Below, in pieces: positions 1-64,000 of a stretch of 64,000 nt of DNA (positions are counted from its first letter, which is position 1; each line of letters opens with the position of its first letter). The position numbers were made by a program, and so were the translations under genes. Location: contig OZ241869.1 of the NCBI GenBank assembly GCA_965202805.1, forward strand, positions 2,784,001-2,848,000. Direction: 5' to 3'. Origin of the DNA: Longimicrobiales bacterium. GTDB taxonomy: Bacteria > Gemmatimonadota > Gemmatimonadetes > Longimicrobiales > Gaopeijiaceae. The notes under the pieces are model-generated. The model saw only the letters and a list, made by a program, of their open reading frames with translations. It was not told where the DNA came from and did not search any database.

Positions 1-42
1 ACAGGTAGGGCAATCGTGGGAGCACGAGGAAGGAGAGCGAGA

Positions 43-1668
43 ATGGACCGAAGAACCTTCATAGGGACGACCGCGGCCGGCGGCGCCGGCCTGGCGATGA
101 CCTCGGCGTGCGCCCCCTCCGCCTCCGACTCGCCCACCGGCGCACAGGCGCCGGACGAGATCCCGCCCTTCGAATTCGACGAAGTCACGGTTGACGATCT
201 GCAGCGCATGATGGAGGCGGGCGAGCATACGGCCCGCTCCATCACGCAGGCCTACATCGGGCGCATCGAGGCGATGGACCGGCAGGGCCCGGAACTCCGC
301 TCGATGATCGAGATCAACCCGGACGCGCTCGAGATCGCCGACGAACTCGACGCCGAGCGCCGCGCGAGCGGGCCGCGCGGGCCGTTGCACGGGATCCCGG
401 TCGCCCTCAAGGACAACCTCGACACCCACGACCGCATGACCACCACGGCCGGGTCGCTCGCGCTCGAGGGTTCCATTCCGCCGCGCGACTCCTTCGTCGT
501 CGAGCGCCTGCGCGCCGCCGGGGCCATCCTCCTGGGCAAGGCCAACATGAGCGAGTGGGCCTACTTCCGGGGGGAGCGGGCCACCAGCGGCTGGAGCGCC
601 CGCGGCGGCCAGTGCGTGAACCCCTACGCCCTCAACCGCAACCCCTGCGGCTCCAGCTCCGGATCAGGGGTGGCGGCCTCGGCCAACCTGTGCGCCCTCA
701 CCGTCGGCACCGAGACCGGGGGCTCCATCATGTGCCCGTCCTCCAGCAACGGCATCGTGGGCATCAAGCCCACGGTGGGGCTGTGGAGCCGCTCCGGCAT
801 CATCCCCATCTCCCACTCCCAGGACACCGCGGGGCCCATGACCCGAACCGTGCGCGACGCGGCCATCCTGCTGGGCGGAGCCGTGGGCGTGGATCCGCGC
901 GACGAAGCCACCTCGCGCAGCGAAGGCAACTTCCACACCGACTACACGCAGTTCCTCGATCCCGCCGGGCTCGACGGCGCACGCATCGGCGTGGCGCGCT
1001 CCTTCACCGGCTTCGATCCGCGCGTCATGGCCCTCTTCGAGGACGCCGTCCTCGCGATGCGCGACGCGGGCGCGGTGATCGTGGACCCCGCCAACCTCCC
1101 CGCCGCCAACTGGAGGGACGAGCTTCCCCTCATCGTCCTCGAGTACGAGTTCAAGGCCGACCTGAACGCCTATCTGGCCACGCTGGGGCCGGACGCGCCG
1201 GTGCGCACGCTCGCGGAGATCATCGAGTTCAACGAGCAGAACGCCGCGCTGGAGATGCCCCACTTCGGCCAGCAGCGCATGCTCGCGTCACAGGCGCGCG
1301 GCCCCCTCACGGACGAGGTCTACCTGAACGCGGTGCGCACAATCCAGCGCGGCAACCGCGAAGAGGGCATCGATGCCCTCATGAACGAGCACCGGCTGGA
1401 CGCCATCGTGGCCCCCACCCGCGACCTCCCCTGGACCACCGACCACATCAAGGGGGACCGTCTGGACGGCGGGAGCAGCGCCGGGCCGGCCGCCATCGCG
1501 GGCTATCCGGACATCAGCGTGCCCATGGGGTTCGTGTCCGGGCTGCCGGCGGGCGTCTCGTTCTTCGGGCGCGCCTGGAGCGAGCCCGTGCTCATCCGCA
1601 TCGCCTACGCCTTCGAGCAGGCCACGCAGCACCGGCAGGCGCCGACCTTCGCGCCCACGCTGGGATAG
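43..1668 (+). CDS. Amidase signature family enzyme with Tat/lipoprotein-like signal
   Basis: ALKDN, GSSSGS and GTETGGSI (Lys-cisSer-Ser triad). N-terminus MDRRTFIG...SAC. AGGAG precedes ATG 43. Confidence 0.92.
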   Translation: MDRRTFIGTTAAGGAGLAMTSACAPSASDSPTGAQAPDEIPPFEFDEVTVDDLQRMMEAGEHTARSITQAYIGRIEAMDRQGPELRSMIEINPDALEIADELDAERRASGPRGPLHGIPVALKDNLDTHDRMTTTAGSLALEGSIPPRDSFVVERLRAAGAILLGKANMSEWAYFRGERATSGWSARGGQCVNPYALNRNPCGSSSGSGVAASANLCALTVGTETGGSIMCPSSSNGIVGIKPTVGLWSRSGIIPISHSQDTAGPMTRTVRDAAILLGGAVGVDPRDEATSRSEGNFHTDYTQFLDPAGLDGARIGVARSFTGFDPRVMALFEDAVLAMRDAGAVIVDPANLPAANWRDELPLIVLEYEFKADLNAYLATLGPDAPVRTLAEIIEFNEQNAALEMPHFGQQRMLASQARGPLTDEVYLNAVRTIQRGNREEGIDALMNEHRLDAIVAPTRDLPWTTDHIKGDRLDGGSSAGPAAIAGYPDISVPMGFVSGLPAGVSFFGRAWSEPVLIRIAYAFEQATQHRQAPTFAPTLG

Positions 1669-1745
1669 CACCCCACGGACGGACTCCCTGGACGGACTCC
1701 CTCCCGGCATTCGCATGGATTCATCCACGGACTGCCCCGGGGATG

Positions 1746-2642
1746 CTACCTCCCCATGCTCTCCCGTATGGCGCGCACCGTGATCCCGGTGCGGTAGGCG
1801 ATCAGAGCTTCGCCGATCTCGAGGGTCCGCTCCACGGGCCCCAGTTCCACTTCGTTGATCGAGTAGAGCCCCGCTGCCATCCGCTGTTGCGCGCGGATGC
1901 GCTCCGGGTCCGTGGTGGCCACGATCGACGAATAGTGCACGTCGTCGTGGTAGATGTCGCGCGTGGCGGAGCAGAAATCGGGCTTCTGGAAAATCCCCAG
2001 TTCCTCCTCGAGGAAGACGCAGCTCCAGATATCCTCCCGATAGTACTCCTCGATATAGTGGGCCTGCGCCGTCCCCCCCCAGTGTTCGTTCAGCCGGTCT
2101 GCGGCCTCCGACATGCCGTTCTGGTTCCCCCCGCTGTCCCCGATGAAGACGACGTCGGTGAACCCCTGGCTCTTCAGGCTGTTGCCCACGTCCTCGAGCA
2201 TCATGCGGAAGGTCTCCTGTCGCACGCTCAGGGTTCCCGGATAGCGGATGTTCTCGGGGTCGCCCTCGGGCACGTACTTCATGACCGGCGCGCACAGCGC
2301 GTTGCCCAGTTCGCGCGCGATCGCATCGCACATGGCCTCCAGGACGTAGTTGTGCTTGCCGCCCGCCATGTAGGGGCCGTTCTGCTCGACCCCGCCGGTC
2401 GCGATGATGCCGATCGTCTTCCCGGAGGCGATCTCGTCGCGCACCTCCATCCAGGTCAGCTCGTCGATCCAGATCGAGTTGATGCCCTCGATGGGCCGCG
2501 GGGCGACTCTCATCTCCTCCATGCGCCGCTGTCGTTCCGCCTGCTCCTCCGGCGTCAGGTTGCGACGGCCCTGCGACTCCGCCGGTGAAGCCGGAAGCAG
2601 GATGACAGCCAGTAATCCGAGTATCCATTTCGCCCGTTTCAT
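1746..2642 (-). CDS. Creatininase-family protein with signal peptide
   Basis: ELTWMEV, GGVEQNGPY, YPGTLSV and GDSGGN motifs; hydrophobic N-terminus. Confidence 0.85.
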   Translation of the reverse strand: MKRAKWILGLLAVILLPASPAESQGRRNLTPEEQAERQRRMEEMRVAPRPIEGINSIWIDELTWMEVRDEIASGKTIGIIATGGVEQNGPYMAGGKHNYVLEAMCDAIARELGNALCAPVMKYVPEGDPENIRYPGTLSVRQETFRMMLEDVGNSLKSQGFTDVVFIGDSGGNQNGMSEAADRLNEHWGGTAQAHYIEEYYREDIWSCVFLEEELGIFQKPDFCSATRDIYHDDVHYSSIVATTDPERIRAQQRMAAGLYSINEVELGPVERTLEIGEALIAYRTGITVRAIRESMGR

Positions 2643-2833
2643 TACGTCCGCTCCTCTCAGATGACTCCCTCCCGTCCATCCCCCAAGCCGGGGATTCGGG
2701 TATTGTGGGCCGGATGCCGGCGGGGGTCAAACGACGCGTTCCCGCCTTGACACCTTCCGCCACCGAAGGCAGCTTGCTGCATCAGGCCGGAGTGCCCTCC
2801 GGCGGCACCCGGATGTATCCGACCGGCATAGCT

Positions 2834-3187
2834 GTGAAGCCGATTTCTCCTCGATCGCGGGACCTTCGCCGCTTCGGCGTTCTCTCCCTCTCGCTGCTTC
2901 AGCTCGCCGTGTTCGCCGGCCTTCCCACGGCGGATGCGGTGCTCGAAGCGAGGGGGCTGAGCACGGTCGTGCATATTGAAGGGGAGAACAGCGAAGATTG
3001 CGAGACCGGGCACAACCACCTCATGTGCCAGTTGACGCGCACGTTGTCGTCGGGTTTTTCCCCCTTCGCTCTGATCGACCTCCCGCTGGTATTCGAAGCC
3101 AGCATGGACACCCCGACCGCGACCGCCTGGCAAAACCGCCCGATCCCGCCCGGCGGCAGCGGTCCGAGGGCGCCTCCCCGGGCCTGA
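2834..3187 (+). CDS. DUF2946/CruR-like leader protein ending in a RAPP arrest motif
   Basis: Hydrophobic N-terminal segment, C-x3-H-x-H-x2-C cluster, C-terminal GPRAPPRA, directly upstream of a TonB receptor. Start is GTG 2834 or ATG 2813. Confidence 0.7.
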   Translation: MKPISPRSRDLRRFGVLSLSLLQLAVFAGLPTADAVLEARGLSTVVHIEGENSEDCETGHNHLMCQLTRTLSSGFSPFALIDLPLVFEASMDTPTATAWQNRPIPPGGSGPRAPPRA

Positions 3188-3346
3188 CCCCTTTCCGGGT
3201 TGGTTGTCCGGGCCCCCCTCCGTCCGTTACGCGGCAACAACCCGTCCCGCAATTCGCGCTAACCGCTGAAGCATTTCGGCGAGTCGCACCGCGGAGCCTG
3301 GCGCAGGAGCGAGAGGCTCGCCGGTGGGGCTTGAAGAAGGCTGTCC

Positions 3347-5563
3347 ATGAAACTGAGGCGACTGGCCGGTTCAATTCCGGCAGTTCTGGCAATGGCTCTC
3401 GGGGCCGTCGGCTCGTCCGCGCAGGTCGAGCACGAGGGCGAGATCGAGGGCGTCGTACGCGACGTCGACTCGAGTCAGCCGCTCGCCGGCGCCGTGGTGT
3501 CCATCGATGCCGCGGCGGGGATGGCGGTCTCGCATGGGGACGGCACATTCCACGTCCCGGTGCCGGGTCCGCGCATCTACACGGTGCGGGTCGAACGCCT
3601 GGGCTATCGCACGGTTTCGCTCGAGGTGGACGCGTCGAGCGAGGAGATCGTGACGGTGGAGCTGGAAGCCAATCCGATTCCCCTGCCGCGGGTCGTGGTC
3701 ACCGGATCGCTGGTGGCGCGCGCTGCCAACGAGGTGTTGCGCCCGACCAGCGTATTCGCGGGAGAGGAGCTGCAGCGCCGCCTGGCCGGGACCCTGGCGG
3801 AGACGCTGACCTCCGAGCCGGGACTGGCGGTGAGCACCATGGGGCCGGCTTCCGCGCACCCGGTGATCCGGGGCCTGAGCGGGGACCGCATCCTCATGCT
3901 CGAGGACGGCGAACGGGTGGGCGACCAGTTTGCGAGCGGCCCCGACCACGCCACCGCGATCGACCCGTCGGCCGCGCGCCGGATCGAGGTCATCCGCGGG
4001 CCGGGCGCGATCCTCTATGGAAGCAACGCCCTCGGGGGCATCATCAACGTCGTTCGCGACGACGTGCCTTCCTCCGTGCCCCACCATCTCACCGGAGCGT
4101 TCACTCTTCAGGGACAAAGCGTCAGCAACGCGGCCGGCGGAAGCCTGCACGCCACCTATGGCCTGACCGACCACATTCCGGTGCGGCTGGAACTCGCGCG
4201 TCGTACGAGCAGCGACCTCAAGACCCCGGTCGGCGTTCTTCATAACACCAATTCCGATGTCCTGGAGCTCTCGGGCGGAACATCCTGGGTGGACGACTGG
4301 GGCCACGTCGGCACCACCTTCCGCTACTACGGCAACGACTACGGCATCCCCGGAGGATTCGTCGGGGGTCACGAAGCCGGGGTTCGCATCGAGATGGAGC
4401 GGACCGCAACCCGGCTCAGGAGCCTGATCAGGCCCCAGGGCGTCTTCGAGACCATCGAGATCGACGCAGGGTACACCTGGTACCGACACAAGGAGATCGA
4501 GCCCCCCGACATCCTGGGAACGCTCTTCGAGCGCCAGACGGTGAGCGGTGAACTCCTGGCCCGCCACGCGGACTGGGGACCGTTCTCGTCGGGCGGAGTG
4601 GGAACGCGGGCTTCCTGGGAGGACTTCGGGTTCGGAGGGGGGCTGTACACCCCGAACTCCACGTACACCTCCTTCGCCGCATACGCGCTGGAAGAGATCG
4701 ATCTGGACCCGATTCGCCTCGAAGCCGGCCTTCGCTACGACTGGGCGCACGTACGGCCTGACCGGGAGAATCCCTCATCCGATATCGGCCACATCCGCGC
4801 GAGGTCCTTCGGCGCGGCATCCGGATCACTCGGGGCCCTCGGACGACTGACGCGGAACTTCACGGTGGGCGCCTCGGTCGCCCGAGCCTTCCGCACCCCG
4901 AGCGTCAACGAACTCTTTTCAGAGGGTCCGCACCTGGCGGCCTATGCCTTCGAGGTGGGGAACCCGTCGCTCGAGACCGAGCGCGGCACCGGCATCGATG
5001 CGTTCGTCCGCTTTACGGGAGACCGGCTCAACGCCGAGACGACGGTCTTCCGCAATGCGATCTCGGGGTATGTCTTCCCCCTCGAGACGGGCGAACTGAG
5101 TCGGGTGCGGCTGCCGGTCTTCCAGTTCTACGGAGAGGACGCCGTGCTCGCCGGCTTCGAGAGCGCGCTGGAGTGGGCGGTGGTCGGCGACCTGACCCTG
5201 GAAGCGGTGGTTTCCTACGTCCGCGGCAGGATCGCAGCCACGGACGAACCGCTTCCCCTGATCCCGCCGCTGCAGGGGCGCTTCGCCATCGGTTACGCGC
5301 CCCGCGACTGGTTCGTGGAGGCCGAAACCCGGGTTGCGGCTCGCCAGGACCGGACGGGTCCCTTCGAGAGCGCAACTGATGGATATGCTGTTTTCGATCT
5401 CTCCGCCGGAATCCGGATTACGGTCAGGGGGCGGCTGAACGTGATCACCGTGCGGGGAGAGAATCTTGGCAACGCCGTATACAGGAACCACCTGTCGCGC
5501 GTGAAGGAGATCATGCCCGAGGCGGGAAGATCCGTCAGCGTGGCATACCGGGTCGTCTTCTAG
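3347..5563 (+). CDS. TonB-dependent receptor, ZnuD-like metal uptake type
   Basis: Plug motifs PDHATAID and RIEVIRGPGAILYGSNALGGIINV, GPHLAAYAFEVGN, C-terminal Phe. Confidence 0.92.
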   Translation: MKLRRLAGSIPAVLAMALGAVGSSAQVEHEGEIEGVVRDVDSSQPLAGAVVSIDAAAGMAVSHGDGTFHVPVPGPRIYTVRVERLGYRTVSLEVDASSEEIVTVELEANPIPLPRVVVTGSLVARAANEVLRPTSVFAGEELQRRLAGTLAETLTSEPGLAVSTMGPASAHPVIRGLSGDRILMLEDGERVGDQFASGPDHATAIDPSAARRIEVIRGPGAILYGSNALGGIINVVRDDVPSSVPHHLTGAFTLQGQSVSNAAGGSLHATYGLTDHIPVRLELARRTSSDLKTPVGVLHNTNSDVLELSGGTSWVDDWGHVGTTFRYYGNDYGIPGGFVGGHEAGVRIEMERTATRLRSLIRPQGVFETIEIDAGYTWYRHKEIEPPDILGTLFERQTVSGELLARHADWGPFSSGGVGTRASWEDFGFGGGLYTPNSTYTSFAAYALEEIDLDPIRLEAGLRYDWAHVRPDRENPSSDIGHIRARSFGAASGSLGALGRLTRNFTVGASVARAFRTPSVNELFSEGPHLAAYAFEVGNPSLETERGTGIDAFVRFTGDRLNAETTVFRNAISGYVFPLETGELSRVRLPVFQFYGEDAVLAGFESALEWAVVGDLTLEAVVSYVRGRIAATDEPLPLIPPLQGRFAIGYAPRDWFVEAETRVAARQDRTGPFESATDGYAVFDLSAGIRITVRGRLNVITVRGENLGNAVYRNHLSRVKEIMPEAGRSVSVAYRVVF

Positions 5564-5639
5564 AGCGAGCCGTCCGCGCAGTGCGGAGACGCTTCGCCAC
5601 AGGAACGACCGGAACATCAACACAAACGAGGAAAGAACG

Positions 5640-6119
5640 ATGAGACATTCGAGACTGAAACTGCCGTTCGCCCTGCTGAGCGCGGGCATCCTGGCCCTCT
5701 CGGCGTGCGAGAGCGCAACCGAACCCGAAGAAGACCATGCAGACGAAGTCGAGGGCGTGATCCTGGTGCAGGGCGGCCAGACGATCGCGTCGTACGATGG
5801 CCACGACGGTGAGTGGACCGGCGAACTGGAGGCCGAGCCGGGCGAGGAAGGTCCCCACATCACCGTGCGCTTCGTCAACCACGACATGGACCCGGTCCAG
5901 CTGGACGAGGACTTCTACCTGGAAGTGGAGGTCGAGGACGAGTCCATAGCCGAATTCGAACAGGACACCCCCGGGGAATTCGGGGGACACCTGCACGGAG
6001 GGGCCGAGGGCGACACTGACATCGTTTTCCGCCTGATGCACGGCGCCGTAGGCTCCGGGCACGCCGACTTCGTGACCGCGCCGCTCCATATCCACGTGCA
6101 CGAGCACGACGACGGGTAA
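5640..6119 (+). CDS. His/acid-rich lipoprotein, probable metal-binding partner of the receptor
   Basis: Lipobox LSAC, EEDHADE, C-terminal HIHVHEHDDG. Confidence 0.8.
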   Translation: MRHSRLKLPFALLSAGILALSACESATEPEEDHADEVEGVILVQGGQTIASYDGHDGEWTGELEAEPGEEGPHITVRFVNHDMDPVQLDEDFYLEVEVEDESIAEFEQDTPGEFGGHLHGGAEGDTDIVFRLMHGAVGSGHADFVTAPLHIHVHEHDDG

Positions 6120-6150
6120 GCCGGGCCCAGCCGGTCGCAGCAGTTCCGCG

Positions 6151-6191
6151 AACCCTCCCCGGGGAGCGATCTCCGGGGAGGGTTGGTCTTT
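6151..6191 (+). terminator. Probable intrinsic terminator
   Basis: AACCCTCCCCGGGGA-GCGA-TCTCCGGGGAGGGTT hairpin followed by GGTCTTT. Confidence 0.55.
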
Positions 6192-6285
6192 GCGCTCGAC
6201 ATGCGACCGGTCGGGCGGCACGCCCGTGCGCGCACTACAATGACGGGGCATCCTCCATCCCGACCCAGCAATCCGGAACACACAG

Positions 6286-8184
6286 ATGCGCGCATCCAGA
6301 CTCGACCGCTCACCCGGGCGCCCGGGTACCAGCGTCCGGCCATACCGGGCCGGCCCTCCTGCCGCGCTCCTCGCCACCGTCCTGCTGCTCGGCGCAGCCG
6401 CGTGCGGGCAGGGCACGTCCACGAGCGCGGTCACCCCTGACCGCATCCTGCACAACGGCCGGGTCGTCACCGTCGACGACGACTTCTCGGTCGCCCGGGC
6501 CATCGCCTGGCGCCAGGGTCCGAACGGCTCGGAGATCATGCGGGTCGGCAGCGACGAGGAGGTCCTCGCCCTCGCCGGCCCCGACACCCGTACGACCGAT
6601 CTGGAGGGACGCGTCGTCCTGCCCGGCCTGATCGACTCCCACCTCCATTTCTCACAGCTGGGCATCGAAGCGGCGTTCGAGAACGACCTGCGCTACGCGA
6701 TGAGCACCGACGAGATCACTCAGCTTGTCGCCGACCTCATGGAGCGCCTCGACCCCGAGCCGGGCGAGTGGGTCACGAGCCGGGGCTGGGACGAACACAA
6801 GTACGAGAGGCCCTTCACCCGCTGGCAGATCGACGAGCACACCCCCGAAAACCCCGTTCGCCTGGGCCGGGTCTACCGCGGCGTCGCGGTCAATACCGCC
6901 GCCTTCCGCCTCATGGGCATCGACGACTCCGACTCCTCCACCTGGCCCGACTGGTGGCTCCAGGACCTGGACTGGTTCAACTACGAGGACAGGGTCTTCC
7001 GCGAGATGCGCACCCTGACGGTGGACGGCCGGACGCGTGAAGTGGAGGTCCCCACGGGGATGTTCCTGGGCAACGCGACGCGGCTGGTCACGGTGAGCCC
7101 GCCGCAGCGGGACTACGAGGCGCAGGTGCGCGCGGTGGACTACGGCAGCCGCGAGATGACGAGCCTGGGCGTGACCGGCATCGTGGACCCGGGCGGAGGA
7201 GGACGGGTGATGCGCGCCTACCAGGACGCCTATGAACGCGGCATGCTCCACTTCCGCATCCTGCAGGTCTACGAGGGCATGTGGAACACCCAGTCCCCCG
7301 AGGAGATCGACGCCCATTTCGCCACCCTCCCCTTCAACAACATCGGCGACCGCTTCCTGCGCTGGCGCGGCACCAAATGGCAGATCGACGGCGGCGCGGG
7401 CACGCGCAGTTCCTGGGTCTCCGTGCCCTTCGTGGACTGGGAGAGCATCGAGGGCGAGCCCAACTACGGGTACCACTGGGTGGAGGACGACGTGCGCGAG
7501 GCGCAGTTGCGTCCGACCGTCGACCGTGGCTGGGAACCCCACATCCACTCCACCGGCGACCTGGGCATGAAGCAGACGGTGGACATCTTCGCAAAGCTGA
7601 TGGACTCCATATGGGCCGAGGACCCCGACGCCGATCTGCGCTGGAGCGTCATCCACGCCTACCTGCCCATGGAAGACGAGACCAGCGTGCTCGACAAGAT
7701 GGCCGAATACGGCATCATCGCCGCGGTCAACCCGTCCTTCATCTACCACCAGGGCCGCTCATTCTCCGCCAACCTGAGCCCGGGGCGCATGGCCCGCCTG
7801 AAGCCGCTGCGCAGCTACCTGGACTCCGGCGTGCGCCTCGCCGTGGGCTCCGACTACGGCACCTCCCCGTACAGCCCCTGGATCGGACTCCATGCCATGC
7901 TCACGCGCACGGATCTCTGGGGAGACCAGCATGGACCGGAGCAGATCATCACGCTGGAAGAGGCGCTGCGCGCGATGACCATCGACAACGCCTGGCTGAC
8001 CTACTCGGACGACTGGACCGGCAGCCTGGAGCCCGGCAAGGTCGCCGACCTTGTGGTGCTCGACCTCGAGGACCCGTGGGAGCTGGAGCGCGAGCCGGAC
8101 CGGATCCTGGAGATGGGCGACCGCGTCCTGCTCACTCTGGTGGACGGCAACGCCGCCTTCCGGAGGGCGGGGTTCGAATACTGA
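6286..8184 (+). CDS. Amidohydrolase family 3 (YtcJ-like) lipoprotein
   Basis: PGLIDSHLH, HSTGD, GSDY and GSLEPGKVADLVVL motifs; AAAC lipobox. Confidence 0.9.
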   Translation: MRASRLDRSPGRPGTSVRPYRAGPPAALLATVLLLGAAACGQGTSTSAVTPDRILHNGRVVTVDDDFSVARAIAWRQGPNGSEIMRVGSDEEVLALAGPDTRTTDLEGRVVLPGLIDSHLHFSQLGIEAAFENDLRYAMSTDEITQLVADLMERLDPEPGEWVTSRGWDEHKYERPFTRWQIDEHTPENPVRLGRVYRGVAVNTAAFRLMGIDDSDSSTWPDWWLQDLDWFNYEDRVFREMRTLTVDGRTREVEVPTGMFLGNATRLVTVSPPQRDYEAQVRAVDYGSREMTSLGVTGIVDPGGGGRVMRAYQDAYERGMLHFRILQVYEGMWNTQSPEEIDAHFATLPFNNIGDRFLRWRGTKWQIDGGAGTRSSWVSVPFVDWESIEGEPNYGYHWVEDDVREAQLRPTVDRGWEPHIHSTGDLGMKQTVDIFAKLMDSIWAEDPDADLRWSVIHAYLPMEDETSVLDKMAEYGIIAAVNPSFIYHQGRSFSANLSPGRMARLKPLRSYLDSGVRLAVGSDYGTSPYSPWIGLHAMLTRTDLWGDQHGPEQIITLEEALRAMTIDNAWLTYSDDWTGSLEPGKVADLVVLDLEDPWELEREPDRILEMGDRVLLTLVDGNAAFRRAGFEY

Positions 8185-8328
8185 CCCGCGCCTGCGCCGG
8201 GCACGCACGAACATGGGAGGACCACGTTACTCGTGTGGCCGGAGTTCGGGCGGTCGGCCCTGCAGCCCGGTCCCGCTGTCCCGGAGGAGGGTATCGCTTC
8301 GTTTGTTAGCTTAGTCCGATAAACTAAG

Positions 8329-9231
8329 CTAATTCGCTCCGGCGATCGCTTCCCTGATCAGCTCCACGGTCTTGTTGTTGCGCCACTCCATCAGCTGCTC
8401 GCCGAGGGCGATGGTCTCCTCCATTGGGGCGATCGAGACACCGTTGATGGTGGCCTTGCCGGCGGCAACCCGCTCGTCGTAACGCACCGACGAGGGGTCG
8501 ACGGTCATCTGCATCGAGGTCAGCCAGTACGTGTCGTGGTAGCCTTCGCTGGGTCCCTCCTCGACGCCCAGTTCGTTCATGCGCGCCACCACGCCGGCGT
8601 TGTCGTAATAGCCCGCGATGTGGTGCGCCTTGGTCTCGCCCCAGCGCTCGTTCAGGGCGGCGGCCGCGGCAGCCATGCCGGTCTGGTTTCCGCCGCTGTC
8701 GCCGATGTAGATGATGTGCTCGAACCCGTGCACGTGCAGGCTGTGCCCCACGTCCTCGAGCATCATCTGAAAGGTCTCGTCGCGCACGGTGAGCGTACCG
8801 GGATAGCGCATGTGCCCGGTTTTGGGCTCGAATCCGCCCTCCGGCACCAGCTTGATTATCGGCGTGCAGAGCGCGTTGCCGAGTTCGCGCGCTATGGCGT
8901 CGCACGCCCCTTCGAGCACGTAGTTGTGCTTCCCGAGGGCGACGTAGGGCCCGTTCTGCTCGACGCCGCCCGTGGGAATGATGGCGGTGGTCTTCCCGGC
9001 GGCCATCGCGTCTCGCACCTCGATCCAGGTCAGCTCCTCGATCCAGACCGAGTTCAGCGGAGCGATGGGGTTTTCCATGCGGAGCTCGGCCTGGAAAGCG
9101 GCCTCCCGCTCCTCTGGAGTGGGCGCCTGCACGGCGTTGGGAGGCTGCGAATCCGGATCCTGGCCGGGTCGCATGACGAGAAACGCGACCGCCGCCAGGA
9201 TGAGAACCGATATGGCGGACCATGCTTTCAT
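8329..9231 (-). CDS. Creatininase-family protein with signal/anchor (paralog of 1746-2642)
   Basis: Same motifs (GGVEQNGPY, YPGTLTV, GDSGGN); AAGGAG upstream of ATG 9231. Confidence 0.85.
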   Translation of the reverse strand: MKAWSAISVLILAAVAFLVMRPGQDPDSQPPNAVQAPTPEEREAAFQAELRMENPIAPLNSVWIEELTWIEVRDAMAAGKTTAIIPTGGVEQNGPYVALGKHNYVLEGACDAIARELGNALCTPIIKLVPEGGFEPKTGHMRYPGTLTVRDETFQMMLEDVGHSLHVHGFEHIIYIGDSGGNQTGMAAAAAALNERWGETKAHHIAGYYDNAGVVARMNELGVEEGPSEGYHDTYWLTSMQMTVDPSSVRYDERVAAGKATINGVSIAPMEETIALGEQLMEWRNNKTVELIREAIAGAN

Positions 9232-9531
9232 CTTGATGCTCCTTGTGCGCGTAAGGCATGCCGGGCCACGTCCTGTCGGCCCGTCCGCCCCTGGTACCGG
9301 AGGGGCGTACCGGCACGTTAGCACACGGCGCTCAATCGTGCGAGACGCCCTCGCGTACGCGCACGCTCGCGCCCGAATCCCGCGCGATTGTTGCGGAACC
9401 GCAACCTGACGCAGTACTGTGTATGCTGGCCAGTCGTCTCCTGGCGCCGTGCGCCGTCCCCGGGCGGCGACGGTGCAGGTCAGGAAGGCCGGTCCGAGTA
9501 CAGCGACGCACAATCCGGAAGGGCAGATGCC

Positions 9532-11982
9532 ATGAGACTCCACTTCGCCAGCGTGTTGGCGCTCGCAGGCCTGGCCGCGGCCGTCGGGCATCAGTCCGGG
9601 ACGGTGCCGGACCAGAACCTCGAGCCCGTCGCACTTTCCTCAGCCGTCGAAGTCGCCCCGGACGCTTCGCCCGAGGACCTGACGGGCGTCGTGCGCATGT
9701 ATTGCCAGGTCTGCCACAACGACGCCCTGCTGACGGGCAATCTCACCCTGGCCGCCTTCCACGTCGAAGACGCCCCGCAGTCTGCCGAGACGGCGGAGAA
9801 GATGATCCGCAAGCTGCGCGCGGGCATGATGCCCCCGCCCGGAATGCCGCGGCCCGCCGGCGACACCCTGGTCATGCTGGTGGAGACGCTCGAACAGCTC
9901 ATCGACGAAGCCGCCGCGGACAACCCGATGCCGGGCAATCGGTCCTTCCAGCGTCTGAACCGGGCGGAGTACGCGGCATCCGTCCGTGACCTGCTCGACC
10001 TCGAAATCGACGGCGGCGACTATCTGCCGCTCGACACCAAGAGCGCGAACTTCGACAACATCGCCGACGTTCAGATGCTCTCCCCGACCAACCTGGACGC
10101 CTACCTGCGCGCCGCCGACGAGATCAGCCGGCTGGCGGTGGGCATACCCGACGCGCCCAGCAATTCGGTGACCTATACCAATTCGGGATACGCATCGCAG
10201 TGGGATCGCGTGCCCGGCGCGCCCCGCGGCACTCGCGGAGGCGTCAGCGTGGTGCACAACTTCCCGGCGGACGGCGAGTACACCTTCCAGCTCTGGTTCG
10301 AGCACACCACGACCGGCGAGATCACCGGCGGCGTGACCCCCGGCGAACAGATCGAGATCTCCCTGGACGGCGAGCCCCTGTTGCTGCTCGAGGTGGATCG
10401 CTGGATGCACGTCGCCGACCCCAACGGCATGAGCTTCACCACCGAGCCCTTCCATGTGACCGCGGGACCGCATCGGGTGAGCGCGGTCTTCATTCGGGCC
10501 ACGGACGGCCCCGTCGAGGACATCCTTTCGCCTCATGACTGGTCGCTCAGCGACCGCAAGATCGGGAGCGGCAGCGGCTACGGCATCACCGTGCTGGCGC
10601 ATCTGAAGGACCTGGTCATCCTGGGCCCCGAGAACCCGACCGGGATTTCGGAAACGCCCAGCCGCCGCGCCATTTTCAGTTGCAGGCCGTCGTCTCCGGC
10701 CGAGACGCGCCCCTGCGCCCGCGAGATCGTGGAACGGCTCGGCAGCAAGGCGTTCCGGCGTCCGCTGGAAGCCTCTGAAGTCGAGTCGCTGATGGCCTTC
10801 TACGACCTGAAGGCCGAAGAGGGGTTCGAGGACGGCGTTCGCACGGCGCTCCAGGCGATTCTGGCCAGCCCCGACTTCGTGTTCCGGGTCGAGGAAACGC
10901 CGGCGGGGGCACGGGCGGGCGACCTGTATCCCATCTCCGATCTCGATCTGGCTTCGCGACTGTCGTACTTCCTGTGGGGGACGCTTCCCGACGAGACGCT
11001 GGTTGACCTGGCCGACCGGGGTCAACTCTCCGATCCGGCCACGTTGCGCGCGCAGCTGAAGCGCATGCTCGCCGATCCGCGTGCCGAGGCGCTCGGCTCG
11101 CGCTTTGCCGCGCAGTGGCTGCGGCTCGAGGACCTGGAGAAAGTCAATCCCGATCGCCTGCTCTTCCCCGATTACCACGAACAGCTCGGCAACGCGATGC
11201 TGGCCGAGACCGAGCTCTTCTTCAACAACATCGTCCAGGAGGACCGCAGCGTCCTGGAGCTCTTCATGGCGGACTACACGTTCGTCAACGAGCGGCTCGC
11301 CAGACACTACGGCATTCCCGGCGTCGCGGGCGAGGCCTTCCGGCGGGTGCAGTATCCCGACGACCGGCGCCGCGGGCTGTTCGGACACGGCAGCATCCTC
11401 ACCCTCACCTCCCACGCCAACCGCACCTCCCCGGTGCTGCGCGGCAAGTGGGTGATGGAGGTGATGCTGGGCACGCCGCCGCCGCCGCCGCCGCCCGGGG
11501 TTCCGGATCTCGATCAGACCGAGAGCAGCGATGGCGGCCGCATGCTCACGACGCGCGAGCGCATGGAGCGGCACCGGGCCAGCCCGGTGTGCGCCGCCTG
11601 CCACCAGTTCATGGACCCGATCGGCCTTGCGCTGGACAACTACGACGTGACCGGCAAGTGGCGCATCCGGGAGAACAGCATGCCGCTGGATACGCGGGGC
11701 ACTCTCTGGGACGGCACCCCGGTGGAGAGCCCGGCCGCGCTTCAGGAAGCGCTCCTCAAGCGCCCGATTCCCCTGATTCGCAACTTCACGGTGAACCTGA
11801 TGGCCTATGGCCTTGGCCGCCGGGTCGAGTATTACGACATGCCCGAGATCCGGGCGATCGTAGCGGCGGCGGAAGCCAACGACTACAGGATGTCCTCTTT
11901 CCTGACCGGTGTCATCGAGAGCGAGGCCTTCCTCTACAGCCAGGTGCCGGATGTCGTCGTCGAGGAGGCGCAGAGCAGATAA
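9532..11982 (+). CDS. DUF1592/DUF1588/DUF1585-domain protein with cytochrome c motifs
   Basis: CQVCH and CAACH; RLNRAEY, LASRLSYFLW and TSPVLRGKWV motifs. Confidence 0.88.
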   Translation: MRLHFASVLALAGLAAAVGHQSGTVPDQNLEPVALSSAVEVAPDASPEDLTGVVRMYCQVCHNDALLTGNLTLAAFHVEDAPQSAETAEKMIRKLRAGMMPPPGMPRPAGDTLVMLVETLEQLIDEAAADNPMPGNRSFQRLNRAEYAASVRDLLDLEIDGGDYLPLDTKSANFDNIADVQMLSPTNLDAYLRAADEISRLAVGIPDAPSNSVTYTNSGYASQWDRVPGAPRGTRGGVSVVHNFPADGEYTFQLWFEHTTTGEITGGVTPGEQIEISLDGEPLLLLEVDRWMHVADPNGMSFTTEPFHVTAGPHRVSAVFIRATDGPVEDILSPHDWSLSDRKIGSGSGYGITVLAHLKDLVILGPENPTGISETPSRRAIFSCRPSSPAETRPCAREIVERLGSKAFRRPLEASEVESLMAFYDLKAEEGFEDGVRTALQAILASPDFVFRVEETPAGARAGDLYPISDLDLASRLSYFLWGTLPDETLVDLADRGQLSDPATLRAQLKRMLADPRAEALGSRFAAQWLRLEDLEKVNPDRLLFPDYHEQLGNAMLAETELFFNNIVQEDRSVLELFMADYTFVNERLARHYGIPGVAGEAFRRVQYPDDRRRGLFGHGSILTLTSHANRTSPVLRGKWVMEVMLGTPPPPPPPGVPDLDQTESSDGGRMLTTRERMERHRASPVCAACHQFMDPIGLALDNYDVTGKWRIRENSMPLDTRGTLWDGTPVESPAALQEALLKRPIPLIRNFTVNLMAYGLGRRVEYYDMPEIRAIVAAAEANDYRMSSFLTGVIESEAFLYSQVPDVVVEEAQSR

Positions 11983-12104
11983 CCGCGATCGCGATCCGGA
12001 GCGATGAGCCCTGGAGGGCCCAGCCGGGATCGCGCGATACGGATACAGAGAGAGTCGCTTCGCCGACCGCGAAGCTCACATCGCAGGACCGAGGGAGAAA
12101 AACG

Positions 12105-13529
12105 ATGAGACTGATCACGGGCAAGCACATTCCGCGCCGCATCTTCCTGAAAGGCATGGGAGCGACCGTGGCCCTGCCGCTGCTGGATTCCATGATTCCC
12201 GCCGGGCTGCGCGGTGCGGAGGCGGTTCGCGAGCTGGACGCCACACGCCTGATCGCGATGGAGATGTCGCACGGGGCGGCCGGCTGCACCACGTGGGGCG
12301 CGAAGCAGAACTTCTGGAGCCCTTCGACGACCGGCCACGACTTCGACCTGTCGCCGACGTCCCTGCGCAGCCTGGAGCCGTGGCGCAAGTACCTCACCAT
12401 CGTCAGCAACACCGACGTGAAGATGGCCGAGGCCTTCATCCCCGAAGAGATCGGCGGTGACCACTTCCGTTCCACCGCGACCTTCCTGACGCAGGCGCAC
12501 GTCAAGCAGACGGAAGGCTCGGATGTCTACGTGGGCGCGTCGCTGGACCAGATCTACGCGGACCGCTTCGGCCAGGACACGCCCATCCCCTCGATGCAAC
12601 TGTGTATCGAGAACATCAACCAGGCCGGGGGTTGCGCGTACGGCTACACCTGCGTGTACACGGACTCGCTGAGCTGGGCATCCCCGACGGAGCCGCTCCC
12701 GGTGATCCGCGACCCGCGCGTCGCCTTCGAACAGCTCTTCGGGGCCGGCTCGACGGCGGAAGAGCGGCTGGCGCGACGCTCCACCAACCGCAGCATCCTC
12801 GACTGGATCGCGGAGCGGGTGGCGCAGATGCGGCAAACGCTCGGACCCGGCGACCGGCAGCGCATGGACCAGTATCTGGAGAACGTGCGCGAGATCGAGC
12901 GCCGCATCCAGATGGTCGAGGAGCGCAACACCGGCGGCGATCCGCGCGACATGCCGGAGGCGCCCGCCGGCGTGCCGGATTCCTTCAGCGAACACATGCA
13001 GATGATGTTCGACCTGCAGGTGCTGGCGTTCCAGACCGACATGACGCGCGTGTTCTCGTTCAAGCTGTCGCGTGATTCCTCGGCGCGCACCTTCCCGGAG
13101 AGCGGCGTCGACACCCCGTTCCACCCGGCCTCCCACCACGGGGACAGCGAGGAGGCGATCGCGGACTTCGCGGTGATCAACAACTACCACGTCAGCATGC
13201 TCCCGTACCTGATGGAGAAGCTGAACAAGGTCGAGGAGATCGACGGAACCCTGCTCGACAAGAGCATGATCATCTACGGCTCGCCGATGGGCGACCCGAA
13301 CGTGCACAACCACCTGAGGGTGCCGTTCATCGTCCTGGGCGGGGCCAACGGGCAGATGGACGGCAACGTGCACCTGCACGCGCCCGAGGGCACGCCTCTG
13401 GCGAACGTGATGCTCACCCTGCTGCACAAGCTGGGGCACACCGACCTCACCAGCTTCGGCGACAGCACGGGAGCCTTCAGCCTGGGATACTCGGGCGAGC
13501 TGGCCGCCGACGCCGCCTCGTCGAGCTGA
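12105..13529 (+). CDS. DUF1552 domain protein (Tat-like RR signal)
   Basis: PRRIFLKG..VALPLLDSM, HPASHH, NVHNH; the usual partner of DUF1592 genes. Confidence 0.85.
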   Translation: MRLITGKHIPRRIFLKGMGATVALPLLDSMIPAGLRGAEAVRELDATRLIAMEMSHGAAGCTTWGAKQNFWSPSTTGHDFDLSPTSLRSLEPWRKYLTIVSNTDVKMAEAFIPEEIGGDHFRSTATFLTQAHVKQTEGSDVYVGASLDQIYADRFGQDTPIPSMQLCIENINQAGGCAYGYTCVYTDSLSWASPTEPLPVIRDPRVAFEQLFGAGSTAEERLARRSTNRSILDWIAERVAQMRQTLGPGDRQRMDQYLENVREIERRIQMVEERNTGGDPRDMPEAPAGVPDSFSEHMQMMFDLQVLAFQTDMTRVFSFKLSRDSSARTFPESGVDTPFHPASHHGDSEEAIADFAVINNYHVSMLPYLMEKLNKVEEIDGTLLDKSMIIYGSPMGDPNVHNHLRVPFIVLGGANGQMDGNVHLHAPEGTPLANVMLTLLHKLGHTDLTSFGDSTGAFSLGYSGELAADAASSS

Positions 13530-13537
13530 GGCGTCCG

Positions 13538-15340
13538 GTGAGAAGCAAGGCCCATGTGAACGCGTGGCTTCCGGCGGTGATGCTCGCCCTCCTGTGGGCG
13601 GCGCCACCGCCGGAATCACCGGTTGCCGATGCCGCAATGCGCGACGACATCGACGCGGTGCGTTCACTGCTCGAGGAGGGCGCCGAGGTCAACCTGGCCC
13701 AGAGCGACGGCATGACCGCGCTTCACTGGGCCACCGAGCTGGGCAACGTGGAGTTGGTCCGCCTGCTCGTCGACGCGGGAGCCGACCTCGAAGCGCCTAC
13801 CCGCATCGGCGACGTCACTCCACTGCACATCGGCGCTGAACTGGGACACGGCGGCACCGTGCGCGCCCTCCTGGAAGCGGGTGCGAACGCGGAATCGCGC
13901 AACACCAACGGAACCACCCCCCTACATTTCGCGGCCCTGTCCGGGAACGTGGAAATCGTGGCGGCGCTGACCGATCACGGGGCCGACGTCAACGCCCGCG
14001 AGGCCAGGTGGGGCCAGACCCCGCTGATGTTCGCGGCCTCCCGCAACCGCGTGCCCGCGATCGACGCGTTGATCGACCGGGGAGCGGAGGTGGGCATCAC
14101 CAGCAAGGTCGTCCTGTTCCAGGATCTCGCGGACCGCGAGAAGCTCACGGCTGCGGTGCGCGACTCCGTGCTGGAGGTCTACCGGGCCATGTCACCGGAT
14201 CCGGAGACATGGGCGCCGACCCTGGCCCAGACCCAGGAGGCACTGCGCGCCGCGCGCGCCCATGAAGCGGTCGCGCCGGTCGAGGCGTCGGAGGTGGTGC
14301 GCATCGACTGGGATTCCGCGCAGACCGCCGGCAGAGCCCCGACCTCCCAGGAGAGGGCGGGCTATCACGGGGGCCTGACCGCCCTTCTGCACGCCGTGCG
14401 GGAAGGTCACCGCGAAGCTGCAATCACCCTTCTCGAGGGCGGTGCGGACATCAATCAGCCCAGCGGCGGCGACCTGAACACGCCCATCAACAGCGCCATG
14501 ATCAACGGGCACTACGATCTTGGCCTGGAGCTGCTGAAGCGCGGAGCCGACCCGAACGTGGCCAACTACCCGTCGGGCATTACTCCGCTCTACGCGGTCA
14601 TCAACACCCGCTGGGCATCCAAGTCCCGCTACCCGCAGCAGCGTGCCTTCGAGCAGCAGGAGTCGAGCCACATCGAGACGATGAGGGCCCTTCTGGAGGC
14701 GGGGGCGGATGTCAATGCCCGGCTTAGCCTGGATTACTGGTTCCTGGCGTACAACTTCGGCGGGATCGGTGTCAACACCTGGGGCGCCACGCCCTTCTGG
14801 CGGGCGGCGCATGGGCTCGATGTTCCCGCGATGAAACTCCTGGTGGAATTCGGGGCCGATCCGCACATGCCGACCCGGGCGCCGGCCGGAAATCTCTACG
14901 TGGGCCTTGAAATCGAGGCGCCCGAGGAAGACCAGTCCGGCGTTCCGCCCATTCCCCCGGGCGGTCCCGGGACCTACCCGATTCATGCCGCGTCCGGCAA
15001 CTCCGGCGAAGGCGCGGGACGCGCCGGCAACTTCCACCGGCATGTTCCGGACGGCTGGCTGCCCGCGCTGAAGTACCTGGTCGAAGAACTGGGGGCCGAC
15101 GTGACGCTTCGCGACCACCTGGGCTACGGCACCATTCACGGTGCGGCGGGCCGCGGCATGAACGACGTGATCCTCTATCTCGTCGAGCATGGCGCCGATC
15201 CCCTCATCGTGGGACGGTCGGGACGCACGACCGTCGACCTCGCCAACGGCCCCGCAAATGGTCTGACCCCCTTCTATGACACGATCGAATTGCTTGAGGG
15301 CATGGGGGTCATCAACAACCATCTCTGCGTATTCTGCTGA
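13538..15340 (+). CDS. Secreted ankyrin repeat protein
   Basis: Repeated GxTPLH/TALH..A and GADVN motifs; C-terminal CVFC. Confidence 0.9.
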   Translation: MRSKAHVNAWLPAVMLALLWAAPPPESPVADAAMRDDIDAVRSLLEEGAEVNLAQSDGMTALHWATELGNVELVRLLVDAGADLEAPTRIGDVTPLHIGAELGHGGTVRALLEAGANAESRNTNGTTPLHFAALSGNVEIVAALTDHGADVNAREARWGQTPLMFAASRNRVPAIDALIDRGAEVGITSKVVLFQDLADREKLTAAVRDSVLEVYRAMSPDPETWAPTLAQTQEALRAARAHEAVAPVEASEVVRIDWDSAQTAGRAPTSQERAGYHGGLTALLHAVREGHREAAITLLEGGADINQPSGGDLNTPINSAMINGHYDLGLELLKRGADPNVANYPSGITPLYAVINTRWASKSRYPQQRAFEQQESSHIETMRALLEAGADVNARLSLDYWFLAYNFGGIGVNTWGATPFWRAAHGLDVPAMKLLVEFGADPHMPTRAPAGNLYVGLEIEAPEEDQSGVPPIPPGGPGTYPIHAASGNSGEGAGRAGNFHRHVPDGWLPALKYLVEELGADVTLRDHLGYGTIHGAAGRGMNDVILYLVEHGADPLIVGRSGRTTVDLANGPANGLTPFYDTIELLEGMGVINNHLCVFC

Positions 15341-15375
15341 TTCCCCCGCGCGCTCGCGCACGAAACAGAACAAGC

Positions 15376-15416
15376 GGCCCGTTCGTGCCACCATCCACGA
15401 ACGGGCCCTCTTTCTT
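15376..15416 (+). terminator. Intrinsic terminator
   Basis: GGCCCGTTCGTG/CACGAACGGGCC 12-bp stem, then CTCTTTCTT. Confidence 0.65.
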
Positions 15417-15448
15417 GTGAAACTCCGGATCTTCCAATAGGCGCGCGC

Positions 15449-16726
15449 ATGGCTGCTTCGTCTCCCGCTCCGATCCCCTCGCGCCGCCGCGCCATCGTAG
15501 CCGCGAGTGTGGGCAACGCGCTCGAGTGGTTCGACTGGACCGTGTACGCCACGTTCGCGATCTTCTTCAGCAGCCAGTTCTTCCCCCCCGGGAACGAGAC
15601 GACCGCACTGCTGGCCGCGTACGGCATCTTCGCCGTGGGCTTCATCATGCGCCCGCTCGGTGGCTGGATCATCGGTGTCTTCGCGGATCGCCGGGGCCGC
15701 AAGGCCGCGCTCGTTCTGAGCGTCCTCATGATGGCGGGCGGTTCACTGGTGATCGGCCTGTCCCCGACATTCGCCTCGGCAGGAATCGTCGCGCCCGTCA
15801 TCCTGACCCTGGCGCGCCTGGTACAGGGGCTGTCGCTGGGCGGACTTTACGCATCGGCAACCACGCTGCTCGCCGAAATCGCGCCCGCCGGCCGTCGCGG
15901 ATTCTACTCGAGCTTCGTGTTCTTCAGCCTGGCCGCCGGCATCCTGGTCGCGTCCGCGCTGGGCTGGGCTCTCACGACGAACCTCACCGAGGAGGCGATG
16001 CTGTCGTGGGGATGGCGGGTTCCCTTCATACTCGGCGGGGTCGGCGGGCTGGTCGTGCTCTGGATTCGCAGCTCGGTCCCGGAACCGGAAGCGTCGCCGG
16101 TCTCCTCCGGTCAGGACGTCGTCGAGAAGCCGCTCAACGCGCTTCTGCGCGAGCACCCGGTGGCGCTGCTTCGGATCGTGGGCTTTGCCACCCTGACGAC
16201 CTTCGCCTTCTACATCTTCGTCCCCTACCTGCCCACCTACGCGATCCGCGCGGTCGGCGCGGATGCCTCGGTCGCCTTCGCGGCCAACACCGTCGGCCTC
16301 ATCGTGTTCATGCTCGTGCAGCCGCTGTTCGGGGCACTCTCCGACCGCATCGGGCGCAAGCCCCAGCTGATCTTCTTCGCCCTCGGCTACCTCGTCCTCT
16401 TCTATCCCCTGATGTCGGCGATCCAGCCGACCTTCGGTTCGATTCTCATGCTCGAGCTGTTCGGCCTGGGGCTCTACGCGATGTACTCCTCCATCGCGCC
16501 GGCGATCATGTCGGAGCAGTTTCCCGCCAACGTGCGCGCCGTCGGCATCGGCATCCCCTATAACCTGACGGTCGCTCTGCTGGGGGGCCTCACGCCCTAC
16601 CTCCTCACCTGGCTGCAGAGCATCGGGAGGGAGCAGTCGTTCTTCCTGGTGGTGCTGGCAGGGGCGGTCGTCTCGCTCGTGACCTTCGTGCAGATGCCCG
16701 AGAAGGTCGGTCAGCCCCTGGACTGA
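15449..16726 (+). CDS. MFS transporter, metabolite:H+ symporter family
   Basis: GNALEWFDW, DRRGRK, WGWRVPF and SDRIGRK motifs. Confidence 0.92.
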   Translation: MAASSPAPIPSRRRAIVAASVGNALEWFDWTVYATFAIFFSSQFFPPGNETTALLAAYGIFAVGFIMRPLGGWIIGVFADRRGRKAALVLSVLMMAGGSLVIGLSPTFASAGIVAPVILTLARLVQGLSLGGLYASATTLLAEIAPAGRRGFYSSFVFFSLAAGILVASALGWALTTNLTEEAMLSWGWRVPFILGGVGGLVVLWIRSSVPEPEASPVSSGQDVVEKPLNALLREHPVALLRIVGFATLTTFAFYIFVPYLPTYAIRAVGADASVAFAANTVGLIVFMLVQPLFGALSDRIGRKPQLIFFALGYLVLFYPLMSAIQPTFGSILMLELFGLGLYAMYSSIAPAIMSEQFPANVRAVGIGIPYNLTVALLGGLTPYLLTWLQSIGREQSFFLVVLAGAVVSLVTFVQMPEKVGQPLD

Positions 16727-16739
16727 CGGTTCCTCGCGT

Positions 16740-18149
16740 ATGGTGACAGAGTCGGCGATGCCGCTGCATTACCGCAGCGCCAGGGAGCTTGCCGATGCCA
16801 TTCGGGCAGGCGAAACGGACTCGCGCGCGCTGACCCGGCTGTTTCTGGATCGGATCGAACGCGGCTCGGCGCTGAAGGCCTTCACGCATGTGGCGGCGGA
16901 GCGGGCAGAGGCGCTGGCCGATGCGGCCGACCGGCTTCTTGCCGCGGGAGTCGTGCTGGGACCGCTGCACGGCGTCCCGGTGGCGGTGAAGGACAGCCTC
17001 GCGTGGGCAGGCACGCCGCTATCGGGGGGATCGCTGGCCCGCGCCGACTGTATCAGCGACCGCACCAGCGCCGTGGTCCGCCGCCTGATTGCGGCCGGCA
17101 TGGTCGTGCTCGGAAAGACTGCCATGACCGAGTTCGCCTTCGGCCTGTCCGGGCAGAACCCGACCTGCGGGACGGCCCGCAATCCGTGGGATCCGCTGCA
17201 CGACCGGGCGCCCGGGGGATCGTCCAGCGGTTCCGGAGTGGCCGTCGCCGCGGGCCTGGCGCCGATTGCGATCGGGGGAGACACGGGCGGTTCGGTGCGG
17301 GCGCCCGCGCTCATGAACCACCTGGTCGGGCACAAGCCTTCCTCGGGCCTCATCAGCCGGGCCGGCTGTCTGCCGCTCAGCTCGACGCTGGATGTGCTGG
17401 GTCCCATCGCGCGGACGGTGGAGGATGTGCGCATCATGACCGCCCTGCTCACGGGTCCCGACTTCGACGATCCTGTTACGCTGGCCCCGCAGCGGACTTC
17501 GATCCCCGCCGGCACGCGCAGGCTGGCGGTCCTGGCCGAGGAGGCGTGGCCCTGCCCGATGAGCCCGGAGGCGGCGGAGCACTGGGGGCTGGCGCTGGAG
17601 CGCATCGCCGGTGCCGGCTGGGCTCTGGAGACCTGGTCTCCCCCCGGCATCCTCGACTTCGAAGGCCTGGGAAGGGACAACTCGACGGTCCTCGCCTTCG
17701 AGGCCTGCCAGCACTACGGAGCGCTGGCGAAGGACCGTACCACGCCGCTCTGGAGCGTCATTCGCGATCGGATCCGGGGCGGCGCCGACATCGACGGAAC
17801 GGACTACGAGGCCGCGCTCGAACGCAGGCGGGCGGTCAGGACGCGCTTCGCCCGGGAGATGGACTCCGACGGGCTACTGATGCCCGGCGCGGATCAGAGC
17901 GCCCGGATCCTCGATCCGGAGGATGAGCGCCACGCGGGACTGGGCGCCTTCCTTCGGCCCGCCAATTTCCTCGGGGCAGCGGCGATCGCTCTCCCCACCA
18001 GCCGGGACGCGGAAGGCATGCCTCTCGGGCTTCAACTGCTCGCGCCCCACGGCAGTGACGCGTCGCTGCTGGCGGTCGCCGCCGGGCTGGAGCGTGCGCT
18101 CGGCGCGGGGCGGCCGGTTCCGGATCCGGGGCCGTGGGGGCTGACGTAG
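16740..18149 (+). CDS. Amidase (GatA-like), cytoplasmic
   Basis: GPLHGVPVAVKD, PGGSSSGS, GGDTGGSVR. Confidence 0.9.
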   Translation: MVTESAMPLHYRSARELADAIRAGETDSRALTRLFLDRIERGSALKAFTHVAAERAEALADAADRLLAAGVVLGPLHGVPVAVKDSLAWAGTPLSGGSLARADCISDRTSAVVRRLIAAGMVVLGKTAMTEFAFGLSGQNPTCGTARNPWDPLHDRAPGGSSSGSGVAVAAGLAPIAIGGDTGGSVRAPALMNHLVGHKPSSGLISRAGCLPLSSTLDVLGPIARTVEDVRIMTALLTGPDFDDPVTLAPQRTSIPAGTRRLAVLAEEAWPCPMSPEAAEHWGLALERIAGAGWALETWSPPGILDFEGLGRDNSTVLAFEACQHYGALAKDRTTPLWSVIRDRIRGGADIDGTDYEAALERRRAVRTRFAREMDSDGLLMPGADQSARILDPEDERHAGLGAFLRPANFLGAAAIALPTSRDAEGMPLGLQLLAPHGSDASLLAVAAGLERALGAGRPVPDPGPWGLT

Positions 18150-18269
18150 CTTCGCCCGCCGTGCAGACGGCGGCCGGATCCCGGTTACCAGCAGGCTGCT
18201 TGCTGGCAGGCAGGCTGCCGCGTACCTCTAGCAAACCGTCCTCGACGCCCATGAGTGGAGGTTCACAAG

Positions 18270-19925
18270 ATGCTCACCTTGATGCTCACCCATCCGCGTA
18301 TCACGCAGTCGCTCTTCCACGGCTGCGGGTCGGCATTGCTCGCCCTTCTCTTCACGGTGATGCCGGCCCGGGCCCAGACACCCGCGGAGCCGAGCGGGAT
18401 CGGATGGGCCACCATCGAGGACCTGAACGCGGCGTTCGATTCCGGAGAGCTGACTGCGGAACGGCTCGTCGAGATGAGTCTGGCGCGAATCGAGGCCTAC
18501 GACCAGGCGGGTCCCGAACTCCACGCCATGCTGTGGCTGAACGAGAACGCCCTCCAGCGGGCCAGGGAGCTCGACGAGGAGCGCAGGCGAAGCGGGCCGC
18601 GGTCGCTGCTGCACGGCATCCCCGTAGCGCTCAAGGACAACGTCGACACGGGAGACATGCCCACCACGGGCGGGTCGGCCCTGCTGGCCGGCGCGATCCC
18701 CCCCGACGACGCGTTCATCGTGAAGAAGTTGCGCGACGCCGGGGCGATCATCCTCGCCAAGACCGCCCTGAGCGAGCTCGCGTCCGGGGGCATCCTCAGC
18801 TCGGTCGGCAACTATTTCCCCAAGAACCCCCACGACCCCACGCGAACACCTTCCGGATCATCGACCGGGGCGGGCATCGCCGTCGCCGCGTCCATGGCCC
18901 AACTGGGCGTCGGCACCGACACCGGCGGCTCCATCCGGGGCCCCGCGACGGACAATGGCATCGTCGCGCTCCGTCCGACGCACGGCCTGCTCAGTCACGA
19001 CGGGGTCATTCCGCTGTCGATCACGCTCGACATGGCGGGTCCCATGGGTCGTCACGTGTACGATGTCGCGGCGATGCTCGGGGTCATGACCGGCGTCGAT
19101 CCGGCCGACCCCACGACGCAGAAGAGCGAGGACCGATTCGAGAACGACTACACGCAGTTTCTCGACGCCGGTGCGCTCGAGGGTGCCCGCATCGGGATCG
19201 CGCGCGACTTCATGGGGGAGGACGACGGGGTCACCTGGGTCATCGAGGCGGCGCTGGGGACCATGCGCGCCCAGGGAGCGACGGTCGTCGACGTGCGCTT
19301 TCCGCCATGGCTTCTGGCCGTCAAGGGCGACTGGTACACCACGGTCCGCTATCCGGAGTTCCGGTCCCAGATCGAGGATTATCTCGCCACCCTCGGGCCC
19401 GAGTATCCGAAAACGCTGCAGGAGATGATCGAGCGGTCGGACCGGATCGTAGCGCTGATGCCCGACGGATCCCGCCCGAACCCGGTCCGCTGGAACATCT
19501 TCAGGCAGGAGGAGGCCAGCGGCGAGCTCACAGACTACGAGTACGTGGCGATGCGCGAGCACGGCTTCCCGATGGTTCAGGCGATCGTGCACGGAATGCT
19601 GGACGTTCAGGACCTGGACGCCATCGTCTACCCCCCCTCGAACACGCCCCCTGCCCTGCGTTCCGCCATCAACCACTTCGAGGGCATGGTGGGCACCAAC
19701 ATCGCGAGCCTCGCCGGCCTGCCCGACCTCATCGTGCCGGCGGGATTCACCCGAAGGGGTCTGCCCGTGGGGATTTCCTTCCTCGGCCGCGCCTTCAGCG
19801 AGCCCCGGCTGTTCGCCCTGGGCTACGCCTTCGAGCAGGCCGCGCGCGCGCGCCGGGATCCGATCCACACGCCCCCCCTGCCCGGGGAGCATGTGCCGCG
19901 CCCCGCCGGACCCGGAGGACGCTGA
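18270..19925 (+). CDS. Secreted amidase signature enzyme
   Basis: ALKDN, SGSSTG, GTDTGGSIR; signal peptide; GGAGG before ATG 18270. Confidence 0.9.
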   Translation: MLTLMLTHPRITQSLFHGCGSALLALLFTVMPARAQTPAEPSGIGWATIEDLNAAFDSGELTAERLVEMSLARIEAYDQAGPELHAMLWLNENALQRARELDEERRRSGPRSLLHGIPVALKDNVDTGDMPTTGGSALLAGAIPPDDAFIVKKLRDAGAIILAKTALSELASGGILSSVGNYFPKNPHDPTRTPSGSSTGAGIAVAASMAQLGVGTDTGGSIRGPATDNGIVALRPTHGLLSHDGVIPLSITLDMAGPMGRHVYDVAAMLGVMTGVDPADPTTQKSEDRFENDYTQFLDAGALEGARIGIARDFMGEDDGVTWVIEAALGTMRAQGATVVDVRFPPWLLAVKGDWYTTVRYPEFRSQIEDYLATLGPEYPKTLQEMIERSDRIVALMPDGSRPNPVRWNIFRQEEASGELTDYEYVAMREHGFPMVQAIVHGMLDVQDLDAIVYPPSNTPPALRSAINHFEGMVGTNIASLAGLPDLIVPAGFTRRGLPVGISFLGRAFSEPRLFALGYAFEQAARARRDPIHTPPLPGEHVPRPAGPGGR

Positions 19926-19928
19926 AGC
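19857..19928 (+). repeat. 72-bp direct repeat, copy 1 (amidase 3' end)
   Basis: 65/72 identical to 28627-28698, ungapped. Confidence 0.9.
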
Positions 19929-19987
19929 AGCCTCCGGCCCGGGAGGCTGCCGGACGGTTCTGCCACTGACAGCCTCAAGGAGATCGC

Positions 19988-20016
19988 TTGTGTCGTATCG
20001 CCAAATCCGCTAGAAT
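19988..20016 (+). promoter_or_regulatory. sigma70-like promoter for the susC operon
   Basis: TTGTGT-17 nt-TAGAAT about 100 bp upstream of the start codon. Confidence 0.5.
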
Positions 20017-20113
20017 GCTGGATTTAAGTCTGTACGTGGTCCCGCGCTCTTAGGTCATTCCTGTCGACATCCTGTCGATGCCCCCGGGGCCACTCGTTGT
20101 GAGGAGGTGCAGT

Positions 20114-23100
20114 ATGAGTCGTCGCGGGTTCTTCGTTGGTCTCGGTCTGTTTGCGTTCCTCCTCCTCACAGCGACTCCCGCGCTGGCGCAGGGCGGCACC
20201 ATCACCGGCACCGTCGTCCACGGCGAAACGCTTCGCCCGCTGGCCGGCGCACAGGTCTCGATCCCCGAAACCGGAATCGGCGCCGTGGCGAACAGCGAGG
20301 GACGCTACCTCTTCCTCAACGTGCCGGTTGGCATGCACCCGCTTCAGGTCCAGATGATCGGGTACGGCACGCAGCAGACCACGGTTACCGTGGCTTCGGG
20401 GGAAACCGCGACCGTGGACTTCCAACTCGACATCGAAGCTCTCGGTCTGGACGAGATCGTCGTCACCGGCACGGTCGGCACCATTCAACGCCGAGCAGTC
20501 GCCAACGTGGTCGGGACCATGAACGCGGCCGAGGCGCTCGAGACCAGCGCGCCAGCGAACATCCAGCAGATGCTGACCGGACAGATCCCCGGGGTGTCCG
20601 TCCAGGTCGGCAGCGGCTCGGTCGGGTCCGGCAGCGGCATCATCATCCGCGGACGCAGCACGGTGGCGCTTGGCACACAACCCCTGCTGTACATCGATGG
20701 GGTCCGCGCCAACGGTGGCGTTGTCGGCTTCGGTCCCTGGACGAGCGACGGCACTTCCCGTCTCAATGATCTCAACCCGGAGGAAATAGAGCGGATCGAG
20801 ATCATCAAGGGCCCGGCGGCCGCCACCCTCTACGGCACGGAAGCCTCGGCCGGCGTGATCCAGGTCATCACCAAGAAGGGCGTTCCGGGTCGCGCAACGG
20901 TCGAGGTCGTCGCCCGGCAGGGCGCCAACTGGTTCCACAATCCGGGCGGACGGCTCCCGACCAACTACGGGATCGCCTCGGACGGACGGACCATCATCTC
21001 CCAGCATCCCTACCAGGACGAGGCGGCGGCGGGTCGCGACGTCTTCCGCACCGGAATGGTCCAGGGGTATGTGGTGAACGTCAGGGGCGGACGAGACAAT
21101 CTCACGTACTATTTCTCGGGAGCCTTCGACGACGAGGAAGGCTACCTGCCCAACAACGACAAGACCCGGACCAACGTACGGGCGAATGTTCAGGCGGCCG
21201 TGACGGACGAGCTCGACATGGCCGTCGATCTCGGCGTCGTTCGGAGTCTGAGGCACACGGCGAGGGACATCGATTTCGGCCTGATCGCCACCCACCAGTT
21301 CGGTTCTCCCGTCACCCAGGACACGCCGTTGCGGGGGTTCTCCAATGCTCCTCCTGAAATCACCGCGCTGCGCGACTGGCAGGACCGGCTGAACCGGGGC
21401 ACGGTTTCGACCACGATCAACCACCGACCGACCGACTGGTTGAGCCAGAGAGTCGTCTGGGGACTGGACTTCACCGACTCCAGGCTTTCGACCTTCGTGC
21501 CCCGCATGCCGGACACCGAGGAGGCTTCATACTTCGGCTTCCACGGTTCGGAGGGCGGGGGCCAGGGTGCGAAGGGTGTTGAGGAGAAACGCGACGTGAA
21601 CCAGACGTTCGACTACAACCTCACCGCGTCGTTCGAGCCGTTCTCCGAGGTCACCGCGGCATCGTCGTTCGGGATACAGTATTTCACGCGCGAGTTCCGG
21701 GTGACTTCCGCGAGCGCCATCCAGATGCCGACCCCGGCTGTGTCCACGGTCTCTTCCGGATCGGTGGCAACAGGCGGAGAGTCCTACGTCGCGAACAAGA
21801 CCTTTGGCGTCTTCGGCCAGCAGACGGTCGGATGGCGGGAACAGCTGTTCCTTACCGCCGCGTTGCGCGCCGACGCCAACAGCGCCTTTGGCGAATCCTT
21901 CAACGCCGCCTACTACCCCAAGCTGAGTGGAAGCTGGGTGATCAGCGACGCCGAGTTCTTCAACCTTCCAACCGTCGAGACCCTTCGCCTGCGGGCCGCG
22001 TGGGGAAGGTCGGGGATGCAGCCGGACGCGTTCGCGGCGGTCCGGACCTATGTCCCGTCCGTGGGGCCCGGCAACGTGCCCACCGTGAGGCCCGGGGAAG
22101 TGGGCAATCCGGACCTCAAGCCCGAGGTCGGGTCGGAGCTGGAGGTGGGGTTTGATGCCAGCCTTCTCGGGGACCACGTCAACCTTGAGGTGACCCACTA
22201 CCGGCAGACAACGAACGACGCGATCCTGATCGCCGCGTCGGCGCCGTCGGGCGGCTTCTCCAGCAGCCGCTTCGTCAACGCCGGCAGGGTGGAGAACAAC
22301 GGCTGGGAGCTGTCGCTCACCGCGCGCCCCATCCAGACGCGGGCGTTGGGCTTCAGCCTGACCGGCACCGTCTCTCACAACACGAACCTGCTTGCGGACA
22401 ACGGCGGGCTCCCGCCTCTGCAGATCGACCGGCGGGGCCGTTTCCAGCACATCGAGGGCTGGCCCCTCGGCGCAAACTGGAGTCGGCATGTGGCTTCCGC
22501 GCAGTGGGGTGGGCCTCAGGGCCGGAACCTGGTCAACATCATGTGCCATGGAGGGCCGCCGGGCGTCTTCAACATGGACGAGTCCGAGATCGGCCAGCAT
22601 CCGCCGGTCCCCTGCGGAAACGCGCCCTACTTCTTCACCGCCCAGGCTGGACCCGGATGGCTGGGCAGCCTCTCCTCGCAGCTGACGCTCGGCGACAACC
22701 TGACGCTCAATGCACTGTTCACGTGGTACGCGGACCGTACCAGGTTCAGCACCACGCAGTGGAAGCGGGACAACTCGTTCGGGAACTCGCTCCAGGGGGC
22801 CCAGGCCCGCATCGGCGAACTCGATCCGATCCTGGCGGCCTCATTCCTGACGGCTGGAGTGGAGTGGCCGCACCACCAGCGGGAAGACCACATCCGCCTG
22901 CGCGACGTATCTCTCAGCTACAGCCTGCCGACCAGCCTGGTAGAGGGCTTCGGGATGTCGCGGGCAACCCTGACGGTGACCGGGCGAAACCTGTGGACCC
23001 CATATGTTCACGAGAGCTTCACCGATCTCGATCCGGAAGCGAAACACGCGCGGGACCGGGAGTACGGCTGGCAGCTCAATCCCCCACCCCTGCCACACTC

Positions 23101-23131
23101 CGTCATCACCACGCTGAGGGTGAGGTTCTGA
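20114..23131 (+). CDS. SusC/RagA-type TonB-linked outer membrane transporter
   Basis: LDEIVVTG, PLLYIDG, DLNPEEIERIEIIKGPAAATLYG..ASAGVI, GNPDLKPE; GAGGAGG RBS. Confidence 0.93.
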   Translation: MSRRGFFVGLGLFAFLLLTATPALAQGGTITGTVVHGETLRPLAGAQVSIPETGIGAVANSEGRYLFLNVPVGMHPLQVQMIGYGTQQTTVTVASGETATVDFQLDIEALGLDEIVVTGTVGTIQRRAVANVVGTMNAAEALETSAPANIQQMLTGQIPGVSVQVGSGSVGSGSGIIIRGRSTVALGTQPLLYIDGVRANGGVVGFGPWTSDGTSRLNDLNPEEIERIEIIKGPAAATLYGTEASAGVIQVITKKGVPGRATVEVVARQGANWFHNPGGRLPTNYGIASDGRTIISQHPYQDEAAAGRDVFRTGMVQGYVVNVRGGRDNLTYYFSGAFDDEEGYLPNNDKTRTNVRANVQAAVTDELDMAVDLGVVRSLRHTARDIDFGLIATHQFGSPVTQDTPLRGFSNAPPEITALRDWQDRLNRGTVSTTINHRPTDWLSQRVVWGLDFTDSRLSTFVPRMPDTEEASYFGFHGSEGGGQGAKGVEEKRDVNQTFDYNLTASFEPFSEVTAASSFGIQYFTREFRVTSASAIQMPTPAVSTVSSGSVATGGESYVANKTFGVFGQQTVGWREQLFLTAALRADANSAFGESFNAAYYPKLSGSWVISDAEFFNLPTVETLRLRAAWGRSGMQPDAFAAVRTYVPSVGPGNVPTVRPGEVGNPDLKPEVGSELEVGFDASLLGDHVNLEVTHYRQTTNDAILIAASAPSGGFSSSRFVNAGRVENNGWELSLTARPIQTRALGFSLTGTVSHNTNLLADNGGLPPLQIDRRGRFQHIEGWPLGANWSRHVASAQWGGPQGRNLVNIMCHGGPPGVFNMDESEIGQHPPVPCGNAPYFFTAQAGPGWLGSLSSQLTLGDNLTLNALFTWYADRTRFSTTQWKRDNSFGNSLQGAQARIGELDPILAASFLTAGVEWPHHQREDHIRLRDVSLSYSLPTSLVEGFGMSRATLTVTGRNLWTPYVHESFTDLDPEAKHARDREYGWQLNPPPLPHSVITTLRVRF

Positions 23132-23208
23132 TGATCCGCCGTCAGCCGAGTGACCGAGCACGAAACAGTTTCCTGCCCGCGCTGCCGGCAGGAGGAAGAG
23201 GGGGTCGC

Positions 23209-24462
23209 ATGCGCAATCGATTTCAATACCATCGCGGTTATCACCTGAGCGTTGGCGGGCTGACGCTGATTCTGACGCTGTCGCTCCTCGGGTGTGACAA
23301 CCTTCTGGAAGTGGAACTCCCCGGTGCCACGACTGCCGAAGCACTGGACGATCCGGGGTTCGCCACGTTGCTGACCACCAGCGTCCAGGGTGAGTTCGAG
23401 TGTGCGTACTCCAGCTTCATCTGGGGCACATCTCACCTGGGCGGCGAGATCATCGGCGGATTCGTCGAGGCGGGGGGCGCCGAGTGGCTCCAGCGCAACG
23501 TCACGCCGGCGAGCAGTGACTATGTCGGGAGCGGCTGCGGCGGCACCGGCGTGTACGCGCCGATGGCGACGGCTCGCGCACTTGCGGACGACGTCATCGG
23601 GAGGCTCCAAGCCTGGACGGACCAGGAGGTGGCGGGCCGAGGCGAGCTGCTCGCGAAGGCCAACCTGTACGCGGGGTTCAACTACGTCATCTTCGGCGAC
23701 GCAATGTGCACCGCGGCCTTCGACAACGGCCCTGAGCTGCAGCCGGCGGCCATGTTCGAACTGGCGAAGGACCGCTTCAGCGAGGCCACCTCGGCGAGCG
23801 ATGCCCAGATCAGGAATGCCGCCTATGTCGGACTCGCCCGGGCCAATCTCTCGCTGGGAGACAATCAGGCGGCGCTCTCCGCAGCCGAGCAGGTCTCGCG
23901 CGGCTTCAGCTACGACGTGACCCGCTCGTCCGCCAACAACGCCCGCCGGAATATCATCTACCTGAACAACAACCAGAATCGCAGGATTTCCGTCGACCCG
24001 CACTACTGGGACGTGACCTGGATGGGCGTTCCCGATCCCAGGGTGGACGTCACGAACACGGGCGGCAAGACAACCGACGGCGTGACGGACCTGTGGCTCC
24101 AGACCAAATACGGTTCGGATTCGTCGCCTTACCGGCTCGCGAGCCATGTGGAGGCCCAGTTGATCATCGCCGAGGTCGCGGGAGGCCAGAGGGCCGTCGA
24201 CATCATCAACGAGCTGCACGCCGCCGCGGGAATCCCACCCTTTGAGGGCGGTTCAGAGGCCGAGATCCGGGCTCAGGTCATCGAGGAACGGCGGCGCGAG
24301 TTCTTCCTGGAGGGGAGGAGGTTCGGCGACCTGCGCCGCTACGGCGGGTTTGACGAGTGGACCAAGGGCACGCATCCGTTCACCCCCATCACATATGGGG
24401 GCAACGAGTGCATGCCCCTGCCCAATGTGGAGCGATTCAACAATCCCAGCCTCTCGGGCTGA
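23209..24462 (+). CDS. RagB/SusD-family lipoprotein
   Basis: LLGC lipobox; EERRREFFLEGRRFGDLRR; follows susC. Confidence 0.9.
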   Translation: MRNRFQYHRGYHLSVGGLTLILTLSLLGCDNLLEVELPGATTAEALDDPGFATLLTTSVQGEFECAYSSFIWGTSHLGGEIIGGFVEAGGAEWLQRNVTPASSDYVGSGCGGTGVYAPMATARALADDVIGRLQAWTDQEVAGRGELLAKANLYAGFNYVIFGDAMCTAAFDNGPELQPAAMFELAKDRFSEATSASDAQIRNAAYVGLARANLSLGDNQAALSAAEQVSRGFSYDVTRSSANNARRNIIYLNNNQNRRISVDPHYWDVTWMGVPDPRVDVTNTGGKTTDGVTDLWLQTKYGSDSSPYRLASHVEAQLIIAEVAGGQRAVDIINELHAAAGIPPFEGGSEAEIRAQVIEERRREFFLEGRRFGDLRRYGGFDEWTKGTHPFTPITYGGNECMPLPNVERFNNPSLSG

Positions 24463-24542
24463 AGGGTGAATTGAGACACGCTTCGCGGGCCCCCCGAAAC
24501 CGGGTGCCGGCGGGCGCGCGCGTTTCCCGAGCGATCTGCAGA

Positions 24543-25052
24543 ATGCTGCTCGCAAGAGACTTCCCGATCCGAAAGTACGTCTGCGTGGCTGCCGTCCAGT
24601 TCCTCTGTTCGGGATGCTTCGGCTATGTCACGGCGGAGCGCGGGACCGTGCCGCCTGGCGAGAGGGTGCGTGTACACCTGACGCAGGAAGGGCTTGACGA
24701 CCTGGTGGAGTTCGCTCCTGGCCTCACGATGGACGGCACGCTCGTTCGGGCCGACAGCGACCAGCTCATCCTGCGCGTCTCGGTCGTGGACCAGACGGTC
24801 GGGATCATGACGAGATCCCTGGGGCAGGACCTGACGATCCCGGCCAGCCGTATCGCTCGACTGGAGCAGCGCGAGCTCGACCGCAGGCGAACCTGGCTGA
24901 CCGCCGGGGTCGGCGCCGCCGCCGTGGCCGCGATTCTGACGAGCTTCGGGGAAGGGGTCCCGAACCCCGAGCTTCCACCTGTGGAGGAGGATCCCGCCGG
25001 ATTCACAGCTTTGAGAGCGGCGATCTCGCTGTTTATGATTCGGGCCCGTTAG
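24543..25052 (+). CDS. Hypothetical lipoprotein with C-terminal hydrophobic helix
   Basis: SGCFGY lipobox-like motif; paralogous to 43259-43786. Confidence 0.65.
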   Translation: MLLARDFPIRKYVCVAAVQFLCSGCFGYVTAERGTVPPGERVRVHLTQEGLDDLVEFAPGLTMDGTLVRADSDQLILRVSVVDQTVGIMTRSLGQDLTIPASRIARLEQRELDRRRTWLTAGVGAAAVAAILTSFGEGVPNPELPPVEEDPAGFTALRAAISLFMIRAR

Positions 25053-25063
25053 CGCGGAAACCC

Positions 25064-26917
25064 ATGATGAACCCGGAAGCACGTCCGGCAGCGCGCGGCT
25101 CCTCGCCCTCCTTGCGTTCGAGTTGGGCACCAGCGGTTCTCACGACGCTGATCTGCGCGACGGCGGCCAGCGCCCAGGAGCCTCCGTCCGGTTGGGAGGA
25201 GATGGTCGCCTCCGAGGAAGCCATCGTCCAGGTCTCGCCGCACATCAAGCGCCTCGGCCACTCGACCCTGAACCTCCACCTCCCCGACGAGTCCACCCGG
25301 ACGGTGTTCGGAGACGTCGTCAAGGTCGTGGATCTCCTGTCGGTCGAACCCCGAGGCGGGAATGCGCTCGGCGTGGTCGGGGGGGCTTCCCATGAGCCGG
25401 GGGCGCGTGACGTTGCCCGACGGGATCTGGCCCTGTGGCGACCGCTCCTGGACCACGTCGAGTACTTCGACCATGCGAAGTTCGAGGTGATCCGCGGCCA
25501 ACTGCTCGCGGACAACCCGGGACGCCTCGAGACCGACCTGGGCTTCGAAGCCCTGGCACGCGTCCCGGACGGTCGGCTCTGGTTGCGTGGCGACCTGACC
25601 GTCACATGGGCGGCCGGGGCCCCGCTGGAAAAGGACGGGCCGGCCACCTGGAGCATCGTGGAGTGGCGAACCGGAGAGCTGCGGGCCATGGCGGCCGACC
25701 GCCTCCTCTTCGCCGAGATCCTGGATCAGGCCCTGGAGCCCGAAGCGCTGGGCCCGGCCCGTCGCTCGATACACGAGGAGTTCGTCCTCGAGTACCTGCT
25801 CGATCCGGACGGCTTCCAGCGTCCCACGCCCTATTTCGATGTGCAGTCGGCGGATCGGCATCCGGGGATTGCGGTCACGGATGTGAACGGCGACGGCTTC
25901 GACGATGTGTACGTCATGGCACGCTGGGGTCCGAACCAGTTCTTCCAGAACCAGGGCGACGGAACCTTCGAGGAAGTCGCCGCGAGGATCGGCCTCGACG
26001 TGTCCCATTTCACTTCGTCGGCGCTGTTCGCCGACTTCGACAACGACGGCGACCAGGACGTCTTTATCGGCCGGACGCTGCAGCCGAGCGTCTACCTGGT
26101 GAACGAAGGAGGTCGCTTCGTCGATCGTTCGCTCGACCTGTCCGACGACCCGCTGCCGGCACTCGTCTCGTCGGTCTCGGCCGCCGACTACGATGGCGAC
26201 GGCCTGCTCGACCTCTACGTCTCCACCTTCGCCGCCGCCCTGCATCCGATCGAGACGATGGCGTTCCTCGACCAGCTCGACGGACAGCGTCTGTGGGCGC
26301 TCGCGACCGGCGGCGAGAGTCACGTCATCAAGAACAAGTTCGGGCCCCCCAACGTCCTCTTGCGGAACCGGGGCGGCGGCCGGTTCGCACGCGAGGAGAA
26401 CACCGCGCTCAACCTCTTCAGAAACACCTACCAGTCCACCTGGGCCGACTACGACAATGACGGCGACATGGACGTCTACGTCGTGAACGACTTCGCGCCC
26501 AACAACCTCTACCGGAACGACGGCGGGGGCGCGTTCACGGACGTCACGGCGCCGACCGGGACGGCCGACCTCGGCTTCGGCATGGGGGCATCGTGGGGAG
26601 ACTATGACGCCGACGGCCTGCAGGACCTCTATGTGACGAACATGCACAGCAAGGCAGGCCTGCGGATCGCCGCGCGGCTGAACGACGTCGACGGGAACTT
26701 CACGCGGATGGCCCGTGGCAATACTCTGTTCCGAAACCGGATGGACGGGTTCGAGCAGGTCTCCAGCCTCGAGCGACCCGGATTGCCGGTTGAGGCGGCC
26801 GGATGGGGATGGGGAAGCCAGTTTGTCGACCTGGACAACGACTCGGATCTCGACATCCATGCCTTGAGCGGGTTCTATACCGCTCCATCGGCGGTCGAGC
26901 TGCCCATCGACATATGA
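25064..26917 (+). CDS. FG-GAP/VCBS repeat protein; N-terminal part of a CRTAC1/ASPIC-UnbV-type protein, ending at an in-frame TGA
   Basis: Multiple DxDxDGxxD repeats; signal peptide; frame continues past TGA 26915-26917. Confidence 0.85.
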   Translation: MMNPEARPAARGSSPSLRSSWAPAVLTTLICATAASAQEPPSGWEEMVASEEAIVQVSPHIKRLGHSTLNLHLPDESTRTVFGDVVKVVDLLSVEPRGGNALGVVGGASHEPGARDVARRDLALWRPLLDHVEYFDHAKFEVIRGQLLADNPGRLETDLGFEALARVPDGRLWLRGDLTVTWAAGAPLEKDGPATWSIVEWRTGELRAMAADRLLFAEILDQALEPEALGPARRSIHEEFVLEYLLDPDGFQRPTPYFDVQSADRHPGIAVTDVNGDGFDDVYVMARWGPNQFFQNQGDGTFEEVAARIGLDVSHFTSSALFADFDNDGDQDVFIGRTLQPSVYLVNEGGRFVDRSLDLSDDPLPALVSSVSAADYDGDGLLDLYVSTFAAALHPIETMAFLDQLDGQRLWALATGGESHVIKNKFGPPNVLLRNRGGGRFAREENTALNLFRNTYQSTWADYDNDGDMDVYVVNDFAPNNLYRNDGGGAFTDVTAPTGTADLGFGMGASWGDYDADGLQDLYVTNMHSKAGLRIAARLNDVDGNFTRMARGNTLFRNRMDGFEQVSSLERPGLPVEAAGWGWGSQFVDLDNDSDLDIHALSGFYTAPSAVELPIDI

Positions 26918-28066
26918 ACTGACTACTGGCGCGCAGTTGTGCGCTCGGACGAACATCCAGGGGCGCTTCAGCTCGAAACCGACCTCTATTCGAGAGCGAC
27001 GGAACGGCTCCAGTCGGGAGCATCGTTCAGCGGACACGAGCGCAATCACGTCTTTCTCAACCAGAACGGAGACGACTACGTCGAGGTCTCCGGAATCTCC
27101 GGTCTGGATCATCCCGGAGACAGCAGGGCCTTCGCCGTTCTCGACTTTGATCGGGACGGGTGGCAGGACATCGTGGTGGTCAACGCGAACGCACCGCTGT
27201 TTCAGCTGTTCCGGAACCAGATGGGCGAACGTGGTGATCCGGGAGGAATGGTGGCGATTCGCTTCGAGGGTGGAAACCGGTATGCGTTCCCCACCGGCCA
27301 GTGGAGCAGCCGCGATGCCTATGGCGCCCGGGTAGTCCTCGAGGTCCGGGGCCGCGAACTGCTGCGCGAGCATCGCGCGGGCGAAGGTCTCGCCGCGCAG
27401 AACTCGGCGTCGCTGCACATCGGCATCGGCACCGCGGAAGAGGTCGCCAGGCTCAAAATCGACTGGCCGTCAGGCCGGCGGTCCGACACCACGGCCGTCC
27501 CCGCGGGGACGCTGGTCACCGCCTACGAGGATCCTTCGGCTTCGCCCACGGGGGCTCCGTTCGTCCTGACACCGTACCGGGCACGCGGCCGGCTGCCCAC
27601 GGTGACCTCGCCCGTGAAGGCCGTGGAGACCGTCAATGCCGTGCAAGGGCCGATCCGCGCCGCGCAAGACGTCCTTCCCGGCGAACGCGGCCGTCTCATC
27701 CTGTATTCGACCGTGGCCACATGGTGCGCCCCGTGCCTCGATGAGCTTCCGGGCCTCGACCTCCTCAGAGCCTCCTTCACAGGCGCGGAGCTGGAGATCT
27801 TCGGGGTGCCCTACGACCCGGAAGAGACGCCGGAGATCCTGGCCGCCTGGTCGGAGCGATACGAGCCACCATACCGCATCCTCTCCGAGCTGAACCCCGG
27901 GCAGCGCGATGCGGTGATTCACGGCGCACTCGACGTCTTGCGCATCGATGGGCTTCCCGCAACCGTCGTAACCGATTCGGAGGGCGAGGTACTTGTCGTG
28001 CGCTGGGGACCGCCGTCGGTCTCGGAGCTGCGCGTCCTTCTCGAGAATCAGGAGAACGGCAGGTGA
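26918..28066 (+). CDS. FG-GAP + ASPIC/UnbV + thioredoxin-like (TlpA) domains; C-terminal part, same frame as the preceding ORF
   Basis: SFSGHERN, DFDRDGWQD, DAYGARV..AQNS..LHIGIG..WPSG, WCAPC. Confidence 0.82.
   Translation, partial: TDYWRAVVRSDEHPGALQLETDLYSRATERLQSGASFSGHERNHVFLNQNGDDYVEVSGISGLDHPGDSRAFAVLDFDRDGWQDIVVVNANAPLFQLFRNQMGERGDPGGMVAIRFEGGNRYAFPTGQWSSRDAYGARVVLEVRGRELLREHRAGEGLAAQNSASLHIGIGTAEEVARLKIDWPSGRRSDTTAVPAGTLVTAYEDPSASPTGAPFVLTPYRARGRLPTVTSPVKAVETVNAVQGPIRAAQDVLPGERGRLILYSTVATWCAPCLDELPGLDLLRASFTGAELEIFGVPYDPEETPEILAAWSERYEPPYRILSELNPGQRDAVIHGALDVLRIDGLPATVVTDSEGEVLVVRWGPPSVSELRVLLENQENGR
26928..26945 (+). promoter_or_regulatory. Candidate bacterial SECIS hairpin
   Basis: GGCGCGC-AGTT-GTGCGCT stem-loop starting at the 11th nt after the TGA. 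Confidence 0.5.
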
Positions 28067-28593
28067 TCGGAGGCACGGCATCCTCGTGGTTCGGACAGAT
28101 TCTGCGGAGGGCTGCTCCGGCGTTCGCAGCTCTCGTCCCGATGCTGACGGCGGCGCCTGTTCAGGCACAGGTGCGCCTGGACGGACCGGGGCCGCGGCGT
28201 CCTTCCGTCTCCGCCGAGGTGGTGCGGGGAAGCACCGTGCGGCGCCCGGATTCCCTGTCGCTCCGGATCTCGGTGGAGGTCCCCGGCGCGCATCATGGGT
28301 ACATCGACAAGGGGGACGACGGGTTTTTCATTCCGTTCTCGTTCTCTTTCCCCGATTTCGAGGGATCCGGGGTCGGGGTCGAGATGACCGACGCGCCAGC
28401 CGGTACGAGAGACGACTCGGTAAGGGCGCAGGTGCTCAGAGGCCGGGCCGAGTTCGGGTTTCTGCTCGTGCCGGCACCGGGACCTGGCACGGAGGCGACT
28501 GCCAACCTTCGATATCAGATCTGCAGCGACTTGACGCAGCGGTGTTATCCGCCCGCAAGGCTGCCCATCCCGATTGTCCTGGACGGGAGGTAG
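28063..28593 (+). CDS. DsbD N-terminal-domain-like periplasmic protein
   Basis: Signal peptide; H.Y motif; C-terminal YQICSDLTQRCYPP; GTGA overlap with the upstream gene. Confidence 0.75.
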   Translation: MIGGTASSWFGQILRRAAPAFAALVPMLTAAPVQAQVRLDGPGPRRPSVSAEVVRGSTVRRPDSLSLRISVEVPGAHHGYIDKGDDGFFIPFSFSFPDFEGSGVGVEMTDAPAGTRDDSVRAQVLRGRAEFGFLLVPAPGPGTEATANLRYQICSDLTQRCYPPARLPIPIVLDGR

Positions 28594-28626
28594 CGGTTGA
28601 CCGTTTATGCGGGCGGCGCGCAGGGC

Positions 28627-28698
28627 GATCCGGTCCACGCGCCGCCCCTGCCGGGAGAGCATGTGCCACGCCCGGCCGGACCCGGAGGACGCTGAAGC
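28627..28698 (+). repeat. 72-bp direct repeat, copy 2 (orphan amidase C-terminal remnant)
   Basis: Encodes DPVHAPPLPGEHVPRPAGPGGR* versus DPIHTPPLPGEHVPRPAGPGGR*. Confidence 0.88.
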
Positions 28699-28708
28699 CG
28701 GCTCCGGT

Positions 28709-29851
28709 TCAGGGAGACCGCACGTACTTGGTCAGCCCTCCGCCCGCGAACGGCCGCGAAATCGGGCCTTCGGCGGCGTAGACATTGCCGTCCGCGTCGA
28801 CTGCGACACCTTCTCCCGCGGCGCCATGAGGCCGGTCGTCCACCGGGTGCGGCGGAATGAACGCCGTGACTCTGTCTTCGCTGGCGTGGCCGACGCGGAT
28901 CCCGGTCATCCAGTCCGGATGGTTGTTCGGGTTCGACTCCGAGTCGATCGCGTACAGCATGTCGTTGTCGTCGATGAAGAGCCCGCTGATCCGGCTGAAC
29001 TGGTGGTAGGTATCGAGCAGGTTGCCTTCCTGGTCGAAGATCTGGATGCGGTGGTTGCCGCGGTCGGCCACGAAGAGGCGTCCCTGGGAGTCCAGCTCGA
29101 GGGCGTGCGGCGTCCGGAATTCTCCGGGTCCGGTACCGATCTGGCCCCACTCCATCATGTACTCGCCCTCGGGGCTGAACTTGATGATGCGCCCGGTCGC
29201 GCCGGGAGGAACGTTCGCGTTCTGGCCGCTGTGGCCGTCGGAGACGAAGATGTAGCCCTCGGGCGTGGTGATGACGTCGCAGGGCTGGTTGAAGTGATCC
29301 GCACCGCTCCCGGCGACACCGGCCGTTCCGAGCGTCATGAGGATCTCGCCCTCGGGGCTGAACTTGAAGACCTGATGGCCCTTGGTCTGCTCCGCGTCGC
29401 CCGATGAGTCGGTGACCCAGACGTTCCCGTCCTGATCCACGTGCAACCCGTGCGGGAGGATGAACAGCCCCGCTCCGAAGCTGGTGAGCACCTCGCCGGT
29501 TTCGCGGTCGAACTTGAGGATGGGATCCACGTCCGAGGTGCCGCAGCCGTCGGTGAGCGCGTTGCCGCCACAGCGGTCGTAGGCCCACAGCTGGCCGTCC
29601 GGCCCGATGTCCACGCCCGCGGTGGACCCCCATTCACGCTCATCCGGCAGCGGTCCGAAGCCGATGACGACCTCGGACGTGGGGTTGGGCAGATCGCCGG
29701 CCATGGCGGGATCGGTCACGTCGGCGGGGTTGGCCATTTCAGCCTCCGCGGATTCGTCCCCTCCGCTGTCGGCCGGAGCACAGGCCCATGCTCCGAGAAC
29801 GAGGACTATGGTGAGGCTGATGGCAAGGTTGGAGTCGTCGGTCGCGAACAT
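28709..29851 (-). CDS. NHL-repeat lipoprotein, peptidyl-alpha-hydroxyglycine amidating lyase-like
   Basis: PHGLHVD, FNQPCDV, PHAL..VADRGNHRIQIFD; AWAC lipobox. Confidence 0.85.
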   Translation of the reverse strand: MFATDDSNLAISLTIVLVLGAWACAPADSGGDESAEAEMANPADVTDPAMAGDLPNPTSEVVIGFGPLPDEREWGSTAGVDIGPDGQLWAYDRCGGNALTDGCGTSDVDPILKFDRETGEVLTSFGAGLFILPHGLHVDQDGNVWVTDSSGDAEQTKGHQVFKFSPEGEILMTLGTAGVAGSGADHFNQPCDVITTPEGYIFVSDGHSGQNANVPPGATGRIIKFSPEGEYMMEWGQIGTGPGEFRTPHALELDSQGRLFVADRGNHRIQIFDQEGNLLDTYHQFSRISGLFIDDNDMLYAIDSESNPNNHPDWMTGIRVGHASEDRVTAFIPPHPVDDRPHGAAGEGVAVDADGNVYAAEGPISRPFAGGGLTKYVRSP

Positions 29852-30018
29852 GAGGCACCTCCCGGTAACGAATGACCCGAACAGGCAATTTATGCCACGG
29901 GCGTGGGCCGGGCGAGCGAGGGTCCACGCGCGCGGATGGGGGCGTGGGGCGGGCTGACGACGGCGTCAGGGAGTCGGCTTCCTTCCGCTGATTTGCGGGC
30001 GGGGCCCGGCGATTCGAC

Positions 30019-30870
30019 TCAATCCGCGGCGCTTGACCGGTCCTTTCGAGGGAGCGGGATCAGCGCCGGGACCGCTGCCTGGTAGTCACGGTAGCCGGGA
30101 TACTTCGCGGCGGAGATCTCCTCGGTCATGCGCATCGAGGGAATGAACAACAGCGTAAGCCCGATGCAGCCCAACGCAGTCCAATGGAGCCACTCGCCGG
30201 ACGCGGCGACCGCGAACAGGTAGAAGACCCACCACATGGCGATCTCGCAGAAGTAGTTGGGATGCCGGCTGTAGCGAAAGAGCCCGCTGGTCATGAACGG
30301 CTGCCGGACCTCCTCTCCGTTGGCGATCCGCCGCTTCTTGTCCTGCTGGAAGTCCCACATCTGCCGATCGGCGACGGTCTCGCCCGCCAGCAGCGTGAGG
30401 AACAGGGCGGCCGCCAGGAAGTCGAGCCACCCGAGCGGCGCGTCGGGAAACTGCCACGCCCGGTGGATCGGGGAGGTGAACAGCCAGATGAGCAGCATCT
30501 GGCCGGGGTGGACGAAGGTGATGTTGAGCACCTGGAAGCCCAGCGGGCCGTACTGCTTGCGGACGTGCGCCCACCGGTAGTCCTCGCCCCCCGGCCCGTA
30601 CCCGCCCTTGCGGGCGAAGTTGCAGGTCAGGCGGATGCCCCATGCGACCACAAGCGCCGTCATGAGCATCACGCGCGGGGCGTCGAAGCCCGCGGCGGCC
30701 GCGACGATCAGGCAATAGACCGGCGGGCAGACGGACCAGAGGCGATCGATCCAGGAGACCTCGCGGGTGATCACGGACAGGAGCCAGGCCACCAGCGCGA
30801 GCACCAGGCACAACTCGAGCGCGGTCCCGAAGGGTGCGCCGGAGAGGGGATGGTCGATGAAGTCAAACAT
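30019..30870 (-). CDS. DUF1295 family membrane protein (steroid 5-alpha-reductase-like)
   Basis: WGIRLT, EDYRW, ETVADRQ, GLFRYSRHPNYF.E. Confidence 0.9.
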   Translation of the reverse strand: MFDFIDHPLSGAPFGTALELCLVLALVAWLLSVITREVSWIDRLWSVCPPVYCLIVAAAAGFDAPRVMLMTALVVAWGIRLTCNFARKGGYGPGGEDYRWAHVRKQYGPLGFQVLNITFVHPGQMLLIWLFTSPIHRAWQFPDAPLGWLDFLAAALFLTLLAGETVADRQMWDFQQDKKRRIANGEEVRQPFMTSGLFRYSRHPNYFCEIAMWWVFYLFAVAASGEWLHWTALGCIGLTLLFIPSMRMTEEISAAKYPGYRDYQAAVPALIPLPRKDRSSAAD

Positions 30871-31286
30871 CTATGGCTCTGTTTATCGACCTCGGAGTTT
30901 GGCCAAGTCTGGAGGAAACCACTCTACGCCTCCGGACGAACCGGGTCAATCGGCGTCGGGTGCGCGGACCGGTCGCCGCATGCGACGGCTCGAGCTGCCG
31001 CGGTCGTCGTGGAGTCCGCGCGTTTCACCGCTCGCGTCGTCCGATAATGAATCTTTGCGTTCTCCGGCGATTGCATGGTAGTCTCACTTTGGGTCTACGG
31101 TTCGTGCTGCGCGTGTTTCTTCCCGGCGCGGCGCCGTGCGGGGCAAGCAGGTGGACCTGGTCTCCGGCGGCGACTCCGACAAGCATTGCGCACTTCCCTG
31201 AAGTGGCATGCATCTCCCGCGCCGGGACGCTCAGTCGAGTGCCAGTGCGTTTGGGTGTGCTTATCCGCTATTCGCTGGAGGTGATC

Positions 31287-34200
31287 ATGTTGATGACGTT
31301 GCGAACGCTGACCCTCCTTCTGGTCGTCTCCGCGACACCAGCCCTGGCCCAGATCCCGGACGCGCTTCTCGACAACTTCAGGCCCCGGGAAGTCGGACCT
31401 GCCTTCATGGGCGGGCGCACCGTTGACTTGGCGGTTTACGAGGAGGATCCGGCGATCTTCTACGCCGCGACGGCTTCGGGCGGCCTCCTGAAGACCGTGA
31501 ACGGAGGCAACTCCTGGGTGAACGTCTTTGACCGCCAGTCCACGGTGTCCATCGGCGACGTGGCCATCAACCCGACAGATCACAACGTCATCTGGGTTGG
31601 CACGGGCGAAGCCAACAACAGACAGAGCTCCTCGTGGGGCGATGGCATCTACAAGTCGACCGACGGCGGCAGGACCTGGCAACACATGGGGCTTCGCGAG
31701 TCGCACCACATCGGCCGCATCGTCGTCAACCCGCAGGATACCGATATCGTCTACGTAGCCGCGCTCGGACACCTGTGGGGTGCAAACCCGGAGCGTGGAG
31801 TGTTCATGACGATCGACGGCGGACGGAACTGGCAACACGTGCTCAGCTTGAATGAGGACACCGGCGCGGTCGATCTGGCGATGGACCCGGCCAATCCCAA
31901 GGTGCTGTATGCCGCGGCCTATCAGCGCCGACGCAGTGCGTGGGGCTTCAACGGCGGGGGTCCCCATGGCGGGATCTACAAGACCGTCGACGGTGGGCGC
32001 ACCTGGCGGAAGCTGAGCAACGGCCTTCCCGAGGGTCCTGTGGGGAGAATCGGCCTCGACATCTTCCGCCGCAACTCCAACGTCGTGTATGCGACCGTCG
32101 AGCACGAGGAAGGCGGCATATTTCGCTCCGAAGACAAGGGCGAAACCTGGACGAAGGTTAACAGCCTGAATCCGCGGCCCATGTACTACAGCCAGATCCG
32201 CATCGATCCGAATGACGAAAAACGGATCTATGTTCTCGGCACTCAACTGTCCGTCTCCGACGATGCGGGCAGGACGTTCTTCGAGGGTGACCCCGAAGTT
32301 CACTCGGACCACCATGCGCTCTGGATCAACCCGCAAAACTCCCGTCACCTGATCGACGGCAACGACGGTGGCGTCTGGGTGAGCCGCGACCGTTCGCAAA
32401 GCTGGGAACACCTGAACAACTATGCCATGGGTCAGTTCTATCACGTCACGGTGGACATGCAGCAGCCCTACCGCATCTACGGCGGCATGCAGGACAACGC
32501 CACATGGGGTGGACCGAGCATGGTTCGCGATCGCCAGGGCATTGCAAACGAACACTGGAGTCAGATGCTGGCATGCGACGGCATGTACGTGGCCGTCGAT
32601 CCCGGCGACGGCCGCACGATATACACCAACTGCCAGAACGGCCGCATCGTCCGATATGACCAAGCGACGGGTGAACGGAAGGCGATTCAACCGCAACCGG
32701 TCTCCAGCGAGGAGACACTGCGGTGGAACTGGACTACGCCGATCGTCGTGTCTTCTCACGATCCCACGACCCTGTTCACGGGAGGAAACATCCTCTACAG
32801 GTCCGCCGACCGTGGCCACAGCTGGACGGCCATCAGCGAGGACCTCACAGGACAGGTCGACCGCGACGAGCTCACCTTGATGGGCGTCCCCGGCGAGGAC
32901 ATCACGCTCTCGAGGAATGACGGCGTGTCGTCGTTCGGCAATATCACGGCACTCGCCGAATCGCCACGGAGTGCCGGCCTGATCTATGCCGGCACTGACG
33001 ACGGCAGGGTGCACGTGACCCGGGATGGCGGGGGGACGTGGACGGATTTGACCGGCAGAATCCCGGGCGTACCGGACATGATCTACGTGAGTCGGCTGAG
33101 GCCATCGGCGTTCGATGAAGGTACCGTGTACGCGTCCTTCGACGGGCATCGCAGCGACGACTTCAGCCCCTATGTCTTCGTCAGTACGGACTACGGCGCC
33201 TCCTGGCGGTCCATCGGGTCCGACCTGCCGACGGGCTCCGTCTACGTGATCGAGGAAGACCCGAAGAATCCGGACCTTCTCTACATCGGCACGGAGTTCG
33301 GGCTCTTCGTCTCAATCGACCGGGGATCGAACTGGACGCGCTGGAAGAACCTGCCGACCGTTGCCGTCTACGACCTGGTCGTCCATCCTCGCGACAATGA
33401 CCTGGTCCTGGGCACGCATGGCCGCAGCATCATCGTCTACGATGATATCTCGCCGCTTCAGCAGCTCAACGACGAGGTTCTCGCGTCCGGAAGCCATCTG
33501 TTCGACATGCAGCCCGGAATTCAATTCATTCCGAACGAGAACGGATGGTTTCTCGGGGGACGCAGCTACAGGGCCGGGAATCCCGAGCCCGGAGTCTACG
33601 TGCACTACTATCTGAGGGAGCCCGCGGGTGATGATGTCGACGTCACGATCCGCGACGCCGCGGGTACGGTCGTTCGTGAACTCACGGGACCGGCGGGCGC
33701 CGGAATCCATCGCGTCGTGTGGGACCTGCGCGCAGAGCCCAGCGGGCCTCCGTCCATCGGGCTTGCCGGAGCGCTGAATCTGACCGACCTGGGTCCGTTC
33801 GTGCTTCCCGGCGAATACTCCGTCCGTCTGTCGGCGGAAGGGCAGGAGCACTCGAAGCCCGTTCGCGTCCTGGGGGATCCATTGGTCGAGATGACCGACG
33901 CCGACCGCCGGAGGCTCTACACCACGCTGCTGTCGCTGACCGGGATGCAGAGGACGGCTGAATCCGCTGCGGACGCGATCGACAAGCTGAGCGGGGAGGT
34001 CCAGCGGATCTCGGAGATGCTCGCGGAACATCCGGGGCCTCCGGATGCGGTTACGGACTCCGCCGAGGATGTGAACGAGGAGATAGCGGAGCTCCGCACG
34101 CTGCTCACCGGAGCCGGCGGGAGCGGCTTCGGGTCGCAGGCGCTAAGCGATCGCATCGACCGCCTGAAAGCCGCGCTCATGGGATCGCAATCGCTGCCCA

Positions 34201-34370
34201 CGGCCATTCAATCGGATCAGTTCGAGATGTTCCTCGGGGAGCTGAACGATGTGGTCGGCCGGGTGAATGCCTCCATCAACAGCACGCTGCCGGACCTCTA
34301 CAGACAGCTCAACGACCATGACATCCATCCGATCCCGGGCGAACCGATCAGACCGGTTGGATCGGGATAG
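31287..34370 (+). CDS. Secreted VPS10/BNR (Asp-box) repeat protein
   Basis: Many S/TxDGGxTW repeats; GGAGG before ATG 31287; signal peptide. Confidence 0.88.
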   Translation: MLMTLRTLTLLLVVSATPALAQIPDALLDNFRPREVGPAFMGGRTVDLAVYEEDPAIFYAATASGGLLKTVNGGNSWVNVFDRQSTVSIGDVAINPTDHNVIWVGTGEANNRQSSSWGDGIYKSTDGGRTWQHMGLRESHHIGRIVVNPQDTDIVYVAALGHLWGANPERGVFMTIDGGRNWQHVLSLNEDTGAVDLAMDPANPKVLYAAAYQRRRSAWGFNGGGPHGGIYKTVDGGRTWRKLSNGLPEGPVGRIGLDIFRRNSNVVYATVEHEEGGIFRSEDKGETWTKVNSLNPRPMYYSQIRIDPNDEKRIYVLGTQLSVSDDAGRTFFEGDPEVHSDHHALWINPQNSRHLIDGNDGGVWVSRDRSQSWEHLNNYAMGQFYHVTVDMQQPYRIYGGMQDNATWGGPSMVRDRQGIANEHWSQMLACDGMYVAVDPGDGRTIYTNCQNGRIVRYDQATGERKAIQPQPVSSEETLRWNWTTPIVVSSHDPTTLFTGGNILYRSADRGHSWTAISEDLTGQVDRDELTLMGVPGEDITLSRNDGVSSFGNITALAESPRSAGLIYAGTDDGRVHVTRDGGGTWTDLTGRIPGVPDMIYVSRLRPSAFDEGTVYASFDGHRSDDFSPYVFVSTDYGASWRSIGSDLPTGSVYVIEEDPKNPDLLYIGTEFGLFVSIDRGSNWTRWKNLPTVAVYDLVVHPRDNDLVLGTHGRSIIVYDDISPLQQLNDEVLASGSHLFDMQPGIQFIPNENGWFLGGRSYRAGNPEPGVYVHYYLREPAGDDVDVTIRDAAGTVVRELTGPAGAGIHRVVWDLRAEPSGPPSIGLAGALNLTDLGPFVLPGEYSVRLSAEGQEHSKPVRVLGDPLVEMTDADRRRLYTTLLSLTGMQRTAESAADAIDKLSGEVQRISEMLAEHPGPPDAVTDSAEDVNEEIAELRTLLTGAGGSGFGSQALSDRIDRLKAALMGSQSLPTAIQSDQFEMFLGELNDVVGRVNASINSTLPDLYRQLNDHDIHPIPGEPIRPVGSG

Positions 34371-34398
34371 GAAACAGCCGGTCCGACATTGGAATCGC

Positions 34399-36471
34399 TC
34401 AGCTGCCGCTCGCTGCCACTTCTCCGTCCTTGACCATGAAGCGCTCGAACCAGTTCCGGAGCAGGAGCTGTACCCGAATGAAATTCGTTGGTGGCCGGCT
34501 CCTGGAGTGCCAGCCGTCCGTCAGGCGGATCATGGCCGTAGGAATCCGCCGGAGCTTCAGCGCGCGATAGAACTGTTCCGTCTGCTCCATCGGCGTTCGG
34601 AGGTCCCGCTCCCCGGTCATCACCATGGTGGGCGTGGTGACGTTGCCCACGTACATGAGCGGTGACCGCTGGAGGTGCTCCGTCGGATCATCCCACGGGA
34701 GCTGCTCGAAGTCGTAGTACCAGCTCGACCCGTCCGTCGTCCCCACGAAGCTGATCCAGTTGGTCACCGGGGCCTTGGCCACAGCGGCGGTGAAGCGATC
34801 GGTGTGCCCGACGATCCAGGACGTGAGAACACCCCCGCCCGAGCCCCCGTACACGAAGAGATTGCGCTCGTCGATGTAGCCGCGGCCCAGCAGCGTGTCC
34901 ACACCCACCATGAGGTCGTCGTAGTCCATGGATGGATAGGCGTAGTTGATCGCGTTGCCGAACTCGCTCCCGTAGCCCGAGCTTCCGCGGGGATTCGTGT
35001 ATAGCACCACGTAGTCGTGAGCAGCATGGTTCTGGTTCTTGAAGTCGAACCCGGCGTTGTACATCGAGTGTGGACCACCGTGGATGCGGAGGATCAGGGG
35101 ATACTTCCGTGAAGGGTCGAACCCCGGTGGCTTGTTGATCCACCCCTGGATCTGCAGTCCGTCGACGGACGGATACCAGATCTCCTCCACCTCACCCAGC
35201 TCGACCTCGGTCAGGGCTGCGTCATTGGTGGACTTCAGTACTTCGATGTCGTCCGGCCTCTCCAGCTCGAACCGCACGATGCTGCCCGGCTCGTGGTATG
35301 CCGTTCGCGTTCCCACCACGGTGCCGTCGGAGCCGATGCCCGTGATGGCAAGCATGTGATTGCCTTCCGTAACCGCGCGCGGTTCTCCGTCCAGCGGCGC
35401 ATACCAGAGGTTGGCGGTGCCCAGGATGGAGGCCGTGAAGAAGAGGCCGCGGCTGTCGCTCGCCCAGGTCACGTTCCCCATTGCGCGCCCGAATTCGTCG
35501 GCGACCAGACGCGAGTTCGAGCCGTCGGCATCCATCACCCAGAGTCCGTTCTCCCGATACGTGTCGGTAGTGAAGGGAAAGCCCTGGTACGCCACGTAGC
35601 GCCCGTCCGGTGAAGGCACGGGATCTCCGTCCGGTCCACGGCGGCTGGTGAGCCGCTCCACCGCACCGGTGTACACATCCACTGCGTAGACTTCGGATTC
35701 CCGGTACTGGTGTTCGGCATCTTCGGCGCGGAGGCCGGAGAACAGAATGCGCGAGCCGTCTGGCGCCCATGCGGGAGAGCCGTGATCGTATGGTCCGTCG
35801 GTGACCTGTCTGGCGGTTCCGCCGTCGGCTGAGACCACGAAGATGTGCCGGAATCCGATCGGTGCCCAGCCCTGCCCGTCTCGGCGGTAGACCAGGCGCT
35901 CCACGATGCGCGGCGGGGCCGTCCACTCCGCGTTGTCGGGCGCGACCGGCATGTCGATGCTCCATGCGGCGTCGGGAGGAGCGTCCACCAGCATGTTGAA
36001 TGCGATGCTTTGGCCGTCGGGCGACCACGTGATTCCAGAGGGGCTCTCCGTGAGCCGTGTGATCTGCGAGGTGGTGCCCTCTGTGTCCATCCAGCGCACG
36101 AAGATCTGGGCACCCGACGGCTCGCCCTGCGCCACATAGGCGATGCGCGTCCCGTCAGGCGACCACAGCGGAGAGGAGCCGTCCACCAGGAAGCGGTTCC
36201 GGGTCCCGTCGGCATTCATGATCCAGACGTCGGAAACGTGTCCGTCGTGAACCTTGTCGATCCACTCCCGCTCGTAGATGACCTGCCGCCCGTCGGGAGA
36301 CAGTTGCGGGTTTCTTACGAACTCCCAGTCAAGGTACCGGTCCACGGTGAGGCGGTCCGGGAGATCCTGGGCTCCAGCCTCCGCCGGGGTCGGCAGGGCG
36401 CTCATCGCCAGGAGAGCGGTGGCGTAAACTGTGGCGCGAAGCATCGCCGTGAGGACGATCGATGGTTTCAT
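34399..36471 (-). CDS. S9 family peptidase (acylaminoacyl/dipeptidyl aminopeptidase)
   Basis: IHGGPH, NPRGS.GYG, GGSGGG nucleophile motif, DLRTP, catalytic His; WSPDG propeller repeats. Confidence 0.93.
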   Translation of the reverse strand: MKPSIVLTAMLRATVYATALLAMSALPTPAEAGAQDLPDRLTVDRYLDWEFVRNPQLSPDGRQVIYEREWIDKVHDGHVSDVWIMNADGTRNRFLVDGSSPLWSPDGTRIAYVAQGEPSGAQIFVRWMDTEGTTSQITRLTESPSGITWSPDGQSIAFNMLVDAPPDAAWSIDMPVAPDNAEWTAPPRIVERLVYRRDGQGWAPIGFRHIFVVSADGGTARQVTDGPYDHGSPAWAPDGSRILFSGLRAEDAEHQYRESEVYAVDVYTGAVERLTSRRGPDGDPVPSPDGRYVAYQGFPFTTDTYRENGLWVMDADGSNSRLVADEFGRAMGNVTWASDSRGLFFTASILGTANLWYAPLDGEPRAVTEGNHMLAITGIGSDGTVVGTRTAYHEPGSIVRFELERPDDIEVLKSTNDAALTEVELGEVEEIWYPSVDGLQIQGWINKPPGFDPSRKYPLILRIHGGPHSMYNAGFDFKNQNHAAHDYVVLYTNPRGSSGYGSEFGNAINYAYPSMDYDDLMVGVDTLLGRGYIDERNLFVYGGSGGGVLTSWIVGHTDRFTAAVAKAPVTNWISFVGTTDGSSWYYDFEQLPWDDPTEHLQRSPLMYVGNVTTPTMVMTGERDLRTPMEQTEQFYRALKLRRIPTAMIRLTDGWHSRSRPPTNFIRVQLLLRNWFERFMVKDGEVAASGS

Positions 36472-36483
36472 GAGAGGCTCCCT

Positions 36484-36521
36484 GATGCAGTAGAGACGAG
36501 AGGATGCAGTAGAGACGAGAG
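36484..36521. repeat. Perfect tandem 19-bp duplication next to a 12-bp stem hairpin (36517-36545)
   Basis: GATGCAGTAGAGACGAGAG x2. Confidence 0.85.
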
Positions 36522-36578
36522 GGGTGGAGACGATCCACCCCTCTCTTCATGGTCACTCGGGCCCGGATTTCGTTCCAG

Positions 36579-38672
36579 CTATTCGTCCGCAGCCCCGGGG
36601 TTCTCGATCAGCCAGTGGACGAACCAGGTCCTCAGACGCTCCAGACGATCCACGAGGAGCCACGGCTCACCGGTCCGTGACAGGCCGTGCGACGACCTCG
36701 GGTAGCGCACGAACTCCACAGGTACGCCGAGCTTCTTGAGCGACATGAACCATTGCTCAGCGTCCGCCATGGGAGTGCGCCAGTCCTGCTCGGAGTGGAT
36801 GATCAGCGTGGGCGCGGTCACGTTTTCCACATACGAAAGCGGTGAGAGACGATCGTATAGCTCGCGCTGCTCCCACGGAGGTCCGTAGAACTCGAACTCG
36901 GTCATGTTGGGGATGTCGGACGTGCCCCACCAGCTGTACCAGTTGGAAATGGATCGGCTGGTCACCGCGGCCGCGAAACGGTCCGTGTGCGCGGTGAGCC
37001 AGTTCGTGCTGACGCCACCATAGCTTCCTCCCGACACACCCACCCGGTCCGGATCGATATCCGGATACTTCTCCGTGGCGGCCTCCACGCCCGTGAGGAA
37101 ATCCTCCTCGTCCATCACATGCCAGTTGCCGCGCGTGGCATACTCGAAGTCGTGTCCGTATCCAGCAGAGCCGCGGGGGTTCGAATAGAGAACGAAGAAA
37201 CCGGAAGCCGACAGGACGTGAAAGGTCTGGAAGAAGGTGTTTCCGTACGCCCCGTGCGGCCCACCGTGGATCTTGAGGACCATCGGATACCTTTGGCCGG
37301 GCTCGTATCCCACCGGCTTGACCACCCAGCCCTCGATTACCGTCCCGTCGGCGACGGTCCACGTCAGGCGCTCCGCCGGCATACGGGTAACTTCGGCGAG
37401 CCATGAGTCATTGAACGAGGTGATCCGACGCTCATCCGTTCCGTCGGTCCGCGCAACGTAGACCTCCGACGGTGTGACCGCGTCCGTGACGGCATAGGCC
37501 ATGAACCGCCCGTCTTTTGACGTTGACACCGAGCTGACGCGGCGGTCCCCCGTGGTCACCTGTCGGACCGCGCCTCCGGAAGCGGTTACCTCGAACAGAT
37601 GACTGTTCCCACCGATGGAGGCCTCGAACCGAATCGCCCGGCCGTCGGCGGTCCAGGTCGGAGCGCCCGGCGTCAGCCGCCAGTCCGGCGTCAGATTGCG
37701 CGGATCACCCTGGAACGTCCCGTCCGCGTCCACTGCCACCACCATGAGCTCCTCTTCCCCGCCGTACACGGCGGTCGATATGTAGGCGAGAGTTCTTCCG
37801 TCCGGCGAAACCACCGGATTCGATTCGGACCCGGGATTGGAGGTGATCGGCCTGGGCTGCCCACCCGTACGGGCCACGGCGTAGATGTCCCGGATCACCT
37901 CGACCTCGGGTTCGAACTGACCCGGGTCGGCCGAAAAGAAGAGGGTCTCGCTATCCGACGACCAAGTCACCTGGCCCACGTCGACAGGAAGATCGGTGAG
38001 CTTCCGCGGCGTTCCTCCTTCCGAAGGCACGACGTAGAGTTGCTGTTTCGGAGTGGAGGAGGGGTCGGGCTGGAGCGGCAGGATGCCGTCGCTCTTGTAG
38101 CGAAAGTGGGTGATCACGCGCCCGTCGAACCGTTCGCGGTCGAGAGTGTTGGTGATCGCATTCGGAGCGATCCACCCCGCGCGCCCGTTCTCATCCTCTT
38201 GTTCCTCCGCCCGGGTGTAGGCGATCCACTGCCCGTCCGGCGACCAGGACGGCGCTCCCTCGACTCCCTCGATCCGGTAGGCCTCGCCGCCGGGGGCGGC
38301 CACGGGGACAAACCAGGTTGAGCTTGCCTCGTCGCCGCGCTCGGACTGGAAGCTGATTGCGCTTCCATCCGGTGACCAGGCGGGGGAAGAAGATTCCCGG
38401 GTCGGGTCGCTGAACCGGCGCGGATCACCGACCGGCTGTCCGTCCTCCAATCGCTGTATCCAGACTTCCCTGTGCCGTCTGTTTTCCTCTTCCACGACCG
38501 TGGTGACCACAAAGGCAACGAGGTCGCCCGCCGGCGAAACCGCGACATCCCCGACGGAGGTCATCCGGTAATAGTCCGCCGGCTCGACGCCTCGCATCTG
38601 CGCGCCAACGGAGGATGGGACGAGAATACAGAGCAGAATGGTTGTGGCGGGGCCTGCTAGCATCGTACGCAT
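36579..38672 (-). CDS. S9 family peptidase
   Basis: IHGGPH, GGSYGG, DWRTP, SSHGLSR; GAGGAG RBS. Confidence 0.93.
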   Translation of the reverse strand: MRTMLAGPATTILLCILVPSSVGAQMRGVEPADYYRMTSVGDVAVSPAGDLVAFVVTTVVEEENRRHREVWIQRLEDGQPVGDPRRFSDPTRESSSPAWSPDGSAISFQSERGDEASSTWFVPVAAPGGEAYRIEGVEGAPSWSPDGQWIAYTRAEEQEDENGRAGWIAPNAITNTLDRERFDGRVITHFRYKSDGILPLQPDPSSTPKQQLYVVPSEGGTPRKLTDLPVDVGQVTWSSDSETLFFSADPGQFEPEVEVIRDIYAVARTGGQPRPITSNPGSESNPVVSPDGRTLAYISTAVYGGEEELMVVAVDADGTFQGDPRNLTPDWRLTPGAPTWTADGRAIRFEASIGGNSHLFEVTASGGAVRQVTTGDRRVSSVSTSKDGRFMAYAVTDAVTPSEVYVARTDGTDERRITSFNDSWLAEVTRMPAERLTWTVADGTVIEGWVVKPVGYEPGQRYPMVLKIHGGPHGAYGNTFFQTFHVLSASGFFVLYSNPRGSAGYGHDFEYATRGNWHVMDEEDFLTGVEAATEKYPDIDPDRVGVSGGSYGGVSTNWLTAHTDRFAAAVTSRSISNWYSWWGTSDIPNMTEFEFYGPPWEQRELYDRLSPLSYVENVTAPTLIIHSEQDWRTPMADAEQWFMSLKKLGVPVEFVRYPRSSHGLSRTGEPWLLVDRLERLRTWFVHWLIENPGAADE

Positions 38673-38703
38673 GGTACGCTCCTCGGAAACCGGCTTTTCG
38701 CGA

Positions 38704-39942
38704 CTATCCTCCCTGGAAGTTCGGATTGTTCGCGAGTTCCTTGAATGGCAACGGCCAGCAGGTCGTCGCGGAGTACGGTTCGTACCCGACTTTGTGATAC
38801 GGCGTCCCCGGAGACTGGACTCCGCGCAGCACAAAGGGGTCGGTGCGGAAGTAGAGCATCCGCTTCCCTTCCAGGAAAAAGTCCAGTGAGTACTGGTCCA
38901 TGAACTCGATGAAGACGCTTCGATCGTCCATTGCACCGTCGTACGGCGGCTGGCCGTTGGCTTCGCGCCGCGCTTGCACCAGGCTCAACTGGGCTGCATT
39001 CCCCTGGGCATGCGCCGCGATGTAGTCGGCTTCGAGCCTGGACGCGAGCCGGATGGGATCGTTGTAGCTCGTGTATTTCCCGGGGCTGAAGATCTCCGTC
39101 TGCCCATCCATCGCGTTGTGCTTGTTTACTTCCGGTGGAATCACGGTCACGCGAGGATCGTTCAGGTCGCGAAAATCGGGATGCACCGAGACGACCGACT
39201 GTCCGAAGGTGCGATCCCACACCCGGTTCGACAGGCGCGTGCGATTTGCGATGTCGTCCACGAAGGTGAGGTTATACACGAACCCCTCCGCTACCTGACC
39301 GGCGTCCGCGCTGGCCTCGGCCGTCCGCCCGAGCTGAAGATTGGCCCGGGCTCGTCCGACGAGACCGGCATTGACGAAGTCCTGGGCTTCCCCGGGCCCG
39401 AGTCCCCTGCTGACGTCGATGGCCTGAGAGAAGCGGTCCACGGCCGATTCGAGCATCGTGGCCGTGCTGAGTGCCGGCCCGCCGTTCACGGCTCCTTCGC
39501 AGTAGAATTCCGCCATGGCAATGTAGGACCAGCCTGTGAACAACGCGGCTCGTGCCGCGTGGATGCTGGTGGCTACCTCGGTTCCCTCAAGCTGCTCGGC
39601 GACCCGGGTTCCGAGAGCTACCGCCCGGGCGAGCTCCGGGAACTCGCTCGAGAGCGTCTGGTCCACGACGCGCGTGGCCCAGAGGTTCCCCGGCGCGTTG
39701 ATGTCCGCGCTGAGGATCTCCCCGGTGAACCATCCGCCCTCCACGATGAAGTCTCCCCATGCCTGCTTGAAGTCCTGCTGGGTGGACAACGCCAACGCAC
39801 GAGCGTCGCTCACCGGGTCGATTTCCCCGGCATTCACGGCGTTGGGATTGGGTACCGTCAGAAAGTCATCACACCCGGAGACCCCCAGGCTGACGACAAC
39901 AAGTGCGGCCGTGACCAGGCCCCGCGTTCCATTCTCTATCAT
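38704..39942 (-). CDS. RagB/SusD-family lipoprotein
   Basis: VSGC lipobox; FFLEGKR; downstream of susC. Confidence 0.85.
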   Translation of the reverse strand: MIENGTRGLVTAALVVVSLGVSGCDDFLTVPNPNAVNAGEIDPVSDARALALSTQQDFKQAWGDFIVEGGWFTGEILSADINAPGNLWATRVVDQTLSSEFPELARAVALGTRVAEQLEGTEVATSIHAARAALFTGWSYIAMAEFYCEGAVNGGPALSTATMLESAVDRFSQAIDVSRGLGPGEAQDFVNAGLVGRARANLQLGRTAEASADAGQVAEGFVYNLTFVDDIANRTRLSNRVWDRTFGQSVVSVHPDFRDLNDPRVTVIPPEVNKHNAMDGQTEIFSPGKYTSYNDPIRLASRLEADYIAAHAQGNAAQLSLVQARREANGQPPYDGAMDDRSVFIEFMDQYSLDFFLEGKRMLYFRTDPFVLRGVQSPGTPYHKVGYEPYSATTCWPLPFKELANNPNFQGG

Positions 39943-39951
39943 GGTTCCCCC

Positions 39952-42900
39952 TCAGAATCCGAGATTCACCCGTATGCCATAGCGGCGTGCCGGGGGCACG
40001 TTGAAGAAGTCATAGGACTGGAATCCCTCTCCCAGGTCTCTCGCAGGGCCGGAGATGGCTTCGGGCGAGTGTCCGGTGTAGTCGGTCCACAAGGCAAGGT
40101 TGCGTGCCGAGAGCGTGACCGTGGCACGATCGGCTCCGAGCTGCTCTGCAAGTTGGGCAGGGAGCGAATACACCAGCGCCAGTTCCCGGAACCGGAGGAA
40201 GTCCGCCTGCTCGTACCAGGCCTCCCGGACCTCCGCCTTGTTCACTTCCTGTCCCGACTCGTTCACGAAGGGGCCAAAGCGGCGGAGCTGCTCTTCCGGC
40301 GAGAGGAAGTCCGGGTCGAACGCCGCGCGAGCCCGGACGAGCTGAATCTCGCGGTACCGGCGCTGGTTGTTGTTCACGTAGTAGTCGCCCTTCCAATCCA
40401 GCTGCGCGGCTACTCGGAGGTCGCCGAGGATCGTCATGGTTGAGGAGATGCTGCCCTCGTGCCCGGGGAATTTCCCACCGATGAACTCGAGCGTGTCCGA
40501 AACGATGACCTGGTTCCCCGCCACGTCGATACGGCGAATCTTCGGGGAGAAGAACGACGAGAGGGGACGCCCCTCGACGAAGCGTTCGAACTGTCCGAAG
40601 GCGGGAAGGTCTCCCAGATCGACGAGTTCATTGGTGAGGGTGCTCGCGGACAGGGTCACGTCCCAGGAGAAAGCGGGTGTGGTGACCACCTGGGCATTCA
40701 GCAGCGCCTCGAAGCCGCGGTTGTGCACCTCCCCGACGTTGTCGAAGGGGTCTTCCCGGAATCCGACCGAGGGCGGGAGCTCCCTCCGAAGAAGCAGATC
40801 CTTCGTCACCTTGTTGAAGTAGGTGAGTTCGAGCCCCAGCCGGTCGTCCAGGAAGCTGGCGTCCACCCCGGCCTCGAATTCCGTCCCCCGCTCGGGTCGC
40901 AGTTCGAGCTTCCCCGGGTTCAGAAGGCCGAGCCCCACCTCGACATTCCCGTCCCTGGTGGCGTACGGAACCGGATCCAGCGTTTCCAGCGTAGCTCCCG
41001 GCGGCGGAGCGCGCCCGGTTGCCCCATACGCCGCACGCAGGCGAATCGTATTGATGAAGCCCAGGCCGTCTCCGAAGAACGGTTCCTCCGAAACAACCCA
41101 CGAAGCTCCGGCCTTCGGCAGGTAGACGGCGCCTACTTCCTCTCCAAAGGAGGAGTTCCGGTCGACGCGCATGCCGACCTGGAAGAATAGCCGATCCTGG
41201 TAGCCGACCTCCCCCTGCCCGATGTACCCGAGCGACCTCTCCCTCAGGAAGCGTTGTCCCCCGGCGCTCTCGGCGGCGGCGGAAACCACGCTTGCGGAGT
41301 TGGTGGCGAGCCCCAGCCCGTCACCCCACAGGAAGTCGTCCCGGATATCGACCACCTGGACCCCGACTGCTCCGTTCGTCGACCACTGGCTGGCTTCACC
41401 GAACCGGAGAGTCGCGTTCGTGATGTAGTCCAGGGTGACGTACTGGAGGCTTCTGCGCGTCTCCCGAACCAATCCGGGATTGTGCGTGGATCGATAGAGG
41501 TTCTGATCGGTCCTGGGGATGTGGCGGACCTTCTCGTTCGATGTGTAGTCGCCACCCACGATGAGCCGATTCGAAAGCCAGTCGAAAGGCTGGAAGCCGA
41601 GCTCGAGAGTGGGCATGTGCCGGACGACATCGACCTCGTTCTTGATGGCCGCGATGGCGTCGACCTGGCGTGGACCGAGCCAGCCGTCGTTGGGCTCCGT
41701 CCCCACCGTAAGGGGGGAACCGAGGAGCGCGTTGGTCACCATCCCGTACAGGCTGTGGTTGTTGTCGGGTTGCCGGCTGTATGTCGTCAACAGCGTGTAG
41801 CCGGCGTTCAGGGTCAGGACGGGGTGCGGGGTCCACGTGACATTGACTCGGCCCGACCGCTTGTCGAAGTCACTTGCCGGGAGGGTGCCATCTTCACCCG
41901 AGGCAAACAGGGAAAGATAGTAGGTGAAGTCTCCCGTGGCCGTTCCCCCTCTCCCGGACCAGCTCAGGGACCTGTTGCTGCCCCTGCTGAAGGCGCCGTA
42001 CCGCTCCAGGGGATTGTCCGATACCACGGTGCCGACGGGCACTCCCTGACAAAGCGTGGCGCCACGGTCGATGTGCGTCTGAGCGCACACGCCCCAATTG
42101 GATGGTGGGGTGAAGTTGTCATGGGAGATGGCGTCGTACTCCGCCGTGAGGGTCTGCCGGAAGCCGCCGGCCGAGCCACGCTTCGTGATGATCTGGATCA
42201 CGCCGGCCGATGCATCCGCACCGTAGAGCGTTGCGGCAGCGGGTCCCTTTACCACCTCGATGCTCTGGATGTCCTCGGGGTTGAGGTCGTTCAGCCGGCT
42301 GGTAGCCTGTCCCCCCGTTCCGGTGCCGCTGCCGGAACCCTCCCCCGGCCGGTTCACCGATTCGATCGTGCCGTTGGCACGAATCCCGTCGATGAAGATG
42401 AGCGGCTCGTTGGAGAGGGATATCGAGGAAGAGCCCCGTATTCGAATCTTCTGTGACGATCCGGTGACGCCCGATCCGTGCGTAACGGACACCCCGGGGA
42501 TCCGGGACTGGAGGACTTCGGAAACGCTGTTGATTGGAGCCAGTTCAATCGTTTCCGCCGCGTCGACGACCGACACCTGCGCCGGCTGGGACCGGCGGAG
42601 GCTTTGACCAGCGGTACCGGTCACGACGATCTCGTCCAGTCCAATGGCTGAGACGGTCAACTCGAAATCGAGGACAGCGGTCTCGTCAAGTACGACGGTA
42701 ACGGTCCGTTCCTCCGTATGATACCCGATCCTTTCGGCACGGATCGTCACTTCACCGACCGGGACATTGATGATCACGAAGGATCCGCTGGCATTCGTCA
42801 ACGTTCCTCGCCCTGTCCCCGGGAGGTGTACCTGGACGCCGGCGAGGGGAAGTGATGTGCCGGCTGCGGTGACCCGTCCGGTAATCCTGCCCTCTTGCGC

Positions 42901-42990
42901 CTGGACCGGACCGGCCAGGGCCAGAAAGAGCAGGACGGAACCCGCCGCTGAAGAAGAAACCCGACGAGTACGACGATTACAGAACATCAT
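39952..42990 (-). CDS. SusC/RagA-type TonB-linked outer membrane transporter
   Basis: DLNPEDIQSIEVVKGPAAATLYGADASAGVIQIITKRG; C-terminal Phe. Confidence 0.93.
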   Translation of the reverse strand: MMFCNRRTRRVSSSAAGSVLLFLALAGPVQAQEGRITGRVTAAGTSLPLAGVQVHLPGTGRGTLTNASGSFVIINVPVGEVTIRAERIGYHTEERTVTVVLDETAVLDFELTVSAIGLDEIVVTGTAGQSLRRSQPAQVSVVDAAETIELAPINSVSEVLQSRIPGVSVTHGSGVTGSSQKIRIRGSSSISLSNEPLIFIDGIRANGTIESVNRPGEGSGSGTGTGGQATSRLNDLNPEDIQSIEVVKGPAAATLYGADASAGVIQIITKRGSAGGFRQTLTAEYDAISHDNFTPPSNWGVCAQTHIDRGATLCQGVPVGTVVSDNPLERYGAFSRGSNRSLSWSGRGGTATGDFTYYLSLFASGEDGTLPASDFDKRSGRVNVTWTPHPVLTLNAGYTLLTTYSRQPDNNHSLYGMVTNALLGSPLTVGTEPNDGWLGPRQVDAIAAIKNEVDVVRHMPTLELGFQPFDWLSNRLIVGGDYTSNEKVRHIPRTDQNLYRSTHNPGLVRETRRSLQYVTLDYITNATLRFGEASQWSTNGAVGVQVVDIRDDFLWGDGLGLATNSASVVSAAAESAGGQRFLRERSLGYIGQGEVGYQDRLFFQVGMRVDRNSSFGEEVGAVYLPKAGASWVVSEEPFFGDGLGFINTIRLRAAYGATGRAPPPGATLETLDPVPYATRDGNVEVGLGLLNPGKLELRPERGTEFEAGVDASFLDDRLGLELTYFNKVTKDLLLRRELPPSVGFREDPFDNVGEVHNRGFEALLNAQVVTTPAFSWDVTLSASTLTNELVDLGDLPAFGQFERFVEGRPLSSFFSPKIRRIDVAGNQVIVSDTLEFIGGKFPGHEGSISSTMTILGDLRVAAQLDWKGDYYVNNNQRRYREIQLVRARAAFDPDFLSPEEQLRRFGPFVNESGQEVNKAEVREAWYEQADFLRFRELALVYSLPAQLAEQLGADRATVTLSARNLALWTDYTGHSPEAISGPARDLGEGFQSYDFFNVPPARRYGIRVNLGF

Positions 42991-43258
42991 CCTACCTCCG
43001 CTCGAGGATGGTGAACGGCAGGAGCCGTGGAGGAAGATCGGAGGCGCCTGGAGCTTGAGCTGTTCGGCGGAATCCCGAGCGATCCAGCGAAAATAATCCG
43101 TAACTTACCACAGGCCATGCTGTGAGGACAAGAGGCCAGACGAGGAGATGTCGGAAGCAACAGACGTCAGAAGAGAATGCGCACGGATGAGCAGGCCCGG
43201 TCGCTGGTATGAGCCAGGCAAGCCAGGGCGATGAAATCGCCGCTCGCCCTGGTGCGGA

Positions 43259-43786
43259 TCAGACCACTCTCACACCACCGTGCCCTGGTATCGCGAGCGG
43301 GATGGGGTCCCCCTCCGGAAGGATTACCGCTCCGATTGTTCCGGGGCTCGTGGGGGGTGGGGTGTTCTCCCCTCCTCCCGAACCCACGGCTTCGTGGATG
43401 AGCATGCCGAGCGCGGTAGCCAGGGCGGCTGAAAGGAGGCTCGTGCGCCAGACGGACACCCGCCGCTCATCGACGCGTTCAATCTCATCCCGCAGGAACG
43501 CCATGTGATCCTGAAGAACGCGGCTCCCGCCGATGCCCGAAGTACTCGTTACCCGAGCGACGGAAAGGAGGATTTCCCGGTCGTTGACGGAGACGAGCTC
43601 TCCTTCGTACTCTCGTTCGCTCGTCATGTCAAGCTCGCTGAGGCGGAGGGCACCAGCGACGGTCAAACGAACCCTTACATCAGTTCCTGGCGATGGGACG
43701 GAAGCCAATGGAGCGTAGCTGAAACAGCCGGCAAGCAAGACCAACATTGCCGGTCCGCTTGCGTACTTCAGGATCTGCGAGGCCAT
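43259..43786 (-). CDS. Hypothetical lipoprotein (paralog of 24543-25052)
   Basis: LAGC lipobox; PG..VRV.LT..G motif; C-terminal hydrophobic helix. Confidence 0.7.
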   Translation of the reverse strand: MASQILKYASGPAMLVLLAGCFSYAPLASVPSPGTDVRVRLTVAGALRLSELDMTSEREYEGELVSVNDREILLSVARVTSTSGIGGSRVLQDHMAFLRDEIERVDERRVSVWRTSLLSAALATALGMLIHEAVGSGGGENTPPPTSPGTIGAVILPEGDPIPLAIPGHGGVRVV

Positions 43787-43837
43787 CGGCAGAGTTTAGC
43801 TTCTGCCTGGTGACCATGCCAGCCTCATCGATCGAGA

Positions 43838-43920
43838 CGGAGGCGGGGGGACTCGAACCCCCAAGGGCTTGCGCCCGCCGCATTTCGAGTGCGGTGCCTT
43901 ACCAATTAGACTACGCCTCC
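43838..43920 (-). tRNA. tRNA-Ser(CGA)
   Basis: Cloverleaf with long variable arm; CCGCA-CTCGAAA-TGCGG anticodon arm. Confidence 0.92.
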
Positions 43921-43977
43921 GGACGAAACCGGGCCGATCGGCATAAGGACGGAGAATCTTCTCCAACTACTCTTCAA

Positions 43978-44051
43978 TCGGGGCGCCCGGATTTGAACCG
44001 GGGACCTCTGCGACCCGAACGCAGCGCTCTACCGGACTGAGCCACGCCCCG
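43978..44051 (-). tRNA. tRNA-Pro(CGG)
   Basis: CTGCG-TTCGGGT-CGCAG anticodon arm. Confidence 0.95.
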
Positions 44052-44130
44052 AGAAAGGGGTGCCGCCCGCAGGCGACATACAGCCAAACTGACAGCCGGA
44101 TCCGCCATCCAGCAAGGTGATTCCCGTCCG

Positions 44131-44391
44131 GCGGACGGGGTGGGATTCGCAGCCGAGGTCCGGCGCCAGCCGGCCCGAAGGCGAGGTGAGGGCGAAGCCC
44201 GCAGCCTCCACCCCGGGTTCGAAGCCCGTCCGGCCCGCCCGCCAGATTGGCCCGCCGTCAGCGGACGGGGTGGGATTCGCAGCCGAGGTCCGGCGCCAGC
44301 CGGCCCGAAGGCGAGGTGAGGAGGCGTAGCCTCCGCAACCTCCACCCTGGGTTCGAAGCCCAGCCCGTCCGGGGCCGGGCTCCGCCCGTCA
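44131..44391. repeat. Two tandem ~130-bp palindromic units carrying copies of the tRNA-Ser(GGA) 3' end
   Basis: GCGGACGGGGTGGGATTCG recurs at 44131, 44261 and 44392 with a conserved internal core. Confidence 0.9.
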
Positions 44392-44392
44392 G

Positions 44393-44476
44393 CGGACGGG
44401 GTGGGATTCGAACCCACGTGGGCGTTAGCCCACACGATTTCCAATCGTGCGCCTTAAGCCACTCGGCCACCCGTCC
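44393..44476 (-). tRNA. tRNA-Ser(GGA)
   Basis: CACGA-TTGGAAA-TCGTG; long variable arm. Confidence 0.95.
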
Positions 44477-44690
44477 GAACATATGTGGCCACTACAACCT
44501 GCAGGGATACCGCTGAAAGAAACACGGCCGGTTAGACCGTAACGGAGAGCATACCGACGCGAAGCCAAAAGAAACTCGCCCGACGAACGAAGTGATGCCG
44601 AGGGCTCACGATCCAGGGCGAGTACGGCGCGCAGGGCGAGCCGGGAGTCGCCGATGCCTCACTGGCAAAACTACCGCCCCCCAGGACACT

Positions 44691-44929
44691 GGTGAGATCA
44701 CAACCGAGGACCGCGCCAGCCGGCCGAGGTGAGGCGGATGCGCAGCACCGCAACCCTCCGCCTCGGGGGTAGCGGCCAGCGACCGCGCCCGTTGGTGACT
44801 ACACAGGGTGAGGTTCGCAGCCGAGGTCCGGCGCCAGCCGGCCCGAAGGCGAGGTGAGGAGGCGAAGCCTCCGCAACCTCCACCCCGGGTTCGAATCCCA
44901 CCCCCTCCGGGGCGAGCCCCGCTCGCCAG
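44691..44929. repeat. One near-intact (44806-44909) and one degenerate (44691-44769) copy of the same unit downstream of tRNA-Ser(GCT)
   Basis: Shared core GCAGCCGAGGTCCGGCGCCAGCCGGCCCGAAGGCGAGGTGAGG. Confidence 0.85.
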
Positions 44930-45015
44930 CGGAGGGGGTGGGATTCGAACCCACGAGACCCTCTCGGGTCAACGCCTTAGCAGGGCGCCGCCTTAAGCCA
45001 CTCGGCCACCCCTCC
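44930..45015 (-). tRNA. tRNA-Ser(GCT)
   Basis: GCGCC-CTGCTAA-GGCGT; long variable arm. Confidence 0.95.
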
Positions 45016-45018
45016 GAA

Positions 45019-45091
45019 TTGCCCCGCCTGGGATCGAACCAGGACTCTTCTGATCCAGAGTCAGACGTGTTGCCAGTTACACCACGGGGCA
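45019..45091 (-). tRNA. tRNA-Gln(CTG)
   Basis: TCTGA-CTCTGGA-TCAGA. Confidence 0.95.
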
Positions 45092-45136
45092 TCCTGTCCC
45101 AATTTGTGCGCTCGCCACCCCTGCTGGCAAGCAGCA

Positions 45137-45209
45137 AGCCACCAGTCGGATTCGAACCGACGACCCCGTCATTACGAGTGACGTGCTCTACCAGCTGAGC
45201 TATGGTGGC
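45137..45209 (-). tRNA. tRNA-Thr(CGT)
   Basis: CGTCA-CTCGTAA-TGACG. Confidence 0.95.
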
Positions 45210-45259
45210 GACCATGCCGACCGCCTCGCGCATCGCGCATTTCGCCGGCCAACCAGGAA

Positions 45260-45332
45260 TGGAGCCGAGGGGAATCGAACCCCTGACCTCAGCATTGCGA
45301 ACGCTGCGCTCTCCCAACTGAGCTACGGCCCC
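45260..45332 (-). tRNA. tRNA-Ala(CGC)
   Basis: CAGCG-TTCGCAA-TGCTG; G3:U70 pair. Confidence 0.95.
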
Positions 45333-45367
45333 TGCCTGCCCGCTTCCGCGGATACCGTGTTGAAGCA

Positions 45368-45441
45368 TGGGCGCGAGAGGACTCGAACCTCTGACCTCTA
45401 CGATGTCAACGTAGCGCTCTAACCAGCTGAGCTACGCGCCC
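45368..45441 (-). tRNA. tRNA-Val(GAC)
   Basis: CTACG-TTGACAT-CGTAG. Confidence 0.95.
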
Positions 45442-45485
45442 TCGGCCGGAACCCCGTCCTGGCCTTCACCTCCCCCGGAGGGGAA

Positions 45486-45559
45486 TACGCCCGGGAGGAC
45501 TCGAACCCCCAACCTCTTGATCCGTAGTCAAGCGCTCTGTCCAATTGAGCTACGGGCGC
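45486..45559 (-). tRNA. tRNA-Arg(ACG)
   Basis: CTTGA-CTACGGA-TCAAG. Confidence 0.95.
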
Positions 45560-45611
45560 TGATTTGCCGTCCGCCTTCACCAGGGAAGGCCAGCCGTTGA
45601 TGGCCTGCAAG

Positions 45612-45695
45612 TGCCCACGACAGGACTCGAACCTGTACGCCGTTTCCGACACTGGTCCCTCAAACCAGCCTGTCTACCAATTCCAGCACGTGGGC
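45612..45695 (-). tRNA. tRNA-Leu(GAG)
   Basis: CTGGT-TTGAGGG-ACCAG; variable arm. Confidence 0.95.
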
Positions 45696-45744
45696 AAATG
45701 TTCTCCATCGAAACGCTGCCGCCGCCTGGCGCCGCGGCCTGCCA

Positions 45745-45829
45745 TGCTCGGAGAGGGACTCGAACCCTCACGGGGTTAACCCCCACAGGATCCTGAATCC
45801 TGCGCGTCTACCAATTCCGCCATCCGAGC
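45745..45829 (-). tRNA. tRNA-Leu(CAG)
   Basis: CAGGA-TTCAGGA-TCCTG; variable arm. Confidence 0.95.
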
Positions 45830-45857
45830 TCGCTCGCCTCGCGAACGGACTGCACCA

Positions 45858-45930
45858 TGGAGCCGAGGGGAATCGAACCCCTGACCTCCTGAATGCCATT
45901 CAGGCGCTCTCCCAACTGAGCTACGGCCCC
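45858..45930 (-). tRNA. tRNA-Ala(GGC)
   Basis: CCTGA-ATGGCAT-TCAGG. Confidence 0.95.
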
Positions 45931-45970
45931 GATCCTTCGCCGATGACCCGATTTGTCAAGAAACAAACAG

Positions 45971-46044
45971 CGGGGCTGACGGGACTCGAACCCGCGGCCT
46001 CCGGTGTGACAGACCGGCACTCTAACCAACTGAGCTACAGCCCC
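45971..46044 (-). tRNA. tRNA-Asp(GTC)
   Basis: CCGGT-CTGTCAC-ACCGG. Confidence 0.95.
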
Positions 46045-46074
46045 TGTTCCGCGCTCCTCGCGCGTCCTTCCAAA

Positions 46075-46146
46075 CGCCCTCACGGGGAATCGAACCCCGA
46101 CCGCCACCTTGAAAGAGTGGTGTCCTAGCCGTTAGACGATGAGGGC
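46075..46146 (-). tRNA. tRNA-Glu(TTC)
   Basis: CCACT-CTTTCAA-GGTGG. Confidence 0.95.
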
Positions 46147-46162
46147 TCTCCCCCCAGTTGTA

Positions 46163-46235
46163 CAGGCCCGGAGGGACTCGAACCCCCAACCCCCGGTTTT
46201 GGAGACCGGTGCTCTACCAGTTGAGCTACGGACCC
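46163..46235 (-). tRNA. tRNA-Trp(CCA)
   Basis: CCGGT-CTCCAAA-ACCGG. Confidence 0.95.
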
Positions 46236-46278
46236 CCGCGCACACAACCGGCCATCCTCCGGCCGGTGAGCCGGTAGA

Positions 46279-46351
46279 TGGCCAGGGGCGGAATCGAACC
46301 GCCGACACCGCGATTTTCAGTCGCGTGCTCTACCAACTGAGCTACCTGGCC
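46279..46351 (-). tRNA. tRNA-Phe(GAA)
   Basis: CGCGA-CTGAAAA-TCGCG. Confidence 0.95.
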
Positions 46352-46383
46352 AAAAAAACGCCCGAACCTTTTCGGTGCGGGCG
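46352..46383 (-). terminator. Intrinsic terminator abutting the 5' end of tRNA-Phe (candidate attenuator)
   Basis: Minus strand CGCCCG-C-ACC-GAAAA-GGT-T-CGGGCG followed by 7 T. Confidence 0.75.
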
Positions 46384-46407
46384 GCTGGGTCGGGAGTCTG
46401 CCGGGGG

Positions 46408-46536
46408 CTACCGGCGAGTCCCGCTTCCCCGCCCGCGAGGGCTCGACCACGTATCGGACGGAAACCAGCGAAGCGCCCGCACGCGGCCCGACCTCTGGAA
46501 GGCCCGCGGTCGACGGGTTTCGGTCGCTCCCCGCAT
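46408..46536 (-). CDS. Candidate 42-aa leader peptide (not in the ORF track)
   Basis: GGAGG 8 nt before ATG; MRGATETRRPRAFQRSGRVRALRWFPSDTWSSPRGRGSGTRR*; stop lies 24 nt before the terminator stem. Confidence 0.5.
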   Translation of the reverse strand: MRGATETRRPRAFQRSGRVRALRWFPSDTWSSPRGRGSGTRR

Positions 46537-46593
46537 GATCTCCGCCTCCGTTCTCCTGTTTGTTGCCTTGCGTCAAACTGTCCTGCTACGTGG

Positions 46594-46620
46594 AAAACGC
46601 CGCCATTTCGGCGGCGCTTT
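46594..46620 (-). terminator. Hairpin or weak terminator after tRNA-fMet
   Basis: CGCCGCC-GAAAT-GGCGGCG-TTTT on the minus strand. Confidence 0.5.
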
Positions 46621-46624
46621 CAAG

Positions 46625-46698
<74 letters not shown>

Positions 46699-46709
46699 AC
46701 AAGAATCGA

Positions 46710-46739
46710 AAGGTAAAGCAAAGCCGCGAAGCGTGTCAA
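46710..46739 (-). promoter_or_regulatory. sigma70-like promoter of the tRNA cluster
   Basis: TTGACA-18 nt-TACCTT, 11 nt upstream of tRNA-fMet. Confidence 0.7.
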
Positions 46740-46849
46740 GCGGAGGTCAGCCGGACGGAAGGGCCCGTACCGGCGCCTCCCCCCGTGGTGCCAGGCCCCG
46801 ATGCTCACACCTTCGAGGCGACCCCCGGGGACGTCTCGAAGGCCCCGCC

Positions 46850-48259
46850 TTAACGGCGCCCCAACCCCGCCAGCGCCTCCGGATCGCCCTCGATTCCCTC
46901 GGCAGGTTCGAGGCCCAGCACCCGCGCCATGAAGGGATAGATGTCCACCCCCTCGATCCGGGGAAGCCGCGTGCCCGCCTCGATGCCCGGCCCCTTCACG
47001 AGGAAGATCCCGTGCATGGGTCGGAACTGCGGGTCCCATCCATGCATCCCCCGGCTGCTGCCCCGGCGCGGTCCGATGCCGACCGTGTACCCCCCATCCG
47101 GCACGACGACGAGATCGCCGAAGCGAGGATGGCCGTTCAGATGAAGTTGCGCGGGAGCCTCCCGGCTGCGGTAGACCCCTGCGCGCGGCATCCCCTCGTC
47201 GAGTTGCGTGCGCAGTTCCTCGATGCGCTCCTCGCCTCCCTCCACGAACAGGATGCCCACGGTTCCGCCGGACGTCAGCCGAGCCCCGGACAGGTCCGCG
47301 ATTTCGTCGAGCGCGTAGTGTCCCTCGGCAAGGACTTCGCTCATGCCGTGGTCGGAGACGAGCAGGACGAAGACCTGGTCGGCGTGCGGGAGTGCATCCA
47401 GACCGTCCAGGAGACGTCCGAGCGCCTGGTCCACCTGCGCGACCGCCCGCGCCAGCTCCGGGCTATCGCCAGGGCCGAATCGGTGTCCGGCATAGTCGGC
47501 CTCGGCGAAGTACAGCGAGACCATGTGGGGTCGCTCCTCGTCGGGGAGACCGAGCCAGGTCAGGACCGTGTCGACGCGCACTTCGTTGGGAATGATGGGA
47601 TCGAAGGGCTTCCAGTAACTGGGGCGGATGCCCTGCACGTCGGCTTCGGAACCGACGAAGTAGAAGGCCGCGCTCACCATGCCCTGCTTCTCCGCGGTCA
47701 CCCAGATGGGCTCGCCTCCGTACCAGCGCCCGTCCTCCACCGTCTCGCGGTCCGAGAGGGAATAGGTGCGATCGAACTCCCGGTCATGGAAGGTGTTGGC
47801 GACGAGACCGTGGGTTCCCGGGTAGAGCCCGGTTGCGATGGAGTAGTGCGCGGGAAAGGTCAGCGAAGGGAAAACCGGGATCAACCCATCGGCGCGAGCG
47901 CCCTCGGCCGCCACGCGGTCGAAGTTGGGCGTGTCGAACATCTCCATGTAGTCGTGCCGAAAGCCGTCGAACGACACCACCACCACGTAGGGCTTGTCGA
48001 GATGGCGGGGGTCGTTGCGCCCGGCGGCCAGGCCCGGCCCGGCCGTCACAGCCGCCCCAACCGATCCATCGCCTGCGGGGGCCTGCCGCACACTGGCGCA
48101 ACCTGCCAGCCATGGCGCCATAATGGCGATCCCCGCCGGGATCAGCCCCACCGCACGCAGGCGTCCTCGCCCGATCCACGATCCTCCCCGCGCACGAATC
48201 CCCTTGTAGCGCCGACGCTCTGCGGTCATCTTCACGGCTTCCGGCAGCACGGCAAGCAC
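46850..48259 (-). CDS. Nucleotide pyrophosphatase/phosphodiesterase (alkaline phosphatase superfamily) lipoprotein
   Basis: SFDGFR, FPSLTFPAHYSIATG, D.AGH, VSDHGM, HGW; LAGC lipobox. Start uncertain. Confidence 0.9.
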   Translation of the reverse strand: MLAVLPEAVKMTAERRRYKGIRARGGSWIGRGRLRAVGLIPAGIAIMAPWLAGCASVRQAPAGDGSVGAAVTAGPGLAAGRNDPRHLDKPYVVVVSFDGFRHDYMEMFDTPNFDRVAAEGARADGLIPVFPSLTFPAHYSIATGLYPGTHGLVANTFHDREFDRTYSLSDRETVEDGRWYGGEPIWVTAEKQGMVSAAFYFVGSEADVQGIRPSYWKPFDPIIPNEVRVDTVLTWLGLPDEERPHMVSLYFAEADYAGHRFGPGDSPELARAVAQVDQALGRLLDGLDALPHADQVFVLLVSDHGMSEVLAEGHYALDEIADLSGARLTSGGTVGILFVEGGEERIEELRTQLDEGMPRAGVYRSREAPAQLHLNGHPRFGDLVVVPDGGYTVGIGPRRGSSRGMHGWDPQFRPMHGIFLVKGPGIEAGTRLPRIEGVDIYPFMARVLGLEPAEGIEGDPEALAGLGRR

Positions 48260-48365
48260 CTCTCTCCTGGGAGGATCCGTCCGCGATCACGGGCGCGGGG
48301 AGGGGAACGAGTGCGGCGAAAAATAGCTACAAGCAGACGGCTCTTGAAGGAGGCGACGGGTCGAG

Positions 48366-48926
48366 ATGAGCGAGAAGGGGCTTGAGACCGCCACGCTGGC
48401 CGGGGGCTGCTTCTGGTGCCTGGAGGCGGTATACCTGGAGTTGCGGGGCGTGCGGCGGGTGGAATCGGGGTACGCCGGCGGACACGTGCAGCACCCCACC
48501 TACCACCAGGTCTGCACCGGTTCCACCGGGCACGCCGAAGTGGTCCGCATTGCGTTTTCGCCGGACGAAATCTCCTTCCGGGAGCTGCTCGAGGTCTTCT
48601 TCACGATTCACGACCCCACCACCCTGAACCGCCAGGGAGCCGACGTGGGCACCCAGTACCGCTCCGCCATCTTCCATCACTCGCCGGAGCAGGAGGCCGT
48701 GGCACGCGAAGTGATCGCGGGGGTGGAGAGTCAGGGCGTGTGGCGGTCGCCGATCGTGACCGAGCTGGCTCCGGCTGGCGAGTTCTTCGCCGCCGAGGCC
48801 TATCACCGGAACTACTTCGCGCGCAATCCGGGCCAGGGATACTGTCGCGCGGTGGTGGCGCCCAAGGTCGCGAAGGCACGGGCGAAGTTCTTCGACAAGC
48901 TGAGGAAGGCACCCGCCTCCGGCTGA
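48366..48926 (+). CDS. msrA: Peptide methionine sulfoxide reductase A
   Basis: [29 protein letters not shown]. Confidence 0.97.
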
Positions 48927-48989
48927 CGAGAACCCCGGCAGCCCCGGATGGACCCCCGCGAATGCCGGGAGGAGTGCGTCCGCCGGCTG

Positions 48990-50300
48990 CTAGAGCAGTA
49001 CGCTGAGCGGTTTCTCCAGGGTGTCCCTCAGCGTAGCCAGGAAGCGCGCCCCCTGGGCCCCGTCGATGACCCGGTGGTCGCAGCTCATGGTCATGCGCAT
49101 GCGACGACGAACCACCACCTGACCGTCAGCCGCCACCGGCCGATCCTCGACCGCGCCCACGGCCAGGATTCCGGCTTCGGGCGGGTTGATGACCCCGGTG
49201 AACTGTTCGATGCCGAACATGCCGAGGTTCGAGATGGAGAAGGTGGACCCCGTGTACTGATCGGGCGTCAGACGCTTCGCCCGGGCCAGCGCCGCCAGCT
49301 CCTTCACCTCGTTCGAGATCTCGGCGATCGGGCGCGCGTGCGCATCCCGCACCACCGGAGTAATAAGCCCGTCGTCGATGGCCACCGCGACGCCGATGTG
49401 CACGCGGTTGTGTCTGCGGACGTGATCGCCACCCCACCACGCGTTGCACTCGGGATGGCGGGCAAGCGCGAGCGCCGTCGCCTTGATGACGATGTCGTTG
49501 AAGGAGATGCGCGCGCCCAGCTCGAGCTCGTTGAACTGCTGGCGCAGCTCGGTTGCCCGGGCCATGTCGACATCGGCCGTGAGGAAGAAGTGCGGCACCG
49601 GCCCCAGGGACTCGACCAGCCGGCGCGCGATCGTCTTGCGGATCTGCGTGAGCGGGACGTCCACGAAGTCCTCGCCCGGGACTTCCGGCACGGGCGCGGG
49701 AGCCGGCGCGGCCCCGGCGGCCAGCGCGGCCTCGATGTCCCGCTTGACGATTCTGCCTCGCGGTCCCGACCCCGTGACCGCCTCCAGACGCAGGCCGGCC
49801 TCGCGGGCCAGGCGGCGGGCGAGGGGTGACGCCCTCAGCCGTTCACCGTCCTTGCGGGCCTCGGCGGCCGGCTCCGCCCGAGCGGTCGCCTGGACCACCG
49901 GCGCGACGGGCCGCGGGCTGACTGGTGGAGGGATCGGAGGCGGCGTGGTGGTGGCCGGCGTTGCAGTTGGCGGCGCCGCCCGAGCCGGCTCCTCCTCCAC
50001 CTCGGTGTCCGGTGACGTGGCTGCCGGCGCGGCGGCCGCCACCAGCTCCGACACATCTTCGTCCTCGGCCGCGATGACCGCGATCACGTCTCCCACGGGC
50101 GCCGTCTGCCCCTGGTTCAGCAGGATGGCCCGCAACACCCCGTCGCCGCGCGCAACGAGTTCCATGGTCGCCTTGTCGGTCTCGATCTCGGCCAGCAGAT
50201 CGCCGGCGGCAACCTGGTCACCCTCCGCCTTGAGCCACTTGACGACCTGCCCCTCCTCCATGGTGGGCGAGAGGGCTTCCATGTGCACTTTGGTGGCCAT
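48990..50300 (-). CDS. pdhC: Pyruvate dehydrogenase E2, dihydrolipoamide acetyltransferase
   Basis: Lipoyl motif ETDKA, ASPLARR, DHRVIDG. Confidence 0.95.
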   Translation of the reverse strand: MATKVHMEALSPTMEEGQVVKWLKAEGDQVAAGDLLAEIETDKATMELVARGDGVLRAILLNQGQTAPVGDVIAVIAAEDEDVSELVAAAAPAATSPDTEVEEEPARAAPPTATPATTTPPPIPPPVSPRPVAPVVQATARAEPAAEARKDGERLRASPLARRLAREAGLRLEAVTGSGPRGRIVKRDIEAALAAGAAPAPAPVPEVPGEDFVDVPLTQIRKTIARRLVESLGPVPHFFLTADVDMARATELRQQFNELELGARISFNDIVIKATALALARHPECNAWWGGDHVRRHNRVHIGVAVAIDDGLITPVVRDAHARPIAEISNEVKELAALARAKRLTPDQYTGSTFSISNLGMFGIEQFTGVINPPEAGILAVGAVEDRPVAADGQVVVRRRMRMTMSCDHRVIDGAQGARFLATLRDTLEKPLSVLL

Positions 50301-50359
50301 CGACTAGCCTCGGATGGTCAGGATCGGCGGTTGCGTCGCGTCGGATGGCGCGGCCAGGG

Positions 50360-51340
50360 TCAGTTGCGGTAGAGAACCTTCCTGCAGGCGTCCGCGACCC
50401 GTGCCGCGTCGGGTTTCGACTGCTTCTCCAGATTCCTGGCGTAGGGCATGGGCACGTCCGCCTGGGTGATTCGCTGCACCGGCGCGTCCAGGTCGTCGAA
50501 GCCCTCGTCCTGGATCAGCGCGACGACCTGCGCGCCGACGCCCACGAACGGCCAGCATTCCTCCACGTAGACGGCACGATTGGTCTTGTGGACGGAGCGC
50601 AGAATCGCCTCCATGTCCAGGGGACGGAGCGAGCGCAGGTCGAGCACCTCGGCGGAAACGTCCTCCTTCTCCAGCGTGCGTGCCGCCTGGAGCGCCACAT
50701 GGACCATCTGTCCGTGCGAGATGATGGTGACGTCCGTGCCCTCCATCTTCACATCGGCAACGCCCAGGGGTACGAAGTGCTCGCCCTCGGGAACGTCGCC
50801 GCGGGCGTTGTAGAGCAGCTCGGACTCCATCACGACCACCGGGTCGTCGTCGCGAATCGCGGCCTTGAGCAGGCCCTTCGCATCCGCCGGCGTCGCCGGA
50901 TTCACCAGCTTGACCCCGGGGGCGTGGACATAATAGGACTCGCACGCCTGCGAGTGCTGTGCGGCGAGCTGCAGGGCCGCCCCGTTGGGTCCGCGAAAGA
51001 CGATGGGCACGTGCAGCTGCCCGTTCGTCATGTAATGGGTCTTGGCAGCGTTGTTGATGACCTGGTCGAGGGCCAGGAACGCAAAGTTGAAGGTCATGAA
51101 CTCGATGACCGGGCGGAGCCCCGCCATGGCCGCGCCTACGCCCAGTCCTGCGAAGCCGAGTTCGCTGATCGGAGTGTCCACCACGCGGCTGTCGCCGAAG
51201 CGATCGAGCAGGCCCCGCGACACCTTGTAGGCGCCATCGTACTCCGCGACTTCCTCGCCCATGAGAAAAACGGAGTCGTCGCGCTCCATCTCCTCGGCGA
51301 GCGCCTCGTTGAGGGCGTCCCGGTAGGTCATGACCGCCAT
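50360..51340 (-). CDS. pdhB: Pyruvate dehydrogenase E1 beta
   Basis: DTPISELGF, FRGPNGA, AQHSQ. Confidence 0.96.
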   Translation of the reverse strand: MAVMTYRDALNEALAEEMERDDSVFLMGEEVAEYDGAYKVSRGLLDRFGDSRVVDTPISELGFAGLGVGAAMAGLRPVIEFMTFNFAFLALDQVINNAAKTHYMTNGQLHVPIVFRGPNGAALQLAAQHSQACESYYVHAPGVKLVNPATPADAKGLLKAAIRDDDPVVVMESELLYNARGDVPEGEHFVPLGVADVKMEGTDVTIISHGQMVHVALQAARTLEKEDVSAEVLDLRSLRPLDMEAILRSVHKTNRAVYVEECWPFVGVGAQVVALIQDEGFDDLDAPVQRITQADVPMPYARNLEKQSKPDAARVADACRKVLYRN

Positions 51341-51341
51341 C

Positions 51342-52406
51342 TCAGCCTCCCCGCCCATCGAGGAAAAGCCTTCCGTGTACGGCCATGTCGCTGTAGACGT
51401 GTTCGTGGAGACTGTCATCGGAGGGGAGCGGCGAGCGGTCCGCGAAGTCGGCGGCGTCATCGACCAGCTCGCGCACCTCCTCGTCCATGCGCTCGAGGTC
51501 GTCCCGCGTGAGGTGCCCGCTCCGGATCAGCAGATCGCGCAGATGGGCGATGGGGTCGTCTTCGCGGACCCGCGACTCGACCTCCTCCTTGCTGCGATAG
51601 GTGCCCGATACCGGATCGGACATCGAATGGCCCTTGAAGCGATACGTCTCGGCGTCCACGAACTGGGGTCCCGCGCCGTCGCGCACGCGTTCCAGCAGGT
51701 CTTCCATCAGTCGCCAGACCGCAAGCACATCCTGGCCGTCCACGTAGTGCGCGGGAATCCCGTGCGCCCGCGATTTCTCGACCATGGGGGTCGTGGTCAC
51801 GCGGTTGAACGCCGTCCCCATGCCGTACCCGTTGTTCTCGACGACGTAGATGACCGGCAGCTTCCAGATGGCCGCCATGTTGAGCGACTCGTGAAACGAG
51901 CCCTGGTTGACGGCCGCGTCTCCCAGGAAGCAGACGCAGACGCGGTCCTCGCCGCGGTAGCGGATCGCCCAGCCCAGACCGGTCGCCAGCGGAATCTGGC
52001 CCCCGACGATGCCCCATCCACCCATGAAGTTGTGCTTCGCGGAGAAGAGGTGCATCGAGCCCCCCTTGCCGCCGGAACAGCCGCCCGCCCGGCCGTACAA
52101 CTCGGCCATCGCCGCGCGCGCGGAGATGCCCTTGGCGAGCGCAAGCGTGTGTTCCCGGTAGGCCGAGAGGGCATAGTCCTCGGGGCGAAGCGGCCCGATG
52201 AAGCCCAGCGCGACCGCTTCCTGCCCGGTATGCAGGTGGCAGAAGCCGCCGATCTTGCCGATCGCGTATGCCTCTTCCGCCTTCTGCTCGAATCGCCGGT
52301 ATATGAGCATCTCGCGCAGGAAGCGAAGCACCTGTTCGGGCGGAAAGCCTTCAATGACGGGCGGAGGGGCGGACCTGGATGCGTCCCGAACGGCGCTGTC
52401 AGGCAT
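51342..52406 (-). CDS. pdhA: Pyruvate dehydrogenase E1 alpha
   Basis: GGFCHL..GQEA, GDAAVNQG..ENN TPP motif, YRFKGHSMSDP. Confidence 0.96.
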   Translation of the reverse strand: MPDSAVRDASRSAPPPVIEGFPPEQVLRFLREMLIYRRFEQKAEEAYAIGKIGGFCHLHTGQEAVALGFIGPLRPEDYALSAYREHTLALAKGISARAAMAELYGRAGGCSGGKGGSMHLFSAKHNFMGGWGIVGGQIPLATGLGWAIRYRGEDRVCVCFLGDAAVNQGSFHESLNMAAIWKLPVIYVVENNGYGMGTAFNRVTTTPMVEKSRAHGIPAHYVDGQDVLAVWRLMEDLLERVRDGAGPQFVDAETYRFKGHSMSDPVSGTYRSKEEVESRVREDDPIAHLRDLLIRSGHLTRDDLERMDEEVRELVDDAADFADRSPLPSDDSLHEHVYSDMAVHGRLFLDGRGG

Positions 52407-53517
52407 ATGCCACCTCCCTTCCGTCCTTTCCCTCTCTCCCGGGGCGCCTCGTCTCGATCTGCACCAGCCGGAGCCCGGGCACCTCCGCGGGCGCCGGGAG
52501 GTCCGCCTCCAGCACGTGCCGAAGCGAACCCGCTGCGCCGGCGGACACCTGGCGCGCCTGATCCCTGGCGTGATAGCTGGAGCGGACCAGGGGACCGGCC
52601 TCGACGTGCCGGAAGCCGAGTTCCTCCTGGCCGATACGCTTCCAGTCGTCGAATTCCCCGGGGGTCACCCAGCGGGCAACGGGAATGTGCTGGAGCGACG
52701 GACGGAGATACTGGCCCAGGGTGAGGATATCGACACCGGCCTCGCGGAGGTCGCTCATTGCCTGCCGGATCTCGGGTGCTCGCTCCCCCATCCCCAGGAT
52801 GATGCCCGTCTTGGTCAGGATGCGCGGCTCGAGGCGCTTGGAGGCTCCGAGAAAGGAAATCGAGCGCCAGTATCGGCCCCCGGGCCGCACGTCGGGGTGG
52901 AGCCGCTCGACGGTCTCCAGGTTGTGCCCGAGAATCGCCGGTCGAGCGGCCAGAACCGTCGCCAGGGCGTCCTCGTCGCCCTTGAAGTCGGGGATCAGCA
53001 CCTCGACCGAGCAGGCGGGAAGCCGATCTTCGATGCGGCGAATGGTCTCCGCATAGATCGCGGCGCCGCCGTCGGGCAGTTCGTCGCGGTTCACGCTGGT
53101 GATGACGACGTGTTCGAGCTCCATCGCGGCCACGGTTTCCGCGACGCGACGCGGCTCGTCGCGGTCCAGCACGGTCGGCAGTCCGTGGGCGACCGCGCAG
53201 TACTTGCAGGCGCGCGTGCAGACGTCCCCGAGGATCATGAAGGTGGCGGTGCCGGCCTCCCAGCACTCCCCGATGTTGGGGCAGCCCGCCTCCTCGCACA
53301 CGGTGTGAAGCGCCTGGCTGCGCATGAGTCGCTTCAACCGCAGGTAGTTCGGTCCCCCGGGCGAACGTACCTTGAGCCAGGACGGCTTGCGGTCGCTCGG
53401 GGAAATCGTAGCGAGGCCCTCGTGCGCGCGGATGCGGGAAGTCCCCTTGGGCCTGACGGTGCCCGTATCCTTACGCGCCGGCGCGTATCCTTTCCAGGCT
53501 TTGAGGGGCTGGCTCAA
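52399..53517 (-). CDS. lipA: Lipoyl synthase
   Basis: CEEAGCPNIGEC, CTRACKYC, VRSSYHA. TTG start inferred. Confidence 0.95.
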   Translation of the reverse strand: MSQPLKAWKGYAPARKDTGTVRPKGTSRIRAHEGLATISPSDRKPSWLKVRSPGGPNYLRLKRLMRSQALHTVCEEAGCPNIGECWEAGTATFMILGDVCTRACKYCAVAHGLPTVLDRDEPRRVAETVAAMELEHVVITSVNRDELPDGGAAIYAETIRRIEDRLPACSVEVLIPDFKGDEDALATVLAARPAILGHNLETVERLHPDVRPGGRYWRSISFLGASKRLEPRILTKTGIILGMGERAPEIRQAMSDLREAGVDILTLGQYLRPSLQHIPVARWVTPGEFDDWKRIGQEELGFRHVEAGPLVRSSYHARDQARQVSAGAAGSLRHVLEADLPAPAEVPGLRLVQIETRRPGREGKDGREVAYA

Positions 53518-53729
53518 CCTCGACTTCTCCGTCGCTCGTTCCCTTGAAGCGGACCCGGATCGGCCCCCTGGTATCGCAGGATTGGCTGGTCGGGGGCCGC
53601 CGGCAAAGCGGGCCCGCGAGGGGTCTCCATCTCGGGTTCCGGCGCGGCTTGCGCCTCCCGCTGCGTAGCTTGGAATGATAAAACCCCGACGCTTTCTACG
53701 GCAACGGAGCGCGCGTGCGCAACGCAGGC

Positions 53730-54905
53730 CTAGAAGCCGAATCCCCGCAGCGCTTGAGCGATGCCCATCCCCGCGTACGTGCCCAGGGCGTAGCCGAGCA
53801 GACCCACCAGAATGCCCGGCAGAATGAGGGATCGCCACCCCCCGGCCACCGCTACCGCCAGTGCGCTGCCGGGACCTCCCACGGCGGCCTGGGAAGCAAC
53901 GCACAACGTGCCGATATCCACGCGCAGGAACCGGCCCGCCAGGAAGACCAGCACTCCGTGGACGGCGACGACGAAGAGCGCGTAGAAGAGCACCTGGACG
54001 CCCACGGCGAGCACTTCCGCGATCCGCGAGTAGATGCCGATCACCACAAAGAAGAACAGCAATGCCAGGTTGCCAAGCTGCAGCGCGCCCCGTTTCGCCC
54101 CGGATGGCATGACGTACCCCGTGACAAGGGCCAGAGTGGTGAGCCAGAGCACCGGATTGATTCCGGGGGTGACGGCCGCGACGACCCGGGACGCGATCAC
54201 GATCGCGAGCCCTGCCGCGACGAGAATGGCCAGCCGATTAGTGGAAAGCGATGCGCGTGCGAAGAGCGGATGCGCGGATTGGTCGTCGGGGAGATCGGGA
54301 TCGTGGCCGGCGTGGTCCGGGACCGGGGCCGAATCGGCGCCTGGTGATGGTGGCGGTGCCGGGTAATGCCGCCCGATCCACCGGGGCAGCACCACGCACG
54401 CCGCCAGCCAGAGGCCGGTGACGACGTTGTCCGCAGCCGTGGCGCCCACAAAAAGGGCATCGGACATGTCGACTGCCCGGCTTACCGCCGTGAAGTTCAG
54501 TGATCCGCCCGAATACGTTCCCGTGAGCGCTCCCGCCAGCTTCCACGTCTCCTCGCCGATCGCGTCTCCGAACAGGAACGCCCCCGCAAACGCCCCGAGG
54601 GCCGTGCCCGCCACCGCGATGCCGAACGCGATCAGCATGGCCCCGCCGGCCTTCCTCAGGTCGGCCAGGTTGACCGCCAGGAGCAGCCACACGATGGCCA
54701 GATCGGTCGCGGTGCCGGTGATGGCCTGGTAGGTGGGCGAGGCCGGGGGCACGAGCCCCGCGTTGGAAAGAACGCCGCCGATGGCGATGGCGAGCAGGGT
54801 GGCTCCCAGCTTCCAGATCCCCGGCACCCGGCGACGCTCCAGCCACAGGGCGAGCACGACCACGCCGGCGATGGTGGCGATGAGCGCCAGAGGGGTATCG
54901 ATCAT
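53730..54905 (-). CDS. DUF819 family membrane protein
   Basis: GTYSGGSLNF, ASQAAVGGP.SA, GYALGTY; many TM segments. Confidence 0.88.
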   Translation of the reverse strand: MIDTPLALIATIAGVVVLALWLERRRVPGIWKLGATLLAIAIGGVLSNAGLVPPASPTYQAITGTATDLAIVWLLLAVNLADLRKAGGAMLIAFGIAVAGTALGAFAGAFLFGDAIGEETWKLAGALTGTYSGGSLNFTAVSRAVDMSDALFVGATAADNVVTGLWLAACVVLPRWIGRHYPAPPPSPGADSAPVPDHAGHDPDLPDDQSAHPLFARASLSTNRLAILVAAGLAIVIASRVVAAVTPGINPVLWLTTLALVTGYVMPSGAKRGALQLGNLALLFFFVVIGIYSRIAEVLAVGVQVLFYALFVVAVHGVLVFLAGRFLRVDIGTLCVASQAAVGGPGSALAVAVAGGWRSLILPGILVGLLGYALGTYAGMGIAQALRGFGF

Positions 54906-54974
54906 GAAAGGGCGGATCGCCAGGCGTGCCGTGGCCGCCGCTCACCGTGCGCGCTCGGATTCATCCGCGGGCTG

Positions 54975-55730
54975 TCAGCCACCGGTTCGCGTCTCGGCGG
55001 CCTGCCTCATCTCTTCGAGCGGGATGGCGTGCATGAAGTACTCCTCGAGCCCGCGCGCCTGTTCGCTGTCCCACGCCTCCAGGAATCGAGCGAAATAGGC
55101 GTTGGCTCCGTCATTGTCGCCGAGTTCGGAGGCCGCCCGTGCCGCCGCGCCCAGGAGCAGCAGGTGGCTGGGGGCGTCGGCCAGCGCCCGCTCTGCCACT
55201 TCCCGGGCCATCAGGTGATCGCCGCCCAGAGCGTGCAGCAGCGACAGGTGGTAGTGGCCGTCCGCATCCAGGGGAACCACCAGGTTGTAGGCGTCCAGGG
55301 CCATCGGCAGAAACGCCAGCGCCTCGGCGCTGTCCCCCGCGGACGCGGCGCGCATGATTCGATCGTACAGTCGATCCGCCGCCTCCCGCGGCGTCATCGA
55401 GCTCAGATCCGGAGGTGCTCCCGCGCCGGAGGTCAGGCCCGCCGCGGGGTCAGGGAGGGGAGTATCGGCCGGCTCATCCCGGCCCAGCGCCCAGTACCCC
55501 GCGCCGATGACCAAAACGCCGGCGAACACGCCGCTGGCCCAAAGCACCCTCCTGCCACCCGCGCTCGCCGGCGGCCGGCGGCGCCCGAGGGGTGCGCCGC
55601 AGAAGATGCAGAAGGACGCTCCCGCCGGGACTGTTTGCCCACAGGAGGGGCACGACAGCTCCCGCATCGCGGCCCCGCACTCCGCGCAGAACTTGCCGGC
55701 GGCGACCGCGCCGCACTCCGGGCATTTCAT
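54975..55730 (-). CDS. Double zinc-ribbon, membrane-anchored TPR-like protein
   Basis: Four CxxCG motifs, a TM helix, helical C-terminus; GGAGGAGG RBS. Confidence 0.8.
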   Translation of the reverse strand: MKCPECGAVAAGKFCAECGAAMRELSCPSCGQTVPAGASFCIFCGAPLGRRRPPASAGGRRVLWASGVFAGVLVIGAGYWALGRDEPADTPLPDPAAGLTSGAGAPPDLSSMTPREAADRLYDRIMRAASAGDSAEALAFLPMALDAYNLVVPLDADGHYHLSLLHALGGDHLMAREVAERALADAPSHLLLLGAAARAASELGDNDGANAYFARFLEAWDSEQARGLEEYFMHAIPLEEMRQAAETRTGG

Positions 55731-55772
55731 GATGCGCCTCCTCCGGTGCACAACGGGTTCGGCCGCCGGTGC

Positions 55773-56525
55773 CTAGAAGCCCGTCGGGAAATCCAGAAAC
55801 TCCCAGGGAATGCCGAAGCGCGCCTCCAGGTGCGAGGCGAGCGCGCGCACCCCGAGGGTCTCGGTGGCGTAGTGGCCCGCATAGTACACGTTGATGCCGT
55901 ATTCCATCGCATCGAAGTACGTATGATGCGCTCCTTCCCCGGTGACGAGGGCATCGGCACCGGATGCCGCCGCTTCGGCAATCATGGACCCGCCCGCACC
56001 TGTCACAACCGCGATCCGGTGTATCCGGTCAGGTCCTCCATCTATAAGTCGGACTGGCACTTGCAGTGACTCTGTCAACCGATCACCGAGAGATCTGCGT
56101 GTCTCCGAAGCCGTCCCGATCCAGCCTACATCAATCCCCTGAAAGGAGCCAAAACCCTCGTCAATCTCGATGTTCAGAGCGCGGGCGAGCAAGGCGCAGT
56201 TGCCGACCTCGGGATGTGCGTCCAGCGGCAGATGAGCCGAGTAGAGACCCAGTTGGTTGGAGAGGAGGGCGAACAGCTTCCGGAAACGTCTGCCGGTGAC
56301 GGGCGCTGCCCCATCCCAGAAAAGCCCGTGGTGCACGAGCAGGAGGTCGCTTCCGCGCTCGACCGCGGCGTTGATGGCGGCTTCACTGGCGTCCACCGCG
56401 GCGCAGATGCTGCCAACCCGGGCCGCCCCCTGAACCTGAAGTCCGTTGTAGGCGTTGGGGTAGTCGGGGAAGTCAGGGACGCGGAGGTATTGGTCAACAT
56501 ACTCTACGAGCGACTCCAGTTTCAT
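55773..56525 (-). CDS. Nif3-like dinuclear metal center protein
   Basis: NGLQV, HHGLFW, HLPLDAHP..GN, GHYATE. Confidence 0.95.
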   Translation of the reverse strand: MKLESLVEYVDQYLRVPDFPDYPNAYNGLQVQGAARVGSICAAVDASEAAINAAVERGSDLLLVHHGLFWDGAAPVTGRRFRKLFALLSNQLGLYSAHLPLDAHPEVGNCALLARALNIEIDEGFGSFQGIDVGWIGTASETRRSLGDRLTESLQVPVRLIDGGPDRIHRIAVVTGAGGSMIAEAAASGADALVTGEGAHHTYFDAMEYGINVYYAGHYATETLGVRALASHLEARFGIPWEFLDFPTGF

Positions 56526-56594
56526 GCTCCCGGCCCTTTGCTTCCTGGCCTCTTGCACACGAATCCCCCGCGATCAGGAGGATGCATTTGAAGG

Positions 56595-56753
56595 TTTTCC
56601 ACGACCCGGGAAAAACAACAGCGGTGTGGACAACGCGCTTGCGGGAGGGACGAAGGACCTTCGGAAGAGTCGATGGTGTAATGGCTTCAGAGGTTTTCCA
56701 CAACACCGGCGGAGCACGGGAAAACCCTTTCCCGCCGGACTGAGTTATTCTCA
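56595..56753. promoter_or_regulatory. Cluster of DnaA-box-like 9-mers
   Basis: TTTTCCACG 56595, TGTGGACAA 56625, TTTTCCACA 56694, TTATTCTCA 56745. Confidence 0.45.
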
Positions 56754-56770
56754 GGCACTTCGCCCATGGC

Positions 56771-57157
56771 TCACGTCCGCGGCGAGGGGGGTTTGGCGCC
56801 CCGGCTTCCCATCTTGACGGTTCCGTTGACGGTTGCGCCCTCTTCAAGCACGATGCGCCGGGTGTCGATATCCCCGTCGACGTCACAGGACGACTGCAGC
56901 TCCAGGCGCGAAGCGATCTTCAGGCTACCCTTGAGCTTTCCCGAGATGACCGCGTCCTGGGTGGAGATGTCACCGACCACGATTCCGCCCTTTCCGACGA
57001 CAACCGCCTTTCCGGCCTCCACTCCCCCCTCGATCCTGCCTTCGATGCGGATGGTCCCCTCGGTCTTGCAGTTGCCGACTACGGTCATCCCGGGTCCGAT
57101 GATCGAAATCGTGTTGTCTGGAGACGCGGGGGGCGAAGTCGGGCGCTGTTTGCTCAT
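56771..57157 (-). CDS. Bactofilin (polymer-forming cytoskeletal protein)
   Basis: SIIGPGMTVVG..IRIEGRIEG..V.GDI..EEGATVNG beta-helix pattern. Confidence 0.92.
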   Translation of the reverse strand: MSKQRPTSPPASPDNTISIIGPGMTVVGNCKTEGTIRIEGRIEGGVEAGKAVVVGKGGIVVGDISTQDAVISGKLKGSLKIASRLELQSSCDVDGDIDTRRIVLEEGATVNGTVKMGSRGAKPPSPRT

Positions 57158-57218
57158 CCTGGTGTTTCCCTTACTGGTAAGTTGAGACGAATCGAGGAAA
57201 GACGGGTTCCGCCAACTT

Positions 57219-57971
57219 TCAGCGTCGGTCAAGGATTGTCAACGGATCGACAGGTTCGTTGTTTCGAAGGATTTCGAAGTGAAGGTGGGGAGCCGTCGAC
57301 CTGCCGGTCGATCCGCTCAGTGCAATAACCTCGTTCTGCCGCACCAGGTCCCCGGCCGCGACAAACGTCACGGAAGCATGAGCATACAAGCTGCCATATC
57401 CGTCGCCGTGGTCAAGGCGTACAAACCGGCCGTAGAGGGGATCCTCTCCCGCTTCGGCCACCACCGCCCCACCCGCGGCGCGGATGTAGGAGCCCGTGGG
57501 TATGGCGATGTCCAGACCCGGATGTTCCCCGACCATGCCTTCGATCAAGGGCTGAGTCACGAAACCCCTTTCGGTCAACGGCCAACTGGTGGGCCTGGTT
57601 TCGTCCGCGACCGTCCGTCCGGAGTTTCCCTCGTTACCTACCGGAGGCAGCCACAGGTCCGACAGCGCGGTTGGGCGGGCTCCAAACAACTCGGCGATCC
57701 GCAGATAGCGTGCCTCCACCGTGTCGATGTGCGTGCTCAGCGCCTGAATCCCTTCCGCCTGGACCGCAAGCGAGTCCGACAGGATGTCCACGCGATGCGT
57801 GGTCACAGCGACGCCGACCACGTAGCCCGCCGACATCAGTCCAATCAGGGCGAGCGAGGCCAGGACGGCGTGCCTGGTCGTCAGCTCATGGCTTCGGGTA
57901 TTCGCCGACCCTTCGGTCAGGAGCATGACCGTCAGACCTCGGCGGCTTGGAGACTTCCTATTCCAGAACAT
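57219..57971 (-). CDS. M23 family metallopeptidase
   Basis: HPGLD, YAH, GSTGRSTAPHLHFE; N-terminal TM. Confidence 0.92.
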   Translation of the reverse strand: MFWNRKSPSRRGLTVMLLTEGSANTRSHELTTRHAVLASLALIGLMSAGYVVGVAVTTHRVDILSDSLAVQAEGIQALSTHIDTVEARYLRIAELFGARPTALSDLWLPPVGNEGNSGRTVADETRPTSWPLTERGFVTQPLIEGMVGEHPGLDIAIPTGSYIRAAGGAVVAEAGEDPLYGRFVRLDHGDGYGSLYAHASVTFVAAGDLVRQNEVIALSGSTGRSTAPHLHFEILRNNEPVDPLTILDRR

Positions 57972-58875
57972 CGGAGGCCTCCCGGCCCGACACCAGGGCA
58001 AACAGGCGTTCAAGGTCCTGGTCGTCGTGGAAGGGGATTTCGATGCGCCCCCTGCTTCCCCTCTGCCGGCGAACGACTACTCGTGTGCCGAGCGCCGCGC
58101 ACAACTCCTGCTGCAACGCATGGAGCACCGGATCCAATGCTCGCGACGACCGGGCCCGACGCTTTCGGTTGTCTGGAGCGCCTTCATTGCGAGCCGGGCG
58201 CGTCGGCGTGGTGCGGACGGCATCCTCGAGCTTGCGCACCGACCAACCGCCTTCGACCGCCATTCGAGCCAGCTCGGCAGCCCATTCCCGGTCGTCGACG
58301 GCGAGGAGCGCCCGCGCGTGTCCCGGCGTCAGCTTCTCCTCCCCGAGCAATTGCCGCACTTCGGCGGGAAGCTTCAGCAGACGGAGGATGTTGGTTACCG
58401 CGGCGCGGCTCTTTCCGACAGCCAGCGCGATGTCCTCCTGTGTGCGCTTGAACTTGTCCACCAGCACCCTGTAGCCTTCGGCCTCCTCCAGCGCGCCGAG
58501 ATTGCGGCGCTGAAGGTTCTCGACGAGCGCCAGCACAAGCATGGTTTCGTCATCTACGTCGCGAACGATGGCCGGCACTTCGCCCCACCCGAGTCTCGTG
58601 ACAGCTCGAAATCGGCGTTCTCCCGCAACCAACTCCCATTGTCCCTGCGCCGGCGCGGATCTGACGAGCACGGGCTGGAGCAATCCGTTGGCGCTGATTG
58701 AAGCCGCGAGTTCCCGGATTTCCTCTTCCTTGAACTCGCGACGGGGCTGGAACGGGTTGGGAATCACGGAATCCAGGGGCAGGCTGGCGACCTCGCCTTC
58801 CACGGGTCGATCGAGATGATCCCCCAGAAGGGCGCCCAGGCCGCGCCCGAGCCGAGTGTTCGGAGCAACGCTCAT
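57958..58875 (-). CDS. parB: Chromosome partitioning protein ParB
   Basis: LGRGLGAL, NPFQPR, AGERRFRA, ENLQR, GHARAL. Confidence 0.97.
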   Translation of the reverse strand: MSVAPNTRLGRGLGALLGDHLDRPVEGEVASLPLDSVIPNPFQPRREFKEEEIRELAASISANGLLQPVLVRSAPAQGQWELVAGERRFRAVTRLGWGEVPAIVRDVDDETMLVLALVENLQRRNLGALEEAEGYRVLVDKFKRTQEDIALAVGKSRAAVTNILRLLKLPAEVRQLLGEEKLTPGHARALLAVDDREWAAELARMAVEGGWSVRKLEDAVRTTPTRPARNEGAPDNRKRRARSSRALDPVLHALQQELCAALGTRVVVRRQRGSRGRIEIPFHDDQDLERLFALVSGREASDVLE

Positions 58876-59675
58876 GAAGGTACGGGAGCCCTCGTCGTAG
58901 CAAGTCTATGTTGCGTTCGCTGAATGACTTCCCTGGCCAGCCGGAGGTAGTAGCGGGCCCCGGCGGACAGGACATCGTATACGATGATGGGCTTGCCGAA
59001 GCTCGGCGCCTCCGCCAGGCGAACGTTCCTGGGGATCGCGTTCGTAAAGACCTTGTCTCCAAAGTACTCGCGGGCTTCCCGGGCGACCTGTTTCGACAGG
59101 TTGAGCCGCTTGTCGAACATGGTCAGGAGCACGCCCTCGATCTCCAGGCCCGTGTTGAGCCCCCGCTGTACGACGCGAACCGTGTTCAGAAGCTGGCTGA
59201 GGCCTTCCAGCGCGTAGAACTCGCACTGAATCGGGATGAGTACGGAGTCGGCCGCGGTCAGGGTGTTGAGCGTGAGGAGACCCAGCGATGGGGGGCAGTC
59301 CACGAGAATGTAGTCGTAGTCGTGGCGAATCGGCTCAAGAGCCGTTCGCAGAACGGATTCGCGGGCCTCGACGCCCACCAGTTCGATTTCCGCGCCCGCC
59401 AGGTCGCGCGTGGTGCCGACCATGTCCAGGTAGGGAAAGTGAAGCTGGCGAACCCTTGATTCCTCGATCGAGCGCCCGCCGATCATGACCTCGTACATTC
59501 CGGAGACCTGGTCGTGGCCCCAGAGGCCCAACCCGCTGCTCGCATTGGCCTGTGGATCCATGTCGATGACCAGCGTGCGCTGTTCGGCCACGGCCAATGC
59601 GGCTCCCAGGTTGATCGCGGTTGTCGTCTTCCCTACACCCCCCTTCTGGTTGGCGATGGTAATGACTCTGGACAT
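58872..59675 (-). CDS. parA: Chromosome partitioning ATPase ParA/Soj
   Basis: NQKGGVGKTT, DMDPQAN, DCPPSLG, IPRNVRLAEAPS. Confidence 0.97.
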   Translation of the reverse strand: MSRVITIANQKGGVGKTTTAINLGAALAVAEQRTLVIDMDPQANASSGLGLWGHDQVSGMYEVMIGGRSIEESRVRQLHFPYLDMVGTTRDLAGAEIELVGVEARESVLRTALEPIRHDYDYILVDCPPSLGLLTLNTLTAADSVLIPIQCEFYALEGLSQLLNTVRVVQRGLNTGLEIEGVLLTMFDKRLNLSKQVAREAREYFGDKVFTNAIPRNVRLAEAPSFGKPIIVYDVLSAGARYYLRLAREVIQRTQHRLATTRAPVPS

Positions 59676-59882
59676 GGAAGCAGCGGTCAACCTTTGCCGG
59701 GGGAGGGTTTTGCACAACAGCGAGTCGTCCCGGGATCGAACTCCGGACTCAAACGAGAGTCCCATCCGAAAGCTACCCGACCCCCGGTTTGCAGAAAAGG
59801 TGGATGCGCGTCGTTCGCGGCTGGTCTCGCGCCCTCTGGCGGGTCACCCTTACATATGGATCCGGGTGCCCCGACACACCGG

Positions 59883-60287
59883 CTAGCGGTCGCGGGGCGG
59901 CTCCGATGCGGGGGGAGCGCTCGCCGAACCTGCGGCAGGGTCCGACGGCGTGAAGTAGCGCGCCTTCATTGCCTGGAAGCGACGCGCGGACTTCGCGTCC
60001 AGGTGTTCATCCAGGTAGCGGTCCAGCAGGGGAACCAGTTGTTCTCTGAGGAAGGCTCCGCGCGCCATCCATTGGTAGTACTGCCGTCCGCCGTGCCGGT
60101 AGGGACCGTACAGCTTCCCCCCCGGGAAGTTCTCCATGATCCAGTCGAAGAGCGTCTTGTGGTCCGTGTGCATGCGGAGCGTCACGTGCGGCTGCCGACC
60201 ATCTCCACCGAAATGTCCTTCCCCAACGAGGATTCCCACGAGGAACCCGACGTCGAAGTCCCGGCCTGCTCCTTGTTTCACCGTCAT
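59883..60287 (-). CDS. Single-motif LAGLIDADG-like protein (134 aa)
   Basis: FLVGILVGEGHF helix followed by a beta-rich pattern; ATGA overlap with the mnmG stop. Confidence 0.65.
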   Translation of the reverse strand: MTVKQGAGRDFDVGFLVGILVGEGHFGGDGRQPHVTLRMHTDHKTLFDWIMENFPGGKLYGPYRHGGRQYYQWMARGAFLREQLVPLLDRYLDEHLDAKSARRFQAMKARYFTPSDPAAGSASAPPASEPPRDR

Positions 60288-62236
60288 GTTTCCCGTGAAA
60301 CATGGCTGGCTCCACGGTGTTGTTTCACCGTCATGTTTCCCGTGGAACATTGTGAACGAACGCCCCCCTGTTTCCGGATCTCCAGGACCAGGTTCTGAAG
60401 ATCCGCCGGCGACACGCCCGAGACCCTCGAGGCCTGCGCCAGGGTGCCGGGACGGACTTGACCCAGCTTTTCGCGGGCCTCGTGCGACAGCGTCACCAGG
60501 TCCTGGTACACGATATCCCGGGGAATCCGGAATGCCGCGCGCGCGCGAAGCGCAGCCGCTCGATCCCGCTCGCGCTGCACATATCCCCGGTACTTCAGGT
60601 CGACCTCGACCGCCAACATTGCATCCTCCCAGCCAACCTCGACAAATGACGCATTGGCCGCCCGAATCAGCATCTTTGATGTCACCTCCGGCCTTCTCAA
60701 TAAATCCACCGCTCGTGAGGTGGTGCGCACCGGGCTGGATCCCGCGTCCGCCAACGCGTCGTTCACCTGCTCGGGTCGCAGGCGCGTTGAGCGGAACCAC
60801 TCGCGCAGCCGCGCTTCCGTCTCCAGGCGTTCTTCAAGCACCTTTGTCTGGCTGGGCGACAACAGACCCCGTTGGCGCGCTACCGGCCCCAGGCGGGAGA
60901 GCGCGTTGTCCTGTCTCAGCAGAAGGCGGAATTCTGCGCGCGAGGTAAAGAGCCTGTAGGGTTCATCCACGCCCTTGGTGACCAGATCGTCGATCAGCAC
61001 GCCGATGTACGCCTCGTCACGCTCAAGGACGAAGGGCGCCTTCTCCAGAGCGGCCAAACCGGCGTTGGCACCCGCTACCAACCCCTGCCCGGCGGCTTCC
61101 TCGTAGCCGGTCGTGCCGTTAATCTGCCCGGCAAAGAAGAGTCCCGCTACCGACTTCACCTCCAGCGTGTGCCGCAGCTGATGCGGAAGGAAGTAGTCGT
61201 ACTCGATCGCGTACCCGCACCGGGTCATGCGCACGCGCTCCAACCCCGGCACGGTACGCAGGAATCGGAGCTGCACTTCCGGAGGCAACGAGGTCGACAG
61301 CCCGTTGACATAGAGTTCGGTCGTGTCCAACCCCTCCGGCTCCAGAAAGACCTGGTGCCCGCGTGCGTCCGGAAACCGTACGATCTTGTCTTCGATCGAC
61401 GGACAGTACCGCGGCCCGCGGCCCGCGATGGCCCCCCCGAACCGCGCGCTCTGGTCGAGGTTTTCCTGCACGATGTCCCGGAGTTCCTCCCCCGTCCACG
61501 TAATCCAGCAGGGTCGCTCGCCCGGATACTCCTCGCGTACAAACGCCGAGAACCGCACCCCTCCCGGTTCCGACGGTTGCTCCTGCACCCTTCCGTAGTC
61601 CACGGACCGACCGTCGATGCGAGGTGGAGTGCCGGTCTTGAAACGCGCCACCTCCAGCTCCCGGCCTTCGAGCGCACAGGCCAGCGCGACCGAGCCCTCC
61701 TCTCCGGCACGCCCCCCCTCGACCCCTTTTCCAAGGCCGATATGAATGCGCCCGCGAAGAAACGTGCCCGTCGTGATGACCACGGAGGAAGCCCGGAACT
61801 CCAGCCCCGTGCGCGTCCGCACGCCGGCAATCCGGTCGCCCCGGAACACAAGGTCGGAGACCATGTCCTGAAAGAGGTCCAGCGTCGGCAGTTCTTCGAG
61901 CACCCGCCGCACCGCCAGAGCATACAGGGTCCTGTCGCATTGCGCGCGCGGACCCCACACGGCCGGTCCCTTGGAGCGGTTGAGCATACGGAAGTGAATG
62001 CGCGCCGCGTCCGTAGCCCGGCCCATCACACCGCCGAGAGCGTCGACCTCGCGCGCGACGACACCCTTCGCGATGCCCCCGATCGCGGGGTTACAGCTCA
62101 TCTGTCCGATGCGCCCAAGATCCGGGGTGATCAGCAACACGCGAGTTCCGAGGCGCGCTGCGGCGGCCGCCGCCTCTGCCCCGGCGTGGCCTCCACCCAC
62201 CACGATGACGTCGAATTCTCGATCCACGATCTGCAA
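60284..62236 (-). CDS. mnmG: tRNA U34 carboxymethylaminomethyl modification enzyme MnmG (GidA)
   Basis: GGGHAG.EAA, MSCNPAIGG, GPRYCPSIEDK, GQINGTTGYEEAA. Confidence 0.98.
   Translation of the reverse strand: MQIVDREFDVIVVGGGHAGAEAAAAAARLGTRVLLITPDLGRIGQMSCNPAIGGIAKGVVAREVDALGGVMGRATDAARIHFRMLNRSKGPAVWGPRAQCDRTLYALAVRRVLEELPTLDLFQDMVSDLVFRGDRIAGVRTRTGLEFRASSVVITTGTFLRGRIHIGLGKGVEGGRAGEEGSVALACALEGRELEVARFKTGTPPRIDGRSVDYGRVQEQPSEPGGVRFSAFVREEYPGERPCWITWTGEELRDIVQENLDQSARFGGAIAGRGPRYCPSIEDKIVRFPDARGHQVFLEPEGLDTTELYVNGLSTSLPPEVQLRFLRTVPGLERVRMTRCGYAIEYDYFLPHQLRHTLEVKSVAGLFFAGQINGTTGYEEAAGQGLVAGANAGLAALEKAPFVLERDEAYIGVLIDDLVTKGVDEPYRLFTSRAEFRLLLRQDNALSRLGPVARQRGLLSPSQTKVLEERLETEARLREWFRSTRLRPEQVNDALADAGSSPVRTTSRAVDLLRRPEVTSKMLIRAANASFVEVGWEDAMLAVEVDLKYRGYVQRERDRAAALRARAAFRIPRDIVYQDLVTLSHEAREKLGQVRPGTLAQASRVSGVSPADLQNLVLEIRKQGGVRSQCSTGNMTVKQHRGASHVSRET
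60287..60302. promoter_or_regulatory. parS: parS site 1
   Basis: TGTTTCCCGTGAAACA, 1 mismatch to TGTTTCACGTGAAACA. Confidence 0.85.
60334..60349. promoter_or_regulatory. parS: parS site 2
   Basis: TGTTTCCCGTGGAACA. Confidence 0.8.
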
Positions 62237-62259
62237 CCCGCGTTTCCCGTCTCGCCTGC

Positions 62260-63723
62260 CTATTTCCCGATACAGAAGTCCCGGAACACCCGGTCGAGCA
62301 CCTCATCCAGGGTAACGGTCCCGAGGACATCCTCCAGGGCCGTCTCTGCCGGCCTCAGGTGGGTCGCGGCCACTTCGGCCGGAACCCCGTTCGCCAGGGC
62401 GCGTTCAAATGCGTCCAGCTCCTCCACCGCTCGTGTCAGACAGCGGCGGTGGCGCCTGCGGGTCACGACCGGCATGTCTGCCGGCGCCTGGACCAGCCCC
62501 CCAAAAACCATGCGCGGCAGAACGCTGCGGATCTCTTCCAGTCCCTCGCCCGTGACGACCGAGGTGACGATCCGGTCAGGCAGGGCGTTGACGTCATCCG
62601 TTCCGGCCGCGAGAGGGTGCCTTGTCCGGCCTTCTGCCCTGGAACAGCCGTTCCCCCGGGTGCCCACGTACCTGGGCGTGCCGTTGCCCGCTCGGGCCAG
62701 GTCGGCCTTTGTTTCCAAAACCAGGAACGGGCAATCGCGTTCATCCAGAAATCCCGCATCCGCATCCGAAACCCCTTCGCCCCACTCCGTGCAATACAGC
62801 ACCAGATCCGCCCGCGCCAGATAGCGGCGGGCCACTTCGATCCCCAACGCCTCGACGCGCTCCCCGGTTTCCCGGAGCCCGGCGGTATCCACAAGCCGGA
62901 ACGGATAGCCGCCCAACGACACAGTGGCCTCGAGCGCGTCTCGCGTGGTTCCCGGCACTTCGGTCACGATGGCACGGTCGTATCCAACTAAAGCATTGAA
63001 AATACTTGACTTACCGGAATTGGGACGTCCTGCCAGAACGGTCAGCGCACCCTCTCTGAGCAGCTCCCCCTCAGGTGCCGTGGCCAGCACGCCCTCCAAC
63101 CGGAGACGCACCTCCCGCGCCTCGTGGGCCACGGCCTCGAGGCTCGTCGGGGGCTCGTCCTCATCCGGAAAGTCCAGGTGGTGGACGAGCAGTGCCTCCA
63201 GTCTGACCAGAGAAGCGCGAGCCGACGTCATCCGGGCCGACAGCCCACGCTCGATCTGATGCACCGCCACCCGGTGCAGTGCCCGGCTGCGGCCCGCCAC
63301 CAGATCGGAAACGGCCTCCGCCTGCAGCAGATCCATCTTCCCGTTCAGGTAGGCCCGCCGGGTGAATTCACCGGGCTCGGCCATGCGCGCGCCCGCCTCG
63401 AGCGCGTGCTCCACCAGGAGGCCGGGGACGAGATATCCGCCGTGACAGGAGATCTCCACCATGTCCTCGCCGGTGTAGCTGGCCGGCGCCGGAAAGCTGG
63501 TGACGATTCCCCGGTCCAGGAGTTCCCCGGATTCCGGGTCGTGCAGTCCCGCCAGCATCGCTCGGCGGGCACCTGGGTCACGCAGACAGGGCGCGAGCGC
63601 GCGTCGGATGGAAAACGCGCCCGGTCCCGAGACTCGCACCACCGCGAGGGCCCCCGGCCCCGGCGGGGTCGCCGCTGCCACGATGGTGTCCGTCAATCTT
63701 GCTCCCTGTTCCGGCCTGGCCAT
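62260..63723 (-). CDS. mnmE: tRNA modification GTPase MnmE (TrmE)
   Basis: DTIVA.AT, GRPNSGKSS, PGTTRD, DTAG, C-terminal FCIGK. Start is 63723 or TTG 63696. Confidence 0.97.
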   Translation of the reverse strand: MARPEQGARLTDTIVAAATPPGPGALAVVRVSGPGAFSIRRALAPCLRDPGARRAMLAGLHDPESGELLDRGIVTSFPAPASYTGEDMVEISCHGGYLVPGLLVEHALEAGARMAEPGEFTRRAYLNGKMDLLQAEAVSDLVAGRSRALHRVAVHQIERGLSARMTSARASLVRLEALLVHHLDFPDEDEPPTSLEAVAHEAREVRLRLEGVLATAPEGELLREGALTVLAGRPNSGKSSIFNALVGYDRAIVTEVPGTTRDALEATVSLGGYPFRLVDTAGLRETGERVEALGIEVARRYLARADLVLYCTEWGEGVSDADAGFLDERDCPFLVLETKADLARAGNGTPRYVGTRGNGCSRAEGRTRHPLAAGTDDVNALPDRIVTSVVTGEGLEEIRSVLPRMVFGGLVQAPADMPVVTRRRHRRCLTRAVEELDAFERALANGVPAEVAATHLRPAETALEDVLGTVTLDEVLDRVFRDFCIGK

Positions 63724-63739
63724 CCCGGTCGGCCGTCTT

Positions 63740-64000
63740 TCAGACCTGGGAGGGTGCCTTGTTCCTCGCCTTCTGCCGCTCCCTGGCGATCCAGTACTGC
63801 TGTGGCAATGTGGCGATGTTGGCCGTCGCGTAGTAGAGGTTCAGCCCCGATGCCAACTGGAAGAAGATGAATACCATGAAGATCGGCATGAACCACAGCA
63901 TCATCTTCATCTGGGGGTTCACCTGCTCCATCGTACGCATGCTCACCCACTGAAGCAGAAACATGGACAGGCCGAGGAAGACGGGAAGCAGATACAGGGG
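63740..64000 (-). CDS. yidC: Membrane protein insertase YidC, 3' part (truncated by window edge)
   Basis: PQMKMMLWFMP..ASGLNLYY..QQY; upstream of mnmE. Confidence 0.9.
   Translation of the reverse strand, partial: PLYLLPVFLGLSMFLLQWVSMRTMEQVNPQMKMMLWFMPIFMVFIFFQLASGLNLYYATANIATLPQQYWIARERQKARNKAPSQV

What the first reader, a model, noticed from the sequence alone, without database searches (positions are those of the whole stretch)
46352..46560. Candidate leader-peptide attenuator controlling a 16-tRNA cluster, with control codons read by the cluster's own tRNAs
Seen (minus strand): a GGAGG-preceded 42-codon ORF (46536-46408), then a GC hairpin plus 7 T (46383-46352) ending exactly at the tRNA-Phe 5' base. 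An alternative stem overlaps it. GCGGGCGG (46436-46429, late leader codons) pairs with CCGCCCGC (46384-46377), which contains the terminator's left arm, and inner pairs CGGGA/TCCCG and GCCGG/CCGGC flank the stop codon. Codons 21-32 (GCG CTT CGC TGG TTT CCG TCC GAT ACG TGG TCG AGC) are 12 in a row decodable by 11 different downstream tRNAs, including all three Ser isoacceptors. The leader lacks C, H, I, K, N and Y, which the cluster also lacks; Gly is the exception. Established: this terminator/antiterminator geometry matches trp/his-type ribosome-mediated attenuation. Inference: stalling from scarce tRNA frees the antiterminator and boosts tRNA transcription, a tRNA-supply feedback loop I do not know to be described. 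The codon match is post hoc and partly expected from GC bias.
Basis: partly seen in the sequence, partly recalled or inferred. Interest (0 to 1): 0.9.

Follow-up and report, generated by a model that had tools for sequence, protein, structure and literature searches.

The report
Leader-peptide attenuator gating a tRNA operon
Between the first and second gene of a 17-tRNA cluster in a Gemmatimonadota bacterium sits a small translated reading frame and a switchable transcription stop, conserved across many related genera, which most likely lets ribosome speed set how much of the cell's only Phe, Trp, Asp, Ser and other tRNA genes is transcribed.

Summary
On the minus strand: promoter, tRNA-fMet, a leaky hairpin (T1), SD + 42-codon ORF (46536-46408), an antiterminator/terminator pair, T7, then tRNA-Phe and 12-15 more tRNAs that are the genome's only copies. 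The same element lies between tRNA-fMet and tRNA-Phe in 59 distinct Gemmatimonadota spacers. 57 of 59 keep an SD-led ORF (ATG/GTG/TTG starts; TAG/TAA/TGA stops, always in frame) with the motif W-x3-D-T-W-S. Antiterminator, terminator and, in most genera, an anti-antiterminator (regions 1:2, 2:3, 3:4) are supported by pairing and compensatory changes. The four invariant codons D-T-W-S sit exactly where a stalled ribosome would cover region 1 and free region 2. No promoter-like site lies in any spacer. Best reading: a trp-type, ribosome-mediated attenuator of a core tRNA operon. What is sensed is open. All four Thr codons and three Val codons occur, which points to amino-acid-level (nascent-peptide) constraint as well. 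I found no paper on such control of tRNA genes. This scan noted two analogous cases on other DNA. No expression data could be laid.

The parts
46710..46739 (-). Operon promoter: -35 TTGACA (46739-46734), 18-nt spacer, -10-like TACCTT (46715-46710), about 11 nt before tRNA-fMet
   Evidence: Read. TTGAnn-N16-18-TAnnnT occurs upstream of tRNA-fMet in 65 of 65 distinct related loci and in 0 of 59 fMet-Phe spacers. The generic scan did not call it.
46624..46698 (-). tRNA-Met (CAT), first gene of the cluster, upstream of the attenuator
Evidence: ARAGORN; Rfam.
46594..46620 (-). T1: GC hairpin (CGCCGCC/GGCGGCG, loop GAAAT) plus T4. Terminator-like but must be leaky.
   Evidence: Fold. Conserved in all spacers with 10 pairs. 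In G090 it is the only element in a 51-nt fMet-Phe spacer.
46588..46593 (-). P0 5' strand CCACGT, complementary to the Thr-Trp codons ACGTGG (46452-46447). The long-range helix encloses SD and start.
   Evidence: MFE; RNAalifold consensus. 6 of 6 pairs in 47 of 59 spacers and 5 of 6 in 10. Compensations in L014, L017, L067; mismatches in 8 others. Suggestive only.
46545..46549 (-). Shine-Dalgarno GGAGG, 8 nt before ATG
   Evidence: Anti-SD duplex -9.5 kcal/mol. Across 57 leaders the median is -8.0, against -3.8 for 117 out-of-frame start triplets.
46408..46536 (-). Leader ORF, 42 codons plus TAG: MRGATETRRPRAFQRSGRVRALRWFPSDTWSSPRGRGSGTRR
   Evidence: Conserved, in-frame ORF in 57 of 59 spacers. 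Third-position variation and an A/T/G+TG start column. No Pfam or NCBIfam family.
46444..46467 (-). Conserved peptide window W24-F-P-S-D28-T29-W30-S31: TGG 46467-46465, GAT 46455-46453, ACG 46452-46450, TGG 46449-46447, TCG 46446-44. Proposed stall site.
   Evidence: W1 55 of 57; D 57 of 57 (GAT 45, GAC 12); T 56 of 57 (ACG 48, ACA 4, ACC 3, ACT 1); W2 57 of 57; S 56 of 57. Masking a ribosome with W30 in the A site drops terminator probability to 0.02.
46429..46436 (-). Region 2 (A), antiterminator 5' arm GCGGGCGG, codons 34-36. In this genus only a weak 4-bp 1:2 hairpin (GCCC 46442-46439 with GGGC 46434-46431).
   Evidence: In 30 short-type relatives the 1:2 helix is 97.8% paired with 2 compensated pairs.
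46391..46423 (-). Apical part of the antiterminator: stems CGGGA/TCCCG and GCCGG/CCGGC, with the stop codon TAG in the loop
   Evidence: All 9 pairs of the two corresponding helices (6 and 7) show changes on both sides across relatives. The stop lies 8-45 nt (11-21 nt in 34 of 39) after A and 23-35 nt before B in the 39 ORF-bearing spacers of 41 examined.
46377..46384 (-). Region 3 (B) CCGCCCGC: pairs with A (antiterminator) or with region 4 (terminator)
46352..46383 (-). T2: intrinsic terminator hairpin (46383-46359, -15.7 kcal/mol) plus T7 (46358-46352), abutting tRNA-Phe
   Evidence: A hairpin of -13 to -27 kcal/mol is present in all 41 spacers examined. The T-run has 6-8 T in 38 of them; L013, L014 and L015 have 4, 5 and 3. 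94.2% paired with compensations in 30 relatives.
44929..46351 (-). Thirteen tightly spaced tRNA genes (gaps 3-51 nt): Phe, Trp, Glu, Asp, Ala, Leu, Leu, Arg, Val, Ala, Thr, Gln, Ser(GCU). These are the regulated genes.
   Evidence: All are the only genomic copies of those anticodons. The same order is kept across the family.
43836..44476 (-). Three further tRNAs, Ser(GGA), Pro(CGG), Ser(CGA), after a 452-nt gap with repeats and terminator-like hairpins. Co-regulation is uncertain.

Best explanation
This is a ribosome-mediated (trp-type) transcription attenuator inside a tRNA operon. Transcription starts at the conserved promoter upstream of tRNA-fMet, passes the leaky T1 hairpin and enters a leader that carries an SD and a short ORF. 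Behind the ORF's conserved W-x3-D-T-W-S window lie four segments. Region 1 is formed by the Ser-Pro-Arg codons. Region 2 is arm A. Region 3 is arm B. Region 4 is followed by a T-run that abuts tRNA-Phe. Pairing 3:4 is an intrinsic terminator, 2:3 an antiterminator and 1:2 an anti-antiterminator. The 1:2 helix is strong in most genera and weak in the window's genus. A ribosome that reads through to the last codons or the stop, which sits in the apical loop of the antiterminator, covers region 2. Then 3:4 forms and RNA polymerase stops before tRNA-Phe. A ribosome held with Asp, Thr, Trp or Ser in its A site covers region 1 but not region 2. Then 2:3 forms and polymerase reads into 13-16 single-copy tRNA genes. 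Slow decoding of the leader therefore raises tRNA synthesis, and fast decoding lowers it. Shown here: the anatomy, its conservation, the coding signature, the alternative pairings, the geometry, and the lack of a promoter-like site in the spacer. Inferred: that the ORF is translated, that T2 terminates, and what causes the stall. The stall could come from scarce aminoacyl-tRNA for these codons, which would close a feedback loop on the operon's own products. It could also come from the conserved nascent peptide, or from both.
For: Anatomy at the stated coordinates.

Conservation and placement:
- The element is full length in 13 of 18 same-genus genomes.
- Covariance model R1 found it in 39 of 151 family genomes and 24 of 81 genera.
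- A peptide-pattern scan of the GTDB species collection gave 62 matching stretches, of which 28 were confirmed, all titled Gemmatimonadota-type.
- Every hit lies between tRNA-Met and tRNA-Phe of the same cluster.

Coding evidence:
- 57 of 59 distinct spacers have the ORF.
- Starts are ATG 31, GTG 12, TTG 14. Stops are TAG 45, TAA 11, TGA 1.
- The Asp-to-stop distance is 39, 42 or 45 nt, always in frame.
- SD duplex median is -8.0 kcal/mol, against -3.8 for out-of-frame starts.
- Entropy at codon positions 1/2/3 is 0.61/0.47/0.82.

Alternative helices:
- Antiterminator: 26 pairs, 87.7% paired against 42-48% when slid. 21 pairs have changes on both sides against 11.5+/-1.7 in shuffles, 0 of 500 shuffles as high (the alignment was model-fitted).
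- In 30 colinear MAFFT-aligned relatives, 1:2 is 97.8% paired, 2:3 is 86.7% and 3:4 is 94.2%. Slid controls give 22-60%.
- Linked changes occur at one position of all four regions (C/G/C/G to U/A/U/A) in L072 and L076.
- RNAalifold on whole spacers independently returns T1, P0, 1:2 and 3:4.

Ribosome-mask folding, n = 57:
- Median terminator probability is 0.76 with no ribosome, 0.33 with Trp-2 in the A site and 0.98 with the stop in the A site.
- For the window the values are 0.24, 0.02 and 0.98.

Promoter and copy number:
- A promoter pattern occurs upstream of tRNA-fMet in 65 of 65 loci and in 0 of 59 spacers.
- The cluster tRNAs are the only copies in the genome.
- Trp makes up 7.5% of leader codons against 1.5% genome-wide.
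Against: No expression, 3'-end or ribosome data could be obtained.

Two of 59 spacers (L014 = G007, a complete genome of the same genus, and L017) keep the hairpins but have no ORF. So the RNA can persist without translation.

Other genera of the family lack the leader. The peptide was found in 0 of 24 sampled genomes of genus g65, and five ORF-less spacers were read.

An essential operon behind a terminator that is predicted to be 'on' by default in most genera (median 0.76) needs frequent stalling or substantial basal read-through.

There is no tandem run of one regulatory codon, unlike the classical leaders.

Covariation is limited because the helices are highly conserved: only 2-3 compensated pairs per helix.

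The ribosome footprint used (about 12 nt 5' and 14 nt 3' of the P site) is recalled, and the fold probabilities are equilibrium values, not kinetic ones.
Confidence: 0.7

Rival explanations
1. Same attenuator, but the stall is programmed by the nascent peptide. The conserved [F/L]-W-x-x-[S/A/T]-D-T-W-S(-S)-P-R acts in the exit tunnel or peptidyl-transferase centre, as an arrest peptide does. It holds the ribosome in the antitermination window. An unknown cue (a metabolite, a factor, or the incoming aminoacyl-tRNA) tunes release. Codon-tRNA identity is secondary.
For: Conservation is at amino-acid level. Thr uses all four codons: ACG 48, ACA 4, ACC 3, ACT 1. Val at -2 uses GTC, GTG and GTA. Ser uses TCG, TCT, TCC, AGC and AGT. 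Trp-1 is kept in 55 of 57 although a ribosome there lies outside the geometric window: masking it hardly changes terminator probability, median 0.64 against 0.76. ACC, ACA, ACT, GTG, GTA and ATG are not read by cluster tRNAs. The W-x3-D spacing recalls TnaC; this is recalled, not tested.
Against: Part of the motif is also under RNA constraint: ACGUGG pairs with CCACGU in helix P0, and AGCCCGCG is region 1. The N-terminal part is free in length (17-71 codons) and in sequence. There is no match to any known arrest-peptide family. The strong bias to ACG (84% against 36% genome-wide) and GAT (79% against 20%) shows that codon or RNA-level choice also matters.
Confidence: 0.3
2. An independent small gene (a small protein, or a dual-function sRNA like an attenuator-derived sRNA) lies between two tRNA genes. 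T2 is simply its terminator or 3'-end stabiliser, and the tRNAs behind it are made by constitutive read-through and RNase P cleavage. There is no regulation of the tRNAs.
For: The peptide is conserved. RNase P cleavage at tRNA-Phe would leave the same hairpin+U tail whether or not termination occurred (inference). T1 shows that hairpin+T elements in this operon can be leaky.
Against: The conserved, compensated 2:3 and 1:2 pairings that compete with the terminator have no role in a plain terminator. The stop codon is held inside the antiterminator loop at a fixed distance from both arms. The peptide was found nowhere except at this position.
Confidence: 0.1
3. An RNA-only switch or processing element (protein- or ligand-binding, or an RNase site), with the ORF incidental to GC-rich sequence.
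For: L014 and L017 keep P0, the A:B pairing and T2 without an ORF, with compensatory changes in P0. Open frames are common at 66% GC.
Against: Coding signatures in 57 of 59 spacers: three start codons each with an SD, three stop codons, in-frame length changes, and third-position variation. There is no Rfam family at gathering score, and the best weak match is 15.4 bits against a cut-off of 50.
Confidence: 0.07

Closest known systems
Escherichia coli trp operon attenuator (trpL); description recalled, and as summarised in passages of PMC4007540 seen
   Same: Both have an SD-led short ORF with Trp codons and four segments giving 1:2, 2:3 and 3:4 pairings. Both have an intrinsic terminator before the first regulated gene. 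In both, a stall at the control codons masks region 1 and frees region 2, while a ribosome at the stop masks region 2.
   Different: The regulated genes are tRNAs, not amino-acid biosynthesis enzymes. The element sits inside an operon, after one tRNA gene and a leaky hairpin. The two Trp codons are 5 codons apart. Asp, Thr and Ser are equally invariant, and the peptide is conserved at amino-acid level. An extra long-range helix (P0) encloses SD and start. In the window's genus 1:2 is weak, so the untranslated state is predicted to read through.
Multivalent attenuators (thr and ilv leaders) and the pheST attenuator (pheM leader) of E. coli (recalled)
   Same: Control by several different codons is shared with thr and ilv. 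Leader-peptide attenuation applied to a gene of the translation apparatus is shared with pheST.
   Different: Those leaders have runs of the regulatory codons and low peptide conservation. None controls tRNA genes.
whiB7 uORF attenuator of mycobacteria (only the abstract line of PMC10274678 was seen in the listing; the rest is recalled)
   Same: A conserved uORF and terminator that turn ribosome stalling or translation stress into read-through.
   Different: The whiB7 target is a transcription factor. It belongs to a different phylum with an unrelated peptide.
Arrest-peptide leaders (TnaC, SecM, Erm leaders; recalled; SecM abstract listed)
   Same: A conserved amino-acid motif in a regulatory leader peptide. 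The W-x3-D spacing resembles TnaC.
   Different: No sequence relationship was shown. TnaC acts at its stop codon on Rho-dependent termination. Here a stall at the stop would favour termination, so the geometry differs.
Earlier notes of this scan on other DNA (e1-2978539, a spare tRNA array; e1-5901704, phage tRNA genes)
   Same: A leader ORF plus a switchable terminator in front of tRNA genes. Their authors also found no paper on such control.
   Different: They concern other genomes. Their leaders are written in runs of the codons served by the tRNAs. They were not checked here. The present case controls a core, single-copy tRNA operon and is conserved across a bacterial family.

Membership tests
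Ribosome-mediated leader-peptide transcription attenuator (trp/his type) | Short ORF with ribosome-binding site in the leader | tested here: met
   GGAGG is 8 nt before ATG and the ORF has 42 codons. An SD-led ORF occurs in 57 of 59 relatives, with coding signatures.
Ribosome-mediated leader-peptide transcription attenuator (trp/his type) | Intrinsic terminator between the leader ORF and the regulated genes | tested here: met
   Hairpin of -15.7 kcal/mol plus T7 abutting tRNA-Phe. A hairpin is present in 41 of 41 spacers examined, with a T-run of 6-8 in 38 of them. 94.2% paired in 30 relatives.
Ribosome-mediated leader-peptide transcription attenuator (trp/his type) | Antiterminator that shares a strand with the terminator | tested here: met
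   GCGGGCGG pairs with CCGCCCGC. Covariation. The 8-bp core is 73-100% paired per pair, five of the eight at 100%.
Ribosome-mediated leader-peptide transcription attenuator (trp/his type) | Anti-antiterminator (1:2) next to the control codons, so that the untranslated leader terminates | tested here: inconclusive
   Clear in 30 short-type relatives (97.8% paired; RNAalifold). In the window's genus there is only a 4-bp GCCC/GGGC hairpin, and the untranslated fold favours the antiterminator: terminator probability 0.24.
Ribosome-mediated leader-peptide transcription attenuator (trp/his type) | Cluster of codons for the amino acid or tRNA that is sensed, placed so that a stall frees the antiterminator | tested here: inconclusive
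   Placement is met: D-T-W-S fall in the window where a footprint covers region 1 but not region 2 (footprint size recalled). There is no tandem run. Four different residues are conserved at amino-acid level.
Ribosome-mediated leader-peptide transcription attenuator (trp/his type) | Read-through responds to translation of the leader or to charged tRNA | not testable with these tools
Rfam leader, riboswitch or T-box families | Match to a curated covariance model | tested here: not met
   Only tRNA hits reach gathering score. On 46340-46640 at E up to 10 there are five weak sRNA matches, the best 15.4 bits against a cut-off of 50, and no leader or T-box family.
Nascent-chain arrest peptides (TnaC/SecM/Erm type) | Conserved amino-acid motif required in cis | tested here: inconclusive
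   The motif W-x3-D-T-W-S is conserved with synonymous variation. Its requirement in cis is untested, and part of it overlaps RNA helices.
Nascent-chain arrest peptides (TnaC/SecM/Erm type) | Demonstrated ribosome arrest at a defined codon | not testable with these tools
   Needs toeprinting or ribosome profiling.

The most novel reading that the evidence does not exclude
The core tRNA operon of many Gemmatimonadaceae is autoregulated by translation itself. A conserved leader peptide (W-x3-D-T-W-S) holds the ribosome at four codons served by tRNAs encoded just downstream (Asp, Thr, Trp, Ser). The dwell time there, set by the supply of those tRNAs and sharpened by the nascent chain, decides whether RNA polymerase reads into 13-16 single-copy tRNA genes. 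This would be a direct demand-to-supply feedback on tRNA gene transcription, a control layer not described for bacterial tRNA genes.
Probability: 0.35. Interest if true: 0.9.

Novelty: new variant of a known kind. Interest (0 to 1): 0.8.

Why it matters
By my recollection, bacterial tRNA synthesis is thought to be set mainly at promoters (growth-rate and stringent control) and by processing. A leader-peptide attenuator in front of a core tRNA operon would add a translation-coupled control. The ribosome would act as the sensor of whether tRNA supply meets demand.

It also provides a new, phylogenetically conserved leader peptide of 24-45 residues with an invariant D-T-W-S. This peptide can be tested as an arrest or pause sequence.

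It gives a regulatory handle in Gemmatimonadota, a phylum for which my literature searches returned no work on RNA-level regulation.

The system is compact, about 230 nt, and directly testable with reporters and in vitro coupled transcription-translation.

Tried and rejected
Expression evidence:
- The look-up of sequencing runs listed 18 RNA or possibly-RNA rows holding 0.12-0.29 of the sampled words. These are probably just the conserved tRNAs, and all are kept as contigs.

Searches that needed a second attempt:
- The search for related loci with the 22-row peptide alignment, and with the single 42-aa peptide, returned errors: no conserved 7-10-column stretch, and query under 48 residues.
- A narrower 8-row alignment worked.

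Readings considered and set aside:
- Known RNA family: rejected.
- Known protein family for the peptide: none.
It was tested and found weak: overall 25 of 41 against 59.4% expected, P = 0.48. A run of 12 has P = 0.024 under genome codon usage and 0.003 under mononucleotide shuffling. The test is post hoc.
- 'The leader avoids amino acids that the cluster lacks': not conserved.
- TnaC-like sensing at the stop codon. The W-to-end spacing varies (10-12 residues from Trp-2), and a ribosome at the stop favours the terminator.
- A promoter inside the spacer. TTGACG at 46576-46571 has no -10 partner and is confined to part of the genus.
- Helix P0 as an established feature. The evidence is mixed, so it is reported as suggestive only.

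Literature: seven searches found nothing on leader-peptide control of tRNA genes. In PMC4007540 I read passages only. Its 14 leader peptides are said to control tRNA synthetase or amino-acid genes. Its supplementary table S9 was not opened.
Full report
**What is there**

On the minus strand the window carries 17 tRNA genes. Rfam finds nothing else at gathering score. Reading 46750 to 46200 gives the following order:
- a sigma-70-type promoter, TTGACA 46739-46734 with TACCTT 46715-46710;
- tRNA-Met(CAT), 46698-46624;
- a GC hairpin with four T (T1, 46620-46594);
- GGAGG, 46549-46545;
- ATG at 46536, then 42 codons to TAG at 46410-46408;
- a hairpin at 46383-46359 and seven T at 46358-46352;
- G1 of tRNA-Phe at 46351.

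GCGGGCGG (46436-46429) is complementary to CCGCCCGC (46384-46377), which contains the terminator's 5' arm. Two inner stems flank the stop codon.

The minimum-energy fold of the whole spacer forms the long antiterminator rather than the small terminator. Its z-score is -2.23, and 3 of 200 shuffles fold as well.

**The regulated genes**

A genome-wide ARAGORN run gives 57 calls, several doubtful. It shows that the cluster holds the only genes for tRNA-Phe, Trp, Asp, Glu(UUC), Ala(GGC), Ala(CGC), Leu(CAG), Leu(GAG), Arg(ACG), Val(GAC), Thr(CGU), Gln(CUG) and Ser(GCU, GGA, CGA).

Thirteen genes, from Phe to Ser-GCU, follow each other with gaps of 3-51 nt. The last three come after gaps of 452, 339 and 55 nt. 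Those gaps hold repeats and terminator-like hairpins, so co-regulation of the last three is uncertain.

**Relatives**

The spacer is conserved full length in 13 of 18 other genomes of the genus, at 75-97% identity. A covariance model built from the genus (R1) found one match each in 39 of 151 family genomes and 24 of 81 genera, with strict filters.

A peptide-pattern scan of the GTDB species collection matched 62 stretches. Of these, 28 were confirmed, and all have record titles of Gemmatimonadota, Gemmatimonadales, Gemmatimonadaceae or 'Longimicrobiales'.

Every hit lies between tRNA-Met and tRNA-Phe of the same cluster, with the same gene order.

A peptide profile searched in 401 genomes of the phylum gave strong hits only in the window's family, 24 of 69. 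It gave none in 24 genomes of genus g65, and only weak hits inside long ORFs elsewhere.

Five family genomes without the peptide have other spacers. In G090 the spacer is just the T1 hairpin, 51 nt.

each include one unpublished genome (G025, G321) in their tallies.

**The ORF is real**

After removing duplicates there are 59 distinct spacers. Of these, 57 carry an ORF in the frame of a conserved W-x3-D-T-W-S motif:
- Starts: ATG 31, GTG 12, TTG 14.
- Stops: TAG 45, TAA 11, TGA 1.
- Asp-to-stop distance: 45 nt (29 spacers), 42 nt (26) or 39 nt (2), always a multiple of three.
- Best-SD ORF lengths: 17-71 codons, mostly 24, 30 or 42.
- Anti-SD duplex: median -8.0 kcal/mol, against -3.8 for 117 out-of-frame start triplets.

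In 27 colinear spacers the start column reads A, T or G followed by a fixed TG. Entropy at codon positions 1, 2 and 3 is 0.61, 0.47 and 0.82.

Codon use at the conserved residues:
- Asp: GAT 45, GAC 12.
- Thr: ACG 48, ACA 4, ACC 3, ACT 1, plus one Ala GCT.
- Trp-2: TGG in 57 of 57.
- Following Ser: TCG, TCT, TCC, AGC or AGT in 56 of 57.
- Trp-1: TGG in 55 of 57.

The nucleotide motif GCGGGCGGG of arm A is read in different codon phases in different genera. That part is therefore constrained as RNA, whereas the W-x3-D-T-W-S part behaves as coding.

Two spacers, L014 (G007, same genus) and L017, have no ORF but keep the hairpins. One (L030) has a one-base frameshift upstream of the motif. The peptide matches no Pfam or NCBIfam family.

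**The switch**

On the model-fitted alignment of 39 hits:
- the antiterminator's 26 pairs are 87.7% paired, against 42-48% when the partner is slid;
- 21 pairs have changes on both sides, against 11.5+/-1.7 in shuffles (0 of 500 as high).

Folding each of 41 spacers alone:
- All 41 have a terminator hairpin of -13 to -27 kcal/mol, with its T-run in the last 32 nt of the spacer.
- The T-run has 6-8 T in 38 of them. L013, L014 and L015 have 4, 5 and 3.
- In the transcript that ends before the terminator's 3' arm, most of the 5' arm pairs with an upstream arm A.
- In the 39 of these 41 spacers that carry the ORF, the stop codon lies 8-45 nt after arm A (11-21 nt in 34 of them) and 23-35 nt before arm B.

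Thirty 'short-type' relatives align almost without gaps under MAFFT. In them, three mutually exclusive helices can be written on fixed columns:

| Helix | Segments | Paired | Slid controls | Compensated pairs |
|---|---|---|---|---|
| 1:2 | GCCCGC with GCGGGC | 97.8% | 29-49% | CG to UA at two pairs |
| 2:3 | arm A with arm B | 86.7% (8-bp core 73-100% per pair) | 40-60% | GC to AU, AU to GC |
| 3:4 | terminator | 94.2% | 22-52% | CG to UA at two pairs |

In L072 and L076 one position has changed in all four regions together. RNAalifold on whole spacers of 27 of these returns T1, a long-range helix P0, 1:2 and 3:4. This is the classical four-segment attenuator.

In the window's genus 1:2 is reduced to GCCC/GGGC. 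There the untranslated RNA is predicted to favour the antiterminator.

**Geometry**

I masked a ribosome footprint, taken as P site -12 to +14 nt (a recalled size), and computed the equilibrium probability of the terminator stem (n = 57).

| Ribosome position | Median | Window |
|---|---|---|
| none | 0.76 | 0.24 |
| Trp-1 in A site | 0.64 | 0.04 |
| Trp-2 in A site | 0.33 | 0.02 |
| five codons before the stop | 0.99 | 0.93 |
| stop in A site | 0.98 | 0.98 |

On the columns, a ribosome with Thr, Trp-2 or Ser in its A site covers region 1 but not region 2. With Asp in the A site it covers region 1 partly. One codon further upstream it does not reach region 1, and one codon further downstream it enters region 2. 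The invariant residues D-T-W-S are thus the codons of the control window.

**No bypass**

TTGAnn-N16-18-TAnnnT ends 9-16 nt before tRNA-Met in 65 of 65 distinct loci. It occurs in 0 of 59 spacers. The T-run abuts tRNA-Phe. T1 must be leaky, because in G090 it alone separates the two tRNAs. The tRNAs behind T2 therefore depend on read-through from the fMet promoter.

**What is sensed**

- Cluster tRNAs read 59.4% of the codons of 1369 long high-GC3 ORFs of the genome.
- The leader has 25 of 41 such codons (P = 0.48).
- The run of 12 has P about 0.024 and is post hoc.
- In relatives the same stretch contains ATG, GTG, GTA, ACC, ACA and ACT, which cluster tRNAs do not read.
- The 'missing' amino acids appear in relatives' leaders.

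A narrower statement stands. The four invariant control codons are for Asp, Thr, Trp and Ser, all served by tRNAs of the operon. Trp is 7.5% of leader codons against 1.5% genome-wide. ACG (84% against 36%) and the rare GAT (79% against 20%) are preferred. By chance four residues would all fall among the cluster's amino acids about one time in ten.

Against pure codon sensing:
- Thr and Val are conserved through synonymous codons read by other tRNAs.
- Trp-1 is conserved although it lies outside the control window.

These points suggest that the nascent peptide itself matters. Part of the motif is also RNA: ACGUGG can pair with CCACGU just after T1 (helix P0). That pairing is 6 of 6 in 47 of 59 spacers. 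It shows compensations in L014, L017 and L067 but mismatches in eight spacers.

I therefore commit to the attenuator and leave the stall signal open between tRNA supply, a programmed nascent-chain pause, or both.

**Comparison and novelty**

The element works like the trp attenuator and the multivalent thr and ilv leaders. Like the pheST leader, it controls a component of translation (all recalled). It fails no tested defining feature except the tandem run of one regulatory codon. No Rfam family matches.

Seven full-text searches found no report of leader-peptide attenuation of tRNA genes. In PMC4007540 I read passages only.

This scan has noted two analogous cases on other DNA (e1-2978539, e1-5901704). 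I did not check them.

I rate it a new variant of a known kind. The mechanism class is known. The target, a core single-copy tRNA operon, the conserved peptide and the family-wide distribution are new.

**Limits**

There are no expression data. The fold probabilities are equilibrium values. Related genomes are not independent. Covariation is limited by high conservation.

Noticed in passing
window 44111-44418 and 44803-44955: Three to four copies of a repeat of about 111-130 nt fill the long gaps after tRNA-Ser(GCU) and tRNA-Ser(GGA). Each copy begins with a copy of the 3' end of a tRNA-Ser gene. They could be tRNA-derived repeats or decayed duplications.
   Followed up: partly
window 46594-46620; L080 (G090): The hairpin+T3-5 after tRNA-fMet (T1) is conserved across the family, even where the leader ORF is missing. 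In G090 it is the only element in a 51-nt fMet-Phe spacer, so it acts as a leaky terminator, a pause or a processing hairpin.
   Followed up: partly
window 46588-46593 with 46447-46452: Possible long-range helix P0 (CCACGU with ACGUGG) that would enclose the SD and start codon. It extends by lineage-specific pairs, for example GGAC/GUCC in the window and UCGG/CCGA in L053. The covariation evidence is mixed.
   Followed up: partly
window 46453-46455 and homologous codons in relatives: The invariant Asp codon is the rare GAT in 45 of 57 leaders, although GAT is only 20% of Asp codons in the genome's long ORFs. Thr is ACG in 48 of 57 against 36% genome-wide.
   Followed up: partly
L014 (G007) and L017 (G022): Two lineages have lost the leader ORF but keep P0, the antiterminator and the terminator, with compensatory changes in P0. 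They may be natural 'translation-independent' variants.
   Followed up: partly
L018 (G035, another family of the order): The fMet-Phe spacer contains partial copies of the 5' end of tRNA-Phe (GGCCAAGTAGCTCAGTT...) and AT-rich repeats instead of the leader.
   Followed up: no
L082, L083 (genus g65): Spacers without the leader ORF still carry a hairpin plus T5 about 25-30 nt before tRNA-Phe. This may be a different, ORF-less terminator arrangement at the same place.
   Followed up: no
genome G000 C1:502084-502165, 3533314-3533388 and others: ARAGORN lists odd calls in the genome: tRNA-Stop(tta), tRNA-???, and several over-long tRNAs of 88-97 nt. They are likely false positives or tRNA-like elements.
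   Followed up: no
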